Source: Escherichia phage UE-S1. Taken from it: DNA of 64,000 nucleotides. The stretch lies in sequence record ON568341.1; one strand, written 5' to 3'. The position numbers were made by a program, and so were the translations under genes. Every line of letters starts with the position of its first letter. Within the stretch, counting starts at the first letter, position 1. Shown in pieces: positions 1 to 64,000 of this stretch. The notes under the pieces are model-generated. The model did no database searches, was not told the DNA's origin, and saw only the letters and a program-made list of their open reading frames with translations.

Positions 1-3000
1 GATTATCATTGTAAGTCAAACCACTGAATCCACAACCAACGGCATCATGAATTTTATCATCACTGATATCTTTATAAAGTTTCAATCGGTTGGCTAATGT
101 GTTATACTGAACATATTGTCTAAGGTCAGTAAACATTTCATTATGTGTTGATTCTTTATAAACGCGTTCTAACGTAGCTGTAAATTTATCAGTAGCTTCT
201 AAATCATCTGCATGTTCTTTATACCACTTGTTTACACCATGTGCAGTTCCAAGTGTTACATCCAATTCTGGATAGTAGATTTGCATTAGATAAGCATTAA
301 CAAGGTCAAACGAATTTTCATTATATTCTGGGAAAGAATATATGTAACGTTGTAATTCATAGTTATTAACAGAGTCTTTTTCATTGGTTTGATATTTTTT
401 ATTAACATTAATTAAATCATTAATGTTTGCCAAATCTTCATTTGGTTTACATTGAATGTTATCATAATGCATAATAATATCAATTTCTTGGAATCTTCTA
501 TGTGGGGAAATAAAATCACTAGGTAGTGCACCAACTTGTTCCCATTTTTTAGTAACTTCATTATATTGTGCGTACTCGTAATCCCAAATATCTTTTTCAG
601 TTTTAATCCAAGAACCATCAACGAAAATATACCCATTAGGATCTAAATCGTTACAAAGACCTTTTATTAAATCATCATCAGATGTTTTTTGTTCTATTTG
701 TGAACGAATTTTAGTTCTATAAGGTTTAACCTCTTCAAAGTACTCAACAATTTGATTAATCAAATTGTCATTTGAGTAATTTTGTACTAAAGATTGTTCC
801 AAACCAACAATATAGATATAGGAAGTTTTAAATACCCAATCTACAACACTTTGTTCAACGTGAACATATTTTACCATATCAAAAACAATTTCACTTTGAT
901 GTAAATCGAAAGAATGTTTGAGTAATGCTAGTGCTTTACGAACATTTATTTCACGATTACTAAGGGAACCGTTTTCATTATGAATACTATAGTCTGCATA
1001 AATCAAATCATTAAGTTCAATAGTGCTATGTTGACGACCAATAGCTTTCCAATAAATTGAATCACGCGATTGTGCTTTGATATACAACGTCCAAATATTT
1101 TCACTATCCGTAACTCTGATGATATCACCAACTTGATAATTTTTAGTATTTGCTTCTTCTAAACTAGTCTCTTGAATATAAGCTGTTTTGCTATCATACC
1201 CAACGTCATACCAATCAGCATACGACCAGTACTGAGTCATATCTAATGATGTTCCAAGTGATTCGACATAATCACTTTGCTTAATCATTTTATGTTGTCC
1301 CTCACCTTTATTTTCTAAAGTTATAGTAACAACATTTCCTGTATTGGCTGGGCTGTTCATTAACTGAATATATCCATTTTCATCAAAGTGAATGAAATAA
1401 ACTGCACTAGTGGATAAAGGATTTGGTAGATAACCACTGGAACTTAAAATAACAGCGTCATTTTCTTTAAATTTATCCTGCTCGACTGCAATCACTAATT
1501 CATTATTATAAGACAATACACGGAAAGAAACCTCATTAGGGTTAACTTCTGTTGTTTTGACATTAAACACATCTTCCATAACAACACTATTAGTGGTTAT
1601 GTTTTGTGATCTATAATAATTATTTGCACTTTCTACAAAGTTTCTTCGTGCATCAATTACATTCTGGAACCAGGTTTTATTGGAGCCTATACCATTATCA
1701 ACATCTGGATATAATAAATTTATCACCGAACCTGACTTGGTTGTTTCTTGTCCTATTAGTGAGTTCCACATTGAATCCCAAATTAATGGATTAAAGTTAT
1801 AGCTTTCACCCTCTTTACACAGTTGGTATTGATCATGTTTAACAACTTCAGTACTGTCCATATAGTAAGAAATAGTCAAAACACTAGTGTCATCATTGAC
1901 TTTAAACTGCATATTACTAAGGATAAAGGAGTTTTCATTAATTGGTGCAAACCAAGGAATGTTTAACTGTGATGGATCTTTAATAATACGTGCAATATCA
2001 GTACATGATTTAGTTCTGGTATGTAAAGGTGGTACATAAATTGTATCACGTACCCAGAAATAGTATTTTGTCACATAACTGTCAGTTGAGCTATCATATT
2101 CCAAAAATGTACTATAATTATCTTCAAGTGCAGTTCCGCTTGGAAGATACATATTATTATTTTTGTTTTTCTTAGCAACATCTTTACAGTACTTATCCCA
2201 GTTATATGGTTCTACTGGCGAGCATACCCACTCCAATACATCAATAGTGCTATGTGGCAACAAACGCCCCCAGTTGTATCGTTTGTATTCATTAGTAGCG
2301 TCAATATCAACATTACCATCTGCGTCATAAATGGCACGAGTATAATCCAAATAAAATGCAGTGCTTGTGTTCCACCATACTTGACCTACTTTATCTGCAC
2401 CCCAAGCTTGGACTAATTCACCATTACTATTATATTGTGCAGGGTCAATTGGTGAAGTATATGTCACGTTTTGCATAGCTGCACCTGGAATAACACCATT
2501 AATTGGGTCATAAACGTTTAGATATAATGCAGTAATATTTGTACGTTCATCATACGTTGTTGGTCGTTCAAATAGAGTGCTCTGTGGTGCTTTAAAGCTA
2601 TATTTTTTGTCAATATATTCTTGACGTTTATCAGCACTAGTGAATCGTGACACATAACGATACAAACGTGGACGAGTAGCCGGATCAGTAAATTCAATAT
2701 TAATTGAAGTATCAAATGGAACTACCATAACTTTAGGATCTTCGCCAGCAGTGTAATATTGACTTTCTACAGTTAAGGTATCTGGCATAAAATTCGTTTC
2801 ATCAACAAAATAATAATAATCGCCATCTTCAAGTGGGATTTTATCAGTCAATGTTACTTTACAGAATTGTTCAGCGTAAATATCGGTATTTTCGATTGGT
2901 GTTATAGAAACCATTTGCACATTAGTGTCAACTAATTCAAAAATGTTCCACAAACCATTACCATCTTTAAACATCCAAACTGATTCAGGATTTTCACCTT

Positions 3001-6000
3001 TACCATTAACATAAGAAATGCGGTCGTTATATGCAGTACTGAAATCTTTAGTAGTGTAAGATACTTCATCTAAGGTAACTGGACCAATATCAGGAAGTTG
3101 AATGTGTTCACTTCTCCCACTACGCATTGGAAATGAAAATTTTCCATTCGGGCGTGTAATCCAACGTGGGTCTTTACCTTGATCACCAAAATATACAACA
3201 TTATTACCAGTACCATTTGAAGTTGCATTTTCATCAAAAGACACCATTTGTGGTTGTTGTTTAAATTGGTCATTAATTAATTTAAATTGAAGATTTTTCT
3301 TACCATCAATATTACCATATGTACCAATTTTAAATGCCCATTCTTGTAATGCTTTATACTCATCAGTGTCATATGATTTAGAAACACGCAAAACACGTTC
3401 TAAAACTTGGTTAGTACCTTTATCATGAATAAATCCTTTATAAAAATCAACACGACTAACATCGCTACTAATCATACGTTGTAGATAATCACGGGATTGA
3501 TAGCCAATTAAATGACTAGACAATTCTTGTAATTGTACATCGCTTACTGGACTTTCATTATCATAGTAATGTTGGAAATCAGTTACTAATGTTTCAAATG
3601 AAGGAATTGTACCAGATTCTAATATAATAAAACCAGGTGCTTGTAATCTTCCAGTCCATGAACCAGTAATATAACCGTACATTTTGATTAGTTCCTGAAT
3701 AGAACCATATGTTGGTTGATAGATGTAATCACCAAAAATAGTTTTATCATCAAATATAACCGCATGTTCATATGAACACAAACTTAAACGAAGTAATGCA
3801 ATACGTTTATTAGAATCTAATGTTCTAACAGTGAAAATATTACCAATACGAGAAGTTTCGATTTCATACTGACGAATACCTTGGTTATTATCGTCAAGTA
3901 GTGACCATACTCCACCATTATTTTGTGTAATAGACTGAACTGAACCAAAATCTGAACCAAATTTTGCATTTGCTGCACTTGGTGTACAAGATATAAATTC
4001 ACCAGTTATAAGAGAATTCTGACTCCACATCACAAAATCTTTAGCAATAGTGTTCCAATCTTGTTGAACGCCGCCATCATTTACATCTTCGAAGATCCAT
4101 CCATGTTCTTTAAGATACTCCCCATAACCACAAATAAAAGTATAGACTTCTTGGTAACTGTTAAGAACTGTTCCATATTCAATAGAAGCCTCAGACTTCC
4201 ATTCATTGTAATGGACAACATTACGGTTTTCTAATTTAAGAGTTACTTTTCGACCATTTTTCACTGGGAGTTTATATTTAAATTTAGCCCCAACCAAGTC
4301 ATATCCATCTATTTGATATGCACTACCATTCCAGGTAATTTTGATAGCACTCATCTGTTCATCACGAATATTATTTGAACGTACAAGTCCAATTGTTTGG
4401 TTTTCTTGTGAAATCAACCCAAATGATTTAGCATTGAATGTTAGTTGGTCTGCTTTAGTAAATCCTCCAATTTTATGTCCTACATTTACATTAGAAGAAC
4501 GAACAACATCACCATATTTTGTAGTAATGTTTTTATTTTGATACATCAAATAATCACTAACGAACATTTGATACCCAATTGTTCTTGTGTTATTTTCACC
4601 ATGAACAGTGGTTTTTTTATCAAAATTGATACGATTACGGGTATCCCCATAAAGAAATTGTTCACCACCAGTGAATATTTCTTTTAAATTATCATTTCGG
4701 GTGTCCCAAAAATAGTTTGCGAATTGTGCTGGTTTAGCTTTATACAATAGCATCATTTGGTCATATGCAAATAATGTGGTATTCATGTAAGTAAATTCCA
4801 TGTCACCCATATCACCATATGCCCAAGGTTCGGCTCTATGATTTAAAGAACCAGATACTAAACCTAAAATCTCAGGGGCAATATACTCAACAACACAAAT
4901 ATCCACTCCAGAGGATGTTTTATTTCCAGTTTTTGTAATTTTAAATGGTTGTACACCAAATCTTCTATATTTGTCATACTGACCACGGCGGTCACCAGAT
5001 AAAATTGTACCAGTACTACTATCCCCGATAGTATCATTAATATTCCACAGACCACTAGGAACTAAATCACCTTGTTCATCAGTGACAAGTGCTTCATATA
5101 CATATACAACATCACCATCACGTTCACCAACTTGAACAGCAGTTGGTTCATATTCTTGATTCCACCAAGTAGGACGTTGTGTAAATCCAAACATTTCCCA
5201 TGGATGTGTTGCTGGACGATATGTACCATATTGGTCAGTATAGATTGCACGCCACGAACCACGAGCAGGAATTTCAGTACTTTTACCATTGACCATATAA
5301 TAGGTTCCAGTGTAGTTCCATGTTCTCCAGTTACTGGGATCATAATCATGTGTACTATTACTAATACCATTGGATGCTGTAAAGTTAATATAACCACGCA
5401 ATAAAAGTGTTTGTTTCTCTTCCGCACTATATTCAGTTTTTGTAAAATATGGTGTAGGGAAAAGGTCATCACTATTCAATACTGGAACATAATCAACATC
5501 TTTGAATTTATTATCAATACTATTAAAAATTCTATTTTCTAACTCATAAACAACATCATCCATTTTATCAACACCATTAATTACACGGTATGCTTTTGAA
5601 ATAATACCAGTATGACTAATGTTATAAAAGCTTGGTTTACTACCAGCAGTTAGAAATGTAGCTTTCTCAGGAACATATGCTTGTAAAATACCCAAAAACT
5701 GTGGTGTTGGTGGTATAAATGCACGAACAAGTCCAGATGTGCTTCCTACATTATCATAATAGAACGGGAATGAGCTGTCGCGTCCCATATTGATAGTAGT
5801 TAAAATAGAATCAACAATATTTGCTGCACTATTTTGTAAAAAGTTAGATGGATTTTCATTATACATACGAAGCATTTGAGTATTAAATTTATTAATGAAT
5901 CGGAAATATTCAGATTGCATAAACATAGTTGCTTCAAATAAATCAATATCTTCATTTGCGGTATGAGCCATCAATGGAAGCATAGAAGCTTCATTTTGAA

Positions 6001-7996
6001 TAATTTTAGTTCCTACTCCATTATTCACTAATCCCTTAGCTAAACGTTCTTCATAATCGTTGAAGTCATCAGCATAACCACTAGTGATATTCTGTTGAAT
6101 AATATCCTGAAAATGTAGAGTATAGTCTCCTTGATTAATATATATAATATTGGAGTTATATGGGTTATTTTGTAAGTTAATCGGAACTTCATATGCACCT
6201 AATTCTTTATCAGGTGTTACGGTTCTACTATAAGTTCTAATTTGAATAACAGAATCATCATCTAAATCTACCGAACTATCAAGTGTGATGCTTTGTACTT
6301 GGCCTTTTGATACATTCTTTGTATATTTTGATACATTAACACCATCGACATTAACTTCAATAATATCAGAATCATTATCTAAAACTTTTTGAGCTAATTC
6401 AAACGTATGATCATATTTTAAAATCTGAATACCATCACCACTAATCTGATGCCAGTCCAAATAAGTTTCACGTTCTGCTTTATAGTACTGATATGTTCTA
6501 TCAACTTCAATAACATATGCATACATACCATCAACAGGTTCTTTGAACACTTCCATGTCATATACAGTACTGAATACTCGATACATGTCAGTGCGTTGGA
6601 CCTGTGGAGTTTGTTTTACATATTGTTTAGAGTATTCGTTTGAACGAACCCAATCAGTTTTTAGATTCATTTTATTATTTTCATCAATAATGTTATAATA
6701 ATACAATCCACCAATTTCAACTTCAACACCAAGATGATCATATGTATAACGTTGTGATTGCAAAAAGTTTTCATAGGTGTAATAGTTATAATCACCAAGT
6801 TCAATGTTATACCCATATACACTATCAGTAGCGTAATTATAATTTATTTTAAAACCAAATAATTGTGAACCTTTAAAGTTACTGGATGGGTATGTTGTAC
6901 TATTATCTAGTTTAATCCCATTGCGATCATAAAGTTGGAATTTTGGGAAGACGTTAACACTAGGTTTAGACTGTGCACGAACCCACAAATTACCATTCCA
7001 AAACATAGAACTATTACCATATTCATTACCTTTGGTAATTAAAACAACATCTCCATCCTGTGGTTCACCACTTGGACGAGATTCTGATTCTTCATCGGGG
7101 TCTAGTGCTAAGCCATAAACACGTGTACCATCTTGCATTTTTTTAACATATACTTTATAAATCCTATTGTTTTCACCATCGTTACCAATACTAGTGAATA
7201 GAATACGCATACCATCTTGTGGAATAATACCATCAATACGAATACCACTATTGACATCTTTTTGGATAATATCTTCAGGTTTAATATTATCAGAAAAAAG
7301 TTCAACTGTACCACGGAATTTCGTACCGTAGTTAATTAGCTCAATGTTTTTATTATATTCAATAATTGGTGCACGAGCACGAATAAAACGAGCATCTTGC
7401 ATTAATTCTTCGGTCAAGATTGAACCATCTTCCAGTGTCTCACCTAAAGTATACCAAAAGTTTTGTAATGACCAAGTATTACCATTAAGTGCACCACGTT
7501 CCATGACAATGTAGTCAGGAGTAGTAATATTATAAGAGTTTTTTGTATCCCAAAGATATGAGCTAAAATTATTCATTTTATTTGGGTTAATTGCAGGTGT
7601 CCATGCGTAAAACTTACCGTTAAATAAGCGACTTTCATTATCGGTTAGTGCTCCATAATGACTCATGTACCCAACCAGATCATCATAAAATTGAATTGAA
7701 CGAATAGTCGAATCATCATTTTTAGAGACGTAAGCAGTGGACAACTGATATAGTTGTCGAGCAACAGTACTTTCGTGTAAAAAGATATTACCAGCAGCGG
7801 CTGGAGAACCCATATCACCAATATAACCGTCAACTAATTCGTTTTCAGCCGGATTAAACCATTGTTGAATAACATCATCACTGACTTTCTGAATATCTTC
7901 TAAGCCTTGCATCCACTCAGGCAATCTTTTAATAAAAAGCTTTTTCTGTACTGCTTCAGCCATCTGTGTAGGTTGAAACTTAAAATTATTAGTCAT
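1..7996 (-). CDS. Giant virion structural protein (baseplate wedge / tail-fibre-like), 3' end truncated by window edge
   Basis: Minus-strand frame read by eye from ATG at 7996-7994 (GGAG 8 nt upstream) to position 1 with no stop noticed, more than 2,660 codons. Missing from the ORF track only because its stop lies outside the window. Sits at the distal end of the baseplate module. Confidence 0.6.
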   Translation of the reverse strand, partial: MTNNFKFQPTQMAEAVQKKLFIKRLPEWMQGLEDIQKVSDDVIQQWFNPAENELVDGYIGDMGSPAAAGNIFLHESTVARQLYQLSTAYVSKNDDSTIRSIQFYDDLVGYMSHYGALTDNESRLFNGKFYAWTPAINPNKMNNFSSYLWDTKNSYNITTPDYIVMERGALNGNTWSLQNFWYTLGETLEDGSILTEELMQDARFIRARAPIIEYNKNIELINYGTKFRGTVELFSDNIKPEDIIQKDVNSGIRIDGIIPQDGMRILFTSIGNDGENNRIYKVYVKKMQDGTRVYGLALDPDEESESRPSGEPQDGDVVLITKGNEYGNSSMFWNGNLWVRAQSKPSVNVFPKFQLYDRNGIKLDNSTTYPSSNFKGSQLFGFKINYNYATDSVYGYNIELGDYNYYTYENFLQSQRYTYDHLGVEVEIGGLYYYNIIDENNKMNLKTDWVRSNEYSKQYVKQTPQVQRTDMYRVFSTVYDMEVFKEPVDGMYAYVIEVDRTYQYYKAERETYLDWHQISGDGIQILKYDHTFELAQKVLDNDSDIIEVNVDGVNVSKYTKNVSKGQVQSITLDSSVDLDDDSVIQIRTYSRTVTPDKELGAYEVPINLQNNPYNSNIIYINQGDYTLHFQDIIQQNITSGYADDFNDYEERLAKGLVNNGVGTKIIQNEASMLPLMAHTANEDIDLFEATMFMQSEYFRFINKFNTQMLRMYNENPSNFLQNSAANIVDSILTTINMGRDSSFPFYYDNVGSTSGLVRAFIPPTPQFLGILQAYVPEKATFLTAGSKPSFYNISHTGIISKAYRVINGVDKMDDVVYELENRIFNSIDNKFKDVDYVPVLNSDDLFPTPYFTKTEYSAEEKQTLLLRGYINFTASNGISNSTHDYDPSNWRTWNYTGTYYMVNGKSTEIPARGSWRAIYTDQYGTYRPATHPWEMFGFTQRPTWWNQEYEPTAVQVGERDGDVVYVYEALVTDEQGDLVPSGLWNINDTIGDSSTGTILSGDRRGQYDKYRRFGVQPFKITKTGNKTSSGVDICVVEYIAPEILGLVSGSLNHRAEPWAYGDMGDMEFTYMNTTLFAYDQMMLLYKAKPAQFANYFWDTRNDNLKEIFTGGEQFLYGDTRNRINFDKKTTVHGENNTRTIGYQMFVSDYLMYQNKNITTKYGDVVRSSNVNVGHKIGGFTKADQLTFNAKSFGLISQENQTIGLVRSNNIRDEQMSAIKITWNGSAYQIDGYDLVGAKFKYKLPVKNGRKVTLKLENRNVVHYNEWKSEASIEYGTVLNSYQEVYTFICGYGEYLKEHGWIFEDVNDGGVQQDWNTIAKDFVMWSQNSLITGEFISCTPSAANAKFGSDFGSVQSITQNNGGVWSLLDDNNQGIRQYEIETSRIGNIFTVRTLDSNKRIALLRLSLCSYEHAVIFDDKTIFGDYIYQPTYGSIQELIKMYGYITGSWTGRLQAPGFIILESGTIPSFETLVTDFQHYYDNESPVSDVQLQELSSHLIGYQSRDYLQRMISSDVSRVDFYKGFIHDKGTNQVLERVLRVSKSYDTDEYKALQEWAFKIGTYGNIDGKKNLQFKLINDQFKQQPQMVSFDENATSNGTGNNVVYFGDQGKDPRWITRPNGKFSFPMRSGRSEHIQLPDIGPVTLDEVSYTTKDFSTAYNDRISYVNGKGENPESVWMFKDGNGLWNIFELVDTNVQMVSITPIENTDIYAEQFCKVTLTDKIPLEDGDYYYFVDETNFMPDTLTVESQYYTAGEDPKVMVVPFDTSINIEFTDPATRPRLYRYVSRFTSADKRQEYIDKKYSFKAPQSTLFERPTTYDERTNITALYLNVYDPINGVIPGAAMQNVTYTSPIDPAQYNSNGELVQAWGADKVGQVWWNTSTAFYLDYTRAIYDADGNVDIDATNEYKRYNWGRLLPHSTIDVLEWVCSPVEPYNWDKYCKDVAKKNKNNNMYLPSGTALEDNYSTFLEYDSSTDSYVTKYYFWVRDTIYVPPLHTRTKSCTDIARIIKDPSQLNIPWFAPINENSFILSNMQFKVNDDTSVLTISYYMDSTEVVKHDQYQLCKEGESYNFNPLIWDSMWNSLIGQETTKSGSVINLLYPDVDNGIGSNKTWFQNVIDARRNFVESANNYYRSQNITTNSVVMEDVFNVKTTEVNPNEVSFRVLSYNNELVIAVEQDKFKENDAVILSSSGYLPNPLSTSAVYFIHFDENGYIQLMNSPANTGNVVTITLENKGEGQHKMIKQSDYVESLGTSLDMTQYWSYADWYDVGYDSKTAYIQETSLEEANTKNYQVGDIIRVTDSENIWTLYIKAQSRDSIYWKAIGRQHSTIELNDLIYADYSIHNENGSLSNREINVRKALALLKHSFDLHQSEIVFDMVKYVHVEQSVVDWVFKTSYIYIVGLEQSLVQNYSNDNLINQIVEYFEEVKPYRTKIRSQIEQKTSDDDLIKGLCNDLDPNGYIFVDGSWIKTEKDIWDYEYAQYNEVTKKWEQVGALPSDFISPHRRFQEIDIIMHYDNIQCKPNEDLANINDLINVNKKYQTNEKDSVNNYELQRYIYSFPEYNENSFDLVNAYLMQIYYPELDVTLGTAHGVNKWYKEHADDLEATDKFTATLERVYKESTHNEMFTDLRQYVQYNTLANRLKLYKDISDDKIHDAVGCGFSGLTYNDN

Positions 7997-8045
7997 TTTC
8001 TGGACTCCATATAATTCGTTCATTCATTTATTTTATTTATTAGAT

Positions 8046-8069
8046 AAAAAAGGCGTTCCGAAGAACGCC
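8046..8069 (-). terminator. Rho-independent terminator after gp6-like gene
   Basis: Hairpin GGCGTTC-cgaa-GAACGCC, followed on the minus strand by a T-run. Confidence 0.55.
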
Positions 8070-8078
8070 AGTGTAATA

Positions 8079-11000
8079 TTAAGAACCAATATTTATATTG
8101 CTTTTAGCTAATGAGTTAACTATTTGAACATTTTCTACTGATGCCGTACTCAAAAATATTTGGTCCGAACGTGATGGAATTTCAAATAGTGACCCAAATT
8201 TTGAATTTGGATTTTGTGCAACAATAACAATTGTACTAATATGTCTCCCCAATTGGGAATGTATATAAGTACACAAATCAGTGTAATAGAAACTTTCACC
8301 AAAATCCCAATTATCAACATTAAAATATTCATTTGTTAATGCAATAACATTTTGACGAATTTCATCGTCACTCATAGTACTATTTGGTAATTTAACAACT
8401 TTAAAATCAGCTTTATAGTCTTCAGCAGCACTATTGCCAAACAATGGTAGGTACTCTGCACTATGCCAAATAATACTGTCACTGATGACAATTTTTTGCT
8501 CAACATCTTTGAACATATTTTTCAATTCAACTGATGTAGGTGGTTTTGGGATACTTCCAACTGCATTATTTTTCAACCACACATCAACTTCGGTTTTATA
8601 CGAGTTAGTTAGAACATACATATCAATTAAGTTTGTTCTACTTGGATCAATGCGATTATCGTCAGGTGCATAATGTTTCCAATGGAAGTCAATACTTGTA
8701 CGAGCATTTGTTTTGACTGTGTATTGTGCAGTAACATCTTTATAACCATAGTAATCCAACTTCTGATTCTCATCAGAATTAGTACCCATGTTGTTAATTG
8801 TACGATAAAATGCGAGTTCTGGTGTAACAGTTATGGTGTCATCTGAATATGTCAAATTACTAATTAATTGACCCAAACGATCATTGTTGTTACCAACGGT
8901 TTGTTCGATGAAATAATATTTACCATCATATTTAAAACACACTAAGAATCCAGAACCTTTACTGTACAATCCACTCAATGAGTTAGAACGAATTGCATTA
9001 TTTCGTACAAATTCAGTTCTTTTATATGTATTAGGTTCAGCTAATGCTTGTTCCATCGTATAAGACCAAGATGAATCTAGAAACGTGAATGTATCATTTG
9101 GTAAAGATAGAACTGAAATAGTAAAATCATTATTTTCTTTGAATATCAAAATACCACCATATTTCAATGCATCAGTACCTGACCATTCTGGAACAATTTC
9201 TTTAAATTGGTTTGGTTCCAATGGTATACCATTACTATCTACTTTTCTAGATGTGACAATAATACGAGAGCCATCAAGATATCCATTTTCTTGCTGTATT
9301 GTATCATAAATTTGAAAATCAATATTACTCGTCAGTCCAGAATTGTTAGTACTGGTGGTGTTCGAAGATAAAATTTCAATCTTATCGCTTTGAACAGTGC
9401 CAGTACTAATATCAGTTATTTTTTTGGATGAAACAAAGTAAAATTTCACTTTATCCCCACCAACGAATATATATTCAATACCATTAGCGTCAAATTCCCA
9501 AGTTTCTGCTGTATATTTTACATTTATAACAACCAAAACTTCATGACCATTATACATAATAGTATCATCATTCGTACTTACTTCTACCGGAACCCATGCA
9601 GTTGTTTCTTTGTCATGCACAATGACAAAATCAGTTTTCTTATCCAACATTGCAGAAATAGATTGAACTTCAACGGAATCAAACCTAGTTCTATATGGTA
9701 ATATATAATCAATTGCTTGCATTCTACTTGGTACGGATGTACTTAATACATAAAACCCATTATCTAATACACTAACAATACTTGCCCATACTGTAGTGGT
9801 AGAGTTAGAAAATTTAATCAAAGTACCCACCTGATACGAGCCATATACAGTCCCAGATGAACCCAAAATTCTACCATATGTATTTGTAGTATAATTTGAA
9901 TTATATACAGGCGTCCATGATTGTTGGATTTCAATGCCAATCGTATTGGAAGGGTAAGCTTGATAGCGTTGTATTACCGCATTTTCACCAATCAATGGTT
10001 GAATATTATCAATAACAATGCTGGCATTAGTTTTTGTTGTTGGTAGTAATAGTGACCTATTAAATTTAGTATTTTCTTGATATAATGCCCCGTCATCACT
10101 AAACACATCAGTGTTTTGGTATTTTCCAGTAGGATCATTGATGTCAATAAATCTAGACTGACCACTATAAATTCTATTAATAGCTTTCGACTTAAGCACT
10201 GTATTCCCTAAACTAAGGGGTGCTATATTATAATCTTCACCATTAACAAAGCGGTTTTGTGTATAGTACATTTGTGGTGCACGTGCTTTAATCTGCTCAA
10301 TTGTCTCAGCACTTTGTGCACGATCTGATTCATATTGTAATGAAAAACGTACATCCAACGTACTAGATTCATAACTTGATTGTGTTTTAGTTCGATATGT
10401 ATACTTTACACTTTTATTTTGAATTTCTGATGTTTTAATGTTATACGTTTTACCATTACTGACGCGATACCACACGCGAAAAGTTCCACGCGGCACAACA
10501 CCACTTCTAGAATCTGGATATTTAATTGTTATTTGGTCTTTGTCACGTGTTGAAACAGCAAAAATTGTTTTTAATTGACGGTTAACCGTATTATATGCAA
10601 TACTTTCCATAGATGGTACTTTTGTCCATTTCGCACGCACAATACCATCTTCATTAATTTCTTGAACCCAAACATCAGTTTCGTTTATATTATCAACGTT
10701 TACATCTTGTATTCTATTTTCTTCACGAATATTATATTGATAATCTTGATATGTCAACGTCCCTTGTATAAAATATACAAAAAAACCAGTATTTGGTGAA
10801 CTGAATCCATTACCATCATTTTGATAGACAATATATTTTTGTTCTTGCGGTTCTGGGTGACGTTCCTCAACACCAACGGATGTAATGTCAGGGTTTACCA
10901 CTTCAAATGTCATAGATTCACCATTTACTGTTGCAACAAATGGTATACTTGGTGCAGTCATTGGAATTGTATTCATCCTATACAATTGTCGAGATACACC

Positions 11001-11540
11001 ATTAACATCAATACGTTTAACTGGGTTACCAAATTGATTAGTACTAACAAATGAGCTATTCATAACAAGAATGAAGTTTTCATACCAATTTGCATCCATC
11101 GGGTCATTCCAACGAATAATTTTATCTTTTAGCGATTCATTGAAACTATTACGAACATCTTGGTTAGTTTTAATTTCAGTTAATTTAGCAACTGCACGAC
11201 CAGGATAAGAACGGCGTGGTGCATAAGAAATCATTTTAGCTAGTTTTAGAACTGATGCACGACGTGTTGCAGTATCTAAAAAGTTTTCACGTGTGTTTAA
11301 ATCCATACGAAATGCCAAGTTCTGTCCTAGCATAGAAATTGTATCCAGAATAAAAATGAATTGGTCATTTTCAATCCAGTCATTGAATGAATCAGGATAC
11401 GTTTGACGCAAATAATCAATCATACTCTGGCGAATAGTATCAAAATCATATGCAGTAAGATTGATTTTATAAAAACTTTCATAAACTTGAGTCCAATCTT
11501 CACCACTATATAAATTTGATTGCCTTTTTTGTTGTGACAT
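8079..11540 (-). CDS. Baseplate wedge protein, gp6/gpJ-like (1153 aa)
   Basis: Long ORF directly downstream of the gp25/gpW-like gene, matching the conserved V-W-J order of contractile-tail baseplates. Function inferred from position and size only. Confidence 0.45.
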   Translation of the reverse strand: MSQQKRQSNLYSGEDWTQVYESFYKINLTAYDFDTIRQSMIDYLRQTYPDSFNDWIENDQFIFILDTISMLGQNLAFRMDLNTRENFLDTATRRASVLKLAKMISYAPRRSYPGRAVAKLTEIKTNQDVRNSFNESLKDKIIRWNDPMDANWYENFILVMNSSFVSTNQFGNPVKRIDVNGVSRQLYRMNTIPMTAPSIPFVATVNGESMTFEVVNPDITSVGVEERHPEPQEQKYIVYQNDGNGFSSPNTGFFVYFIQGTLTYQDYQYNIREENRIQDVNVDNINETDVWVQEINEDGIVRAKWTKVPSMESIAYNTVNRQLKTIFAVSTRDKDQITIKYPDSRSGVVPRGTFRVWYRVSNGKTYNIKTSEIQNKSVKYTYRTKTQSSYESSTLDVRFSLQYESDRAQSAETIEQIKARAPQMYYTQNRFVNGEDYNIAPLSLGNTVLKSKAINRIYSGQSRFIDINDPTGKYQNTDVFSDDGALYQENTKFNRSLLLPTTKTNASIVIDNIQPLIGENAVIQRYQAYPSNTIGIEIQQSWTPVYNSNYTTNTYGRILGSSGTVYGSYQVGTLIKFSNSTTTVWASIVSVLDNGFYVLSTSVPSRMQAIDYILPYRTRFDSVEVQSISAMLDKKTDFVIVHDKETTAWVPVEVSTNDDTIMYNGHEVLVVINVKYTAETWEFDANGIEYIFVGGDKVKFYFVSSKKITDISTGTVQSDKIEILSSNTTSTNNSGLTSNIDFQIYDTIQQENGYLDGSRIIVTSRKVDSNGIPLEPNQFKEIVPEWSGTDALKYGGILIFKENNDFTISVLSLPNDTFTFLDSSWSYTMEQALAEPNTYKRTEFVRNNAIRSNSLSGLYSKGSGFLVCFKYDGKYYFIEQTVGNNNDRLGQLISNLTYSDDTITVTPELAFYRTINNMGTNSDENQKLDYYGYKDVTAQYTVKTNARTSIDFHWKHYAPDDNRIDPSRTNLIDMYVLTNSYKTEVDVWLKNNAVGSIPKPPTSVELKNMFKDVEQKIVISDSIIWHSAEYLPLFGNSAAEDYKADFKVVKLPNSTMSDDEIRQNVIALTNEYFNVDNWDFGESFYYTDLCTYIHSQLGRHISTIVIVAQNPNSKFGSLFEIPSRSDQIFLSTASVENVQIVNSLAKSNINIGS

Positions 11541-11605
11541 AATTTATTCCTTTAAATCAGTAAAGTACTAGTTCAGTACTGGGAATTATATAGAAATATT
11601 TATTC

Positions 11606-11637
11606 AAAAAGAAAAGCACTCAGAAGAGTGCTTTTTC
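11606..11637 (-). terminator. Bidirectional hairpin terminator
   Basis: GCACTC-agaa-GAGTGC stem flanked by an A-run and a T-run. Confidence 0.45.
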
Positions 11638-11641
11638 TTAG

Positions 11642-12037
11642 TTATAAAGACGATACAGAATATGTTGCCATTCTATTATTACTTCTTGCATCAAAGACTA
11701 TAGAAAGTTCTTCTACCGTATTCAATACAACGTATTGTAATACGATATTCATTTGGTATCCATATTCAATTCTTGAAATTTGTATGTTTTTAAGATTTAA
11801 GCGTGGATCTAAGCTAATAATCCTACGTGCATCTGCTTCTAAAAGGTTAATAGTATTATATCCTTCCAATTCAAACAACAAATCCCATGCAATAAACCCA
11901 TAGTCTGCATCGAATGCTCTTTCGCCTTTTTTTGTATTAAAATGATTCATCAAATCCTGACGAACCAATTCATTATCATACAACGTTTCAGTTCTACCCA
12001 CAACTGGTGTAGAGAAACCTTTGAAAACAACTGCCAT
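11642..12037 (-). CDS. gp25: Baseplate wedge protein gp25/gpW family
   Basis: 131 aa. Motif KGERAFDADYGFIAWDLLFE parallels T4 gp25 KGSRPFDPEFGCDLSDQLFE. Confidence 0.7.
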   Translation of the reverse strand: MAVVFKGFSTPVVGRTETLYDNELVRQDLMNHFNTKKGERAFDADYGFIAWDLLFELEGYNTINLLEADARRIISLDPRLNLKNIQISRIEYGYQMNIVLQYVVLNTVEELSIVFDARSNNRMATYSVSSL

Positions 12038-12050
12038 TGTCTATTTCCTT

Positions 12051-12539
12051 TTATACGGATTCGACGATACGTGCCATCTTTTCCGCTCTAGAAGTGGTTT
12101 GTTTATACCATGTACTATCACGCAATTCTTTACCAGCAGTTTTATAATCAGCTTTACCTAATGCGGACATTGCTTTTTTGAATTTCAAAACTTTGGTTTT
12201 ACCCATTTGGAATACCATCATCCACAATACACGTTGTACCTGTACTGGTGCTGTCATACCAAACTGTTCATAAATGGATTTTGCGTCATTGTACGCAGTT
12301 TGAGCATCTTTAATAAGAAGTTGGTCTGCTTGTTCTTCAGTTAAACCATTTTTGAAGTTCTCGTTGGGAAGAACTAAATGACCATAACCAATAGTATCAA
12401 GTCCGAGGCTATCTTTATATACCCAAAACTTATCATTTTTAAAATATCCAAGTTTTTTTTGATAAGAAATTGTACCTTCAAACTCTTTAATTTCTTTAAA
12501 AAACTGCTCATCTGTATTTTTAATTTCCCATTTACTCAT
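12051..12539 (-). CDS. Lysozyme (T4-lysozyme-like), free-standing
   Basis: 162 aa. Catalytic-triad context EFEG ... DSLG ... DTIGYGH matches T4 lysozyme E11/D20/T26. Paralogous to the C-terminal domain of the upstream spike protein. A TATAAATA late box lies 17 nt upstream. Confidence 0.8.
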   Translation of the reverse strand: MSKWEIKNTDEQFFKEIKEFEGTISYQKKLGYFKNDKFWVYKDSLGLDTIGYGHLVLPNENFKNGLTEEQADQLLIKDAQTAYNDAKSIYEQFGMTAPVQVQRVLWMMVFQMGKTKVLKFKKAMSALGKADYKTAGKELRDSTWYKQTTSRAEKMARIVESV

Positions 12540-12555
12540 AAAGACATCCTCATTT

Positions 12556-12563
12556 TATTTATA
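12556..12563 (-). promoter_or_regulatory. T4-type late promoter box TATAAATA
   Basis: Plus strand reads tatttata, that is TATAAATA on the minus strand, 17 nt upstream of the lysozyme start. Confidence 0.5.
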
Positions 12564-12575
12564 GTACTGAAATAT

Positions 12576-15239
12576 TTATTGACATGCCTCCAAACGTCGA
12601 GCCATTAACTCAGCACGGCGTGTCGTTTGGCGATACCAAGCCGAATTACGGATTTGTGCTGCTGCTTGTTTATAATTTCCTTTCGCTAATTCAGATAACA
12701 TTGTTTTAAATTTAAGAACTCCACCTTTGCCCATTTGAAATACCATTTGACATAGAACTTGCTGTGCCATATAAGGAGTTTTCATGTTATATGATGCATA
12801 AATTGATTTAGCATCATAAATTGCTTTACTACTATCACGAACAAGCATATCATTTGCTTGTTGTTCAGTTATACCAGAAGAAAAGTTTTCGCCATTCACG
12901 ATTAAATGACCGTAACCAATAGTTGGGTAGCCACGACTATCCAAATAACGCCAGAATTTACCATTTCGATAATACCCTTTTGCTTGTTGATATTGCATAG
13001 TACCCTCATATTCCTTTAATTCGGAAATAAATTGAGAATCACCTGGGACAATTTTCCAATCTATTGCAGTTTTATCTACATTACCGACATTATATGTTGG
13101 TTGTACAACTGGTGTAGATGATACACCACTTCTCTGTGTTCTTCTTTTACGAGGTACATGTCGTGAGCCACGCTGTGAATAACCAGTACCAATTGTTTTA
13201 ATTTTGGTAGTAACGACCAATTCATCACTATCAACGGATGGTTGTACTACTGCTTGCGGTGAAGATTGATTTGTTGCTTGACCTGCAATCAATGTTTTAT
13301 TAGCTGCATCTGCACCAATACCAGTTTGTGATGCATAAAATAATCCTGGGTCAACTGAACCACTAAAGCCGAGGACGTTAGCTGACGTTACACGTATTTC
13401 AAATTGCATAACACCATTTGCTTTACCAATGACCTGTCCCTTTTGAACTACATCCTTGTTTAGTAAATTCGTTTGAATATTATAAAATATAGATTTATAA
13501 CCAGATTTATGTTGAATCAAAATCCCACCATTAGTAATTACAACAACACCACCATCTGGTGCAACAACATCTCCTTTACATTGTATTTCCCATCCAGAAC
13601 GGTCAGTCTTTCCTCCATTTTGTGTTGGAATGCCTTTTCCCCAATAGCCGTATTGACGAATGGTCCCACTACACGGCATATACATATGCAAACCTTCATA
13701 TGTAATGCTATACCCAGTCATTCCAGTATCAGATACCATTAAATCTTGTGTTTGAACTTGTTCGGTTTCGGGTGTATAGTTCACAAACTGAATAGCTTCA
13801 GTTTCTTGAGCTTCAGGAATTTCTGGTGTAACATCATTTGCAGGCTGTGGCTGAACAGGGGATTCACTTGAAATCTTCCCCCCACCTTGTCTTGGTGGTT
13901 CAACATAACTACCATGGTTTTTCGCATCAACCCATGAAACAATGTCATGAATGTGTTCATTAAGACCAGCAGATGGTGTTCTGAAATTTGGTGCAGTAAA
14001 TTCAGCAGTACCGCTATTACCACCACTATTAACTGTTAATGTTTGACCTCCACCACTAACAATTGCTGAAGATGAACCAATTAAGTTTGCAGATGTAGAA
14101 GCAGAAATAGACGCATTTGAACCAGCAGTAATATCAGTACTGCTACCACTTTGCATACGTAAGGACGCAGCAGTGACCAGTCGAAGATCAGCACCGGAAT
14201 TAACCACAACTTGTCCACCAACTTTTGCATCAAGAGTTCCAATTAGATCTAATTTAGTATTGGCTCCTACGCGTGCATTAAAATCTTGACCCGTTTCAAT
14301 ATTATATGAACGACCAGCAGTGATGTTAATATCTTGCCCTGCACGAATATTGATATTCTTATCACAGTGCATGTCAATATCCCCTTCACCAGTAAATTTT
14401 ATACGGGCGGTCCCATCACGATTAATTAAAAGTACATCCCCCGTTGCTTCTGATAATAAAAGTTGTGCACCACTACGGGTTTTTATTACAACTCCTTCAT
14501 TTTTACGAGAACCAACACGGGTGTCGTTTACTGGGTTATTGAATTGTGTATCTTGATATCCATCTGGGTCTTGATCCCATGTGGGTGCAGTTAATTCCTC
14601 TTCGGTATAGCCATCATCAATGATGAAACTATTTCCACGTGGGGATGACATCCCATATACAGTACTCGTTGTTTGGCGAGTACTACTTCGGTTAGCAAGG
14701 CCAGCTTCTTCATCATACAAAAGGTTTTGCTTTTTAAGACCAGCAATAATTGGAACATTTGCATATTTGTCTTGCATATCAGTAGTGAGTGTGTTACGAT
14801 CATAGTCAGTAACAGGAAGAGGCATATCTGTTCCGCTATAATTACTAACATCTGTTGCCATACCAGGGACCATAGTATTCATGCGATGGTCATATACACA
14901 ACCAATCCAATACGCTTGAAATGTACGAGCCTGTGCGAAAATCACAACAACAGTGCACCCAACATCAGGCGGCACAGCCCAGAATCCATAACCTTTAGGA
15001 TACTGTCCATAAGCATCTGCACTTGGAATACCTGGTGTTTTACCAGCAAAAGGAGACATATAAGATGCCTCAATCCATGATTCTTTTGAATTTTTATCGC
15101 TTTGTGAACCTTGTATCCAAACTTTTAACTTTCCAGATTTAGTTGGATCTCTATTATCCATAACTGTTGCTAATTGTGGATAAGCTGGGTCAAAACGACC
15201 CAACTGTTGTTGTGCATACTTTTTACTTGTATCTGCCAT
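12576..15239 (-). CDS. gp5: Baseplate central spike / hub protein (gp5/gpV-like) with beta-helix, M23-like barrel and C-terminal lysozyme domain
   Basis: 887 aa. N-terminal OB-fold pattern resembles T4 gp5. Central Gly/Ser/Thr-rich repeats suggest a beta-helix needle. An M23/LytM-like segment follows. The C-terminal ~160 aa is a lysozyme domain with EYEG ... DSRG ... PTIGYGH. Confidence 0.7.
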   Translation of the reverse strand: MADTSKKYAQQQLGRFDPAYPQLATVMDNRDPTKSGKLKVWIQGSQSDKNSKESWIEASYMSPFAGKTPGIPSADAYGQYPKGYGFWAVPPDVGCTVVVIFAQARTFQAYWIGCVYDHRMNTMVPGMATDVSNYSGTDMPLPVTDYDRNTLTTDMQDKYANVPIIAGLKKQNLLYDEEAGLANRSSTRQTTSTVYGMSSPRGNSFIIDDGYTEEELTAPTWDQDPDGYQDTQFNNPVNDTRVGSRKNEGVVIKTRSGAQLLLSEATGDVLLINRDGTARIKFTGEGDIDMHCDKNINIRAGQDINITAGRSYNIETGQDFNARVGANTKLDLIGTLDAKVGGQVVVNSGADLRLVTAASLRMQSGSSTDITAGSNASISASTSANLIGSSSAIVSGGGQTLTVNSGGNSGTAEFTAPNFRTPSAGLNEHIHDIVSWVDAKNHGSYVEPPRQGGGKISSESPVQPQPANDVTPEIPEAQETEAIQFVNYTPETEQVQTQDLMVSDTGMTGYSITYEGLHMYMPCSGTIRQYGYWGKGIPTQNGGKTDRSGWEIQCKGDVVAPDGGVVVITNGGILIQHKSGYKSIFYNIQTNLLNKDVVQKGQVIGKANGVMQFEIRVTSANVLGFSGSVDPGLFYASQTGIGADAANKTLIAGQATNQSSPQAVVQPSVDSDELVVTTKIKTIGTGYSQRGSRHVPRKRRTQRSGVSSTPVVQPTYNVGNVDKTAIDWKIVPGDSQFISELKEYEGTMQYQQAKGYYRNGKFWRYLDSRGYPTIGYGHLIVNGENFSSGITEQQANDMLVRDSSKAIYDAKSIYASYNMKTPYMAQQVLCQMVFQMGKGGVLKFKTMLSELAKGNYKQAAAQIRNSAWYRQTTRRAELMARRLEACQ

Positions 15240-15252
15240 ATTTTTTTATTCC

Positions 15253-17502
15253 TTAGTCAACTATACTATCGTGACGTTTAAGTGCACGGATTACAATTGC
15301 AGCTTGAATTTGTTGTGTAAAAGAACCACCTGCACCAAAATCATGAACGATTTTATTAACACGATAAATTGTTTGATTAAACGTAGTTGGTGTATTAATA
15401 TCCAATACACCAGTGTTATCATTAATTGACACTACTGGTTGTAATTTTAATAATAGATATGCTTCAGATGTTATGTAGTTTGCTACGTGATAATCATCTG
15501 GATTAATTTCCATATCCTCACCATTAATTACTTGCTCTAGATATTGTAAGTACGAGTAATCACTCCATCCTAACCAATATGGATCACCAACTACACGCAT
15601 ATCAAGCTTGCACAAAAAAGGTCTATTGTAATAGTTGTCACGTATTTTACGTCTATCCATTTCATATGTACTACTGTTATCGTTTAGAGAAGCCGATAAC
15701 GTCGTTTCATTATTGGTTGCTTCAGTAGGCATTGTGAATACTTCACCATAACGATGTCCAATCCCATCAGTTCCTTCATCGTTTTCTTCATATGTAGTGA
15801 CATAATCTTCAATATATTGTGGTAACACATTTACTTGATAATTATTATAACGGTCTTGTTCTTCAGCGTTCCCGACCTGCATTTGGTTTTTAGCCAACGT
15901 ATCAATTTCTGACAATAAATCTTGTTGGTCTTTTGTTAACATTCCACCCATATCACGTGTTACACGCAAATCACTTGTTTTTGCCCATGCATCTGGTATA
16001 CTATTATATTGCACACCTTGTATATTCAATTCTTGTGAGTTATGTGTACCAGAATGGTTTGCCACGTCTTGAATTGGCCCTGGGTTACGGGTAGTGGCTA
16101 CGAAAAATTGTTGGTCAAATTTTAAATCCAAATCAATTATCTCACTATTAAGACCACTAAACTGATAATTATAAGTTTTTATATTCAATTTTGGTTTTTG
16201 ATCGATAGGATCTACATATTTTTCCGCATTCTCAAAGAAATATTCAAATGTGAAATTTTCTGGTTGTAAATCAGATTCATGTACAATATCACCTATCTTA
16301 AATTTAACTATATAAAAAATAACTTTATAAACTGAAGTGTTACGATAATTATCAAAACCAATATATTGTTTTATTGGTATAATATTAACAAATTGTCGTA
16401 CACTGGTGCTCTCATCTGCTTGTACTGTACAAGTATCAATAACATCATCAATAATTCTGGATATAGGAGTACTTGGGTTCCATGAAAAGTTTTTAGAACC
16501 TTGGGTTCCACTTTTAGTTGTTCCAGCTTCTGCCATTTGTTTAGAATCATAATTTATAAACAAATCTTGTAAATCAGGAGCAACTTTAAATTCAAAAAAT
16601 TTGCCATCAGATAATTCACCAAATTTATATCTAAGATACCCATATTGTTGGTCAGCCATCTGATTTAATTTATCTTCCAAATCAAAACAGAAATCACCAA
16701 AGTTTTCAGCCGTACAATTAAATGGTTCTTTAAGTGTCCATTCAATATTATCAACCAATGCTGCTCTATTATGAACTAAACTCATAGAATACATCATAGT
16801 ACTTCCACTTTGTGATGCACTAGCCGTTATACTATTAATTTTAACTGACCATCTTCGTGTTGTTTCAGGAATAATTTCAGGGATTCCATTCTTATTAAAA
16901 CCTATGAACTTTAATTCCAATATCAAAGGTAAGTCCATGAATTTATGAAATCTAAGTTTATTACTTAACGATATTAGTTCATCATATAGACTCATACTAT
17001 TATTTTCAGACATATTAAGAACAGCCGTATTGAAACAATAGTTAGTTGTCATTCCAGGTGTGGATGGTCCAGCTTGCGTCATTTGTACACTTGTGATATT
17101 ATATTTTCCACTAACACCACTTTCAGATATAACATGACGCTGCACGTCGGCATCTGGATAAAGCCAAAAATTTTTAAAATCATCCTTATCCAACGCAAAC
17201 AGACAAAAATGCCAAGTTGGATTATCATATTTTAATAGTTTGTTGTTGTATGGTATCACAAATTGACTTAAATCTAAATCTTCATAAACTTGTCCCATAC
17301 CAGCACTCTGTGATGGCAATGACTCAACATTACTAACATTTGCTTTATAGTTATTTTTTGTAATAGCTTTCACGTCATTTTGTAATGTATTAGCGGTAGC
17401 TTTCAAACTATCCAATGAATTAGATGCAGTTGTTTTTGTCTTCTTATTAATACTTGAAATATCATTTTGAAAATTATCAACTGTACTTCGTAAATCTGCC
17501 AT
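15253..17502 (-). CDS. Putative baseplate hub protein (gp27/gpD-like position)
   Basis: 749-aa ORF immediately upstream of the spike gene. Assigned by synteny only. Confidence 0.3.
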   Translation of the reverse strand: MADLRSTVDNFQNDISSINKKTKTTASNSLDSLKATANTLQNDVKAITKNNYKANVSNVESLPSQSAGMGQVYEDLDLSQFVIPYNNKLLKYDNPTWHFCLFALDKDDFKNFWLYPDADVQRHVISESGVSGKYNITSVQMTQAGPSTPGMTTNYCFNTAVLNMSENNSMSLYDELISLSNKLRFHKFMDLPLILELKFIGFNKNGIPEIIPETTRRWSVKINSITASASQSGSTMMYSMSLVHNRAALVDNIEWTLKEPFNCTAENFGDFCFDLEDKLNQMADQQYGYLRYKFGELSDGKFFEFKVAPDLQDLFINYDSKQMAEAGTTKSGTQGSKNFSWNPSTPISRIIDDVIDTCTVQADESTSVRQFVNIIPIKQYIGFDNYRNTSVYKVIFYIVKFKIGDIVHESDLQPENFTFEYFFENAEKYVDPIDQKPKLNIKTYNYQFSGLNSEIIDLDLKFDQQFFVATTRNPGPIQDVANHSGTHNSQELNIQGVQYNSIPDAWAKTSDLRVTRDMGGMLTKDQQDLLSEIDTLAKNQMQVGNAEEQDRYNNYQVNVLPQYIEDYVTTYEENDEGTDGIGHRYGEVFTMPTEATNNETTLSASLNDNSSTYEMDRRKIRDNYYNRPFLCKLDMRVVGDPYWLGWSDYSYLQYLEQVINGEDMEINPDDYHVANYITSEAYLLLKLQPVVSINDNTGVLDINTPTTFNQTIYRVNKIVHDFGAGGSFTQQIQAAIVIRALKRHDSIVD

Positions 17503-17513
17503 GTGTTACTCCA

Positions 17514-17828
17514 TTAGCCTATGTTTCGAGTACCATTAAGATAGTTTTGTACTCTTTGATTTGCTGGTATTCTAATTGTTACTCCACTTTTAAAATTATA
17601 TATAGGATCTTCTCCTAATATATCTGGATTTAACAATGCAAAAATATAATATAGACGTTCATTGCCATACATCTCGTAGGCTAAACGCCAGGGTTGATAT
17701 TCATACTTCAATGGGATCTCATAAAAATCATCAGTATCAGCAGGAACTATATCTCGTGGTAAATTATAACCAAGATACCAAGATTGTTTCACCTTAGCAT
17801 AAGGTGAGTATTGACTATAGTTGGACAT
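17514..17828 (-). CDS. Small baseplate protein with LysM-like segment (gpX/gp53-like position)
   Basis: 104 aa. A LysM-like pattern ending GVTIRIP. Position upstream of hub and spike. Confidence 0.3.
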   Translation of the reverse strand: MSNYSQYSPYAKVKQSWYLGYNLPRDIVPADTDDFYEIPLKYEYQPWRLAYEMYGNERLYYIFALLNPDILGEDPIYNFKSGVTIRIPANQRVQNYLNGTRNIG

Positions 17829-18559
17829 TAAATAAATCCTCCTTTGCGTAATAGTTCACCTCGTTTAAATGCATTGAGGTTAAACGTTTTAGTCATATAA
17901 TCAGATGTCGGTTGTTCTTCAAGTTGTAACATAACTGATATTTTTTGTGGAACCCAAACTTCATCTTGTGGATTCATATATCCAGTACTTCTAAGTTGTT
18001 CGAAGAATTTTCTACTATCCATATCGGATAAATTAAAAGTACTGTCACTACTATTCAAAGGAACTTGAATATAAGAAACATCATTAGGATATGTAAAATT
18101 ATAAGATTTTAAAATTACCGGAATATCATTATATGTGTAACGACCATATCCACTTAAAAGTAAAATTGGTGGTGGTGCACCAGCAATTGCCAATTCGGGG
18201 TTATTAGCAGATGCTGCTTGTCTACCAAAATCCATCAATGAAACCGAACGTATAAAATGAACACATGCCAATGCATACATGGCTTCTGCTGCCGTATTAG
18301 CATAAAATTCACCCTGAATAGTGAAAACCGTATTGGTGGTGTTTTTGTAATTATTATAGTTACTATTGGTATGTATAGGTGACTGTGTTTCATACTGAAT
18401 TGACCTTTGTTCAGTAATTATTGGTGTTACAGTCCAAACCAACCCATTAGTTGGACGCAGAAACGAAAGTAGTGTTGGTTCGGAGCTATCCCCGAAATCA
18501 CCATATACATAGTTAGCACCTGCGGCTTTAGGTCGTAATCGAATTCTACGATCAATCAT
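17828..18559 (-). CDS. Late structural protein (tail/baseplate), unknown function
   Basis: ORF-track frame. Start refined to ATG at 18559 (MIDRRIRL...) with GGAG 9 nt upstream. The track start at 18616 is a GTG inside the promoter region. A TATAAATA box lies upstream. Confidence 0.6.
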   Translation of the reverse strand: MIDRRIRLRPKAAGANYVYGDFGDSSEPTLLSFLRPTNGLVWTVTPIITEQRSIQYETQSPIHTNSNYNNYKNTTNTVFTIQGEFYANTAAEAMYALACVHFIRSVSLMDFGRQAASANNPELAIAGAPPPILLLSGYGRYTYNDIPVILKSYNFTYPNDVSYIQVPLNSSDSTFNLSDMDSRKFFEQLRSTGYMNPQDEVWVPQKISVMLQLEEQPTSDYMTKTFNLNAFKRGELLRKGGFI

Positions 18560-18593
18560 CTTTTGATTCTCCATCATAAGGGAACATTTGATG

Positions 18594-18601
18594 TATTTAT
18601 A
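18594..18601 (-). promoter_or_regulatory. T4-type late promoter TATAAATA
   Basis: Plus strand tatttata, about 35 nt upstream of the refined start at 18559. Confidence 0.5.
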
Positions 18602-18604
18602 CGT

Positions 18605-18633
18605 GGGACAAAACACTTTTTGGTGCTATAATA
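18605..18633 (+). promoter_or_regulatory. Early sigma70-like promoter (GGGACA-N17-TGcTATAAT)
   Basis: GGGACA at 18605-18610 and extended -10 TGCTATAAT at 18625-18633, upstream of gp55. Confidence 0.5.
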
Positions 18634-18689
18634 ACATTGATGGTATAAGGATTGTATCTATTGGATTTAAACATGGAGAGTTGAATATA

Positions 18690-19529
18690 ATGACAAATAG
18701 ACCAAAGCGTAAAAAGTATCTCAATAATGCTGATTTACTTCGTGAAATACAAAAAAGTAAGATTTCATATTGCTGGTTATTAGACAAATCATATAGTATG
18801 TATGATTATATCGTTTTTCATGAGTCAGAAATTACTGCTGAGTTACTTGAAAAAGCAAAAGCAGCACGAATTAAACGACTTAACAATGAAATGCTTGATA
18901 GTATTCGTGCAAAGGAAAATATGAGTGCTAAAAAAGCGAAAGAATATGCAGAAGAAAATAATCTAGTTATTACTGATGTTCCAATTGATGAAGTAGTTAT
19001 TCGTGTTATTACAGATGAACACATCCCACCAGATACTAGAGTTAATTTTGAACCTTTCAAACATTATATCGTAGATAATGAAGGTATTCTTTATGAAGTA
19101 TGTCGCTCTCATTGGAAAGGTGACCTTGAATCTGGGGAATTTAGTACTGTTCATGGTAAAATAACAAATGAACTAGGGAAAATGTTCATTAAACTAGCAG
19201 AGGAAATCTCACATAAATCTAACTATAGAAACTATACATACTTAGATGAAATGATGGGTGATGCAAGAATACAATTAGTTAAAAATGCACTTCTCTTTAA
19301 AGAGAGTATTCTTTATAAAAAAGACAAACCCGCTGTACAACTAAATCCTTTCTCTTACTATACATCATTCGTAAACAATAGTTTTCGTTCAATTTTGAAT
19401 AGTGAGAAAAATGTTCGAAATATACGTGATGATTTACTTGAAATGCATGGCTTTACACCATCACATACACGTCAAATTGAAATTGAATTGAACATGATTG
19501 AAAGGAAAAATGAAGATGGCACTGTTTGA
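18690..19529 (+). CDS. gp55: Late-transcription sigma factor gp55
   Basis: N-terminus RPKRKKYLNNADLLREI parallels T4 gp55 KPKYNYVNNKELLQAI. C-terminal blocks LGKMFIKLAEEISHKSNYRNYT and NPFSYYTSFVNNSFRSIL parallel T4 [22 protein letters not shown] and NPHAYITQACFNAFVQRI. Start refined to ATG 18690. About 90 aa longer than T4 gp55. Confidence 0.75.
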   Translation: MTNRPKRKKYLNNADLLREIQKSKISYCWLLDKSYSMYDYIVFHESEITAELLEKAKAARIKRLNNEMLDSIRAKENMSAKKAKEYAEENNLVITDVPIDEVVIRVITDEHIPPDTRVNFEPFKHYIVDNEGILYEVCRSHWKGDLESGEFSTVHGKITNELGKMFIKLAEEISHKSNYRNYTYLDEMMGDARIQLVKNALLFKESILYKKDKPAVQLNPFSYYTSFVNNSFRSILNSEKNVRNIRDDLLEMHGFTPSHTRQIEIELNMIERKNEDGTV

Positions 19530-20547
19530 TAAAGCAATTACATTCACTGATATCCATTTAGGTTTAAAGAATAACAGCAAGCAGCACAATGAAGATTGTT
19601 TAAACTTCATTAAATTTATGATTGATGTAGCTAAAAAAAATAATATTAAATTTTGTGTTTTTATGGGTGATTATTTTCACAATAGAAGTAATATAAATAT
19701 CCAAACACTAAACTATGGTTTACAAATACTTCAATTACTAAATGATAATTTTGAAAAAGTTTATTTTCTAGTTGGGAACCATGATATGTATCACAAAAAC
19801 AAACGTGATATAACAAGTATCAACATGGCCCAAGTTTATGAAAATATAGAATTCATAAACGAAATTACAACGATTGATGATTGTACTTTTATTCCTTTCA
19901 TGATTGAAGATGAATATAAGTTGTTACCACAACTAAAAAGTAAGTATGTTTTTGGACACCTAGAATTACCAGGTTACTTACTTAACAAAATGGTCGAAAT
20001 GCCCGACCATGGTAAAGAAACAGAGGGTTCTTTTGGTGGTTGTGAGTATGTTTTTAGTGGGCATTTTCATAAGAGACAATCAAAAACAACATCAAAGGGA
20101 ACTCGTGTAGTTTATACTGGTAATTGTTTCCCACATAATTTTTCCGATACATGGGATGATGCAAGAGGTGTGATGATTTTAGAACATGGAAAAGAACCAA
20201 TTTTCAATTCTTGGACAGAAGCACCAAAATATAGAACATTTACACTTTCAGAACTTTTGACTGACCCAAGTTATTATCTTCAAGAGAATACAATTTCAAA
20301 GGTTCAAGTTGATATTGCGATAACTACAGATGAAATTAGTTTTATTCGTGATACTTTCACTAAACTTTATAACATACGTGAATTTAACGTAGTTACTAGT
20401 AAACAAAGTATATCAGAATTGATTGAAGATGGTAAAAGCTTTGAAAGTACTGAGTCAGTTGATGAGATTGTTTTACAACAAATTATGGAAATTGATTCAC
20501 CAATGTTCGATAAAAATCTTCTAATCCAAATTTACAGATCGCTATAA
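19516..20547 (+). CDS. gp47: Recombination endonuclease subunit gp47 (Mre11/SbcD-like)
   Basis: Phosphoesterase motifs FTDIHLG, FMGDYFH and LVGNHD. Adjacent to the gp46 gene as in T4. Start ATG chosen 9 nt after an AAAGGA RBS. Confidence 0.85.
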   Translation: MALFDKAITFTDIHLGLKNNSKQHNEDCLNFIKFMIDVAKKNNIKFCVFMGDYFHNRSNINIQTLNYGLQILQLLNDNFEKVYFLVGNHDMYHKNKRDITSINMAQVYENIEFINEITTIDDCTFIPFMIEDEYKLLPQLKSKYVFGHLELPGYLLNKMVEMPDHGKETEGSFGGCEYVFSGHFHKRQSKTTSKGTRVVYTGNCFPHNFSDTWDDARGVMILEHGKEPIFNSWTEAPKYRTFTLSELLTDPSYYLQENTISKVQVDIAITTDEISFIRDTFTKLYNIREFNVVTSKQSISELIEDGKSFESTESVDEIVLQQIMEIDSPMFDKNLLIQIYRSL

Positions 20548-20555
20548 GGGAATAT

Positions 20556-22703
20556 ATGCTAAACATTACACGTATATCAATGAGGAACTTCTTTTCATTT
20601 GGGAACGCACCACAATCAATAGAATTGAATAGTTCTGATATTTCATTAGTTCTTGGGCAAAATAATGATGCAGTTATTGAAGGTGGTGATAGCACTGGAC
20701 GACGAAATGGAGTAGGGAAAAGTGCTATTATTCAAGGATTAGTTTTTGGCTTATTTGGGAAAAGTATTGGTAATGATATTAAAATTCCCAACCTAGTCAA
20801 CAAAACTAATGGCAAAAATTGTGAAGTAGTTATAGAGTTTGAAAAAGATGGTGTGCAATATATAGTTGAGCGTGGGAGAAGTCCTACGTATTTCAATTTT
20901 ATCACATTAGGAAAAGATAATAAGATTGAAGATGAATCGAGAGGTGAAAAAAAAGACACACAAGAAGATTTGAATGAAATTCTTGGAATATCTCAATTAT
21001 TATTTGAACATATTGTAGTTCTTAATGCGAACGTAGAACCGTTTTTGGCTTTATCATCTCAAAAACAACGTGATATGATAGAAGAACTTCTTGGAATAAC
21101 ACAGTTGACTGAAAAAGCTGAAATTCTAAAGGAGATGTACAAGGATACTAAACGTTTAGCCGAACAAGAAAAGTTCAAAAATGAAACTGTGGCTGCAAGC
21201 AATGAACGCATTCAAAAAAGTATTGAAGTACTTCAAGAACAGGCTAACCAATTTGAGATTGATAAAAGTAATAGAGTATCTAAGCTAAATGAAGAGTTGA
21301 ATATATATAAAACTTTAGATTTCAATGATCTCTACCAAGCTGCTGAAGAGAAAGAGAAAGCTCTTATTCATAACGCAAAGCGTGGTGAAATTGAACGCCG
21401 TGTACAAGAGTTGGCTTTAAAATATGATGCTTATGAACGTGAACTTGAAACGTCCAAGCGAGTGTTAAATCTAAGCATTGATAATTTAAAAACGATTGAT
21501 ATTAGTTCGGAATTGGAAAATCACAAGGAGTTGGAAATATGGAAACAGTTAGAGGCTATTCTTAAAGAGAATAATAATCAAAAACGTTTCAAAGAACAAA
21601 AGCTCAACTCACTAAAAGTTGCGTTGAATGGATATAAATGTTCAATTAATACTGAAATCGATAAATTATCAACAGTTGAAAGCAGTAAATGTCCACTTTG
21701 TATGTCTGATTTGGAACATAACGAACATACATCTTCAATTAAAGACAAAATTCAAAGTTCTATTAGTGATCTTCAAACCAAAATTGATAGTTCTTCTTCA
21801 GAAATTGAAACATTACTTAAAGAAATTGAGAGTATTGAGATTTTTGATATGCCACCTAAACCAGTGACATACTATAATACACTTTCAGAAGCACAAATGC
21901 ATGAACATAAGCTTCAAGAACTGATTAAAAAGAGCGAAGAAGAACCAATAAACATCTATGCTAACGAACTTATGTCATCATATGATGAACTTAACTCATA
22001 TGAACTAATGGAAGTACCAGATACATTAAACAAGTACGAAGTTAAAGAGCTAGAAATGACCGTAAGCTCGTTATCACAGCAATTAGAACGTGAATTGAAG
22101 ACTACTAACACTTTTATTAGCCAAATTAACACCCTTAAGACAGATTCTTTAGTTACAATAGACTATAGTGACTATAATAATCTTGATAAAATGTCAAATC
22201 ACCAAGATTTTTTGGTTAAATTACTATTGAACAAGGATTCTTATGTCCGTAAGCGTATTATTGAGCAAAATATCTCATATTTGAATACACGACTTCAGTA
22301 TTATATCGATATGTGCGGTTCTGAGCACAATGTTGTCTTTTTGAATGATTTGAGTGTTGAAATTGAGAAAAGTGGGCAGTACTTTGACTATAAACAGCTT
22401 AGTAGGGGTGAGCGTACAAGGGTAAACATCGCATTATCTTGTGCTTTCCGTGATACATATGAGTCATTATACCAAAGTATTAATATTCTTATCATTGATG
22501 AGATGATTGACCAAGGTCTTGACTCAAGTGGTGTTCTACGTGTGTGGTCTATCTTCCAAGATATGGCTGCTGTACGTGGTAAGAATGTTTATGCTATTTC
22601 CCACAGAGAAGAGTTACTTTCTAAGACTGAAAAAATCCTCAAAGTTGTTAAAGAGGACGGATTCAGTACTGTTGAATATGCAACTCTTGATGATGTTTTC
22701 TAA
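20556..22703 (+). CDS. gp46: Recombination endonuclease subunit gp46 (Rad50/SbcC-like ATPase)
   Basis: Walker A GRRNGVGKS near the N-terminus, long central coiled-coil, C-terminal LIIDEMIDQGLD. Confidence 0.85.
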   Translation: MLNITRISMRNFFSFGNAPQSIELNSSDISLVLGQNNDAVIEGGDSTGRRNGVGKSAIIQGLVFGLFGKSIGNDIKIPNLVNKTNGKNCEVVIEFEKDGVQYIVERGRSPTYFNFITLGKDNKIEDESRGEKKDTQEDLNEILGISQLLFEHIVVLNANVEPFLALSSQKQRDMIEELLGITQLTEKAEILKEMYKDTKRLAEQEKFKNETVAASNERIQKSIEVLQEQANQFEIDKSNRVSKLNEELNIYKTLDFNDLYQAAEEKEKALIHNAKRGEIERRVQELALKYDAYERELETSKRVLNLSIDNLKTIDISSELENHKELEIWKQLEAILKENNNQKRFKEQKLNSLKVALNGYKCSINTEIDKLSTVESSKCPLCMSDLEHNEHTSSIKDKIQSSISDLQTKIDSSSSEIETLLKEIESIEIFDMPPKPVTYYNTLSEAQMHEHKLQELIKKSEEEPINIYANELMSSYDELNSYELMEVPDTLNKYEVKELEMTVSSLSQQLERELKTTNTFISQINTLKTDSLVTIDYSDYNNLDKMSNHQDFLVKLLLNKDSYVRKRIIEQNISYLNTRLQYYIDMCGSEHNVVFLNDLSVEIEKSGQYFDYKQLSRGERTRVNIALSCAFRDTYESLYQSINILIIDEMIDQGLDSSGVLRVWSIFQDMAAVRGKNVYAISHREELLSKTEKILKVVKEDGFSTVEYATLDDVF

Positions 22704-22713
22704 TTAAAAGATA

Positions 22714-22738
22714 AAGGGAGCCTTAGCTCCCTTTTTTT
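22714..22738 (+). terminator. Bidirectional rho-independent terminator
   Basis: AAGGGAGC-ctta-GCTCCCTT followed by TTTTTT. Overlaps the stop of the convergent minus-strand gene. Confidence 0.6.
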
Positions 22739-23214
22739 ACATCAACCATATTTAATTTACCGTCCTTAATCAGCTTTCTAGCTTGTTTTGCACGAGTAGT
22801 AGTGTTACTGCCAGGGACAACTCCGAACCCTTCCAGAATCTCGTTTTGCTGCGTTGCTGGGAGCCTTTTAAATTTATTAGTATCCACTGTTAGTGCCGTG
22901 TGATGTATAACTTGCTCTTCTGGTGGAATATTATTGTTCTTTTCAAGGTAGTCAGCAAGGTTGCGTAGTACTTCATGCAATGGCTTATCTGTTAAATGAC
23001 TAAGACAGCGTTTAAATGAATTTGCAACCCTTCCTTCCCATCCATTCACCTCATTTTGAAGAACCTGTCTACAATGTTGATTTCCACCATGATAGTGATC
23101 CAGAACTGGTTTAGTTATTTTTATGCCTATGATGGGGTCAATGCCATTTTGTTTATTTAGCAATTCAGTTCGATAGTTTGCAGCATCCTTACTATCTTTT
23201 AATCTTTTTTTCAT
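22723..23214 (-). CDS. gp49: Endonuclease VII-like Holliday-junction resolvase (T4 gp49 family)
   Basis: LDHYH, KFKRLPATQQNEILEGFG and the overall pattern parallel T4 endo VII LDHDH and EFSRLGKEEMMAEMLQRGF. The first Cys pair of the T4 zinc site appears absent. Confidence 0.55.
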   Translation of the reverse strand: MKKRLKDSKDAANYRTELLNKQNGIDPIIGIKITKPVLDHYHGGNQHCRQVLQNEVNGWEGRVANSFKRCLSHLTDKPLHEVLRNLADYLEKNNNIPPEEQVIHHTALTVDTNKFKRLPATQQNEILEGFGVVPGSNTTTRAKQARKLIKDGKLNMVDVKKGS

Positions 23215-23305
23215 AATTCCTCACCAAACTATTTGTCATCACAATATTTATAGATTAGTTATTTGCAATATTTTAAGTACTTAATGAATATTTTATAAAA
23301 ATAGT

Positions 23306-23333
23306 GAGACAACTTTAAAATTTGTGCTATAAT
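23306..23333 (+). promoter_or_regulatory. Early sigma70-like promoter (GAGACA-N16-TGcTATAAT) driving a non-coding locus
   Basis: GAGACA at 23306-23311 and TGCTATAAT at 23325-23333. Same architecture as the promoters of gp55, gp32, primase, rnh and the clamp-like gene. Confidence 0.5.
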
Positions 23334-23339
23334 ATTTGT

Positions 23340-23810
23340 TGTAGTAATGACAATCCTGTTGAATGCAGAAATGCATATAAATGAGAACCTGATCCTATCG
23401 AAAATGTAGATGGCAGATGAGCAGTTCAACAGTGCGATGAGCAGAAGAAACCCGTCAGATGTGGGCATAGTTTGAACCCCTCACGGCAATGCGGCTCAAT
23501 AAAGAACTCCGATAAGCATACAGAGAGTTCCTAGATAGACATATAAGGATCGCACCTTACCAGATTTGCTAAGGGAGTTTATTAAGTGATTTTAATAAAC
23601 AGCCTGAAGTTTGATTGTATAGACTTTCAGGTGAGTGTCAGGATGATTAAGACTGACGACCGTTGCATATGACCGTGATAGGGAGAAACCGAGCAACCCG
23701 CTTCCGTTTGCGATTGATCTTTTTACAATATAGATCCGTCCAAAATTCACGATACAATAAATGCTGAAACCATCAGCGTCAAGAAATAGAGACTTCATTG
23801 TCTCTTTTTT
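23340..23810 (+). ncRNA. Candidate structured non-coding RNA (about 470 nt), unknown class
   Basis: Bounded by a promoter and a terminator. No plus-strand ORF of 60 aa or more. Locally GC-enriched with several short stem-loops. No RBS-led ORF. Confidence 0.3.
23788..23810 (+). terminator. Rho-independent terminator closing the non-coding locus
   Basis: AGAGAC-ttcatt-GTCTCT followed by TTTTT. Confidence 0.45.
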
Positions 23811-24040
23811 ATTGTCTTCATTCCCCTGCGGGGGGATGAAAATGTCCTCAACAAATCCCGTCAAGTATTAAATCTTTTAAAGTTCTTTATAATTAATTTA
23901 ATGAAATGAATATGAGTTACGTAGTAACGAATATTCTTCAGCTAACGAATGAAATGAGTTAGATGAATCCAATAATATTAAAATTAATTCTTCCATAATT
24001 CAATTCAAATAATTCTGTAGTTTAATGAAAAAAAAAACCA

Positions 24041-24067
24041 GCAACAATGTGCTGGTCGTGTGGGATT
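24041..24067 (-). terminator. Rho-independent terminator of the minus-strand late operon
   Basis: On the minus strand: CCAGCA-cattgt-TGCTGG followed by TTTTTTTTT. Confidence 0.6.
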
Positions 24068-24276
24068 TAGTGCTTCTCGTTTTGTTTTTTAATTTTTTTA
24101 TTAAAAGACTTAACTAATAAGTCTCTATCTATTAATGGCATATTAAGAAGTGTTCCGTAATCAATATTATCCATATACACAGAACACTCCATTAGTGCAT
24201 TTTTGATTTCTGACTTATTCAGTTCTATCTCCTTCAGTACTTCTTGTATTTCTTCAGGAGATGACTGGAGAAGCAT
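24067..24276 (-). CDS. Small hypothetical protein (69 aa)
   Basis: ORF abutting the upstream 278-aa gene (stop and start overlap), followed by a terminator. Confidence 0.45.
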   Translation of the reverse strand: MLLQSSPEEIQEVLKEIELNKSEIKNALMECSVYMDNIDYGTLLNMPLIDRDLLVKSFNKKIKKQNEKH

Positions 24277-25112
24277 TACTCGAAAAAATGACTAGGATCA
24301 TATTTTAGTCCATCAATTTCCCATTGATGATTACATCCATCACACTCAACTTCCATACTATGCGATACTCCAATTTCAAGTACTTCATCCATTTTTTCAC
24401 GAATTAGTTTAAGAACTCCTTTTGATTGTTGTCCAAGCCACTCATTAATGAATTCTTTTTCAACTACTTCATCACCATCTGGAGTGATGATTTTTGCAAT
24501 AACTCCACCAATCATATCAAAGTTTAGTTGTGCCATATTTTCAAATACTTCAGAAAATATTTTTACTTTTTCGTCTTGTTCAATCTCAGCAGTTTCTAGA
24601 AACTTAGTTTTCTGCTGCTCACTGAACATACGCTCAGCAAACGATGAATATTCTTTCCATGTTAGTGGTCTAAACTCTAAACGTAGTCCATTATCTAAAT
24701 CAATAGATGGGATTTCTTCGAATGCTTGTGCAGTTTCAAGAAGATATGATAGATTACGTTCAAAACGACCTTCTTTTTCACATTCAGGACATACAGCGTT
24801 AATATCATATGTTTCTTCTTTAGATGCAACTTTAATAGCAATAAGAAGCATTTCAACGTCATTTACATATAACTCATCAGCATCAATAACATTAGGAACA
24901 CAGTTTTCAATGACACGTGATACTGCATCGCCGTTTAGTAACATATCTGGTGTATTGAGTGTCATTTCATCACGTGCACTACGTGCACAAACGCCACATT
25001 TGACACCTTTTGGACCTAAAACTCCGTCTTTATAAGGAATAATGCCGTTAGTAACTAATTTTGTACTGATCTCTTCAATTTTAGTGTACTTAGCAAGTGG
25101 ATTCATAGCCAT
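24276..25112 (-). CDS. Late protein with three CxxC zinc-ribbon motifs, unknown function
   Basis: 278 aa. CGVCARS, CPECEKEG and CDGCNHQWE motifs. GGAG RBS. TATAAA-like late boxes in the divergent region. Confidence 0.7.
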   Translation of the reverse strand: MAMNPLAKYTKIEEISTKLVTNGIIPYKDGVLGPKGVKCGVCARSARDEMTLNTPDMLLNGDAVSRVIENCVPNVIDADELYVNDVEMLLIAIKVASKEETYDINAVCPECEKEGRFERNLSYLLETAQAFEEIPSIDLDNGLRLEFRPLTWKEYSSFAERMFSEQQKTKFLETAEIEQDEKVKIFSEVFENMAQLNFDMIGGVIAKIITPDGDEVVEKEFINEWLGQQSKGVLKLIREKMDEVLEIGVSHSMEVECDGCNHQWEIDGLKYDPSHFFE

Positions 25113-25203
25113 TTTTGTTAAATCTCCATGTAATAAATGTGTTTATAGTATTTATGACCCCAATAAAAATTAAATAAACCATTTTTTATAATCACAATAG
25201 TTT

Positions 25204-25211
25204 TATAAATA
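25204..25211 (+). promoter_or_regulatory. T4-type late promoter TATAAATA
   Basis: Exact TATAAATA 33 nt upstream of the start at 25244. Confidence 0.55.
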
Positions 25212-25243
25212 TTTCTATAATACATTTATTAAAAGGGAATGTT

Positions 25244-27448
25244 ATGGCTGGAAATACAAGTGATTACCTACTCCAGCAGTTGGTTAATCAAACTAAAGAT
25301 AACAACGATAGTTTGAGTGCTATACGTGAGTTATTGGCTGAAAATATAAAAAATGACAGAAAGAAGTCTGGTTCTAAAAGTGGAAAACGCAATAGTAGCA
25401 ATTCATCAAGTACTGGAAATCGTGGTTCACGAACTAGTAACAAGAGTGCTGATGGTAAAGAATTTGGTAAAATATTCAAATCATTATCATCGGAAGTATC
25501 AAATGTTGGTAAAACTATGATGAGCACTTCTGCAAATGTTAGTAATGTTGTCAATTCAATGGGAATGAGTGCATCTTCATTTGCTGGAACATTGTCAATG
25601 ATTCCTGGTCCTGTTGGTGCAGCAGCAACTGCTTTTAAATTGGTCGCTGACGTTGGTATGGCAGTATATAATGTATTAAACGCACAACTTGAAGTTTATA
25701 ATAGAATAAACAGTGCTGGTGTTGCCCTATCTGAAGGTTATGGTTCCATATTAAAAGGTGCAGGTGCATCAATGATGAGTGTTGATGCATTTGGTGAAGC
25801 ATTACAAACACATAGTTCTGTTGTTGCACAATTGGATGGAGCATATGGTGATGGTGTTTCTACCTTTGGTAAATTATTGGGTACTGTACAACAGGCACAA
25901 AATCAATTAGGCTTATATGGAGTATCACAGAAAACATTAACTGATTTAACTGCACGTAATATTAAATTCCAAAAGCAATTTGGTGGAAGAGAAATGTTAC
26001 GTAGTATGGATCAAGCAAAAAGCACTGAACAGTTTATTATGAGCATGACTAAGTTCAGTAAAAGTATGGGTGAATCAGTTGATGCACTATTAAATAAAAC
26101 ACAAAACTTAGATAAATCATTAGACACACGTTCAATGCAAATAGCATTACAAAACTATTCTGGATTATCTGGTAAAGCAGCGGTTGAAACATCAAAAGCA
26201 TTTAACGAAGCTGCTGCAAGTATGGGTGATGCGGGTGCTGATTTTCTACGTTTGATTTCACATCGTTTGACGATTGGTGGTGTACCAGATGATTTATTGA
26301 CTCCAGTACTTAATCAATTCGCCGACTTAGGTGAGAACTTGGTACGTAGTGGCGTTACTGATTCACAAGAAATTCGTCGCCAGCAGATAGAATTTGTTAA
26401 AAAGAACAAAGAATTAATAAAGCAAGATTTATTACATCAGATTAATTTAGGAAACACTACTGCTGCAATCTTCAACCAACAACTGCTTGATATGGAAGCT
26501 GCGATAAACGATCCTAAGAGTCAACCAGCAGATAAACTAACACAATTCACTGATAGATTCAATAGATGGATTAGTAAAGAATTTTCTGCACCATTTAATA
26601 AAATGTACGCAGATACTCAAAATTCTATTGCCGATTACCTTACTGATATTGCTGATCGAACCGATGGTGCATGGGAGTTTATTGGTCAGTTAGCACTTGA
26701 TGGGTTTGGTTTAGTTCCAATTGCGAAAGATGCAGTTGCGTATTTGGATAGGATTGGTGGTGAGTTTGAGCAGTGGTTAGAAGGTTTAGGTACTGAAATT
26801 TTTGGTAGTGGATACAATAAAGTTTCAGAATCATTTAATAATTTCATGAATAACTTAATGGATTTACCTGGTAAATTATGGGATTCAGTCAAAGGTTGGT
26901 TTGGTGGTTCAAGTGATAAAGTAAAAGTTGATAATAACCCTGTTACTGATGGTGCTGAAAAAGTTAACAGCTACTTCGAAGAAAAAATGAATTCATTTGG
27001 TGATTATATTTCTAATTCATTTGATCATTTTTTAAAATGGAATTCAAGCAGGAACTTCAAACAGCCCAAACCATTAGATGAATCTGTAGCAGAAAAACTT
27101 ATTAGTAGTGGTCTTGAAAATAAACCAAGTGCAACTGCTAGAATAGAAAAATCTGAACATGTTGCACCTTATGTTACTATTACTCCTAAAACATTCGATA
27201 AATCAGCATGGGGTCCGAATGAACCACCGATTCAAGCACAACCTGACGATTATGAGTCAATGAAAGCGATGATAAATAATGGTAGTAGTATGGCAAATGC
27301 TAATAATAATGCCACAATTTCAGAAGACATGAAAGAATTACTTAAAAAACTTGCTGATGTTAACGAGCAATCCCTATCTGCTGTACAACAGACAAATAAC
27401 TATCTAAGAACTATCTCTGAAAACACTCAAGGTGAGAGAAACAGTTAA
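25244..27448 (+). CDS. Late virion-associated protein (734 aa), unknown function
   Basis: Late promoter. Immediately upstream of and co-oriented with the portal gene. Ser/Gly-rich low-complexity N-terminal region. Confidence 0.7.
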   Translation: MAGNTSDYLLQQLVNQTKDNNDSLSAIRELLAENIKNDRKKSGSKSGKRNSSNSSSTGNRGSRTSNKSADGKEFGKIFKSLSSEVSNVGKTMMSTSANVSNVVNSMGMSASSFAGTLSMIPGPVGAAATAFKLVADVGMAVYNVLNAQLEVYNRINSAGVALSEGYGSILKGAGASMMSVDAFGEALQTHSSVVAQLDGAYGDGVSTFGKLLGTVQQAQNQLGLYGVSQKTLTDLTARNIKFQKQFGGREMLRSMDQAKSTEQFIMSMTKFSKSMGESVDALLNKTQNLDKSLDTRSMQIALQNYSGLSGKAAVETSKAFNEAAASMGDAGADFLRLISHRLTIGGVPDDLLTPVLNQFADLGENLVRSGVTDSQEIRRQQIEFVKKNKELIKQDLLHQINLGNTTAAIFNQQLLDMEAAINDPKSQPADKLTQFTDRFNRWISKEFSAPFNKMYADTQNSIADYLTDIADRTDGAWEFIGQLALDGFGLVPIAKDAVAYLDRIGGEFEQWLEGLGTEIFGSGYNKVSESFNNFMNNLMDLPGKLWDSVKGWFGGSSDKVKVDNNPVTDGAEKVNSYFEEKMNSFGDYISNSFDHFLKWNSSRNFKQPKPLDESVAEKLISSGLENKPSATARIEKSEHVAPYVTITPKTFDKSAWGPNEPPIQAQPDDYESMKAMINNGSSMANANNNATISEDMKELLKKLADVNEQSLSAVQQTNNYLRTISENTQGERNS

Positions 27449-27459
27449 GGACGAAAATA

Positions 27460-29199
27460 ATGAGTTGGAAACGACATATGACAGTGGGAAGGTCAAAGCT
27501 ATCGACTATCCCAAATCAGTCCAATAATAGCAATAAATCAACAGGAACAAAAACCAATTTTGCTTCCTATCTTCCAGTTGTATATAATGGATTGGCAAAC
27601 CGTACTGAACGTTATAGTCAGTATGAGCAAATGGACCAAGACCCTGAAATTAGAACTGCATTGAATATCATTGCTGACTTTTGTACTCAAAGTACTGAAG
27701 ATTATGGTTTACCATATAAAATAAAATACAAAGATGATATTGGGGATACTGAAGTAACAACGATTGAAGATCGTTTAGATGCATGGACTGAACAAAATGA
27801 TTTTAAAACACGAATGTATGAGATTGTACGTGGTCTTTTGAAATATGGGGACCAGTTTTTTATCCGAGATCCAGAAACATTTGATTGGTATTGGGTGAGT
27901 CCAAAAAACGTCGAACAAGTATTTGTTAATGAAGCAACTGGGAAAACACCAGTAATTTATTACATACGTGATGTATCATTAAACTTAAAAGATAAAGTTT
28001 ATAGTAATCTACAAGTTGGATTCGATAAAACCGCTTATCCTGGTGCTATTCCTACAACAATGGGTGGTGGTGGTTCTGTCGCTGCTGGCGGTGCATCTGG
28101 ATTCACTAGTCAAGGTAATACTGCTGACCCTTTCAGCACTAATGGTCAATTAGATGTTATTCCTGTTGGTGCAGAACACGTAATCCATTTGACGCTAAAT
28201 ACTGGACAAGATGGAGTATGGCCTTTTGGTACTAGTATACTTGAGGATGTATTCAAAGTTTATAAACAAAAAGAACTTCTAGAAGATAGTATCATAATTT
28301 ATCGTGTACAACGTGCTCCAGAACGTCGTGTTTTTAAAATCGATGTTGGTGATATGCAAGCACATCAGGCAATGGCTTATGTGGAAAGATTTAAAAATGA
28401 AATTCATCAGCGTAGAATACCTTCAAACAAAGGTGGAAGTACTTCTTTAATGGATGCAGCATATAATCCTTTAAGTATATTAGAAGATTACTTTTTCCCA
28501 CAAACTTCTGAAGGTCGTGGTTCGGATGTTCAAACTTTACCAGGTGGTGATAACTTAGGGCAAATTGATGACTTACGCTACTTCAATAATAAATTGATAC
28601 GTGGTCTTCAAATACCAGCTTCCTATCTACCACAAGGTCCAGATGATGGTGGTGTTTCATTATTTGGTGATGGTGCAACACAAGCTATGGCAAGTGAATT
28701 ACGATTCAATAATCAATGTATGCGTTATCAGCGTTTAGTTGCGAAACATTTTGATGCTGAATTCAAAAGATTTATGGTAAAAAATGGATATAATATTAGT
28801 ACTTCATCATTTGAAGTCATTATGAATCCACCAATTAACTTAGCTTCTTATCGTAAAGCTGAATTGGATGCTAAATTAATTAATACATATCTACCTCTTA
28901 ATGATTTACCTTATATGGCTAAACAAACAATTCTTGAGAAAATGGGCTTTTCTAAAGCAGATATTGTTAAGAATGAACAAATGTGGTTACAAGAGAATCC
29001 ACAAGATGGTTCTCAACCTTCTAGTGGTGAAGAAGATTCTGCTGGATTACAGTCTGTTGGTATTGATGCACCAAATGACCCAGGTATGGATCTTGGTATT
29101 GACGGTGATGGTAATTTAGAAAGTGCTGATTCCGAATATCAAGAACAACAAAGTGGAAGTGATGGTTTCAATCCTAATAATTTAGGCAATTCTTTTTAA
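27460..29199 (+). CDS. gp20: Portal vertex protein gp20
   Basis: IIYRVQRAPERRVFKIDVGDM parallels T4 gp20 [21 protein letters not shown]. 579 aa. Heads the portal-protease-scaffold-capsid order. Confidence 0.9.
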   Translation: MSWKRHMTVGRSKLSTIPNQSNNSNKSTGTKTNFASYLPVVYNGLANRTERYSQYEQMDQDPEIRTALNIIADFCTQSTEDYGLPYKIKYKDDIGDTEVTTIEDRLDAWTEQNDFKTRMYEIVRGLLKYGDQFFIRDPETFDWYWVSPKNVEQVFVNEATGKTPVIYYIRDVSLNLKDKVYSNLQVGFDKTAYPGAIPTTMGGGGSVAAGGASGFTSQGNTADPFSTNGQLDVIPVGAEHVIHLTLNTGQDGVWPFGTSILEDVFKVYKQKELLEDSIIIYRVQRAPERRVFKIDVGDMQAHQAMAYVERFKNEIHQRRIPSNKGGSTSLMDAAYNPLSILEDYFFPQTSEGRGSDVQTLPGGDNLGQIDDLRYFNNKLIRGLQIPASYLPQGPDDGGVSLFGDGATQAMASELRFNNQCMRYQRLVAKHFDAEFKRFMVKNGYNISTSSFEVIMNPPINLASYRKAELDAKLINTYLPLNDLPYMAKQTILEKMGFSKADIVKNEQMWLQENPQDGSQPSSGEEDSAGLQSVGIDAPNDPGMDLGIDGDGNLESADSEYQEQQSGSDGFNPNNLGNSF

Positions 29200-29272
29200 A
29201 CATAAATAACAGTGTATAAGAATGAGGGTTTATATTAGCCCTCATTTATAATGCATATTTCAAGGAGATTGA

Positions 29273-29500
29273 ATGTTAAAGGACATCTTTGAATCTAGCA
29301 GTGATTCAATGTACGACCCTGAAGATGATCAGAACGTATATAAAATTACTGACTCCAGAAAACCAAAACTAACATTACAAGTATTAAATAACTTAAGAAA
29401 GTATCGTGAATTTAAAGCACATGAGGAACAACGCCGCAAAAATGTGGTTGCTGTTGTTTATGCATCTACCCCAACAGGTGATGATTCTGGATTAATGTAA
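29273..29500 (+). CDS. Small head-morphogenesis-cluster protein (positional analogue of T4 prohead core genes)
   Basis: 75-aa ORF between portal and prohead protease genes. Assignment by position only. Confidence 0.4.
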   Translation: MLKDIFESSSDSMYDPEDDQNVYKITDSRKPKLTLQVLNNLRKYREFKAHEEQRRKNVVAVVYASTPTGDDSGLM

Positions 29501-29550
29501 ATCAAAAATCGCACTTTTTTAAGCTTTTAAAAAAGGTGATTTTATTCAGT

Positions 29551-29604
29551 ACTAAATAATATCATACTTTATACGAATATAATATATCTATGGAGGATAT
29601 AATG
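29551..29604 (+). repeat. Conserved late-gene leader element, copy A
   Basis: actaaataatatcatactttatacgaatataatatatctatggaggatataATG is near-identical to the leader of the major capsid gene at 32297-32352. Confidence 0.6.
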
Positions 29605-30432
29605 GCGAATTTAAAACTACTACAAGAAGCAATTGCGGCGTTTGCAAATGGTGAACAAGATATTGCTGATAAAAAAATGCGTAAGTATTTTGTTGAGCAA
29701 GCACAAGAAATTAACAAGAAGCTAGAAGAAAGCATGGAAGATGAAGACGAGGAAGTTGAAGTCGAAGATGAAGAACAGCTTGACGAAGATTTTGATGTGC
29801 AACCAGATGCTGGTCTAAATGCTGAAATCGAATACACACTTGGTGAAGAAGATGAAAGTGCAGAAGATGAAGTTGAGTTTTCTGCTGATGCTGATGGTGA
29901 CGGTGAAGATGATGTTGATGTGGAAGTGAAGGCAGATGCTGATGTTCCTTCTGAAGATCAATGGGAATCAATTCAGGATGCTTTCCGTGGTTTACAACAA
30001 ATGTTTGATGAAATTGGTGATGGCGAAGTTGACCTAGATTCCGATGAAGAAGTTGAAGATAGTGAAGAAGAAGTCGGCGTTGACGGTGAAGACGAATTTG
30101 CTGACGTTGAATTCGGTGATGAAAAAATTGGTGAATCCTTCAAACTAGAAAAAGTTGCACCTGTCGACAAGAAAGAAAAAGCTGGTACTCATACTAAATC
30201 CCCAGTAGCACCTGAAGCAAAATCCCCAGTAGCAGGAGCAGAACCAGTTAAATTTGCAAAGAAAACTGATCAAGCACCACTAGTAGACCTAGATGATAAA
30301 TCTGTTCTACCAAAAGATAACCTTGATCTTGGTAAAAATGCTCGCGGTGAAATGAAAGATGTAAAAGCACCAAAAACTACTGCATCAAATTCTAAATCAC
30401 CACTAAGTAAAGCACAACCTAAAGTAAAATAA
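29602..30432 (+). CDS. Highly acidic prohead core / scaffold-like protein
   Basis: Start refined to ATG 29602 after a GGAGGA RBS. Extreme Asp/Glu-rich central region and Lys/Pro-rich tail. Lies between portal and protease genes. Confidence 0.6.
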   Translation: MANLKLLQEAIAAFANGEQDIADKKMRKYFVEQAQEINKKLEESMEDEDEEVEVEDEEQLDEDFDVQPDAGLNAEIEYTLGEEDESAEDEVEFSADADGDGEDDVDVEVKADADVPSEDQWESIQDAFRGLQQMFDEIGDGEVDLDSDEEVEDSEEEVGVDGEDEFADVEFGDEKIGESFKLEKVAPVDKKEKAGTHTKSPVAPEAKSPVAGAEPVKFAKKTDQAPLVDLDDKSVLPKDNLDLGKNARGEMKDVKAPKTTASNSKSPLSKAQPKVK

Positions 30433-30452
30433 ATAAATGAAAGGAGATCATT

Positions 30453-31076
30453 ATGAGTAGTATGATACGTGAATGGTCTTCATTCAATGATTCTAAAGTT
30501 GTTTTGGAACATCGTGATAATGGGTTTGGTGGGCGTGATTGTTACCTTCGTGGTATTGCAATTCAAGCAGACCAACGCAATTTGAACGAGAGAATTTACC
30601 CTTTATCTGAAATTACAAGAGCAGTAAATAATATGAATCAGCGTTTAGCTAAAGGTGAAAGTATTCTTGTTGAATGTGACCATCCAGAAACACTGACTAT
30701 TAATTTAGACCGAGTAGCAGCAATGATTACTAAGGTTTGGATGGAAGGTGCAAATGGTATGGCTGAAATCAAATTACTTGATACTGCACATGGTCAGAAT
30801 ATCCGTAAAATGCTAGAGGCTGGTGTAAAACTTGGTGTAAGTTCTCGCGGTTCCGGTAACGTAGATTATAATGGAATAGTTTCTGATTTTGAAATTATCA
30901 CTATTGATATTGTTGCTCAACCTAGTGCTCCAGAAGCATACCCAACAGCGGTATTTGAATCTCTGATGAGTAAGTACGGATCACCTTGTAATGGTTCTAA
31001 AAAAATCACTGAATCTAAAAAAGTAAATAATTTAGATTCTGAAATATACGATTTTTTCAAGAAATTAAAAGGTTAA
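30453..31076 (+). CDS. gp21: Prohead core protease gp21
   Basis: LGVSSRGSGNV parallels T4 gp21 PGVSSRGLGSL. ERIYPL parallels KRLYPK. Confidence 0.85.
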   Translation: MSSMIREWSSFNDSKVVLEHRDNGFGGRDCYLRGIAIQADQRNLNERIYPLSEITRAVNNMNQRLAKGESILVECDHPETLTINLDRVAAMITKVWMEGANGMAEIKLLDTAHGQNIRKMLEAGVKLGVSSRGSGNVDYNGIVSDFEIITIDIVAQPSAPEAYPTAVFESLMSKYGSPCNGSKKITESKKVNNLDSEIYDFFKKLKG

Positions 31077-31087
31077 CATTTTAAAAA

Positions 31088-31120
31088 TATAAATATCTGT
31101 ATGTTGAAGTACAGATATTT
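31088..31120 (+). promoter_or_regulatory. Late promoter TATAAATA plus 11-bp leader hairpin upstream of the scaffold gene
   Basis: TATAAATA at 31088-31095. Perfect inverted repeat AAATATCTGTA / TACAGATATTT at 31091-31101 and 31110-31120. Confidence 0.5.
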
Positions 31121-31142
31121 CAGTACTTAAAGGAGAGAACGA

Positions 31143-32258
31143 ATGTCTAAATTAGAAAAGCTTCTAAAAGAATCATCTCTTTCTGATGAGGCAAAACAGC
31201 TAATTCAGGAAGCATGGAATGAAGAAAAGAATACACTAGCCGCAGAGATGCGTGAAGAAATGAAAGGCCGTTATCAGCAAGATTTGGCTGAATTAACCGA
31301 AGGGTTGAACACTATGGTTACTCAAGTCATTGCTGAAGAAATGGGTGCTGTATATGAAGAGAAAAAACGTCTTGTTGAAGACCGTGTAACTCTACGTAAA
31401 ACACTAAGCAATTTCTCTGCGTTTTCAAATTCTGTTTTGGCTGAAGAAGTTAAACAAATGCGTAAAGAGCGTAAGCATCTGCATGAATGCATGGGTAAAT
31501 TCGTTAATTTTTCTAACGGTATCCTAGCAGAAGAACTAAAAGAATTCCACACAGAAAAACGTCAACTGGTTGAAGCTCGTGTAAAATTACTTGCAGAAGG
31601 TTCACGTCAAATTGCTGAAGCTCGTAATAACTTCATCAAACGTACATCTGAAAGTGCTGCTAAATATATTGCAGAGACAACACAGAAGAATCTATATGCG
31701 TTAAAACAAGATCTAGTGGAAGCGAAACAAAATATGTTTGGTCGTAAAATCTTTGAAGCATTTGCTCAAGAATTTAATGTCAAACAATTCAATGAAAATT
31801 CATTGCTACGTTCACTAACTGAAACAATTAAATCTAAAGAAGATGAAATTGATCAAGTTAAGCAAGAACTACATGAAACTGTTAATGCGGTTAAAGCTGC
31901 TAAAACTAAACTACGTATTATGGAAGATGCACAAGCCCGTAATGCGATTATGTCAGAACTAGTAAAACCACTAACTGCACAGCAAAAACAAATTATGGAA
32001 TCCCTTCTAGCAACTTCACCTACTGAAAAGCTTAAAGAAGATTTCAGTAAGTACCATAAGTCAGTACTTAACGGTACTAAAGTAAATGAATCTGCTACCA
32101 CTCGTCAAGCAGTTCAGTCTTCCGCTAAGAAAACTCTTGCAGAAGGTAAAGTGATCACTGGCAACCGTCAGGCTATTGTTGAAAGCGAAGAAATGACCGC
32201 TGACGATATGGCATTCCTAAAAGAACTCGATGTTCTTTCGGGTATCAATAAAAAATAA
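31143..32258 (+). CDS. gp22: Prohead scaffold protein gp22
   Basis: 371-aa charged, coiled-coil-type sequence between protease and major capsid genes. Confidence 0.6.
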   Translation: MSKLEKLLKESSLSDEAKQLIQEAWNEEKNTLAAEMREEMKGRYQQDLAELTEGLNTMVTQVIAEEMGAVYEEKKRLVEDRVTLRKTLSNFSAFSNSVLAEEVKQMRKERKHLHECMGKFVNFSNGILAEELKEFHTEKRQLVEARVKLLAEGSRQIAEARNNFIKRTSESAAKYIAETTQKNLYALKQDLVEAKQNMFGRKIFEAFAQEFNVKQFNENSLLRSLTETIKSKEDEIDQVKQELHETVNAVKAAKTKLRIMEDAQARNAIMSELVKPLTAQQKQIMESLLATSPTEKLKEDFSKYHKSVLNGTKVNESATTRQAVQSSAKKTLAEGKVITGNRQAIVESEEMTADDMAFLKELDVLSGINKK

Positions 32259-32296
32259 ACATTTTAAAGCATTTTAATAATCAATTTTTTCAGTTC

Positions 32297-32352
32297 TATA
32301 AATAATATCATACTGAAAAACGAATATAACATCTTTAAGGAGATATATAATG
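32297..32352 (+). repeat. Conserved late-gene leader element, copy B, including TATAAATA
   Basis: ctataaataatatcatactgaaaaacgaatataacatctttaaggagatatataATG. TATAAATA at 32297-32304. Confidence 0.6.
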
Positions 32353-33525
32353 TCACAACTACTAAATGAATCCAAATGGGTAGCAGTAAAAGAGAAACTA
32401 GTTGAAGGTCTACAGGGTACTCGTAAGTCTGTAATGGAAACTGTTCTTGATAACCATCGTAAAGTTATGCTAACTGAATCCGCAACTTCTGGTGCAACTA
32501 CCGCTGGTAATATCGCTACACTAAACAAAGTGATTCTACCAATTATGCGTCGTGTAATGCCAACTGTTATTGCTAACGAAATTATCGGTGTTCAGCCTAT
32601 GACTGGCCCAGTCGGTCAAATTCACACCCTACGTGTACAATATGCTGATAATGCACCTGGTGTTATCGCTGGTGAAGAAATGCTTTCTCCATACAAAATC
32701 GCTAAATCCTACTCTGGTGAACTAAATTCTGATAACAGCAATCCTCAAGCTGCTCCTACTAGCCAACTAGAAGGTACTATGGGTCGTCGCGTTAACATCC
32801 GTATTCTACGTGAAACAGTTGAAGCGAAATCTCGTCGTCTATCTGCACGTTGGACTGTTGAATCTGCACAAGATGCTCAATCCCAACATGGTGTTGACGT
32901 TGAAGCAGAACTAATGGCTGCAATCGCTCAAGAAGTTACCGTAGAAATCGACCAAGAGCTACTAAGCCGTCTACGTGCACTACCTGGTGCTGCTGCTGTA
33001 ACTTATGACCAATCTAAAGTTACTGGTGTTGCAACCTTCGTTGGTGATGAGCACGCTGCTCTAGCAACTCTAATTAACCGTCAAGCAAACGAAGTTGCTC
33101 GTCGTACTAAGCGTGGTGCTGCAAACTGGGCTGTTGTTTCCCCAACTGCACTAACCATTCTACAATCTGCTACTACTTCTAGCTTTGCACGTACCACTGA
33201 AGGTACTTTCGAAGCACCAACTAACGTTAAGTTTGTAGGTACTCTAAATAGCACTATGCGTATTTTTGTTGATACTTATGCAAGTGATTCAGAAGATATT
33301 CTAATTGGTTATAAAGGTAATGCAGAAACTGATGCTGGTGTGTTCTATTGCCCATACATCCCACTAATGGCATCCGGTACTGTAATGGACCCTAACACTG
33401 GTGAATTGGTCACAACCTTCCTCACTCGTTATGGTTACGTACAACTCACTGACTCAACCAGTAGCTTGGGTAATGCTGCGGATTACTACAGCAAAATCGC
33501 TATCAAAAACGTTACTTTCATGTAA
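32350..33525 (+). CDS. gp23: Major capsid protein gp23
   Basis: IIGVQPMTGPVGQIHTLRVQY parallels T4 ICGVQPMNSPTGQVFALRAVY. VEAKSRRLSARWTVESAQD parallels IEAKSRQLKAAYSIELAQD. Only 391 aa against 521 in T4. Confidence 0.9.
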   Translation: MSQLLNESKWVAVKEKLVEGLQGTRKSVMETVLDNHRKVMLTESATSGATTAGNIATLNKVILPIMRRVMPTVIANEIIGVQPMTGPVGQIHTLRVQYADNAPGVIAGEEMLSPYKIAKSYSGELNSDNSNPQAAPTSQLEGTMGRRVNIRILRETVEAKSRRLSARWTVESAQDAQSQHGVDVEAELMAAIAQEVTVEIDQELLSRLRALPGAAAVTYDQSKVTGVATFVGDEHAALATLINRQANEVARRTKRGAANWAVVSPTALTILQSATTSSFARTTEGTFEAPTNVKFVGTLNSTMRIFVDTYASDSEDILIGYKGNAETDAGVFYCPYIPLMASGTVMDPNTGELVTTFLTRYGYVQLTDSTSSLGNAADYYSKIAIKNVTFM

Positions 33526-33571
33526 TATTGATTTTTGTAGAATTTATAGAATAAAAAACTTTTATACTAGG

Positions 33572-33594
33572 GACTCTTCGGAGTCCCTTTTTTG
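33572..33594 (+). terminator. Rho-independent terminator after the major capsid gene
   Basis: GGGACTC-ttcg-GAGTCCC followed by TTTTTT. Confidence 0.7.
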
Positions 33595-33616
33595 GTTTTT
33601 ATATAACTAAAAGATC

Positions 33617-33645
33617 TTGACAGTACTTAACAATTGTAGTATCAT
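33617..33645 (+). promoter_or_regulatory. Sigma70-like promoter (TTGACA-N17-TATCAT)
   Basis: Canonical -35 TTGACA at 33617-33622 and -10 TATCAT at 33640-33645. Confidence 0.45.
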
Positions 33646-33679
33646 ACGTGTAAATAAAGAAAAGAACTCGGAGAAAATC

Positions 33680-35275
33680 GTGTTAGAAGAAATCAAGAAG
33701 TTTTTATCAGAGAAAAATGTTCGTGGTGTTAAATCTGCTCTGCAAGCAAAATCTGTATACATTGAATTCCTGCGAGAGATGTTTGGTGATATCGATCTTA
33801 ATGAAATGATTTATATGGTATTGAATGATATTACTTCAGTGCCGAATGCTGAATGTGGTGACAAAGCTAAGTTTATAAGTATTACCGAAGGATATTCTTA
33901 CAAGTGCAATAAACCATTTCAAGGAAAAGGAAAATGCCTTATCTGTTGCTCCGCAGTTGCTAGGAAACGTAAAGAAACTTACAAAGAAAAAACTGGTTAT
34001 GATAACCCGGCACAGAATCCAGAAATTCAAAAGAAAATAGGGTATACCAATGAACAACGTTATGGCACTCGTATTGCTCAACAATCTGAACAAGTAAAGC
34101 AGAAATCAATAGAAACTAATATTAAAAAGTATGGTGTTGTTCATCCATCACAGTTGGAAAGTAATAAACAGCAACGTTTACAAACGGTACAAGAAAAGTA
34201 TGGTATCAATAATGTATGGCAACTTAATAAAGGTCTTAGTGCACGTTATGAACAGTTTAAAACACGATTTGAACAGGATGGTAAATTTACTCTTTTAAGT
34301 GATGAATCCCATTATGATAATAGCAATGACGCAACTCATGCAATCATGCACTGGAAATGTAATGAATGTGGTAATGAGTTTGATAAAGTTGCTCTTTGCT
34401 TACGCTGCCCTAAGTGTGAACCATATTCATCCAGTACTGAAGAAGTAAATCTTTATAATTACATTACCTCTATCTATAGTGGTGTGGTTATTCAAAACAG
34501 CCGCAACATCATCAAAGGTAATGAGATTGATATCTTCATCCCAGAATTGAAACTTGGTATTGAGTTCAATGGTGAGTATTGGCATCGTGATGAAGTTCGT
34601 GGTAAAAACTATCATCAATCCAAATACTTCAAAATGAAGGAAGCAGGATACAAACTTATCACTATCTATAGTAATGAATGGTCAAATAAAACTGAAATTG
34701 TTAAGAATCGTTTGAAAAGTTTGATTAGTGTGGATAGTAAAATCTATGCTCGTAAGTGTGAAGTTAGATTGGTTGCCCATGAAGAATGTGATAAATTTTT
34801 GTATGAACATCATATTCAAGGACCATGCCAATCATCAATCAAACTTGGACTTTACTATAATGATGATTTGGTTGCTTTGATGACATTTGGTGCACCACGA
34901 TTTAACAAGCAGTATGAATATGAATTACTGCGTTATTGTTCTAAAGGAACAGTTGTTGGGGGTGCATCGAAACTGTTAAAACATTTTGAACGTATGTATC
35001 TTCCTAAATCTCTTCTTTCATACGCCGATATGAACTGGAGTACTGGTAATTTGTATGAAAAAATTGGTTTTACTTTAGAAGAAGTAACTCAACCTGGTTA
35101 TTTTTACTATGATAGAAAAAACGAAGTTGTTTATTCTCGCCATCAATGCCAAAAACAAAAACTTATTAAAAAATATAATTTTGATAGTTCTATGACAGAG
35201 AAGGAAATGACAAAAGAATTAGGATACTTTAGAATCTATGATTGTGGTAACTTAGTTTATAAAAAGATTTACTAA
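33680..35275 (+). CDS. Free-standing homing-endonuclease-like protein: zinc ribbons, tandem KYG repeats, PD-(D/E)xK (Vsr/DUF559-like) core and GNAT-like C-terminal domain
   Basis: Cys pairs CLICC and CLRCPKCE. Four tandem repeats of about 20 aa. Nuclease core EIDIFIPELKLGIEFNGEYWH. C-terminal VVGGASKLL ... LYEKIGF resembles acetyltransferase motifs. Start set to GTG 33680 after GGAG. Sits after gp23, the position of segD in T4. Confidence 0.5.
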   Translation: MLEEIKKFLSEKNVRGVKSALQAKSVYIEFLREMFGDIDLNEMIYMVLNDITSVPNAECGDKAKFISITEGYSYKCNKPFQGKGKCLICCSAVARKRKETYKEKTGYDNPAQNPEIQKKIGYTNEQRYGTRIAQQSEQVKQKSIETNIKKYGVVHPSQLESNKQQRLQTVQEKYGINNVWQLNKGLSARYEQFKTRFEQDGKFTLLSDESHYDNSNDATHAIMHWKCNECGNEFDKVALCLRCPKCEPYSSSTEEVNLYNYITSIYSGVVIQNSRNIIKGNEIDIFIPELKLGIEFNGEYWHRDEVRGKNYHQSKYFKMKEAGYKLITIYSNEWSNKTEIVKNRLKSLISVDSKIYARKCEVRLVAHEECDKFLYEHHIQGPCQSSIKLGLYYNDDLVALMTFGAPRFNKQYEYELLRYCSKGTVVGGASKLLKHFERMYLPKSLLSYADMNWSTGNLYEKIGFTLEEVTQPGYFYYDRKNEVVYSRHQCQKQKLIKKYNFDSSMTEKEMTKELGYFRIYDCGNLVYKKIY

Positions 35276-35292
35276 AATACGGGAGAATACGG

Positions 35293-35643
35293 ATGTTAAC
35301 TGTATACAAATTTAACAAAGAAGAGTACTTAAAGAGTCAGTACTCAAATATAGAAATAAATGTTCCTTATGGTACGTTAGTTGGATATGATGAAGCCACT
35401 GAAACATTGTATTATAATGATGATAGATTGGATTATAGTTTAGATTCTTTCATAGAAGATATACTTAATACACAAACTGAAGATATGTTGTATGAAGAAT
35501 ACATCGATCATTATAGAGAACGTATGTCGGTGCTGCATTCTGATGCTCCTGTACTAAACATAGCACAAGAACCATCGGAATTTCAGCCACATAATCCTTT
35601 TCAACGTTTAATTGATATTGGTTTAAAATTCACTATTAGTTGA
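35293..35643 (+). CDS. Hypothetical protein (116 aa)
   Basis: ORF with an RBS inside the accessory island. Confidence 0.5.
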   Translation: MLTVYKFNKEEYLKSQYSNIEINVPYGTLVGYDEATETLYYNDDRLDYSLDSFIEDILNTQTEDMLYEEYIDHYRERMSVLHSDAPVLNIAQEPSEFQPHNPFQRLIDIGLKFTIS

Positions 35644-35682
35644 TAGATAAATATCTCCATATTAATGATGGAGATTGAATCT

Positions 35683-35991
35683 ATGTCACAGATATGTTAT
35701 GTTATAATAAACTCTGCATGGCCTGACTATGTTAAGATTGGTTTCACTTCTAAATCTGAAATGACAGAGCGTTTGAGAACGTATCAGACAGCTACCCCGT
35801 TTCGTGATTTTGAAGTTTATCATGAAGTTCACTTTGAAGACGCACGTTTAGCTGAAAAAGAGATACATAAAAGGCTTAAACAAATGAATGCAACTAGACA
35901 ACCAAACACGGAGTGGTTTAAAATGTCTAAAAAAATAGCAGCAAACATCATTGATTCTGTGTGGGATGATATGGATAACGACTTGCTATAG
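35683..35991 (+). CDS. T5orf172 / GIY-YIG-superfamily-like domain protein
   Basis: CYVIINSAWPDYVKIGFTS ... RLRTYQTATP pattern typical of T5orf172-type domains. Start at ATG 35683 after a GGAG RBS. Confidence 0.45.
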   Translation: MSQICYVIINSAWPDYVKIGFTSKSEMTERLRTYQTATPFRDFEVYHEVHFEDARLAEKEIHKRLKQMNATRQPNTEWFKMSKKIAANIIDSVWDDMDNDLL

Positions 35992-36031
35992 GAATAAATA
36001 TAGTATATATTAATCATAAAGGGATTTATAC

Positions 36032-37642
36032 ATGAGCATAAGTTTTAATAACCCATTGGATACAATGACCAGTACTGGTGCTAATGGATCTTTAGAACTA
36101 ATAGTGCTTGGTGGTACACCAACTAACCCAAGACCTATTCGTTTTAATTCGTCATCAGTTATTATACCAGTAAAAACACTACCTACTGGTGAGCAAGGTG
36201 CAATGGTTTTTGATAGAAATGAATTAGTTTTGAAGTATCATAACGGTACAAGTTGGATTGCAGTGTACGATAATGATACTATTTTGGAGCCAATTAGGAT
36301 TTCACTAGATGAAGTAAACAGAAAACTAAATTTAAAGGTAGAAAGTGTAACATATAGTAGCAGTTCTGTTCCAAGTGCAAGTATAAGTGGAACTAATTTA
36401 AATATTGTATTCCCTACTGTGTCTACGGGTGGTTCTGGCCCTACTGGACTTTATACTTCACTAAAACCTGGGGCTATTACACAATATTCATTGACTTCTG
36501 GTCAATCGGTTGCTAGTATACGCGAACAAATGTCAGGACAATCGAATGGACAAAGTGGACGAAACGGTTCACAAGGTGCTCCGTGGAAAACGTCAGACGG
36601 TTGGTGTTTTGCTGATGGTATGTGGTGGCAATGGGAGGGGGAAAATGGTACAATTACCAAACAAGTACCAAACCTTAACCAAAACGCGTATTTAAAAGGT
36701 ATATCCACATCGGGTGTAACTAAAACTGATAGTGTTATTGGTAGTAGCGGTAATATTAGCGGCACAGTATTAAGTGTTGCCCAGTTACCATCACACTCAT
36801 TTAGTTTTAGTGGGACCACTAGTGCTGCTGGTCGTCACGGTCATAGTCAGGCACTAAAAGGTAATGACCGTAGTGGTCTAAATGCAATAACATCTAGTAG
36901 AGATAATGGCATCCCAACTGTAATCAGTAATATTAATGAAGCACCCGACCATGTTCACTCATTTAGTGGAAACACAAACACACTTGGTGGAAATCAGCCA
37001 CATTATCATGGCATTAGTAACATTGATGTGGAACACTTAAACGTCGCCTACCTATATAACATTGCTGAATCTAACGTCGCATTGAGCGAAAAAGTTGCAA
37101 ATAAACGTTATGTACTAAAAACTGGTGATACAATGACTGGTTCATTGACTATTGCAAACAGTGCATCCATACAGTCAAATGATACATCATTAGTTCTTTA
37201 TTTCCGCAATGCAAGTGGTGGTGAACGTGCAGCGGTATATCATAACTCATCAAACAATACCTTGAGATTACGTTCCGGTGGTGCTGAAGTAGCTGTAAAC
37301 TCTTCTGGTAACTTATCTGCTCCATCTTTAACTGTTTCTACTAACTCAGCTACTGTTGGTGGCAAAAATATTGTTCGTTCTATTAACGGAAATGCAGCAG
37401 ATGGTAATGGTAATGTTACATTACAAATTAGTGCTAATAATGTACAAAGTGTACGTTTGAGTGCAAGAATTGAAACTGGTAAAATGTCTGACAAGTCGTG
37501 GACATATACACCGGAGGGTTCCTTTATGGATGGAATATATCTTTCTGTAAATGGTAGCTCTGGTACACACGTCGAACGCCTAAGTTATCGTTTTATTCAA
37601 GTACAAATTAATGGCAACTGGGAAACTGTACGTCCACAATAA
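36032..37642 (+). CDS. Tail fibre protein (receptor-binding, His-rich tip motifs)
   Basis: 536 aa, Ser/Thr/Gly/Asn-rich beta-type sequence with HGHSQ, HVHSF and HYHG His clusters. Followed by a tail-fibre assembly chaperone gene. Confidence 0.6.
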   Translation: MSISFNNPLDTMTSTGANGSLELIVLGGTPTNPRPIRFNSSSVIIPVKTLPTGEQGAMVFDRNELVLKYHNGTSWIAVYDNDTILEPIRISLDEVNRKLNLKVESVTYSSSSVPSASISGTNLNIVFPTVSTGGSGPTGLYTSLKPGAITQYSLTSGQSVASIREQMSGQSNGQSGRNGSQGAPWKTSDGWCFADGMWWQWEGENGTITKQVPNLNQNAYLKGISTSGVTKTDSVIGSSGNISGTVLSVAQLPSHSFSFSGTTSAAGRHGHSQALKGNDRSGLNAITSSRDNGIPTVISNINEAPDHVHSFSGNTNTLGGNQPHYHGISNIDVEHLNVAYLYNIAESNVALSEKVANKRYVLKTGDTMTGSLTIANSASIQSNDTSLVLYFRNASGGERAAVYHNSSNNTLRLRSGGAEVAVNSSGNLSAPSLTVSTNSATVGGKNIVRSINGNAADGNGNVTLQISANNVQSVRLSARIETGKMSDKSWTYTPEGSFMDGIYLSVNGSSGTHVERLSYRFIQVQINGNWETVRPQ

Positions 37643-37652
37643 GGAGTGTGTG

Positions 37653-38162
37653 ATGCAATTAACAAATTTTAAGATGTATGACAAAGAAGGTGGTAATTCT
37701 AATTCATTATATATGATTTCTGATGAAGGTATGGATTGGTATGATTCTCGTGGATTGTTTGACATTAATAAAGCAAAATTTATGTATGATAATAATGGTC
37801 TGATTGTTTCAGCATCATACAACATTCACGAATTAGTACCTTTGGGTTTTAGCGTTGCTGAAATAGATTATGATGGGGATATCAATAAACTATATGGTAT
37901 GGTTTATGATGGTAACACTATTAGTGAATATGTTGAAACTAAAGAAGAAAAAAATGAACGCTTAAAAAATGAATTGGCAAATTTAAAATATATGGCAATC
38001 CAAGAAATCAGCCACTTAAAAACCGCTATGGATCTTGGTTTAGCAACGGATGAAGAATCAGTATTGTTTGGGAAATTAAAAGAATATGTAACACAATTAT
38101 CTTCAATTAAACCAGCAGATATGATTAAGAAAACATTTTCATTCCCAGTTAAACCTGAATAA
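37653..38162 (+). CDS. Tail fibre assembly chaperone (Tfa-like)
   Basis: Approximately 170 aa. C-terminal LGLATDEE motif characteristic of lambda Tfa / Mu U-type chaperones. Start ATG 37653 after AAGGAG. Confidence 0.5.
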   Translation: MQLTNFKMYDKEGGNSNSLYMISDEGMDWYDSRGLFDINKAKFMYDNNGLIVSASYNIHELVPLGFSVAEIDYDGDINKLYGMVYDGNTISEYVETKEEKNERLKNELANLKYMAIQEISHLKTAMDLGLATDEESVLFGKLKEYVTQLSSIKPADMIKKTFSFPVKPE

Positions 38163-38199
38163 AAAATTGGGACAGTGGATATAACTGTGATACACTTAA

Positions 38200-38234
38200 G
38201 TCATCTCACTAATGGTAGTGAGATGACATTTTTT
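38200..38234 (+). terminator. Strong rho-independent terminator
   Basis: 12-bp perfect stem GTCATCTCACTA-atgg-TAGTGAGATGAC followed by ATTTTTT. Confidence 0.75.
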
Positions 38235-38259
38235 CAAAACACATGGAGATATACAAAAA

Positions 38260-38562
38260 ATGGCTAAATCTAAAAAAGAAGTTAAAGTAGAAATTCGTGA
38301 TCTAAACGATGAACAACGTAAACGTCTCGGTGATGCACTTAATAACATTGTTGTACAACTTACTTTCATTGATGATACCAAAGCATCCTTGTCAGATTTT
38401 GTTTCTAGTATTTCAGATGAACTAGGTATCAATGCATCTGATATCAAGCAAGCTGCACAGCGTATGTACAAAGGTGATTACTTTGATAAACAAAGCAAAC
38501 TAGATAACATCGAAACTATCCTAAGTGTTACTAATAATCTACCACAAGCAGATGATTACTAA
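38260..38562 (+). CDS. Small protein, possibly DsbA-like dsDNA-binding late-transcription factor
   Basis: 100 aa. MAKSKKE start and DELGINASDIKQAAQRMYKGDYFD weakly parallel T4 DsbA DELGVDGKMFNRLLALYHKDNRD. Confidence 0.3.
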   Translation: MAKSKKEVKVEIRDLNDEQRKRLGDALNNIVVQLTFIDDTKASLSDFVSSISDELGINASDIKQAAQRMYKGDYFDKQSKLDNIETILSVTNNLPQADDY

Positions 38563-38585
38563 TTTCTAATAAAATATATTCAATG

Positions 38586-38613
38586 GCCTCCAGTGACGGA
38601 GGCTTTCTTTTTA
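38586..38613 (+). terminator. Hairpin terminator / possible translational operator upstream of the polymerase gene
   Basis: GCCTCC-agtgac-GGAGGC followed by TTTCTTTTT. Lies 30 nt upstream of the gp43 start. Confidence 0.5.
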
Positions 38614-38641
38614 ACTTAATAAACGTAAGGGAATATAAACG

Positions 38642-41600
38642 ATGTATATCGATGCTTATATGGAACGTAAACGTACTGGTGATATTCTTCATGTTGTGGA
38701 ACGTAAAAATGGTAAACGCATTCTACGTGAATTGGACCCAGTATATGAATATTATGTTGAATCACCACAAGGAACACATAAAACTGTTTATGGTACAATG
38801 GCTAAACATTTTGAGTTTCAAACCCAAGCTCAAATGAATAAAAGTGTAGAGAAACACAAAAGTGAAGGTCTACGTATTTTTGAAAGTGATTGTAATATCA
38901 TATTCAAAACCTTAGCTAAAGAATATATGGGGAAAGGTTCACCAGATTTGAATATCGTATTCTTCGATATTGAGACTGACTTCCATAAGAAATTTGGTTA
39001 TGCTCCACCATCGGACCCATTTAACCGCGTAACTGCTATTTCTTTATATCAATCATGGACTGGAAAAGATTATGTACTTACTTTACCACCAGTTGATATG
39101 GAAATTTATGAAGCACAAGATATTGTTCGTAAACTAAATGAAGAAACAAATGATCCTAACAGTACTGTGATTCTATATACAGACGAAAAGGAAATGTTTA
39201 TGGAATTCTTTAGTTTAATTGATGACTCTGATGTTATTTCAGGATGGAATAGTGAATTTTTTGATATTCCATATATGATCAATCGAACTAAAAAAATCTT
39301 CAATGAAGCAACGACTGCTCGTTGGTGTTTATGGAATAAAAAACCAAATTCACGTGAAGCCGATAACTTTGGAAAAACTGTACAAACTTATGATCTGGTA
39401 GGACGTGTTCATCTAGATTACTTGGCTTTGTATAAAAAACATGCTGGGCAAGTTGAACAATCTTATAAACTAGATTATATTGCTGAAAAAGTAACAAAAG
39501 AAAATAAAGTATCTTATGAAGGTTCATTGGATAAACTTTATAGAGAAGATTACATTACTTTCTTGCGTTATTCTAAACAGGATAGTATTCTTCTTAAAAA
39601 GATTGATGCTAAATGTGACTATATCAACCTACACAATCGTCTTGCACATAAAGAGTGTGTACTTATTAGTACAACAATGGGTTCAGTAGCACTAATTGAC
39701 ACTGCTATTATTAACTTAGCACATAGCCGTGGTGAAGTTGTTTTTAACAAAGCACCTAAAGACGATGTTGAGTTTGATCCAGAAATGGAATATTATAGTG
39801 ATGATGGTGAAGATGAAGAAGAGAAAATCAGTGCAAAAGCCGCAGGTGCATGGGTACAAGATCCAGTTTTGGGACTTGTAAGTGACCTTGGATGTACTGA
39901 CTTTAACTCTCTTTATCCTACAGTTCTACGTACATTGGGAATGAGCACAGAATGTATTCTTGGTCAATTACGTCAAGATTATACGGATGCGTATCTTGCA
40001 GCTAAAATTCAGGAACAGAAAAATAAATCCAAATCTAGATCATTTGAACCAGACTGGACTGCCGCATGGCATGGTTTGTTTGCTGCTGTTGAGTTCACTA
40101 TGGTTCATGAAAAGTCAGAAGAAACATTGATTGTAGATTTAGAAGATGGGAGTTCTTTTAAAGCAACTGGAAAAGAACTATATGATATTATTTTTGCAGA
40201 AGATAGTACTATTGTTCTAAGTGCAAATGGAACCTTGTTTGATAAATCAAAATCTGGTGTAATTCCAGATATTCTTACACAATGGTATTCTGAACGTAAA
40301 GCTCAACAAAAAATGGTTATTGATTACAAACATATGTGTACTGATGGTTGGGAGTTTAATGGTCATGAAAAAGTTGAACCACTATTGACAAACTATACCC
40401 CAGGAACTATGTTTAGAACTAATATCCATGATAACGATCCTGTATACTTACTTCGCAAAGAAATTGGCAAAGGACAATGGGATGAAGTTGCTAAGTTGAT
40501 TGTAGAAAATGGATTAGTACTTAAAGATGGTCGCATTTACTGTCCTAAAGAAGAAAAAGATTACTTCAAACAACGTAGTGCTTTCTGGAAACAGAACCAA
40601 CAGATTCGTAAAATTCTTCTAAACAGTCTATATGGTGCACTACTGAACAAAGGTTCTCGTTTCTTTGATAAGCGTTTGGGTCAATCTGTCACATTAACTG
40701 GTCGTTCGATGACTAAGCATATGGCAAGTCGTATCAATGAAATTACAACTGGTGTATATATTCATCACGGCGGTTCTGTGATCTATGGGGACACTGACTC
40801 TGTGTACTTTAGTGTAACGCATTATCTAAAAGAACAAGGCATTCCATATAATTTATCTAAAGAAGAAATTGTTGATATGTATATTAAAATTGGTGAAGAA
40901 GTTGGTGAATCTTTTCCATCATTTATGCATCAAATGTTCAACACTGGTATTGAAAAAGGTAAGATTGTTGGGGCAGACCTTGAGATGGTTGGTTCCCGTG
41001 GATTATTCTTGAAGAAAAAACGTTATGCAATTTTGAAGTACTGGGAAGATGGATTTCGCAAAGATATTGATGGTAAACCTGGTGAAATCAAAGCTATGGG
41101 TCTTGAAATTAAACGTTCAGATACACCAAAATACATCCAGAACTTCCTAGAAGAGACTCTAATTGCACTACTGGTAGGTGAGAATGAACAACAGTTAAAA
41201 CAGCGTGTACGTGCTTTTAAGGACGTATTTAAAGATATGCCTGTGCATGAAAAAGGCTCACCAAAAACTGTAAAAAACTACACAAATTTAGAGGCCGAAT
41301 ATCAACTAACAGGTAAGTGTAAGGTTGGGCACGTTCTTGCTGGTATTCAATGGAACCGCTTACGTGAAGTTTATGATGATAAAACTGTCCCAGAAGTAAC
41401 TGATGGAACAAAAGTAATTGTTTGTAACTTAAAAGATAATCCAATGGGGATTAAAGCAGTTGGTTATCCAATTGACTGTGTTGAGTATCTACCTGAATGG
41501 TTCTTAGAACTACCATTTGACACTGAAAAAATGGAAGAGATTGTTCTAACTAAAAAATTAGAGAATATTTTTGGTATTTTAGATATGGATATTGGTATTC

Positions 41601-41647
41601 ATGAAAAAAGTACTGCATCAGTAAACAATGGATTCTTCACTTGGTAA
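38642..41647 (+). CDS. gp43: DNA polymerase, family B (gp43)
   Basis: Exo I FFDIETD, motif B KILLNSLYGAL, motif C YGDTDSVYF. 1001 aa, uninterrupted. Confidence 0.95.
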   Translation: MYIDAYMERKRTGDILHVVERKNGKRILRELDPVYEYYVESPQGTHKTVYGTMAKHFEFQTQAQMNKSVEKHKSEGLRIFESDCNIIFKTLAKEYMGKGSPDLNIVFFDIETDFHKKFGYAPPSDPFNRVTAISLYQSWTGKDYVLTLPPVDMEIYEAQDIVRKLNEETNDPNSTVILYTDEKEMFMEFFSLIDDSDVISGWNSEFFDIPYMINRTKKIFNEATTARWCLWNKKPNSREADNFGKTVQTYDLVGRVHLDYLALYKKHAGQVEQSYKLDYIAEKVTKENKVSYEGSLDKLYREDYITFLRYSKQDSILLKKIDAKCDYINLHNRLAHKECVLISTTMGSVALIDTAIINLAHSRGEVVFNKAPKDDVEFDPEMEYYSDDGEDEEEKISAKAAGAWVQDPVLGLVSDLGCTDFNSLYPTVLRTLGMSTECILGQLRQDYTDAYLAAKIQEQKNKSKSRSFEPDWTAAWHGLFAAVEFTMVHEKSEETLIVDLEDGSSFKATGKELYDIIFAEDSTIVLSANGTLFDKSKSGVIPDILTQWYSERKAQQKMVIDYKHMCTDGWEFNGHEKVEPLLTNYTPGTMFRTNIHDNDPVYLLRKEIGKGQWDEVAKLIVENGLVLKDGRIYCPKEEKDYFKQRSAFWKQNQQIRKILLNSLYGALLNKGSRFFDKRLGQSVTLTGRSMTKHMASRINEITTGVYIHHGGSVIYGDTDSVYFSVTHYLKEQGIPYNLSKEEIVDMYIKIGEEVGESFPSFMHQMFNTGIEKGKIVGADLEMVGSRGLFLKKKRYAILKYWEDGFRKDIDGKPGEIKAMGLEIKRSDTPKYIQNFLEETLIALLVGENEQQLKQRVRAFKDVFKDMPVHEKGSPKTVKNYTNLEAEYQLTGKCKVGHVLAGIQWNRLREVYDDKTVPEVTDGTKVIVCNLKDNPMGIKAVGYPIDCVEYLPEWFLELPFDTEKMEEIVLTKKLENIFGILDMDIGIHEKSTASVNNGFFTW

Positions 41648-41660
41648 GGAGTTAGATAAT

Positions 41661-41810
41661 ATGGTTATTGTAAATGAAATCGAACTAAATTATGATGAAG
41701 TAAACGACACTTTCACCAATGCAGTATTGAACATTACTGAAGAAAGTGTAAATGATGCATGGGAAAAATATGTAGAATGGGCTGCATTACAAGGTAAAAA
41801 TAATGAGTAA
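41661..41810 (+). CDS. Small hypothetical protein
   Basis: Short ORF overlapping the polymerase stop, ATG after GGAG. Confidence 0.35.
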   Translation: MVIVNEIELNYDEVNDTFTNAVLNITEESVNDAWEKYVEWAALQGKNNE

Positions 41811-42099
41811 TATATATAAGCGTATTGGAGAAGTTCTGGAAGGTAATGGTATCATTAATTCAGTTCTAGCATACGATAATAATGAAGAGATGGTTCTAAT
41901 TGGTGCTGGTTTTACCCGCACTGGTTCGGTGGAAGTTGATGGCGAAATTGCTGATATCTACACTATTGTGAAAAAGCGTAATGTTGTTTTTGTGGATGAT
42001 GTGTATACATTAAAAGACTTGGCAAATTTACGTAATAAAATTGGCATGAGTTCCACTATTGATAAACCTTATCTTAAACGTTGGAACACAAAATTCTGA
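41803..42099 (+). CDS. Hypothetical protein (98 aa)
   Basis: ORF with translationally coupled start. Confidence 0.45.
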   Translation: MSNIYKRIGEVLEGNGIINSVLAYDNNEEMVLIGAGFTRTGSVEVDGEIADIYTIVKKRNVVFVDDVYTLKDLANLRNKIGMSSTIDKPYLKRWNTKF

Positions 42100-42109
42100 T
42101 AAAAAAAAT

Positions 42110-42138
42110 GAGACAAGCATCATTTTTTGAGATATAAT
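42110..42138 (+). promoter_or_regulatory. Early sigma70-like promoter (GAGACA-N17-TATAAT)
   Basis: GAGACA at 42110-42115 and TATAAT at 42133-42138. Confidence 0.45.
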
Positions 42139-42201
42139 GGTGCTTGTAGTAATCTGACATAAACACATTTTTGATTAACAAATAGAACGGAGAATTATAT
42201 A

Positions 42202-42933
42202 ATGGATCTACGCAACGTATTACGTGACCTTGTAAACACAACCAGTGGTATTGACTTCTCTTGTATTGCTGTAAGTAGTGAAGACCGTGGTGAAGGGCAA
42301 CGTGTATATCTAGAAGCGTACACAGATGACCGAACTCTAGTGATGCGAGCATATACTAAAGAGGATGTTCCTGAAGTTCAGGGTCGCTTTGGGTTAGGAA
42401 ATCTAGGTCTTCTTCAGGGTCTAATGTCTCTAAAAACATACAGTACTGAAGGAACAACAATCACATCAAATGTCAAAGACGGTTCTGTAAAAAGTCTAGC
42501 ATTTAAATCTGAAGATGCAAGCACTACATTTATGGTACAAGCTGAAAAACTTATTCCAGTACAACCACGTTTTCATGAACAACCATATGACGTACAGGTT
42601 ATTCCTAGTGCAGCAAAAGTTCAAGAACTAAAGAGTTTTTCTGGTGTATTTAAATCATTCAGTTCTCTCGTAACTCCGTATACTGATGGTGACACACTAT
42701 ACTTTCACGTTGGTGAGAAAAACAAAAGCAACCACGTTGGTTCACTAGCTTTTTCTAAAACTGATGGAGAATTGGGACTTGGATTTGGATATAATATTGA
42801 TCGAGTACTTCAAGCACTATCTCGTGTCTCTAATGCTGAATCTGTATCACTTGGTATCACAAAAACTGGTATGTTAAATGTCACACTAGATACTGGAATT
42901 GCTGTATACAAATTTTATGTAACTGGTTGCTAA
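42202..42933 (+). CDS. Putative sliding clamp (gp45-like)
   Basis: 243 aa. LVNTTSGIDFS and LGNLGLLQGLMSL weakly parallel T4 gp45 LKNFATINSGIML and LNGFLGILSLV. Size matches. Confidence 0.4.
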   Translation: MDLRNVLRDLVNTTSGIDFSCIAVSSEDRGEGQRVYLEAYTDDRTLVMRAYTKEDVPEVQGRFGLGNLGLLQGLMSLKTYSTEGTTITSNVKDGSVKSLAFKSEDASTTFMVQAEKLIPVQPRFHEQPYDVQVIPSAAKVQELKSFSGVFKSFSSLVTPYTDGDTLYFHVGEKNKSNHVGSLAFSKTDGELGLGFGYNIDRVLQALSRVSNAESVSLGITKTGMLNVTLDTGIAVYKFYVTGC

Positions 42934-42998
42934 TATAAATAACGGGGAACAAGTTGTTCCCCGAATTAGTTTGATTTAAAAGTAAAGGAATACAAAAA

Positions 42999-43205
42999 AT
43001 GCCATTATATACATATCGTTGTGAAAAAGAAGAATGTAAACATAGTATGGAAAAAATTGTTAAAATTGCTAATCGTGATGAACCCCATGACTGTCCTAAA
43101 TGTAATGGTAAAAAGACTATGAAGTTAGAAGTATTCACACCAGGTGATAAAGGTGCTAATCTTTATTTCCGTGGAAAATGGTTTGCAAATACTGGAGGAT
43201 ACTGA
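42999..43205 (+). CDS. FmdB-family zinc-ribbon protein
   Basis: MPLYTYRCEKEEC ... DCPKCNG: two CxxC pairs in the FmdB arrangement. Confidence 0.55.
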   Translation: MPLYTYRCEKEECKHSMEKIVKIANRDEPHDCPKCNGKKTMKLEVFTPGDKGANLYFRGKWFANTGGY

Positions 43206-43206
43206 T

Positions 43207-43506
43207 ATGAAAATTAAAATGATTAATGATTACGTTCTTGTTCGTCAAATTGAAGCACAGAATAAAAGTTCTGGTGGTATTATTCTAGGGAATGTTGAGC
43301 CACCATGCATTGGTATGGTAATTTCCGTTGGTCCAGGTAAAGTTCTACCGAACGGACAACTAGCAGAGCATGATATTAAAGAAGGTGATATGGTTGTATT
43401 TGGACGTTCATCTTTGAACACTCCCCTAACTGAAGATCTTGGTGGTGGAGAAGACACATACTATGTAATGAAAATCGAAGAGATTTTTGGTAAGAAAAAT
43501 GGCTAA
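43207..43506 (+). CDS. GroES-like co-chaperonin (functional analogue of T4 gp31)
   Basis: DYVLVRQIEAQNKSSGGIIL ... GMVISVGPG ... IKEGDMVVFG matches the Cpn10 pattern. Start ATG 43207 after GGAGGA. Confidence 0.6.
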   Translation: MKIKMINDYVLVRQIEAQNKSSGGIILGNVEPPCIGMVISVGPGKVLPNGQLAEHDIKEGDMVVFGRSSLNTPLTEDLGGGEDTYYVMKIEEIFGKKNG

Positions 43507-44224
43507 AAATAAATTTATACCATTTTGGATGATCCCTGCTCACTGGGGACTTTCTGGTAAGGCAAAAGAAATAGCCAAAGCATATTACTACAATGATGAT
43601 TATGAAGCTGATATGAAGATTGCAGAATTGACATATCTAACTCCATATGAAGTTGAAGTAGCACAATTGGATATCAAAAAGAAATATGGTGTAATAGAAG
43701 AGTTAGAATATCTAATTGCTATACTAGATGTAGAATTGAAATATTCCAAAATTACTCGTGAACAGTATGATGTTAAAGTTCTTGATGCAAAATTGAGTAC
43801 TGGTGCAATCACTGAAAAAGAATATGATATGGAAATCATCGAGCTAATGCCAGATGGTGATGAAAAAAGACTAAAGGCTATTGAATTTGCATATCGTTAT
43901 GATGAAATCACACAAAGTGAATATTCTAAGGAAATATATACACTTCGAAAAGAGCCTTGGATTGATTTGAATGTGGTTCTTGACCCTGAAACAAATGAAG
44001 TTGAGTTTGTGTTTGATTATAATGAATATTTCTGGAAAAAACTGAAAGCGGAAGGTCATCCAGGTAATGACGAAGAAGAAATTATCGATAATTTTGTTAG
44101 AGACTTAGGTCGCAAACTTGCTACAGATGATTTCAGTGATGATTATGACGCAAAGTTGGTGAGTGTGAACGAAGGATTAGACAAGCTACCTGGTTTACCT
44201 GAAGGATTTCGTTCATATAGATAA
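43499..44224 (+). CDS. Hypothetical protein with internal ITxxEY repeats
   Basis: ORF start ATG 43499 (MAKNK) overlapping the GroES-like stop. Followed by a bidirectional terminator. Confidence 0.6.
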   Translation: MAKNKFIPFWMIPAHWGLSGKAKEIAKAYYYNDDYEADMKIAELTYLTPYEVEVAQLDIKKKYGVIEELEYLIAILDVELKYSKITREQYDVKVLDAKLSTGAITEKEYDMEIIELMPDGDEKRLKAIEFAYRYDEITQSEYSKEIYTLRKEPWIDLNVVLDPETNEVEFVFDYNEYFWKKLKAEGHPGNDEEEIIDNFVRDLGRKLATDDFSDDYDAKLVSVNEGLDKLPGLPEGFRSYR

Positions 44225-44231
44225 AATATAA

Positions 44232-44256
44232 AAAGGAGAGCGTGTGCTCTCCTTTT
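44232..44256. terminator. Bidirectional terminator between convergent genes
   Basis: GGAGAGC-gtgt-GCTCTCC flanked by an A-run and a T-run. Confidence 0.65.
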
Positions 44257-44269
44257 CTTTTGTAATATG

Positions 44270-44959
44270 TTAAACCAATGCTGGAAGATATTGGAATAGT
44301 TTAATACCGAAATCCCCTGCTGCATCAGCGGCCTGTGAACGTAGATAAACTTCAGTGACCCCATCTTTAGCAAGTAGTGGAACACCAGTTAGATCATCAA
44401 TTAGTAGGCGACCTTCTTCATATTCAGTACTTGGAACGCCTTGTGGTGATTTTAGATCTTTGTTAAAAACACTAGCACGTTCAACTAGGAATGTGATAAC
44501 AGACGCATCATCAAGACTAACTTTACCAGCACTAATAACACCATCTGGTGCGTTGGTGAAACCAGTAACTGGAAACACTTCACTACCATTTCCTGCAATG
44601 TTGGATGTTGCAATAACAACTGCACGTTGTTGTACAACATCTACGATGCGTTTTACGTTAGTTTGTGCCGCATAGGATGCATTGTAATCTGATTCTAGTG
44701 ATTCTAGAACGAAAGCAGAACCATCAACACGCTTGATACCTTTATCATTTAGGTATGCTAGAATTTCTTCTGGGATATCAGTGTTTAGAAAACGTTGTAA
44801 ACCTACATAAGAGGAAACTGCTCCTGTTACAAGAACGTTCACGTCACCAAGTTTACTAATAGCAATAGATGCTAGGGCGTTAGTACCACAAAAGTAACCT
44901 AGAATACGCTCAAATGAATACCCATTGATACGTTCAAAAGAAGTATTAGTATTTGACAT
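44270..44959 (-). CDS. Ala/Val/Thr-rich structural-type protein, paralogue B
   Basis: 229 aa. Shares QQRAVVIATS and ERASVFNKDLKSP blocks with the adjacent 199-aa protein. Confidence 0.7.
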   Translation of the reverse strand: MSNTNTSFERINGYSFERILGYFCGTNALASIAISKLGDVNVLVTGAVSSYVGLQRFLNTDIPEEILAYLNDKGIKRVDGSAFVLESLESDYNASYAAQTNVKRIVDVVQQRAVVIATSNIAGNGSEVFPVTGFTNAPDGVISAGKVSLDDASVITFLVERASVFNKDLKSPQGVPSTEYEEGRLLIDDLTGVPLLAKDGVTEVYLRSQAADAAGDFGIKLFQYLPALV

Positions 44960-44974
44960 AATATTACCTCTCTA

Positions 44975-45574
44975 TTATAGTTGAACTGGAAGAGCAGCAC
45001 GTACTTTAATAGCTACAGCAGTAGATGCACCTGCATCACCAACACCATCAGTTCCTTGACTTACGAAAGTTTTAGTACGAAAAACTTTAGCTTGTGCAAT
45101 AGATTTAGCTAGGTCAACAGTTGGATCAACTGGAGCAGGACATGCAGAACCTGGACGAACTTCTTGTTTATTAAATACGTCTTGACGTTCACAGATGAAA
45201 GTCAATGCAACAGAGTTAGCACCACCTTTAACATCAGTACCGCTAGTACCAAATGCAACTACGTTTGGGTTAGCATTTTTAAAATCTTCAGGAATAACAA
45301 CTTCTGCATCAAGAGCAAGTAGTGAAGTCGTTACAAGAACAGCACGTTGCTGTAGTAGTTGAGTAACCATGAATAGGTTATATTGTGCATTGCTTAGTGC
45401 AGTTTGATATGCATCAGCTTGAGCATCAGAACCATCGGACACAACTTTAGTAGTACCGATTTCAACATCAGTTGGTAGGTCGATTACGATGGTTACAAAA
45501 CCGTTGTTGCCACCCCACCATTCACGTGCAACACCAGACATACCATAGTTACGGTTAAAAGAATTAAGACTCAT
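44975..45574 (-). CDS. Ala/Val/Thr-rich structural-type protein, paralogue A
   Basis: 199 aa. QQRAVLVTTS and ERQDVFNKQEVRP blocks. Tandem with paralogue B. Confidence 0.7.
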   Translation of the reverse strand: MSLNSFNRNYGMSGVAREWWGGNNGFVTIVIDLPTDVEIGTTKVVSDGSDAQADAYQTALSNAQYNLFMVTQLLQQRAVLVTTSLLALDAEVVIPEDFKNANPNVVAFGTSGTDVKGGANSVALTFICERQDVFNKQEVRPGSACPAPVDPTVDLAKSIAQAKVFRTKTFVSQGTDGVGDAGASTAVAIKVRAALPVQL

Positions 45575-45699
45575 GAAAATCTCCTTGTCGAATTTTGTGC
45601 AGGTTCATCCTGCTTAAAGTTATTTATCAAAAAATATTCCTAGCATTTAAATTTACTGGAATAATTAATGAATTTCTATGATATTATTTATCAAAAATG

Positions 45700-51960
<6,261 letters not shown>

Positions 51961-51976
51961 AGAGTGATATAATGAT

Positions 51977-52005
51977 GTTTGTCAAGGTGATGAGCCTTGA
52001 CAAAC
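51977..52005 (+). promoter_or_regulatory. 11-bp perfect inverted repeat (candidate operator / RNA hairpin) upstream of the gp32 gene
   Basis: GTTTGTCAAGG-tgatgag-CCTTGACAAAC, immediately after a TGATATAAT -10-like element at 51965-51973. Confidence 0.45.
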
Positions 52006-52020
52006 AGAGTTAAAAAATAT

Positions 52021-52048
52021 GGGACAGTATAAAAACCTGTGCTATAAT
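52021..52048 (+). promoter_or_regulatory. Early sigma70-like promoter (GGGACA-N16-TGcTATAAT)
   Basis: GGGACA at 52021-52026 and TGCTATAAT at 52040-52048. Followed by an 88-nt AU-rich leader. Confidence 0.5.
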
Positions 52049-52136
52049 GTAAAACGTTGAAGGAACAATTAAGTTTCTGAAACATTGAAGCCAATTAACA
52101 AATAACAAAGAAACCCCAATATCAAGGAAGAAATAT

Positions 52137-53189
52137 ATGAAATCTCTAGCTGAAATTCGTGCACACCTAAAAGCAGAACAAGAAAAAGCAGAAGCTCAAA
52201 AGAATGGTACATTTACTGGCGAGCGTAAAGCTGATTCGTTCTTAGCTTTCTGGAACGTACCTTATAACGAACCACTAAACCTACGTTTTCTACCAGATGC
52301 AGATGAGTCTAACCCATTCTTCTGGCGTGAACGTGACATGATTAACCTAACTTTCAATGGTGTAGTCGGTATGCACACTGATAAAGTTACCGTTCAAGTG
52401 CCTTGTAATGAAATGTGGGTTCCTAAATCTTGTCCGGTACTGAAAGAAGTACGTCAATGGTTCCAAAGTGCGAATGAAACAGGGAATGAAGAGCTAAAAG
52501 CAATGGCTGGTCGTTACTGGAAGAAGAAAACCTATCTAATGCAATGTTTTATTGCCCCTGATAGTGTTGCAGTAAAAGACGACATTGCACCAGAAAATCC
52601 AATTCGTCGAATTCTGGCTAACAAAGATATCTTTGATAAAGTTAAATCTATCCTACTAAACCCAGGTATCAAAGAATCACCAACTCACTACGTTCAAGGT
52701 CGTGATTTTGGTATTGTTAAAACTAAGAATGGTGGTGGTTATAATAGCTATGACATGTCACAATTCTCCATGTCAGAACGCCCACTCAACGAAGAAGAAC
52801 TTGCAGCAATTGAAAAATATGGTCTATTCAATCTAAATGATTTTATGCCAAAACAACCAACTCCAGAAGAGTTAAAAGCAATTGAAGAAATGTTTGAAGC
52901 ATCTGTAAATGGTGAAGCATATGATCCAGCACGTTGGGCATTTGCATATCGTCCAGCAGGTGTACCAAAACCTAATACTGGAACTGTTGCTGAATCAAAA
53001 CCAACTCCTGCTCCAGCACAACAAGAGTCAGTACCTGCATCAGTAGCACCTACTGCACCAGTTACACCAGCACCACAAGCTGCTCCAGTAACTCCAGCAG
53101 CTACTCCAGCAGTAACCACTCCTGAAGCACCAAAAGAACAACTATCTGCATCTGCACTAGTTGCTCGTTTGAAACAACAAGGTAAATAA
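52137..53189 (+). CDS. gp32: Single-stranded DNA-binding protein gp32
   Basis: LRFLPDADESNPFF parallels T4 gp32 IRFLPSKNDEQAPFA. GGGYNSYDMSQFSMSE parallels VSGFSNYDESKFLNQS. Pro/Ala/Thr-rich C-terminal tail. Confidence 0.85.
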   Translation: MKSLAEIRAHLKAEQEKAEAQKNGTFTGERKADSFLAFWNVPYNEPLNLRFLPDADESNPFFWRERDMINLTFNGVVGMHTDKVTVQVPCNEMWVPKSCPVLKEVRQWFQSANETGNEELKAMAGRYWKKKTYLMQCFIAPDSVAVKDDIAPENPIRRILANKDIFDKVKSILLNPGIKESPTHYVQGRDFGIVKTKNGGGYNSYDMSQFSMSERPLNEEELAAIEKYGLFNLNDFMPKQPTPEELKAIEEMFEASVNGEAYDPARWAFAYRPAGVPKPNTGTVAESKPTPAPAQQESVPASVAPTAPVTPAPQAAPVTPAATPAVTTPEAPKEQLSASALVARLKQQGK

Positions 53190-53258
53190 TAGTTTTTGAA
53201 AAGGTAAGGGGCAACAGAGTTTGCCCCGTTTTATTTCATGAAATTCAAGGAGCGAATT

Positions 53259-54377
53259 ATGAAAATGACAAGTGGTTTTGCGAACATTCTTAAAAACAGT
53301 ACTGGTAGTGTTAAAAAGAATACTGGTGTTAGTGTTGGTTTTCATGATCCAGATACATGGGTTAGCACTGGTAACTATGCACTAAACTATCGTATCAGTG
53401 GATATTTTGACCGTGGTATCCCACTAGGAAAAGTAACTATGTTTGCTGGTGAATCAGGTAGTGGTAAATCTTTTATCGTATCTGGTAACATTGCACGTGA
53501 AGCTCAAAAACAAGGCATCTTTGTTGTTATGATTGACACAGAGAACGCATTGGATTCTGATTGGCTTCAAGCACTTGGTGTTGACACTTCTGAAGATAAA
53601 CTGTTGAAAGTCAATATGGGTATGATTGGTGACGTTGCAAAATTCACCTATGAGTTCATTGAAGGCTATCGTAAAGAATACGAAAATACACCTAAAGATG
53701 AACGTCAAAAAGTATTGTTTATTATTGATTCAATTGGTATGCTAAACACTGAAGTAGCCAATGATCAAATGAAAGCGGGTAATCTTAAAGGTGATATGGG
53801 TCATAAACCCAAACAGCTTAAAGCATATATCACAAACTGTGTAAACTCTATTGGTTCATTGAACATTGGCATGGTTTGTGTGAACCATTCATACGAATCT
53901 CAGGACATGTTTAACCCAGATCCTAAAGTTTCAGGTGGTAGTGGTTTGATTTATGCTTCATCTATGGTTATCGCAATGGGTAAATTAAAACTTAAAGAAG
54001 ATGAAGATGGAAATAAAACTTCCGAAGTAAATGGTATTCGTGCTAAATGTAAAGTCATGAAGACTCGTTACAACAAGCCGTTCGAAGATGTAGAAATTAA
54101 AATTCCTTGGGATAAAGGTATGGACCCACGTAGTGGTCTACTAGATATGTTTGAAAAATACGGTCTAATCACTAAATCAGGTAACCGTCTATTGTATGTT
54201 GATATTGTAACTGGCGAACAGATTCTAAAATATCGCAAAGAGTGGATGCGTAATGAAGATTCATGTCTTGATTTGGTAATGCATCAATTTAAAAATCATC
54301 CTTTGATTGAAGAAGTTAAAGAAGAAGAAAAAGGTGATGAAACTTTTGGTACTGATGTTGATATTAGTGAGGAATAA
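53259..54377 (+). CDS. uvsX: UvsX recombinase (RecA-like)
   Basis: Walker A GESGSGKS. MDPRSGLLDM parallels T4 UvsX IDPYSGLLDM. Start ATG 53259 after AAGGAG. Confidence 0.9.
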   Translation: MKMTSGFANILKNSTGSVKKNTGVSVGFHDPDTWVSTGNYALNYRISGYFDRGIPLGKVTMFAGESGSGKSFIVSGNIAREAQKQGIFVVMIDTENALDSDWLQALGVDTSEDKLLKVNMGMIGDVAKFTYEFIEGYRKEYENTPKDERQKVLFIIDSIGMLNTEVANDQMKAGNLKGDMGHKPKQLKAYITNCVNSIGSLNIGMVCVNHSYESQDMFNPDPKVSGGSGLIYASSMVIAMGKLKLKEDEDGNKTSEVNGIRAKCKVMKTRYNKPFEDVEIKIPWDKGMDPRSGLLDMFEKYGLITKSGNRLLYVDIVTGEQILKYRKEWMRNEDSCLDLVMHQFKNHPLIEEVKEEEKGDETFGTDVDISEE

Positions 54378-54838
54378 TGAAACCTTGGCATTGGATTATC
54401 AAAGATGATAAATCTAAAATTATTGAAATGATTGAGTTCTTTAACAAAGAAATTGAAGAGGCTCGTTGTGAAGTAAAGAAGATTGGCATCATTGAAAAAA
54501 TTGCTCAAGAGATTCCTGGCTGGCATGAGACGCGTCTAAGCCAGCTTCAAGAACTTGAAGCAGTATTGGAAATGTTAGAAATTGAAATGCGTCAGATACA
54601 AGCCGAGAAGTTCAAATACTTTCTCGAAGGATACCGCCGTGCACTATCTTCATCTGACTGTAAAAAGTATGTTGAGGGTGATAAAGATGTTTGTGAGTTA
54701 GCAGAACTTATAAACGAGGTATCTTATATAAGAAATACATATTCCAGTATTGTTAAATCCTTAGAGATGAAAGCTTTTCAGTTAAACAATATTGTGAGAC
54801 TACGTGCCGCTGGTATTGAAGATAGCCGACTTGACTAA
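54377..54838 (+). CDS. Possible UvsY-like recombination mediator
   Basis: 153 aa, immediately downstream of uvsX. C-terminal ...LEMKAFQLNNIVRLRAAGIED weakly parallels T4 UvsY ...IKSRGFAIKHIQDMRAFEAGK. Confidence 0.3.
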   Translation: MKPWHWIIKDDKSKIIEMIEFFNKEIEEARCEVKKIGIIEKIAQEIPGWHETRLSQLQELEAVLEMLEIEMRQIQAEKFKYFLEGYRRALSSSDCKKYVEGDKDVCELAELINEVSYIRNTYSSIVKSLEMKAFQLNNIVRLRAAGIEDSRLD

Positions 54839-54854
54839 TATAAATTAAATAAAA

Positions 54855-54881
54855 GACAGTTTAAATAAAACTGTCTTTTTT
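54855..54881 (+). terminator. Rho-independent terminator
   Basis: GACAGTT-taaataa-AACTGTC followed by TTTTTT. Confidence 0.65.
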
Positions 54882-54897
54882 GTTAGGTAATACGGTT

Positions 54898-55617
54898 ATG
54901 GGTGCAAATAATAAAAAGCAAACAACAGAACAATTTATAGAAAAATCAAAATCAATTTATGGTGATATATTCTTATATGATAAAACAGTATATGTGAATG
55001 TAAATTCAAAAGTTATTGTAACTTGTAAAATACATGGTGATTATGAGCAATTTGTTAAAGTCCATTACAACGGTGCTGGATGTACTAAATGTTCAAGACG
55101 CTCCAAACATACAACTGAAACCTTCATTGAGGAAGCTAATAAAATACATAATGATAGATATAACTATGATAAAGTTGTATATGGCAAAAACAACAAGCAA
55201 AAACTCACTATAACTTGTAAAATACATGGTGATTTTTTACAAAGAGCAAATGATCATTTATCAGGAAAGGGTTGTATTAAATGTGCAATATCTAATAAAA
55301 TGTCCAAGGCAGTTAAAGACATACGTGACGTTTTGGATATGAAAAATGTATCGTATGAAATGGAAAAAACGTTTGATGATTGTAAAAATATACTTCCTTT
55401 GAGATTTGATTTTTATCTTCCAACGTTTAATATGTGTATTGAATACGATGGTCTTCAACATTTTGAATCATGTGGTTGGGGCGGTGAAGAAAAACTAAAA
55501 CTAACTCAGAAAAATGATAAAATAAAGAATGATTATTGTATTCAAAATAATATTAAATTGTTGAGAATAAAATACGATGAAGATCATATTAAAATTGTTC
55601 TAGAAAATATATCATAA
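54898..55617 (+). CDS. Free-standing homing-endonuclease-like protein (tandem zinc-ribbon repeats plus PD-(D/E)xK Vsr/DUF559-like core)
   Basis: Two approximately 55-aa repeats (TTEQFIEKSKSIYGD ... CKIHGD ... GCTKCS and TTETFIEEANKIHND ... CKIHGD ... GCIKCA). Nuclease core LRFDFYLPTFNMCIEYDGLQHFE resembles the EIDIFIPELKLGIEFNGEYWH core of the ORF at 33680. Confidence 0.55.
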   Translation: MGANNKKQTTEQFIEKSKSIYGDIFLYDKTVYVNVNSKVIVTCKIHGDYEQFVKVHYNGAGCTKCSRRSKHTTETFIEEANKIHNDRYNYDKVVYGKNNKQKLTITCKIHGDFLQRANDHLSGKGCIKCAISNKMSKAVKDIRDVLDMKNVSYEMEKTFDDCKNILPLRFDFYLPTFNMCIEYDGLQHFESCGWGGEEKLKLTQKNDKIKNDYCIQNNIKLLRIKYDEDHIKIVLENIS

Positions 55618-55657
55618 GGACGCATATCGCGTCCTTTTTCTATGTGAGATTAAAAAA

Positions 55658-56476
55658 ATGACAAAATTAAATGAATTCTTATCAAATATAGCAGTTCTTG
55701 ATACTGAAACCACTGGTGTTGAAAGTGATGATGATATTATTGAATTTAGTATCTCATATCCATATACTTCACATGAAAACATTGATACTATTGATAACTA
55801 TACATTGCGATATAAACCACTGAAAGATATTCCACCAGAAGCATCGGCTGTTCACTTTATCAGTACTGAGGATGTAGCTAATTGTGTTGGGTATAAAGAT
55901 GATTTAGATAACATAGATGCACTTATGGGATGCCGTAAGTATTTTGTTGGTCATAATGTACAATTTGACCGTAGAATGATGGTAGATAATGAATATAAAT
56001 ATCGTAACTCAGTTTCACAGTACTTACTCGATGAAGATAAATGGATTTGTACTCTTCGTTTGGCTAAGAAAATGTTTGCAGAAGATACCGAATATAAAAA
56101 CTTAACTCTAAGTTATTTGTGGTATAAGTTTGGATGCCATCGAGATGTTCACAGACCTATTAATGCTCACGCGGCAAAAGATGATGTATTCATGTGTTAT
56201 CAGGTTCTAATCAAATTGGTTGAAATTGCCATCGAACGTGGTCATATTGATTCCAATGGGGATATTGGTGAACAAATAGTAGCTTTTTGTAACACCCCAA
56301 TGCGTTATCAATTCATGCCATTTGGTAAACATAAAGGTGAGCCAATGAATACAGTACCATTGAATTACATTGAATGGATGATCACTAATAGTGACATTTT
56401 AGATGCAAGTAACCCTAACTGTGATAAAGATTTAGTATATACATTTGAGTACGAATATAATACTCGAACTAATTAA
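55658..56476 (+). CDS. DEDDh 3'-5' exonuclease (DnaQ/ExoX-like) with ExoX-type C-terminal domain
   Basis: Exo I VLDTETTG, Exo II HNVQFD, Exo III HAAKDDV. C-terminal FGKHKGEPMNTVPLNYIEWM resembles the ExoX C-terminal motif. Confidence 0.7.
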   Translation: MTKLNEFLSNIAVLDTETTGVESDDDIIEFSISYPYTSHENIDTIDNYTLRYKPLKDIPPEASAVHFISTEDVANCVGYKDDLDNIDALMGCRKYFVGHNVQFDRRMMVDNEYKYRNSVSQYLLDEDKWICTLRLAKKMFAEDTEYKNLTLSYLWYKFGCHRDVHRPINAHAAKDDVFMCYQVLIKLVEIAIERGHIDSNGDIGEQIVAFCNTPMRYQFMPFGKHKGEPMNTVPLNYIEWMITNSDILDASNPNCDKDLVYTFEYEYNTRTN

Positions 56477-56491
56477 TAAAGGTAATCATGG

Positions 56492-57976
56492 ATGAAAACT
56501 TGTAAGTTAACCTTATTGGATGAGGTGAATTGTAAATTTGAGGGACTTGATCCCTCAATTAGACAAAAGATGATTCGTGCAACTGAATATGTGTTACCAT
56601 ATGCAAAGTTCACACCAGCAGGACGTATTGGACGTTGGGATGGTAAAGTTCAGTTTATGAATTTAGGTGGAACAACTTATTATCATATGTTAGATAAGTT
56701 ATTGCCTATTCTTGATGAAGCTAAGATTGACATTGAATTGGTAGATCATAGGGTAGATTATGGATTTAAATTTGACCCTATTGATGAAGATATTTTTAGT
56801 GATGTTGTATTCGGTGCAGGACACCACATGGAAGGTAAATCCATAAAACTACGTGAACATCAAGTTAATGCGGTTAATGCATGTTTGGCTAATCCACACG
56901 GATTACTATTGGCAGCTACTGGTGCAGGTAAAACACTCATTACTGCTGCATTGTCAAAGAAAGTGCAAGAGTATGGACGTTCTGTTATAATAGTACCAAG
57001 TACTGACTTAGTACAACAAACATATGATGACTATATTATGTGTGGGTTGGATACTGGTATGTTCTATGGTTCACAAAAAGATTTTGGTCACCAACATACT
57101 ATTACAACGTGGCAATCATTTAACTCTCTATGGAAGAAAACCAAGAAAGGTGAAATTGAATTAACTGAACAAGATGTTAATGATTTTATCGATGGAGTAG
57201 TTTGTGTTATCGTTGATGAGTGTCAAGGTGCAGGTGGTGACGCATTAGTTCAAGTACTATCTAAAGTTATGAACAACGTACCATTACGTTGGGGTCTTAC
57301 TGGTACAATTCCGAAAGATCCGGTTGTCGCCGCAAAAATCAAATGTAATGTTGGTGATGTTATATTTAAAATAACTGCAAAGGAATTACAAGATAAACAG
57401 ATACTAAGTACATGTAATGTAAATTGCATAAAACTAAAAAGTAGTATGAAGTTTGCATCATATGCTGAAGAGTTGAAATACTTAGTAACTGACAGAGATA
57501 GAATGGCATATGTAGCATCATTGATATCTGCGTTATCTGAATCAGGAAACACTTTAGTTTTAGTAGATAGGCTTGAAGCGGGTGAGTTGTTATGTGAATT
57601 TTTAGGTATTCCCAAATCAGAATTTGTTCGTGGAGAAACTAAAAAGAAAGATCGAGAATCATCATATGGTGAAATTCGTTGGGCTGATAATAAAATACTT
57701 ATTGCGACATACGGTGTTGCCAGTACTGGTATCAGTATTTCAAGGTTATACAATGTAGTATTGATTGAGCCAGGAAAAAGTTTTGTAAGAACTATACAAT
57801 CAATCGGACGTGGATTACGCCGAGCAGAAGATAAAGACCATGTGGAAATATATGATATTAGTGGTTCTAATAAGTATAGTGCAAAACATTTACGTGAACG
57901 TTTAGCATATTATAAGGAAGCACAATATCCGCATAGTATAATAGATGTTAAAGATTGGGAAAACACAGCGGGATAA
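56492..57976 (+). CDS. uvsW: UvsW helicase (SF2)
   Basis: RIGRWDGKVQFMN parallels T4 UvsW RYGNWDGRIRLLD. Walker A ATGAGKT, DECQ box. ATYGVASTGISISRLYNVVL parallels ASYGVFSTGISVKNLHHVVL. Confidence 0.9.
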   Translation: MKTCKLTLLDEVNCKFEGLDPSIRQKMIRATEYVLPYAKFTPAGRIGRWDGKVQFMNLGGTTYYHMLDKLLPILDEAKIDIELVDHRVDYGFKFDPIDEDIFSDVVFGAGHHMEGKSIKLREHQVNAVNACLANPHGLLLAATGAGKTLITAALSKKVQEYGRSVIIVPSTDLVQQTYDDYIMCGLDTGMFYGSQKDFGHQHTITTWQSFNSLWKKTKKGEIELTEQDVNDFIDGVVCVIVDECQGAGGDALVQVLSKVMNNVPLRWGLTGTIPKDPVVAAKIKCNVGDVIFKITAKELQDKQILSTCNVNCIKLKSSMKFASYAEELKYLVTDRDRMAYVASLISALSESGNTLVLVDRLEAGELLCEFLGIPKSEFVRGETKKKDRESSYGEIRWADNKILIATYGVASTGISISRLYNVVLIEPGKSFVRTIQSIGRGLRRAEDKDHVEIYDISGSNKYSAKHLRERLAYYKEAQYPHSIIDVKDWENTAG

Positions 57977-57985
57977 ACCCGCTGT
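57965..57985 (+). terminator. Hairpin overlapping the uvsW stop (weak terminator)
   Basis: ACAGCGGG-ataaa-CCCGCTGT. Only a short T tract follows, then a TGATATAAT -10-like element. Confidence 0.3.
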
Positions 57986-58031
57986 TTGTGATATAATGTG
58001 TCATATGTAAACAACAAGGATGTGGAATAAA

Positions 58032-58460
58032 ATGGAATTGAGATCTAGTATTGCTTTTGTCTGTGACCAAGAAACGTTAGAGGTTATGGATGTATTGTTG
58101 AATGATGATGGTATTATGGATGACATGGTGTCTTCTCTTGACTATATTCCTGAACTAGAAACGGATGATACTAACGTATGGAGATGTAACATTGATGGCG
58201 ATTCGTGGATTAATATCTATGAATTACAAACACGAATTGATTCTAAGGTTGAATCATTGAAATATGATATCATCTATGCAAGTACTGATACAAAAACTTT
58301 TATTGATGTAGTAAGTCTAAGTGGTAATTTTGATTCATATCTTGATACTGATGTGGATAAAATTCAAGAGATGTGTGATACATACGGACTTGAATTTTAT
58401 GGTGCAGAAGATTTGGATGACGAAGACTATTACGATGATGAAGAAGAATCACAGTACTAA
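58032..58460 (+). CDS. Hypothetical protein with acidic C-terminal tail
   Basis: ORF with AAGGA RBS. C-terminus DLDDEDYYDDEEESQY. Confidence 0.55.
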   Translation: MELRSSIAFVCDQETLEVMDVLLNDDGIMDDMVSSLDYIPELETDDTNVWRCNIDGDSWINIYELQTRIDSKVESLKYDIIYASTDTKTFIDVVSLSGNFDSYLDTDVDKIQEMCDTYGLEFYGAEDLDDEDYYDDEEESQY

Positions 58461-58469
58461 GGAGACGAT

Positions 58470-58967
58470 ATGAACGTATTAACACCAGAAAATACATCTT
58501 TTGATATGGATTTAGTAACAGAACATATCCCTGAAGAAATGTATTGTGTTTTGGATTTAAGTCCAAATGGTGAATCTGATTTTTATTTTAGACATATTCT
58601 AAACACCGTATCATTTAATAGTATTAGTGCTGATCTTCAAATTGGTGAAAAGATTATTCAAGTGCCTTTAGGATGGCAAATTATGTTAGGGGATGAAGAA
58701 ACTGGTATGGTTGAGATGTGCACAATTGAAAACATTCTCAACATGAAAGAACCAAAAGCTTTTGTTTATAATCCTATCCGTTCGATGTATCCTAAGTTTG
58801 AGCCAGTAAAAGTACTACGTGTATTTGCTTTAACAACTAAGTGGCAAATTCCAATGCTACCGAAAAAGAATTTACTCTGTGTGCCGTTACATAGTGGTGA
58901 AAATCCACCATGTGTGTACTTTGCAGATGAAAATGAAAAAATTCAAGATTTGTATCTAGGAGTATAA
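58470..58967 (+). CDS. Hypothetical protein (165 aa)
   Basis: ORF with GGAG RBS. Confidence 0.55.
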   Translation: MNVLTPENTSFDMDLVTEHIPEEMYCVLDLSPNGESDFYFRHILNTVSFNSISADLQIGEKIIQVPLGWQIMLGDEETGMVEMCTIENILNMKEPKAFVYNPIRSMYPKFEPVKVLRVFALTTKWQIPMLPKKNLLCVPLHSGENPPCVYFADENEKIQDLYLGV

Positions 58968-58971
58968 AATA

Positions 58972-59814
58972 GTGTTTGATTTCAGTGATATTAAAAATAA
59001 GTCAGTCGATGATGATAAACCAACACAGCAGTCTTTTTCTATTGCTGAATTTCTAAAACATATTGACCGTGCTGATTATAAGTTCTATAATGACATGACA
59101 GAAAAAGAACGAAAAGAGTTTACACCTTATACTGTTTTGCGATGGGTAAGCTCTTTGGATGATTCTCTTCAAGTTACATATCCAAGTAGTAAAGTTGAAA
59201 AAGTATTTGGTAAATGGAAAGCTGGTGGTAAGGAAACATTAACTGAACTAGTAACTGAATTGAAGTCTTCTGGGACTAATGTTTCATCAGTAACCAAGTA
59301 CTGTCACGGTGACTATGATTGGCGTATTAAATTTGCGGTTCAATCTAAAGATGCCGCACAAAAATTAATATCATCAATGACAGAATTTGGTGTAACTGGT
59401 TCGGAAATTGTGTCATTAGTAGATACTGAAGTTGTAAAATATCAACTTATTATGCTGAATGACATGGTTAATGATGGTTTTTGGGATATGAAAGAACATC
59501 CAGAATTAGTATATCAACTTATGTGCTCAGTGCATGATATGATTGGTGGACAAGAAATGCCCCGTAATTGGTTGAATTTTTCTAAAAATTTCAAAAAAGC
59601 AAACAATGAACTATTTGAATTAATTAAAAGTTCACAACCTGATACTATTTCTACTCAAATGAATGAAGATGAATATAAAATTGTTTTATTACAGTATGAT
59701 AAAAAATCATTTGAAACATTTCTTGACAATAATGGTTTACAAGATAATGAAAAGAAATCTATGATGAAATTGTTTAAAGATGAATGTAAAAAATATGGCA
59801 AAGAAATCAAGTAA
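58972..59814 (+). CDS. Hypothetical protein (280 aa)
   Basis: ORF with AGGAG RBS and GTG start. Confidence 0.55.
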   Translation: MFDFSDIKNKSVDDDKPTQQSFSIAEFLKHIDRADYKFYNDMTEKERKEFTPYTVLRWVSSLDDSLQVTYPSSKVEKVFGKWKAGGKETLTELVTELKSSGTNVSSVTKYCHGDYDWRIKFAVQSKDAAQKLISSMTEFGVTGSEIVSLVDTEVVKYQLIMLNDMVNDGFWDMKEHPELVYQLMCSVHDMIGGQEMPRNWLNFSKNFKKANNELFELIKSSQPDTISTQMNEDEYKIVLLQYDKKSFETFLDNNGLQDNEKKSMMKLFKDECKKYGKEIK

Positions 59815-60505
59815 TAAAGTATACACCTGTAAATTTTGTGACCGTGAATTTAAACGAGAAGAAACTGTCAGCACACATAAATGTATAAAACGTGACCGAT
59901 ACGAAGACCGCCAAAGCCGCCAGATGATGGAGGCTTTTCGTATATATATGCAATTTATGGAATTGAATAAGTTCCCATTTAAAAAAGGCGTGGAGCCTTT
60001 TATTGCTTTTATAAAATCGAAGTACTTTAATGATTTTTATAGTTTCGCAGAATACTATTTGAATAATAGAGATATTATAAATGTGGACGAGTTTGTAAAG
60101 AACTTGATTATCACTAACAGACCAATTACTGAATGGAGTACGTATAAAGCAAAAGATGAATGGATATTAAAAACTATTCGTGCAGAACATCCAAAAGAAG
60201 CTATTGCACGAAGTGTAATATCATTGGTTGAATGGGCTGAAAAGTTGAATGTACAATGGAACACTTTCTTTGAAAATGTAAGTTCTGCTCGTGCAATTGC
60301 ATGGATAGAGAGTGGTAAAATTTCACCGTGGATTATATGGCTTGCTCCTAAAAAAAGTACTAATAAGTTTTTTAAAAAACTATCAAACTCAGAAATTGAA
60401 TATATACTTAAATACATCGATCCAAGTTATTTTGAAATAAAAACTATAAAATACAAAAAGGATTGTGATGAAATTAAGATTATGCTATGTGAGGCAGGAT
60501 TATGA
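59780..60505 (+). CDS. Hypothetical protein with N-terminal C2HC zinc-finger-like motif
   Basis: YTCKFCDREFKREETVSTHKC motif. Confidence 0.55.
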   Translation: MNVKNMAKKSSNKVYTCKFCDREFKREETVSTHKCIKRDRYEDRQSRQMMEAFRIYMQFMELNKFPFKKGVEPFIAFIKSKYFNDFYSFAEYYLNNRDIINVDEFVKNLIITNRPITEWSTYKAKDEWILKTIRAEHPKEAIARSVISLVEWAEKLNVQWNTFFENVSSARAIAWIESGKISPWIIWLAPKKSTNKFFKKLSNSEIEYILKYIDPSYFEIKTIKYKKDCDEIKIMLCEAGL

Positions 60506-60831
60506 ATGGAAAAAGTATATATAACAAAATACCAGAAGGGTATGTACCTGTACCTAAAGAACAAAAATCAAAACAAATATCTCTACTTAGACAAGGATCT
60601 ATTACTGAAATAACACTAGATGGCAAAACATTTCAAGTTCACGATCCGGCTCGTGTTGAAAAAATAATTTCTTTAGTTGAAAGACATGAAGAGCGATTTT
60701 TTAGTTTGAGTCAGGAGTTAGCAAAGACAAAACAAAATTGTAAAATATTAGAGAAACAAATATCAACGTTAGTTAATACAGTTAAACAGTTACAGGAGCA
60801 AATAAAAAATGCAGGATTTGACCGATTCTAA
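60502..60831 (+). CDS. Hypothetical protein (109 aa), C-terminal coiled-coil
   Basis: ORF translationally coupled to neighbours. Confidence 0.5.
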   Translation: MNGKSIYNKIPEGYVPVPKEQKSKQISLLRQGSITEITLDGKTFQVHDPARVEKIISLVERHEERFFSLSQELAKTKQNCKILEKQISTLVNTVKQLQEQIKNAGFDRF

Positions 60832-61447
60832 ACATTATAGAAAGGCCCGAACTGATATTGACATTGACTTCAAGGATAGTAAAAGTGTAATTGCAAAACT
60901 TCCTTGTGTACGAAGTACTGAAAAAATTACGGAGGATGGTTTAATCCCCCATAATAGTGGTGTTCATTTTGACAATATACCAACTGATCCAATTACTGGT
61001 TTGGCTAGTATACAATATAAAGAAGCTGAAAGGTTAGGATATCAAAAAGTTGATATTCTTTCACAGTCAGCTTACGTGTATGTTCGTGATAGAGAACATT
61101 TAAAAGAACTAATGAATCAGGAACCAAATTGGGATTTATTGTTAGAACCCGAAATAGTAGAGCATCTCTCGCAAATTAAAAAACATGTAACATTGTTAAA
61201 TGTATGGAAGCCTAAATCAATCGACGAACTGGCAATGTTTATTGCCATGATTCGCCCAGGAAAAAGGCAGTGCCAAAGTATGAACACATGGGACGAGGTA
61301 AAAGCCACCATATGGGACTACAGTACTATTGGCACGGACCAAGCAGGAAATAAATTACGATATTTCAAAAAGCCACATGCTTATGCATATAGCTTAATGA
61401 TTGTTGTTCAACTAAATGCTTTAGTTGAACATCTTACTTCTTCTTAA
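60809..61447 (+). CDS. Hypothetical protein with motifs reminiscent of C-family polymerase (DnaE) active-site blocks
   Basis: 212 aa. In order: TDIDIDF, HNSGV, LGYQKVDIL, KPKSIDELAMFIAMIRPG. Resemblance judged by eye only. Confidence 0.5.
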   Translation: MQDLTDSKHYRKARTDIDIDFKDSKSVIAKLPCVRSTEKITEDGLIPHNSGVHFDNIPTDPITGLASIQYKEAERLGYQKVDILSQSAYVYVRDREHLKELMNQEPNWDLLLEPEIVEHLSQIKKHVTLLNVWKPKSIDELAMFIAMIRPGKRQCQSMNTWDEVKATIWDYSTIGTDQAGNKLRYFKKPHAYAYSLMIVVQLNALVEHLTSS

Positions 61448-61667
61448 GTGCCACATTACGACGTTTGATGCGTTTCTGTGGCAAATTGCTTAAAGAAACT
61501 ACTGGACCACATACGAAATTCACCGATTGTGTATCGAATCTCTGTGTGTACGGTTCAAATTTCTCCATCTCTTCTTGAAAGAATAGACAAACTGGAATGG
61601 TTCTATTACTTTGCCACCACCAATCATGTGCTATACTTAACAATTCGTCTTGCATTGATTCATTCAT
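61434..61667 (-). CDS. Small basic hypothetical protein (77 aa); coding status uncertain
   Basis: Minus-strand ORF convergent with and overlapping the end of the upstream plus-strand gene. Trp-rich centre, Lys/Arg-rich C-terminus. Confidence 0.25.
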   Translation of the reverse strand: MNESMQDELLSIAHDWWWQSNRTIPVCLFFQEEMEKFEPYTQRFDTQSVNFVCGPVVSLSNLPQKRIKRRNVALKKK

Positions 61668-61806
61668 ATCATCGAAACAATAAAGAGTTGTATACTGTTT
61701 GCTTTTGATTTTGATGATACCAATAAACGTTTTACCATCATACTGGATTACAGTAATGAATGGTGGGATAGTGTTATATGATTCATATTAGTTCCATAAA
61801 TATTAG

Positions 61807-61814
61807 TATAAATT
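61807..61814 (+). promoter_or_regulatory. Late-promoter-like TATAAATT box
   Basis: One mismatch from TATAAATA, about 30 nt upstream of ATG 61844. Confidence 0.35.
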
Positions 61815-61843
61815 TATACCTATTATTTATGGAAGGAAAAACT

Positions 61844-62821
61844 ATGGCTCATCACGGCGTGTTTATGTACCCTTATAATCAGGAAGTATCATTGGGCAAT
61901 TTTAATATGCCATTTAGTAATGAAAAACTAACTATCTATCGAGGGGCAAATAATAATTTATCTTTTACTGTTCACAACGCTGATGGAAAATATACTTTAT
62001 TGAAAGATAATGAATATCTTACATTTATGATTTTTGATGCACGAAATAATACTAAACTATTTGATGTTGTATTGGAAAAGCAAGAACCAAGTTGGTTATC
62101 AGAAAGTGGTCAAGCTCGTCAAACATTGGGAAATAAAAAGAAAGTATACTATGGATGTATTGTTCCAGCAGGAGTTATTCAAGATACCAGTCCTGGTTCT
62201 AAATATAGATGGAGCATTACTAAAGTAACTATGGATGGTTCACTTATAGAACCAACACAATATCTATACACTGGAATGAACTTTGAGGCATCAGCGGAGC
62301 TAATAATTTCAGACCAAGCAGCCCCAGTATTTGTTCCTAGTACTGAAATATCTACAGACAAAAATTCAGCCTGGACATCAATAAAGCGTTTATATAATGA
62401 ACCAATTGGTAATGGTATGATAGGTGAGTATGATATACTCGCATCAACTCCACTTCCAGCACAAATGCAGTATGGGTTGGTTGATGGGCTAAGTAGCATT
62501 GCAATCTATTTTGATAAATTCATTGGAAGAATACAGTTACAAGGATGTTTGTGTAATAATGTACCTAATGATAATGAAAATTATAAATGGTTTATAATCA
62601 AATTAGATGGAAAGGATTATATTGAAAATGGGATTGATATTGATGGATTTCCAAAAGAACTTGATGGTATTCAAGCATTTAATTTCAAAGGAAATTATAT
62701 GTGGTTGCGAATCGTAGTAGCAATTCATCCTAAAAATGTTCCAGTACCATACGACTATGCTGCTGTGCGAAAAGTGTATGATCCTTTATTAACTGTACCT
62801 AAAATTTTGATTCGCAGGTGA
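61844..62821 (+). CDS. Hypothetical late protein (about 326 aa)
   Basis: Start refined to ATG 61844 (MAHHGV...) after a GGAAGGA RBS. Confidence 0.6.
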   Translation: MAHHGVFMYPYNQEVSLGNFNMPFSNEKLTIYRGANNNLSFTVHNADGKYTLLKDNEYLTFMIFDARNNTKLFDVVLEKQEPSWLSESGQARQTLGNKKKVYYGCIVPAGVIQDTSPGSKYRWSITKVTMDGSLIEPTQYLYTGMNFEASAELIISDQAAPVFVPSTEISTDKNSAWTSIKRLYNEPIGNGMIGEYDILASTPLPAQMQYGLVDGLSSIAIYFDKFIGRIQLQGCLCNNVPNDNENYKWFIIKLDGKDYIENGIDIDGFPKELDGIQAFNFKGNYMWLRIVVAIHPKNVPVPYDYAAVRKVYDPLLTVPKILIRR

Positions 62822-62847
62822 GACAAAATTAGAAGGTGTGCTATAAT
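62820..62847 (+). promoter_or_regulatory. Early sigma70-like promoter (GAGACA-N16-TGcTATAAT)
   Basis: GAGACA at 62820-62825 and TGCTATAAT at 62839-62847, upstream of the primase gene. Confidence 0.5.
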
Positions 62848-62876
62848 CATTTGTAAGAAAAGACAAGGATTAACTT

Positions 62877-63932
62877 ATGAACGCTGTACAAAACATAATG
62901 GCACAAATAATGAATGATCCAGTACCTTCAATTGGTACATGGTCACATCACAATTGTCCCGCTTGTGTGTTCAGAGGACATTCAAGGCCGGATACAAAGC
63001 ACCGTGGTAATCATATGTTCAATGCAGATGGTTCCGTATCATATAACTGCTTTAACTGTAGTTTAAAAACGGGTTGGCAGCCTGGAAAATATATGAGCAA
63101 AGATATGGAGTCTTTGCTCATTTCTTTTGGTGCACAAGATAAAGAAATAGAATTAGTTAAGTTTTATATTAAAGAAATGGTTGATAGTGGAGATTACGCT
63201 ACACAAGAAACGGTTGTATCAAAATTATATGATAGAATAACTGTGCGTGATTTACCATCAAATGCTAAAACATTTTGGGAATGGGCTTCGTTACCAGAAG
63301 ACAAAATTCCCCGAGAATTTTTGAGTGTTTTGCATAACGTCAATGAAAGAAACCCATACTTATTAGATTTAGAATTATATTGGTCACCCAATAAAGAACA
63401 TAAAATGTATGATAGATTTATTATTCCTTATTTCATGAATGGGAAAATCATTGGATACACAGCAAGACACAAATTAAAAGATCCCGGAAGTACATACAGG
63501 TTTATAAATCAAGTAAGTACAAATATACTATATAATTATGATTTATTAAAAGATGATAGAATAAAAACAATTTTAGTATGTGAAGGGCCGTTGGATGCTG
63601 CATTGATGGGTGGAGTATCTGCAAATAACTTTAAACTATCCAATGTACAAATTGATGTATTAAAAGATGCACAACAAAAAGGTAAAAAAGTAGTTATTGT
63701 TCCAGACCGAGACAAAGATGGGTTAATAACAATAGAACAAGCACTTGAAAATGGATTCAGTGTGTCGTTCCCAGACTTTGGTGCAGTTAGAGAAGGGAGT
63801 ACTATACGTCACATCAAAGATTTCGAAGAAGCGTGTTCACGTTTTGGAAGGTTATTTTGCTTGCAATTAATACACGATAGTATAGTAGATGAGCCATTTT
63901 ATATAAAAGCTCAAACAGAAAAATGGATGTAA
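62877..63932 (+). CDS. gp61: DNA primase gp61 (zinc-ribbon plus TOPRIM)
   Basis: N-terminal zinc ribbon HHNCPACVF ... YNCFNCSLK. TOPRIM motif ILVCEGPLDAAL and downstream VVIVPDRDKDG. Confidence 0.8.
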   Translation: MNAVQNIMAQIMNDPVPSIGTWSHHNCPACVFRGHSRPDTKHRGNHMFNADGSVSYNCFNCSLKTGWQPGKYMSKDMESLLISFGAQDKEIELVKFYIKEMVDSGDYATQETVVSKLYDRITVRDLPSNAKTFWEWASLPEDKIPREFLSVLHNVNERNPYLLDLELYWSPNKEHKMYDRFIIPYFMNGKIIGYTARHKLKDPGSTYRFINQVSTNILYNYDLLKDDRIKTILVCEGPLDAALMGGVSANNFKLSNVQIDVLKDAQQKGKKVVIVPDRDKDGLITIEQALENGFSVSFPDFGAVREGSTIRHIKDFEEACSRFGRLFCLQLIHDSIVDEPFYIKAQTEKWM

Positions 63933-63954
63933 TACATATAATGAGGGAACATAG

Positions 63955-64000
63955 ATGATTCAAAGCACAATGGATGTGAAACAATATGGGATTAATGCAC
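63955..64000 (+). CDS. Start of a further ORF, truncated by the window edge
   Basis: ATG at 63955 after an AGGGAA RBS-like sequence. Only 15 codons visible. Confidence 0.25.
   Translation, partial: MIQSTMDVKQYGINA

Follow-up and report, generated by a model that had tools for sequence, protein, structure and literature searches.

Escherichia phage UE-S1 (sequence record ON568341.1) is a jumbo myovirus of the Rak2-like group, an Asteriusvirus similar to PBECO4 and 121Q. The 64,000 nucleotides of it that were analyzed here (the window) hold a replication module in which the genes for a family B DNA polymerase (PolB), a flap nuclease, SSB, UvsX, a DnaQ-like exonuclease, and a UvsW-like helicase are followed by five small ORFs and then by an ORF for a protein of 212 aa, which we refer to as the C-unit (Table 1). 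Beyond this ORF lie a small convergent gene and the genes for a virion protein, a primase, and a DnaB-like helicase. The PolB is complete, with exonuclease and polymerase domains, as an earlier note on this DNA had stated. The C-unit ORF runs from an ATG to a TAA stop at 61445-61447 and is the last in a series of tightly packed plus-strand ORFs that begins at 58020. Its ATG sits within the final 23 nt of the preceding ORF, and this overlap within so tightly packed a run is consistent with translational coupling. Scans for promoters, terminators, and T4 late promoters gave no matches above chance level.

Table 1. Coordinates of the features discussed, in window positions unless a contig is named; residue numbers refer to the C-unit and to E. 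coli DnaE
Feature	Position	Strand	Remarks
Family B DNA polymerase, complete, 1001 aa	38642..41647	+	DNA_pol_B_exo1 E 3.5e-23, DNA_pol_B E 1.7e-21
Terminase large-subunit ORF, 886 aa	47965..50625	+	
ORF of 245 aa, TTG start	54880..55617	+	
DnaQ/epsilon-like 3'-5' exonuclease, stand-alone, 272 aa	55658..56476	+	Pfam RNase_T E 5.3e-15
CCHC zinc-finger protein, 241 aa, PHROG 11058	59780..60505	+	Conserved upstream neighbor of the C-unit
ORF preceding the C-unit	60502..60831	+	
AGGAG ribosome-binding site (Shine-Dalgarno)	60794..60798	+	10 nt 5' of the C-unit ATG; read from the sequence
C-terminal unit of the split minimal Pol III alpha homologue, 212 aa	60809..61447	+	Metal-binding part of the palm plus reduced fingers
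DIDID strand, D16, D18, D20 = DnaE D401, D403, D405	60854..60868	+	Invariant
HNSGV, H48..V52 = DnaE HAGGV 511-515	60950..60964	+	H48 and G51 invariant; motif order, spacing
K80-V-D82 = DnaE K553-F-D555	61046..61054	+	K80 and D82 invariant; hhalign onto DnaE 545-557
IRPGK 148-152 = DnaE FRPGP 638-642, fingers motif	61250..61264	+	R149, P150, and K152 invariant
KKPHAYAY 187-194 = DnaE NKSHSAAY 757-764, fingers motif	61367..61390	+	K187, H190, and Y194 invariant
Small convergent gene, PHROG 11637, ~117 aa in relatives	61434..61787	-	3' end overlaps the C-unit 3' end
Fused N+C genes on metagenomic contigs	L005 519..1649; L011 1827..2957; L012 1292..2422		P0271, P0270

The earlier note had pointed to four motifs in the 212-aa protein that resemble, in order, catalytic blocks of DnaE, the bacterial Pol III alpha. 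All four were found in that order: TDIDIDF, HNSGV (48-52), YQKVDIL, and KPKSIDELAMFIAMIRPG (R149-P150-G151). A fifth motif that the note had not listed, KKPHAYAYSL (187-196), resembles DnaE NKSHSAAYAL (757-766). The blocks of E. coli DnaE lie at 400 (PDFDVDF), 511 (HAGGV), 553 (KFDFLGL), 638 (FRPGP), and 757 (NKSHS). D401 and D403, the DnaE equivalents of D16 and D18, are catalytic metal ligands, and D555, the equivalent of D82, is the third catalytic aspartate; the three catalytic carboxylates of a Pol-beta-like palm (DxD plus D) are all present in the C-unit as aligned residue equivalents. The DIDID strand was aligned to MPDIDIDFDDRR of Mycobacterium tuberculosis DnaE1 in a PDB profile match and to E. 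coli DnaE 401-421. HNSGV represents the palm strand past the thumb insertion point of DnaE, an equivalence drawn from motif identity and collinearity. Within the fingers, R149 corresponds to DnaE R639, and K187 and H190 correspond to N757 and H760. The IRPGK segment falls in a PDB profile match to residues 638-673 of M. tuberculosis DnaE1, with which the hhalign and shuffle-test alignments agree, and KKPHAYAY was aligned to E. coli DnaE 741-767 as well as to residues 766-787 of the M. tuberculosis protein.

The family to which the C-unit belongs is large, with 789 matches in a 90%-clustered database and 504 representative clusters at 50% identity, nearly all of them stand-alone proteins of 185-215 aa. 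In an alignment of 22 members with identity down to 40%, D16, D18, D20, H48, G51, K80, D82, R149, P150, K152, K187, H190, and Y194 are invariant. The note had regarded a lack of motif conservation among homologues as evidence against its reading, and the key residues are instead invariant in all 22 members. Together with a shuffle test in which a profile of the family scored 10.8 bits on E. coli DnaE 271-920, versus no more than 3.7 bits in shuffles (0 of 2000 reached 10.8), this invariance identifies the motifs as true equivalents of the DnaE catalytic blocks.

The other statistics obtained from the C-unit sequence by itself are weak, yet they consistently indicate one family. Three local matches of the family HMM are collinear on DnaE (401-421, 594-641, and 741-767), and an hhalign comparison of the family with one DnaE sequence gave an E value of 0.028, with D82 placed onto D555 and IRPG onto FRPG. 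The Pfam and PDB profile searches that the note had suggested both pointed weakly in the same direction: the C-unit matched DNA_pol3_finger with an E value of 0.045 (13.5 bits, below the gathering cutoff of 22), and the only two PDB chains matched by the family profile were of M. tuberculosis DnaE1 (Pol III alpha), at E = 1. The C-unit falls in PHROG 11778 and has a weaker match (E = 0.073) to the DnaE-length PHROG 405; searches against the NCBIfam models and against the nucleotidyltransferase models for defense systems in PADLOC returned no matches. The sole match of a phmmer search of the PDB with a single C-unit sequence, to dynein, was dismissed as spurious. The structure comparison proposed in the note also favored a relationship to DnaE. 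The C-unit by itself has a confident predicted fold in silico, the top 10 Foldseek matches with it are all Pol III alpha (best E value of 1.7e-3), and in the fold searches C-family polymerases alone stand above noise, with small Pol-beta-fold enzymes appearing at low Z. These small nucleotidyltransferases (Pol X/Pol beta, CCA-adding, ANT, MenT, and cGAS-like enzymes) are much less similar to the C-unit than C-family polymerases are, and they do not have the C-family finger motifs. On the combined evidence of alignments and predicted structures, the C-unit is homologous to the palm of Pol III alpha together with a reduced form of its fingers.

Every Pol-beta-fold enzyme carries a GS motif ahead of the DxD strand, whereas the C-unit, which starts 15 residues before D16, has no equivalent of this NTP-binding motif (GRGSGAGS, 361-368, in DnaE). 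The motif is seen instead in a second protein, the N-unit, and, N-terminal to the DxD in the same polypeptide, in the fused forms described below. In phage CBB, gp287 is the orthologue of the present ORF and gp328, a 172-aa protein encoded 34 kb downstream, is the N-unit. Both CBB gp328 and the 172-aa protein of Asteriusvirus match PF07733 (E = 2e-8), NCBIfam DnaE models, and PHROG 11127; the PF07733 match passes its threshold, and the NCBIfam DnaE scores lie far under their cutoffs. CBB gp328 contains the GS motif and the next helix and terminates with GLGRGSSVSSYCLYLIGLHLVDSIKYELDVNEFLKW, just short of the point that corresponds to PDFDVDF in DnaE. An alignment of 19 diverse N-units shows WG[VL]GRGSS without variation, and each protein finishes with EFLK followed by one or two residues (W/Y). 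Since both the GRGSS motif and the EFLK end are constant in these 19 proteins, the split point is fixed across the family. By these alignments, the break lies in a loop, with the helix after the GS motif on one side and the DxD strand on the other.

A six-frame regular-expression scan of the 64-kb window for the GS motif revealed no N-unit gene; its only match, at 28513, is unrelated to the N-unit. The C-unit of the window is 98.6% identical to the proteins of many relatives, and in phages IA-38 and PBECO4, which are among these, the N-unit is found 30,973 bp downstream of the C-unit on the same strand. Projected from these phages, the N-unit position would be about 91.8 kb in window coordinates, which is outside the window. 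Because phages with a 98.6% identical C-unit carry the N-unit, the UE-S1 genome is expected to carry it as well. Co-occurrence was assessed by tblastn of both halves against 50,697 phage records, counted per genus. The numbers of records with a C-unit and with an N-unit were 33 and 33 for Escherichia, 11 and 11 for Pseudomonas, 11 and 10 for Klebsiella, 8 and 8 for Erwinia, 8 and 8 for Salmonella, 4 and 4 for Xanthomonas, and 4 and 4 for Yersinia. The surplus of N-units among the matches listed ("Bacteriophage sp." and Clostridium phage) consists of partial matches with 27-53% query coverage. In each phage listed with both halves, the two genes share a strand and lie 14-182 kb apart: 14 kb in Xoo-sp13, 30-31 kb in PBECO4 and Vibrio phage 2.275.O, 43 kb in PA5oct, 116 kb in SCTP-2, and 182 kb in Atu_ph07.

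Metagenomes also contain proteins in which the two halves are naturally fused, namely P0178, P0270, and P0271 (375-376 aa) and P0265 (336 aa). P0178 and P0265 were found by exhaustive profile search, and P0270 and P0271 are relatives of P0178 from different archives (ENA and Logan). P0178, P0270, and P0271 are 78-81% identical, and the linker between the N and C parts of the fusions measures 6-9 residues (9 in P0178). When aligned with P0178, CBB gp328 covers residues 1 to ~180 and the window ORF covers ~187 to 375; in the joint alignment of fused proteins, N-units, and C-units (A5), the final ~10 residues of the N-units are displaced. In P0178, the serine of the GS motif is separated from the first catalytic Asp by 39 residues, versus 36 in E. 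coli DnaE. Residues 92-206 of P0178, which start ahead of the GS motif, align unbroken over the junction and through the DFDID strand to positions 302-417 of TIGR00594 (E = 7.6e-15). The TIGR00594 score of the N-unit/fused form is 54 bits against a cutoff of 434, and the PF07733 threshold is passed. The alignment of P0178 with DnaE is, at the level of sequence, the statistically strong link that is missing for the C-unit alone. The fused module has a DnaE-like predicted fold, the model being that of a metagenomic protein with 35% identity and not of the window's own N/C pair. On L005 the fused gene has the downstream synteny of the C-unit, with an overlapping minus-strand small gene and then a plus-strand gene for ~315 aa. 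L011 and L012 are short contigs that end inside the overlapping minus-strand gene and that have a DNA methylase gene immediately upstream of the fusion. The isolated phages of the collection contained no fused form. The fusions lend independent support to a two-subunit model and offer single-chain constructs for biochemistry.

Another metagenomic protein, P0260 (233 aa), was considered as a C-unit with a new C-terminal domain and set aside. Its first ~111 residues match the C-unit from the DxD to mid-protein, and the remainder is unrelated, with a GRRHQLRKHL motif that we take to resemble RluA-type pseudouridine synthases. As the family match ends at ~111, P0260 is probably a chimera or the result of a frameshift.

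The compression relative to DnaE that the earlier note had described is real, and it has a specific anatomy that the note missed, in which the thumb, most of the fingers, and everything beyond DnaE residue 764 have been lost. At the site of the thumb insertion, the DxD and HxGG strands are separated by 105 residues in E. coli DnaE (D405-H511) and by 27 in this ORF (D20-H48). The RPG and KSH motifs of the fingers are 118 residues apart in E. coli DnaE and 38 here, and 396 residues follow the KSH-AAY motif in the bacterial protein versus 18 in the phage protein. Bacterial alpha binds beta, tau, and epsilon through regions that have no counterpart here; neither chain has a beta-clamp-binding, OB-fold, or tau-binding region, and no match to the PHP domain (PF02811) was found in the C-unit, the N-unit, or fused P0178. 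With PHP undetected and the thumb and C-terminal regions lost, the module comes down to a palm and rudimentary fingers. Bacterial DnaE1, DnaE2, DnaE3, and PolC (PDB 2hpi, 5m1s, 7pu7, and 3f2b) are single chains of 1000-1400 aa, whereas the phage module amounts to ~384 aa in two chains and lies outside all four bacterial C-family groups surveyed in PMC12926913. It also falls far below the curated full-length cutoffs for DnaE. Cyanobacteria likewise make a C-family polymerase from two distant genes, dnaE-n and dnaE-c, whose products are ligated through trans-splicing by a naturally split intein. The cyanobacterial split, however, lies far downstream of the palm, whereas the phage split interrupts the palm itself, with the GS motif on one side and the DxD on the other, and involves no intein fragments.

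The note had called a compact DnaE-like nucleotidyltransferase unexpected in a phage with its own PolB. The feature had already been recognized in earlier work. The system was predicted computationally in 2021 by Iyer, Anantharaman, Krishnan, Burroughs, and Aravind (Viruses 13:63; PMC7824862), who described a "minimal, split DNA polymerase III alpha" in group 2.2 jumbo phages. In the portion of that paper available to us, the polymerase is encoded by distant genes for a C-terminal Mg2+/template-binding unit, which is the present ORF, and an N-terminal NTP-binding unit; set against that account, the present module shows no essential difference. The same portion proposes the split module as a model of the ancestral C-family form and makes no mention of naturally fused forms. 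UE-S1 is both a group 2.2 (Rak2/PBECO4-like) jumbo phage and the carrier of a family B polymerase. The CBB genome paper had separately flagged a "truncated" Pol III alpha, CBB_328, and PHROGs 11778 and 11127 label both halves "DNA polymerase", as several GenBank records do for the present protein. The split minimal Pol III alpha is therefore already known computationally, and the natural fusions and two conserved neighbor genes are small additions to the known system.

We conclude, with a probability of roughly 0.8, that the product of the ORF is the C-terminal subunit of a minimal Pol III alpha core made from two genes, which would act as a heterodimer and is probably an auxiliary template-directed polymerase. 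The C-unit would bring three metal-binding aspartates, D16, D18, and D82, on the second part of a Pol-beta-like palm, along with reduced fingers that carry the conserved RPG and K-x-H motifs. The N-unit would supply the first part of the palm with the NTP-binding WG[VL]GRGSS. The two chains are predicted to form an obligate heterodimer in which the palm is completed, creating a composite active site where the dNTP would be held by the N-unit and the finger residues and two Mg2+ would be held by the C-unit. Such a heterodimer would perform two-metal nucleotidyl transfer, and template-directed DNA synthesis auxiliary to PolB is its likeliest activity. It is from comparative evidence that we infer the physical association of the N- and C-units in this phage, their catalysis, their substrate, and their biological role. 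A literature search found no biochemical or genetic study of the activity, the heterodimer, or the role of either protein in any phage.

The alternatives differ mostly in what they make of the missing domains. An unlikely one is that the heterodimer is an active Pol-beta-fold nucleotidyltransferase other than a template-directed polymerase. Terminal transfer, the addition of primers or tails, nucleotide modification, and signaling are activities that such an enzyme might have. Many small Pol-beta-fold enzymes work without a template, and such enzymes do turn up in the fold search, although at low Z. This alternative would fit the loss of the thumb, of the clamp-binding domain, and of a large part of the fingers, as well as the presence of a complete proofreading PolB. 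A non-replicative or template-independent activity is conceivable for the same reasons. Extreme domain loss could also mean that the module is a catalytically dead remnant with a structural or regulatory role, such as the binding of host replisome components. This is improbable, however, since in both halves every equivalent of a metal-ligand or NTP-binding residue stays unchanged among sequences that share as little as about 40% identity, and the C-unit family extends over its many clusters at 50% identity, a pattern expected under selection for catalysis; moreover, the regions through which alpha binds beta, tau, and epsilon are the ones that are gone. Catalysis is favored over a dead scaffold because all catalytic equivalents are invariant in both halves. 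Slightly less probable again is the note's own reading, in which the 212-aa protein would be a compact DnaE-like nucleotidyltransferase that needs no partner. In favor of this reading are the presence of all three putative catalytic aspartates and a confident stand-alone fold in silico, and the DnaE homology stands, but a self-contained enzyme does not follow when the GS motif is missing and encoded separately.

By analogy to the dnaE that is divided between two distant genes, and with an apparent intein in the terminase of the window, one might suppose that a split intein ligates the two halves once they have been translated. Split-intein fragments are roughly 100 and 35 aa long, and no intein domains were detected in the N-unit or the C-unit. 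The N-unit stops 1-2 residues past EFLK, C-units across the family start 1-15 residues ahead of the DxD, and many of them start only 1-7 residues before it. Trans-splicing is rejected, since there is no room for the intein fragments, and we regard it as very improbable. The possibility that the resemblance to DnaE is coincidental, which the note had left standing, draws on the weakness of the individual statistics for the C-unit alone, but it is already refuted by the shuffles, by structure matches that are exclusive to the C-family, and by the fusion's match to DnaE models over the junction.

Within the preferred reading of a two-chain Pol III alpha core, it is a more tentative proposal, one that we lean slightly against, that the module is a working C-family polymerase without thumb or clamp-binding region and with a dedicated role beside PolB. 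Two points also speak against the preferred reading as a whole: stable primer-template binding is not obvious for a module from which the thumb, most of the fingers, PHP, the clamp-binding region, and the OB fold are missing, and a second polymerase is not evidently needed when PolB is complete. If the proposal is true, the module, with ~384 aa in two chains (336-376 aa when fused), would be the smallest known C-family polymerase. Its dedicated roles could include primer extension, lagging-strand synthesis, or repair synthesis, and it might act with the CCHC zinc-finger neighbor and the stand-alone DnaQ-like exonuclease. Such a module would lend itself to experiments as a model for a Pol III core that is minimal and possibly ancestral-like. 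An active heterodimer would define the minimal catalytic core of a bacterial-type replicative polymerase, one without PHP, thumb, or clamp-binding region, and would mean that a Pol-beta-fold active site can form from two polypeptides. These questions bear on the evolution of C-family polymerases and on how jumbo phages divide labor between a family B and a C-family enzyme.

The genes near the C-unit contribute candidates for partners. The zinc-finger protein had no match in Pfam, and its C17, C20, H33, and C35 are invariant in the window, CBB gp285, PA5oct gp265, and a metagenomic homologue (24-50% identity). Its gene is conserved near the C-unit in Asteriusvirus, CBB, PA5oct, and the L009 lineage, and it adjoins or overlaps the C-unit in PA5oct and L009. 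By inference only, the protein may be an accessory factor or partner of the C-unit. The 200-aa gene directly upstream of the stand-alone C-unit in L009 was considered as an adjacent N-unit and encodes the zinc-finger protein instead. The DnaQ-like gene lies 4.3 kb upstream of the C-unit and is annotated in relatives as "DNA polymerase exonuclease subunit"; the phage encodes this exonuclease although PolB has an exonuclease domain of its own. A function as proofreader for the mini Pol III alpha is speculative. In the PA5oct transcriptome paper, the timing of expression is not resolved to individual genes for the N-unit or the C-unit.

The small convergent gene keeps its place beside the C-unit, or beside the fused gene, in all lineages examined, with copies in CBB (gp288), SHEFM2K (M2K_0474), PA5oct (gp263), and L005 (1641-2000). 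The window copy has a 1-nt deletion near 61779, in codon 3 (ATG AAT CA-TAT versus ATG AAT CAA TAT in SHEFM2K), where CBB has GAA with the base retained. Just a 77-aa ORF from an internal ATG is left by this frameshift, which is either genuine or a sequencing error. Two other ORFs of the window are longer than their counterparts in SHEFM2K. The 245-aa ORF between the UvsX and DnaQ-like genes, with a counterpart of 153 aa, gave only sub-threshold matches to Thioredoxin_3 and DUF5889. The terminase large subunit, which has 546 aa in SHEFM2K, carries a surplus of ~340 aa just upstream of Terminase_6N with matches to LAGLIDADG_3 (E = 5e-11) and Hom_end and a weak match to Intein_splicing, and this insertion looks like an intein with a homing endonuclease.
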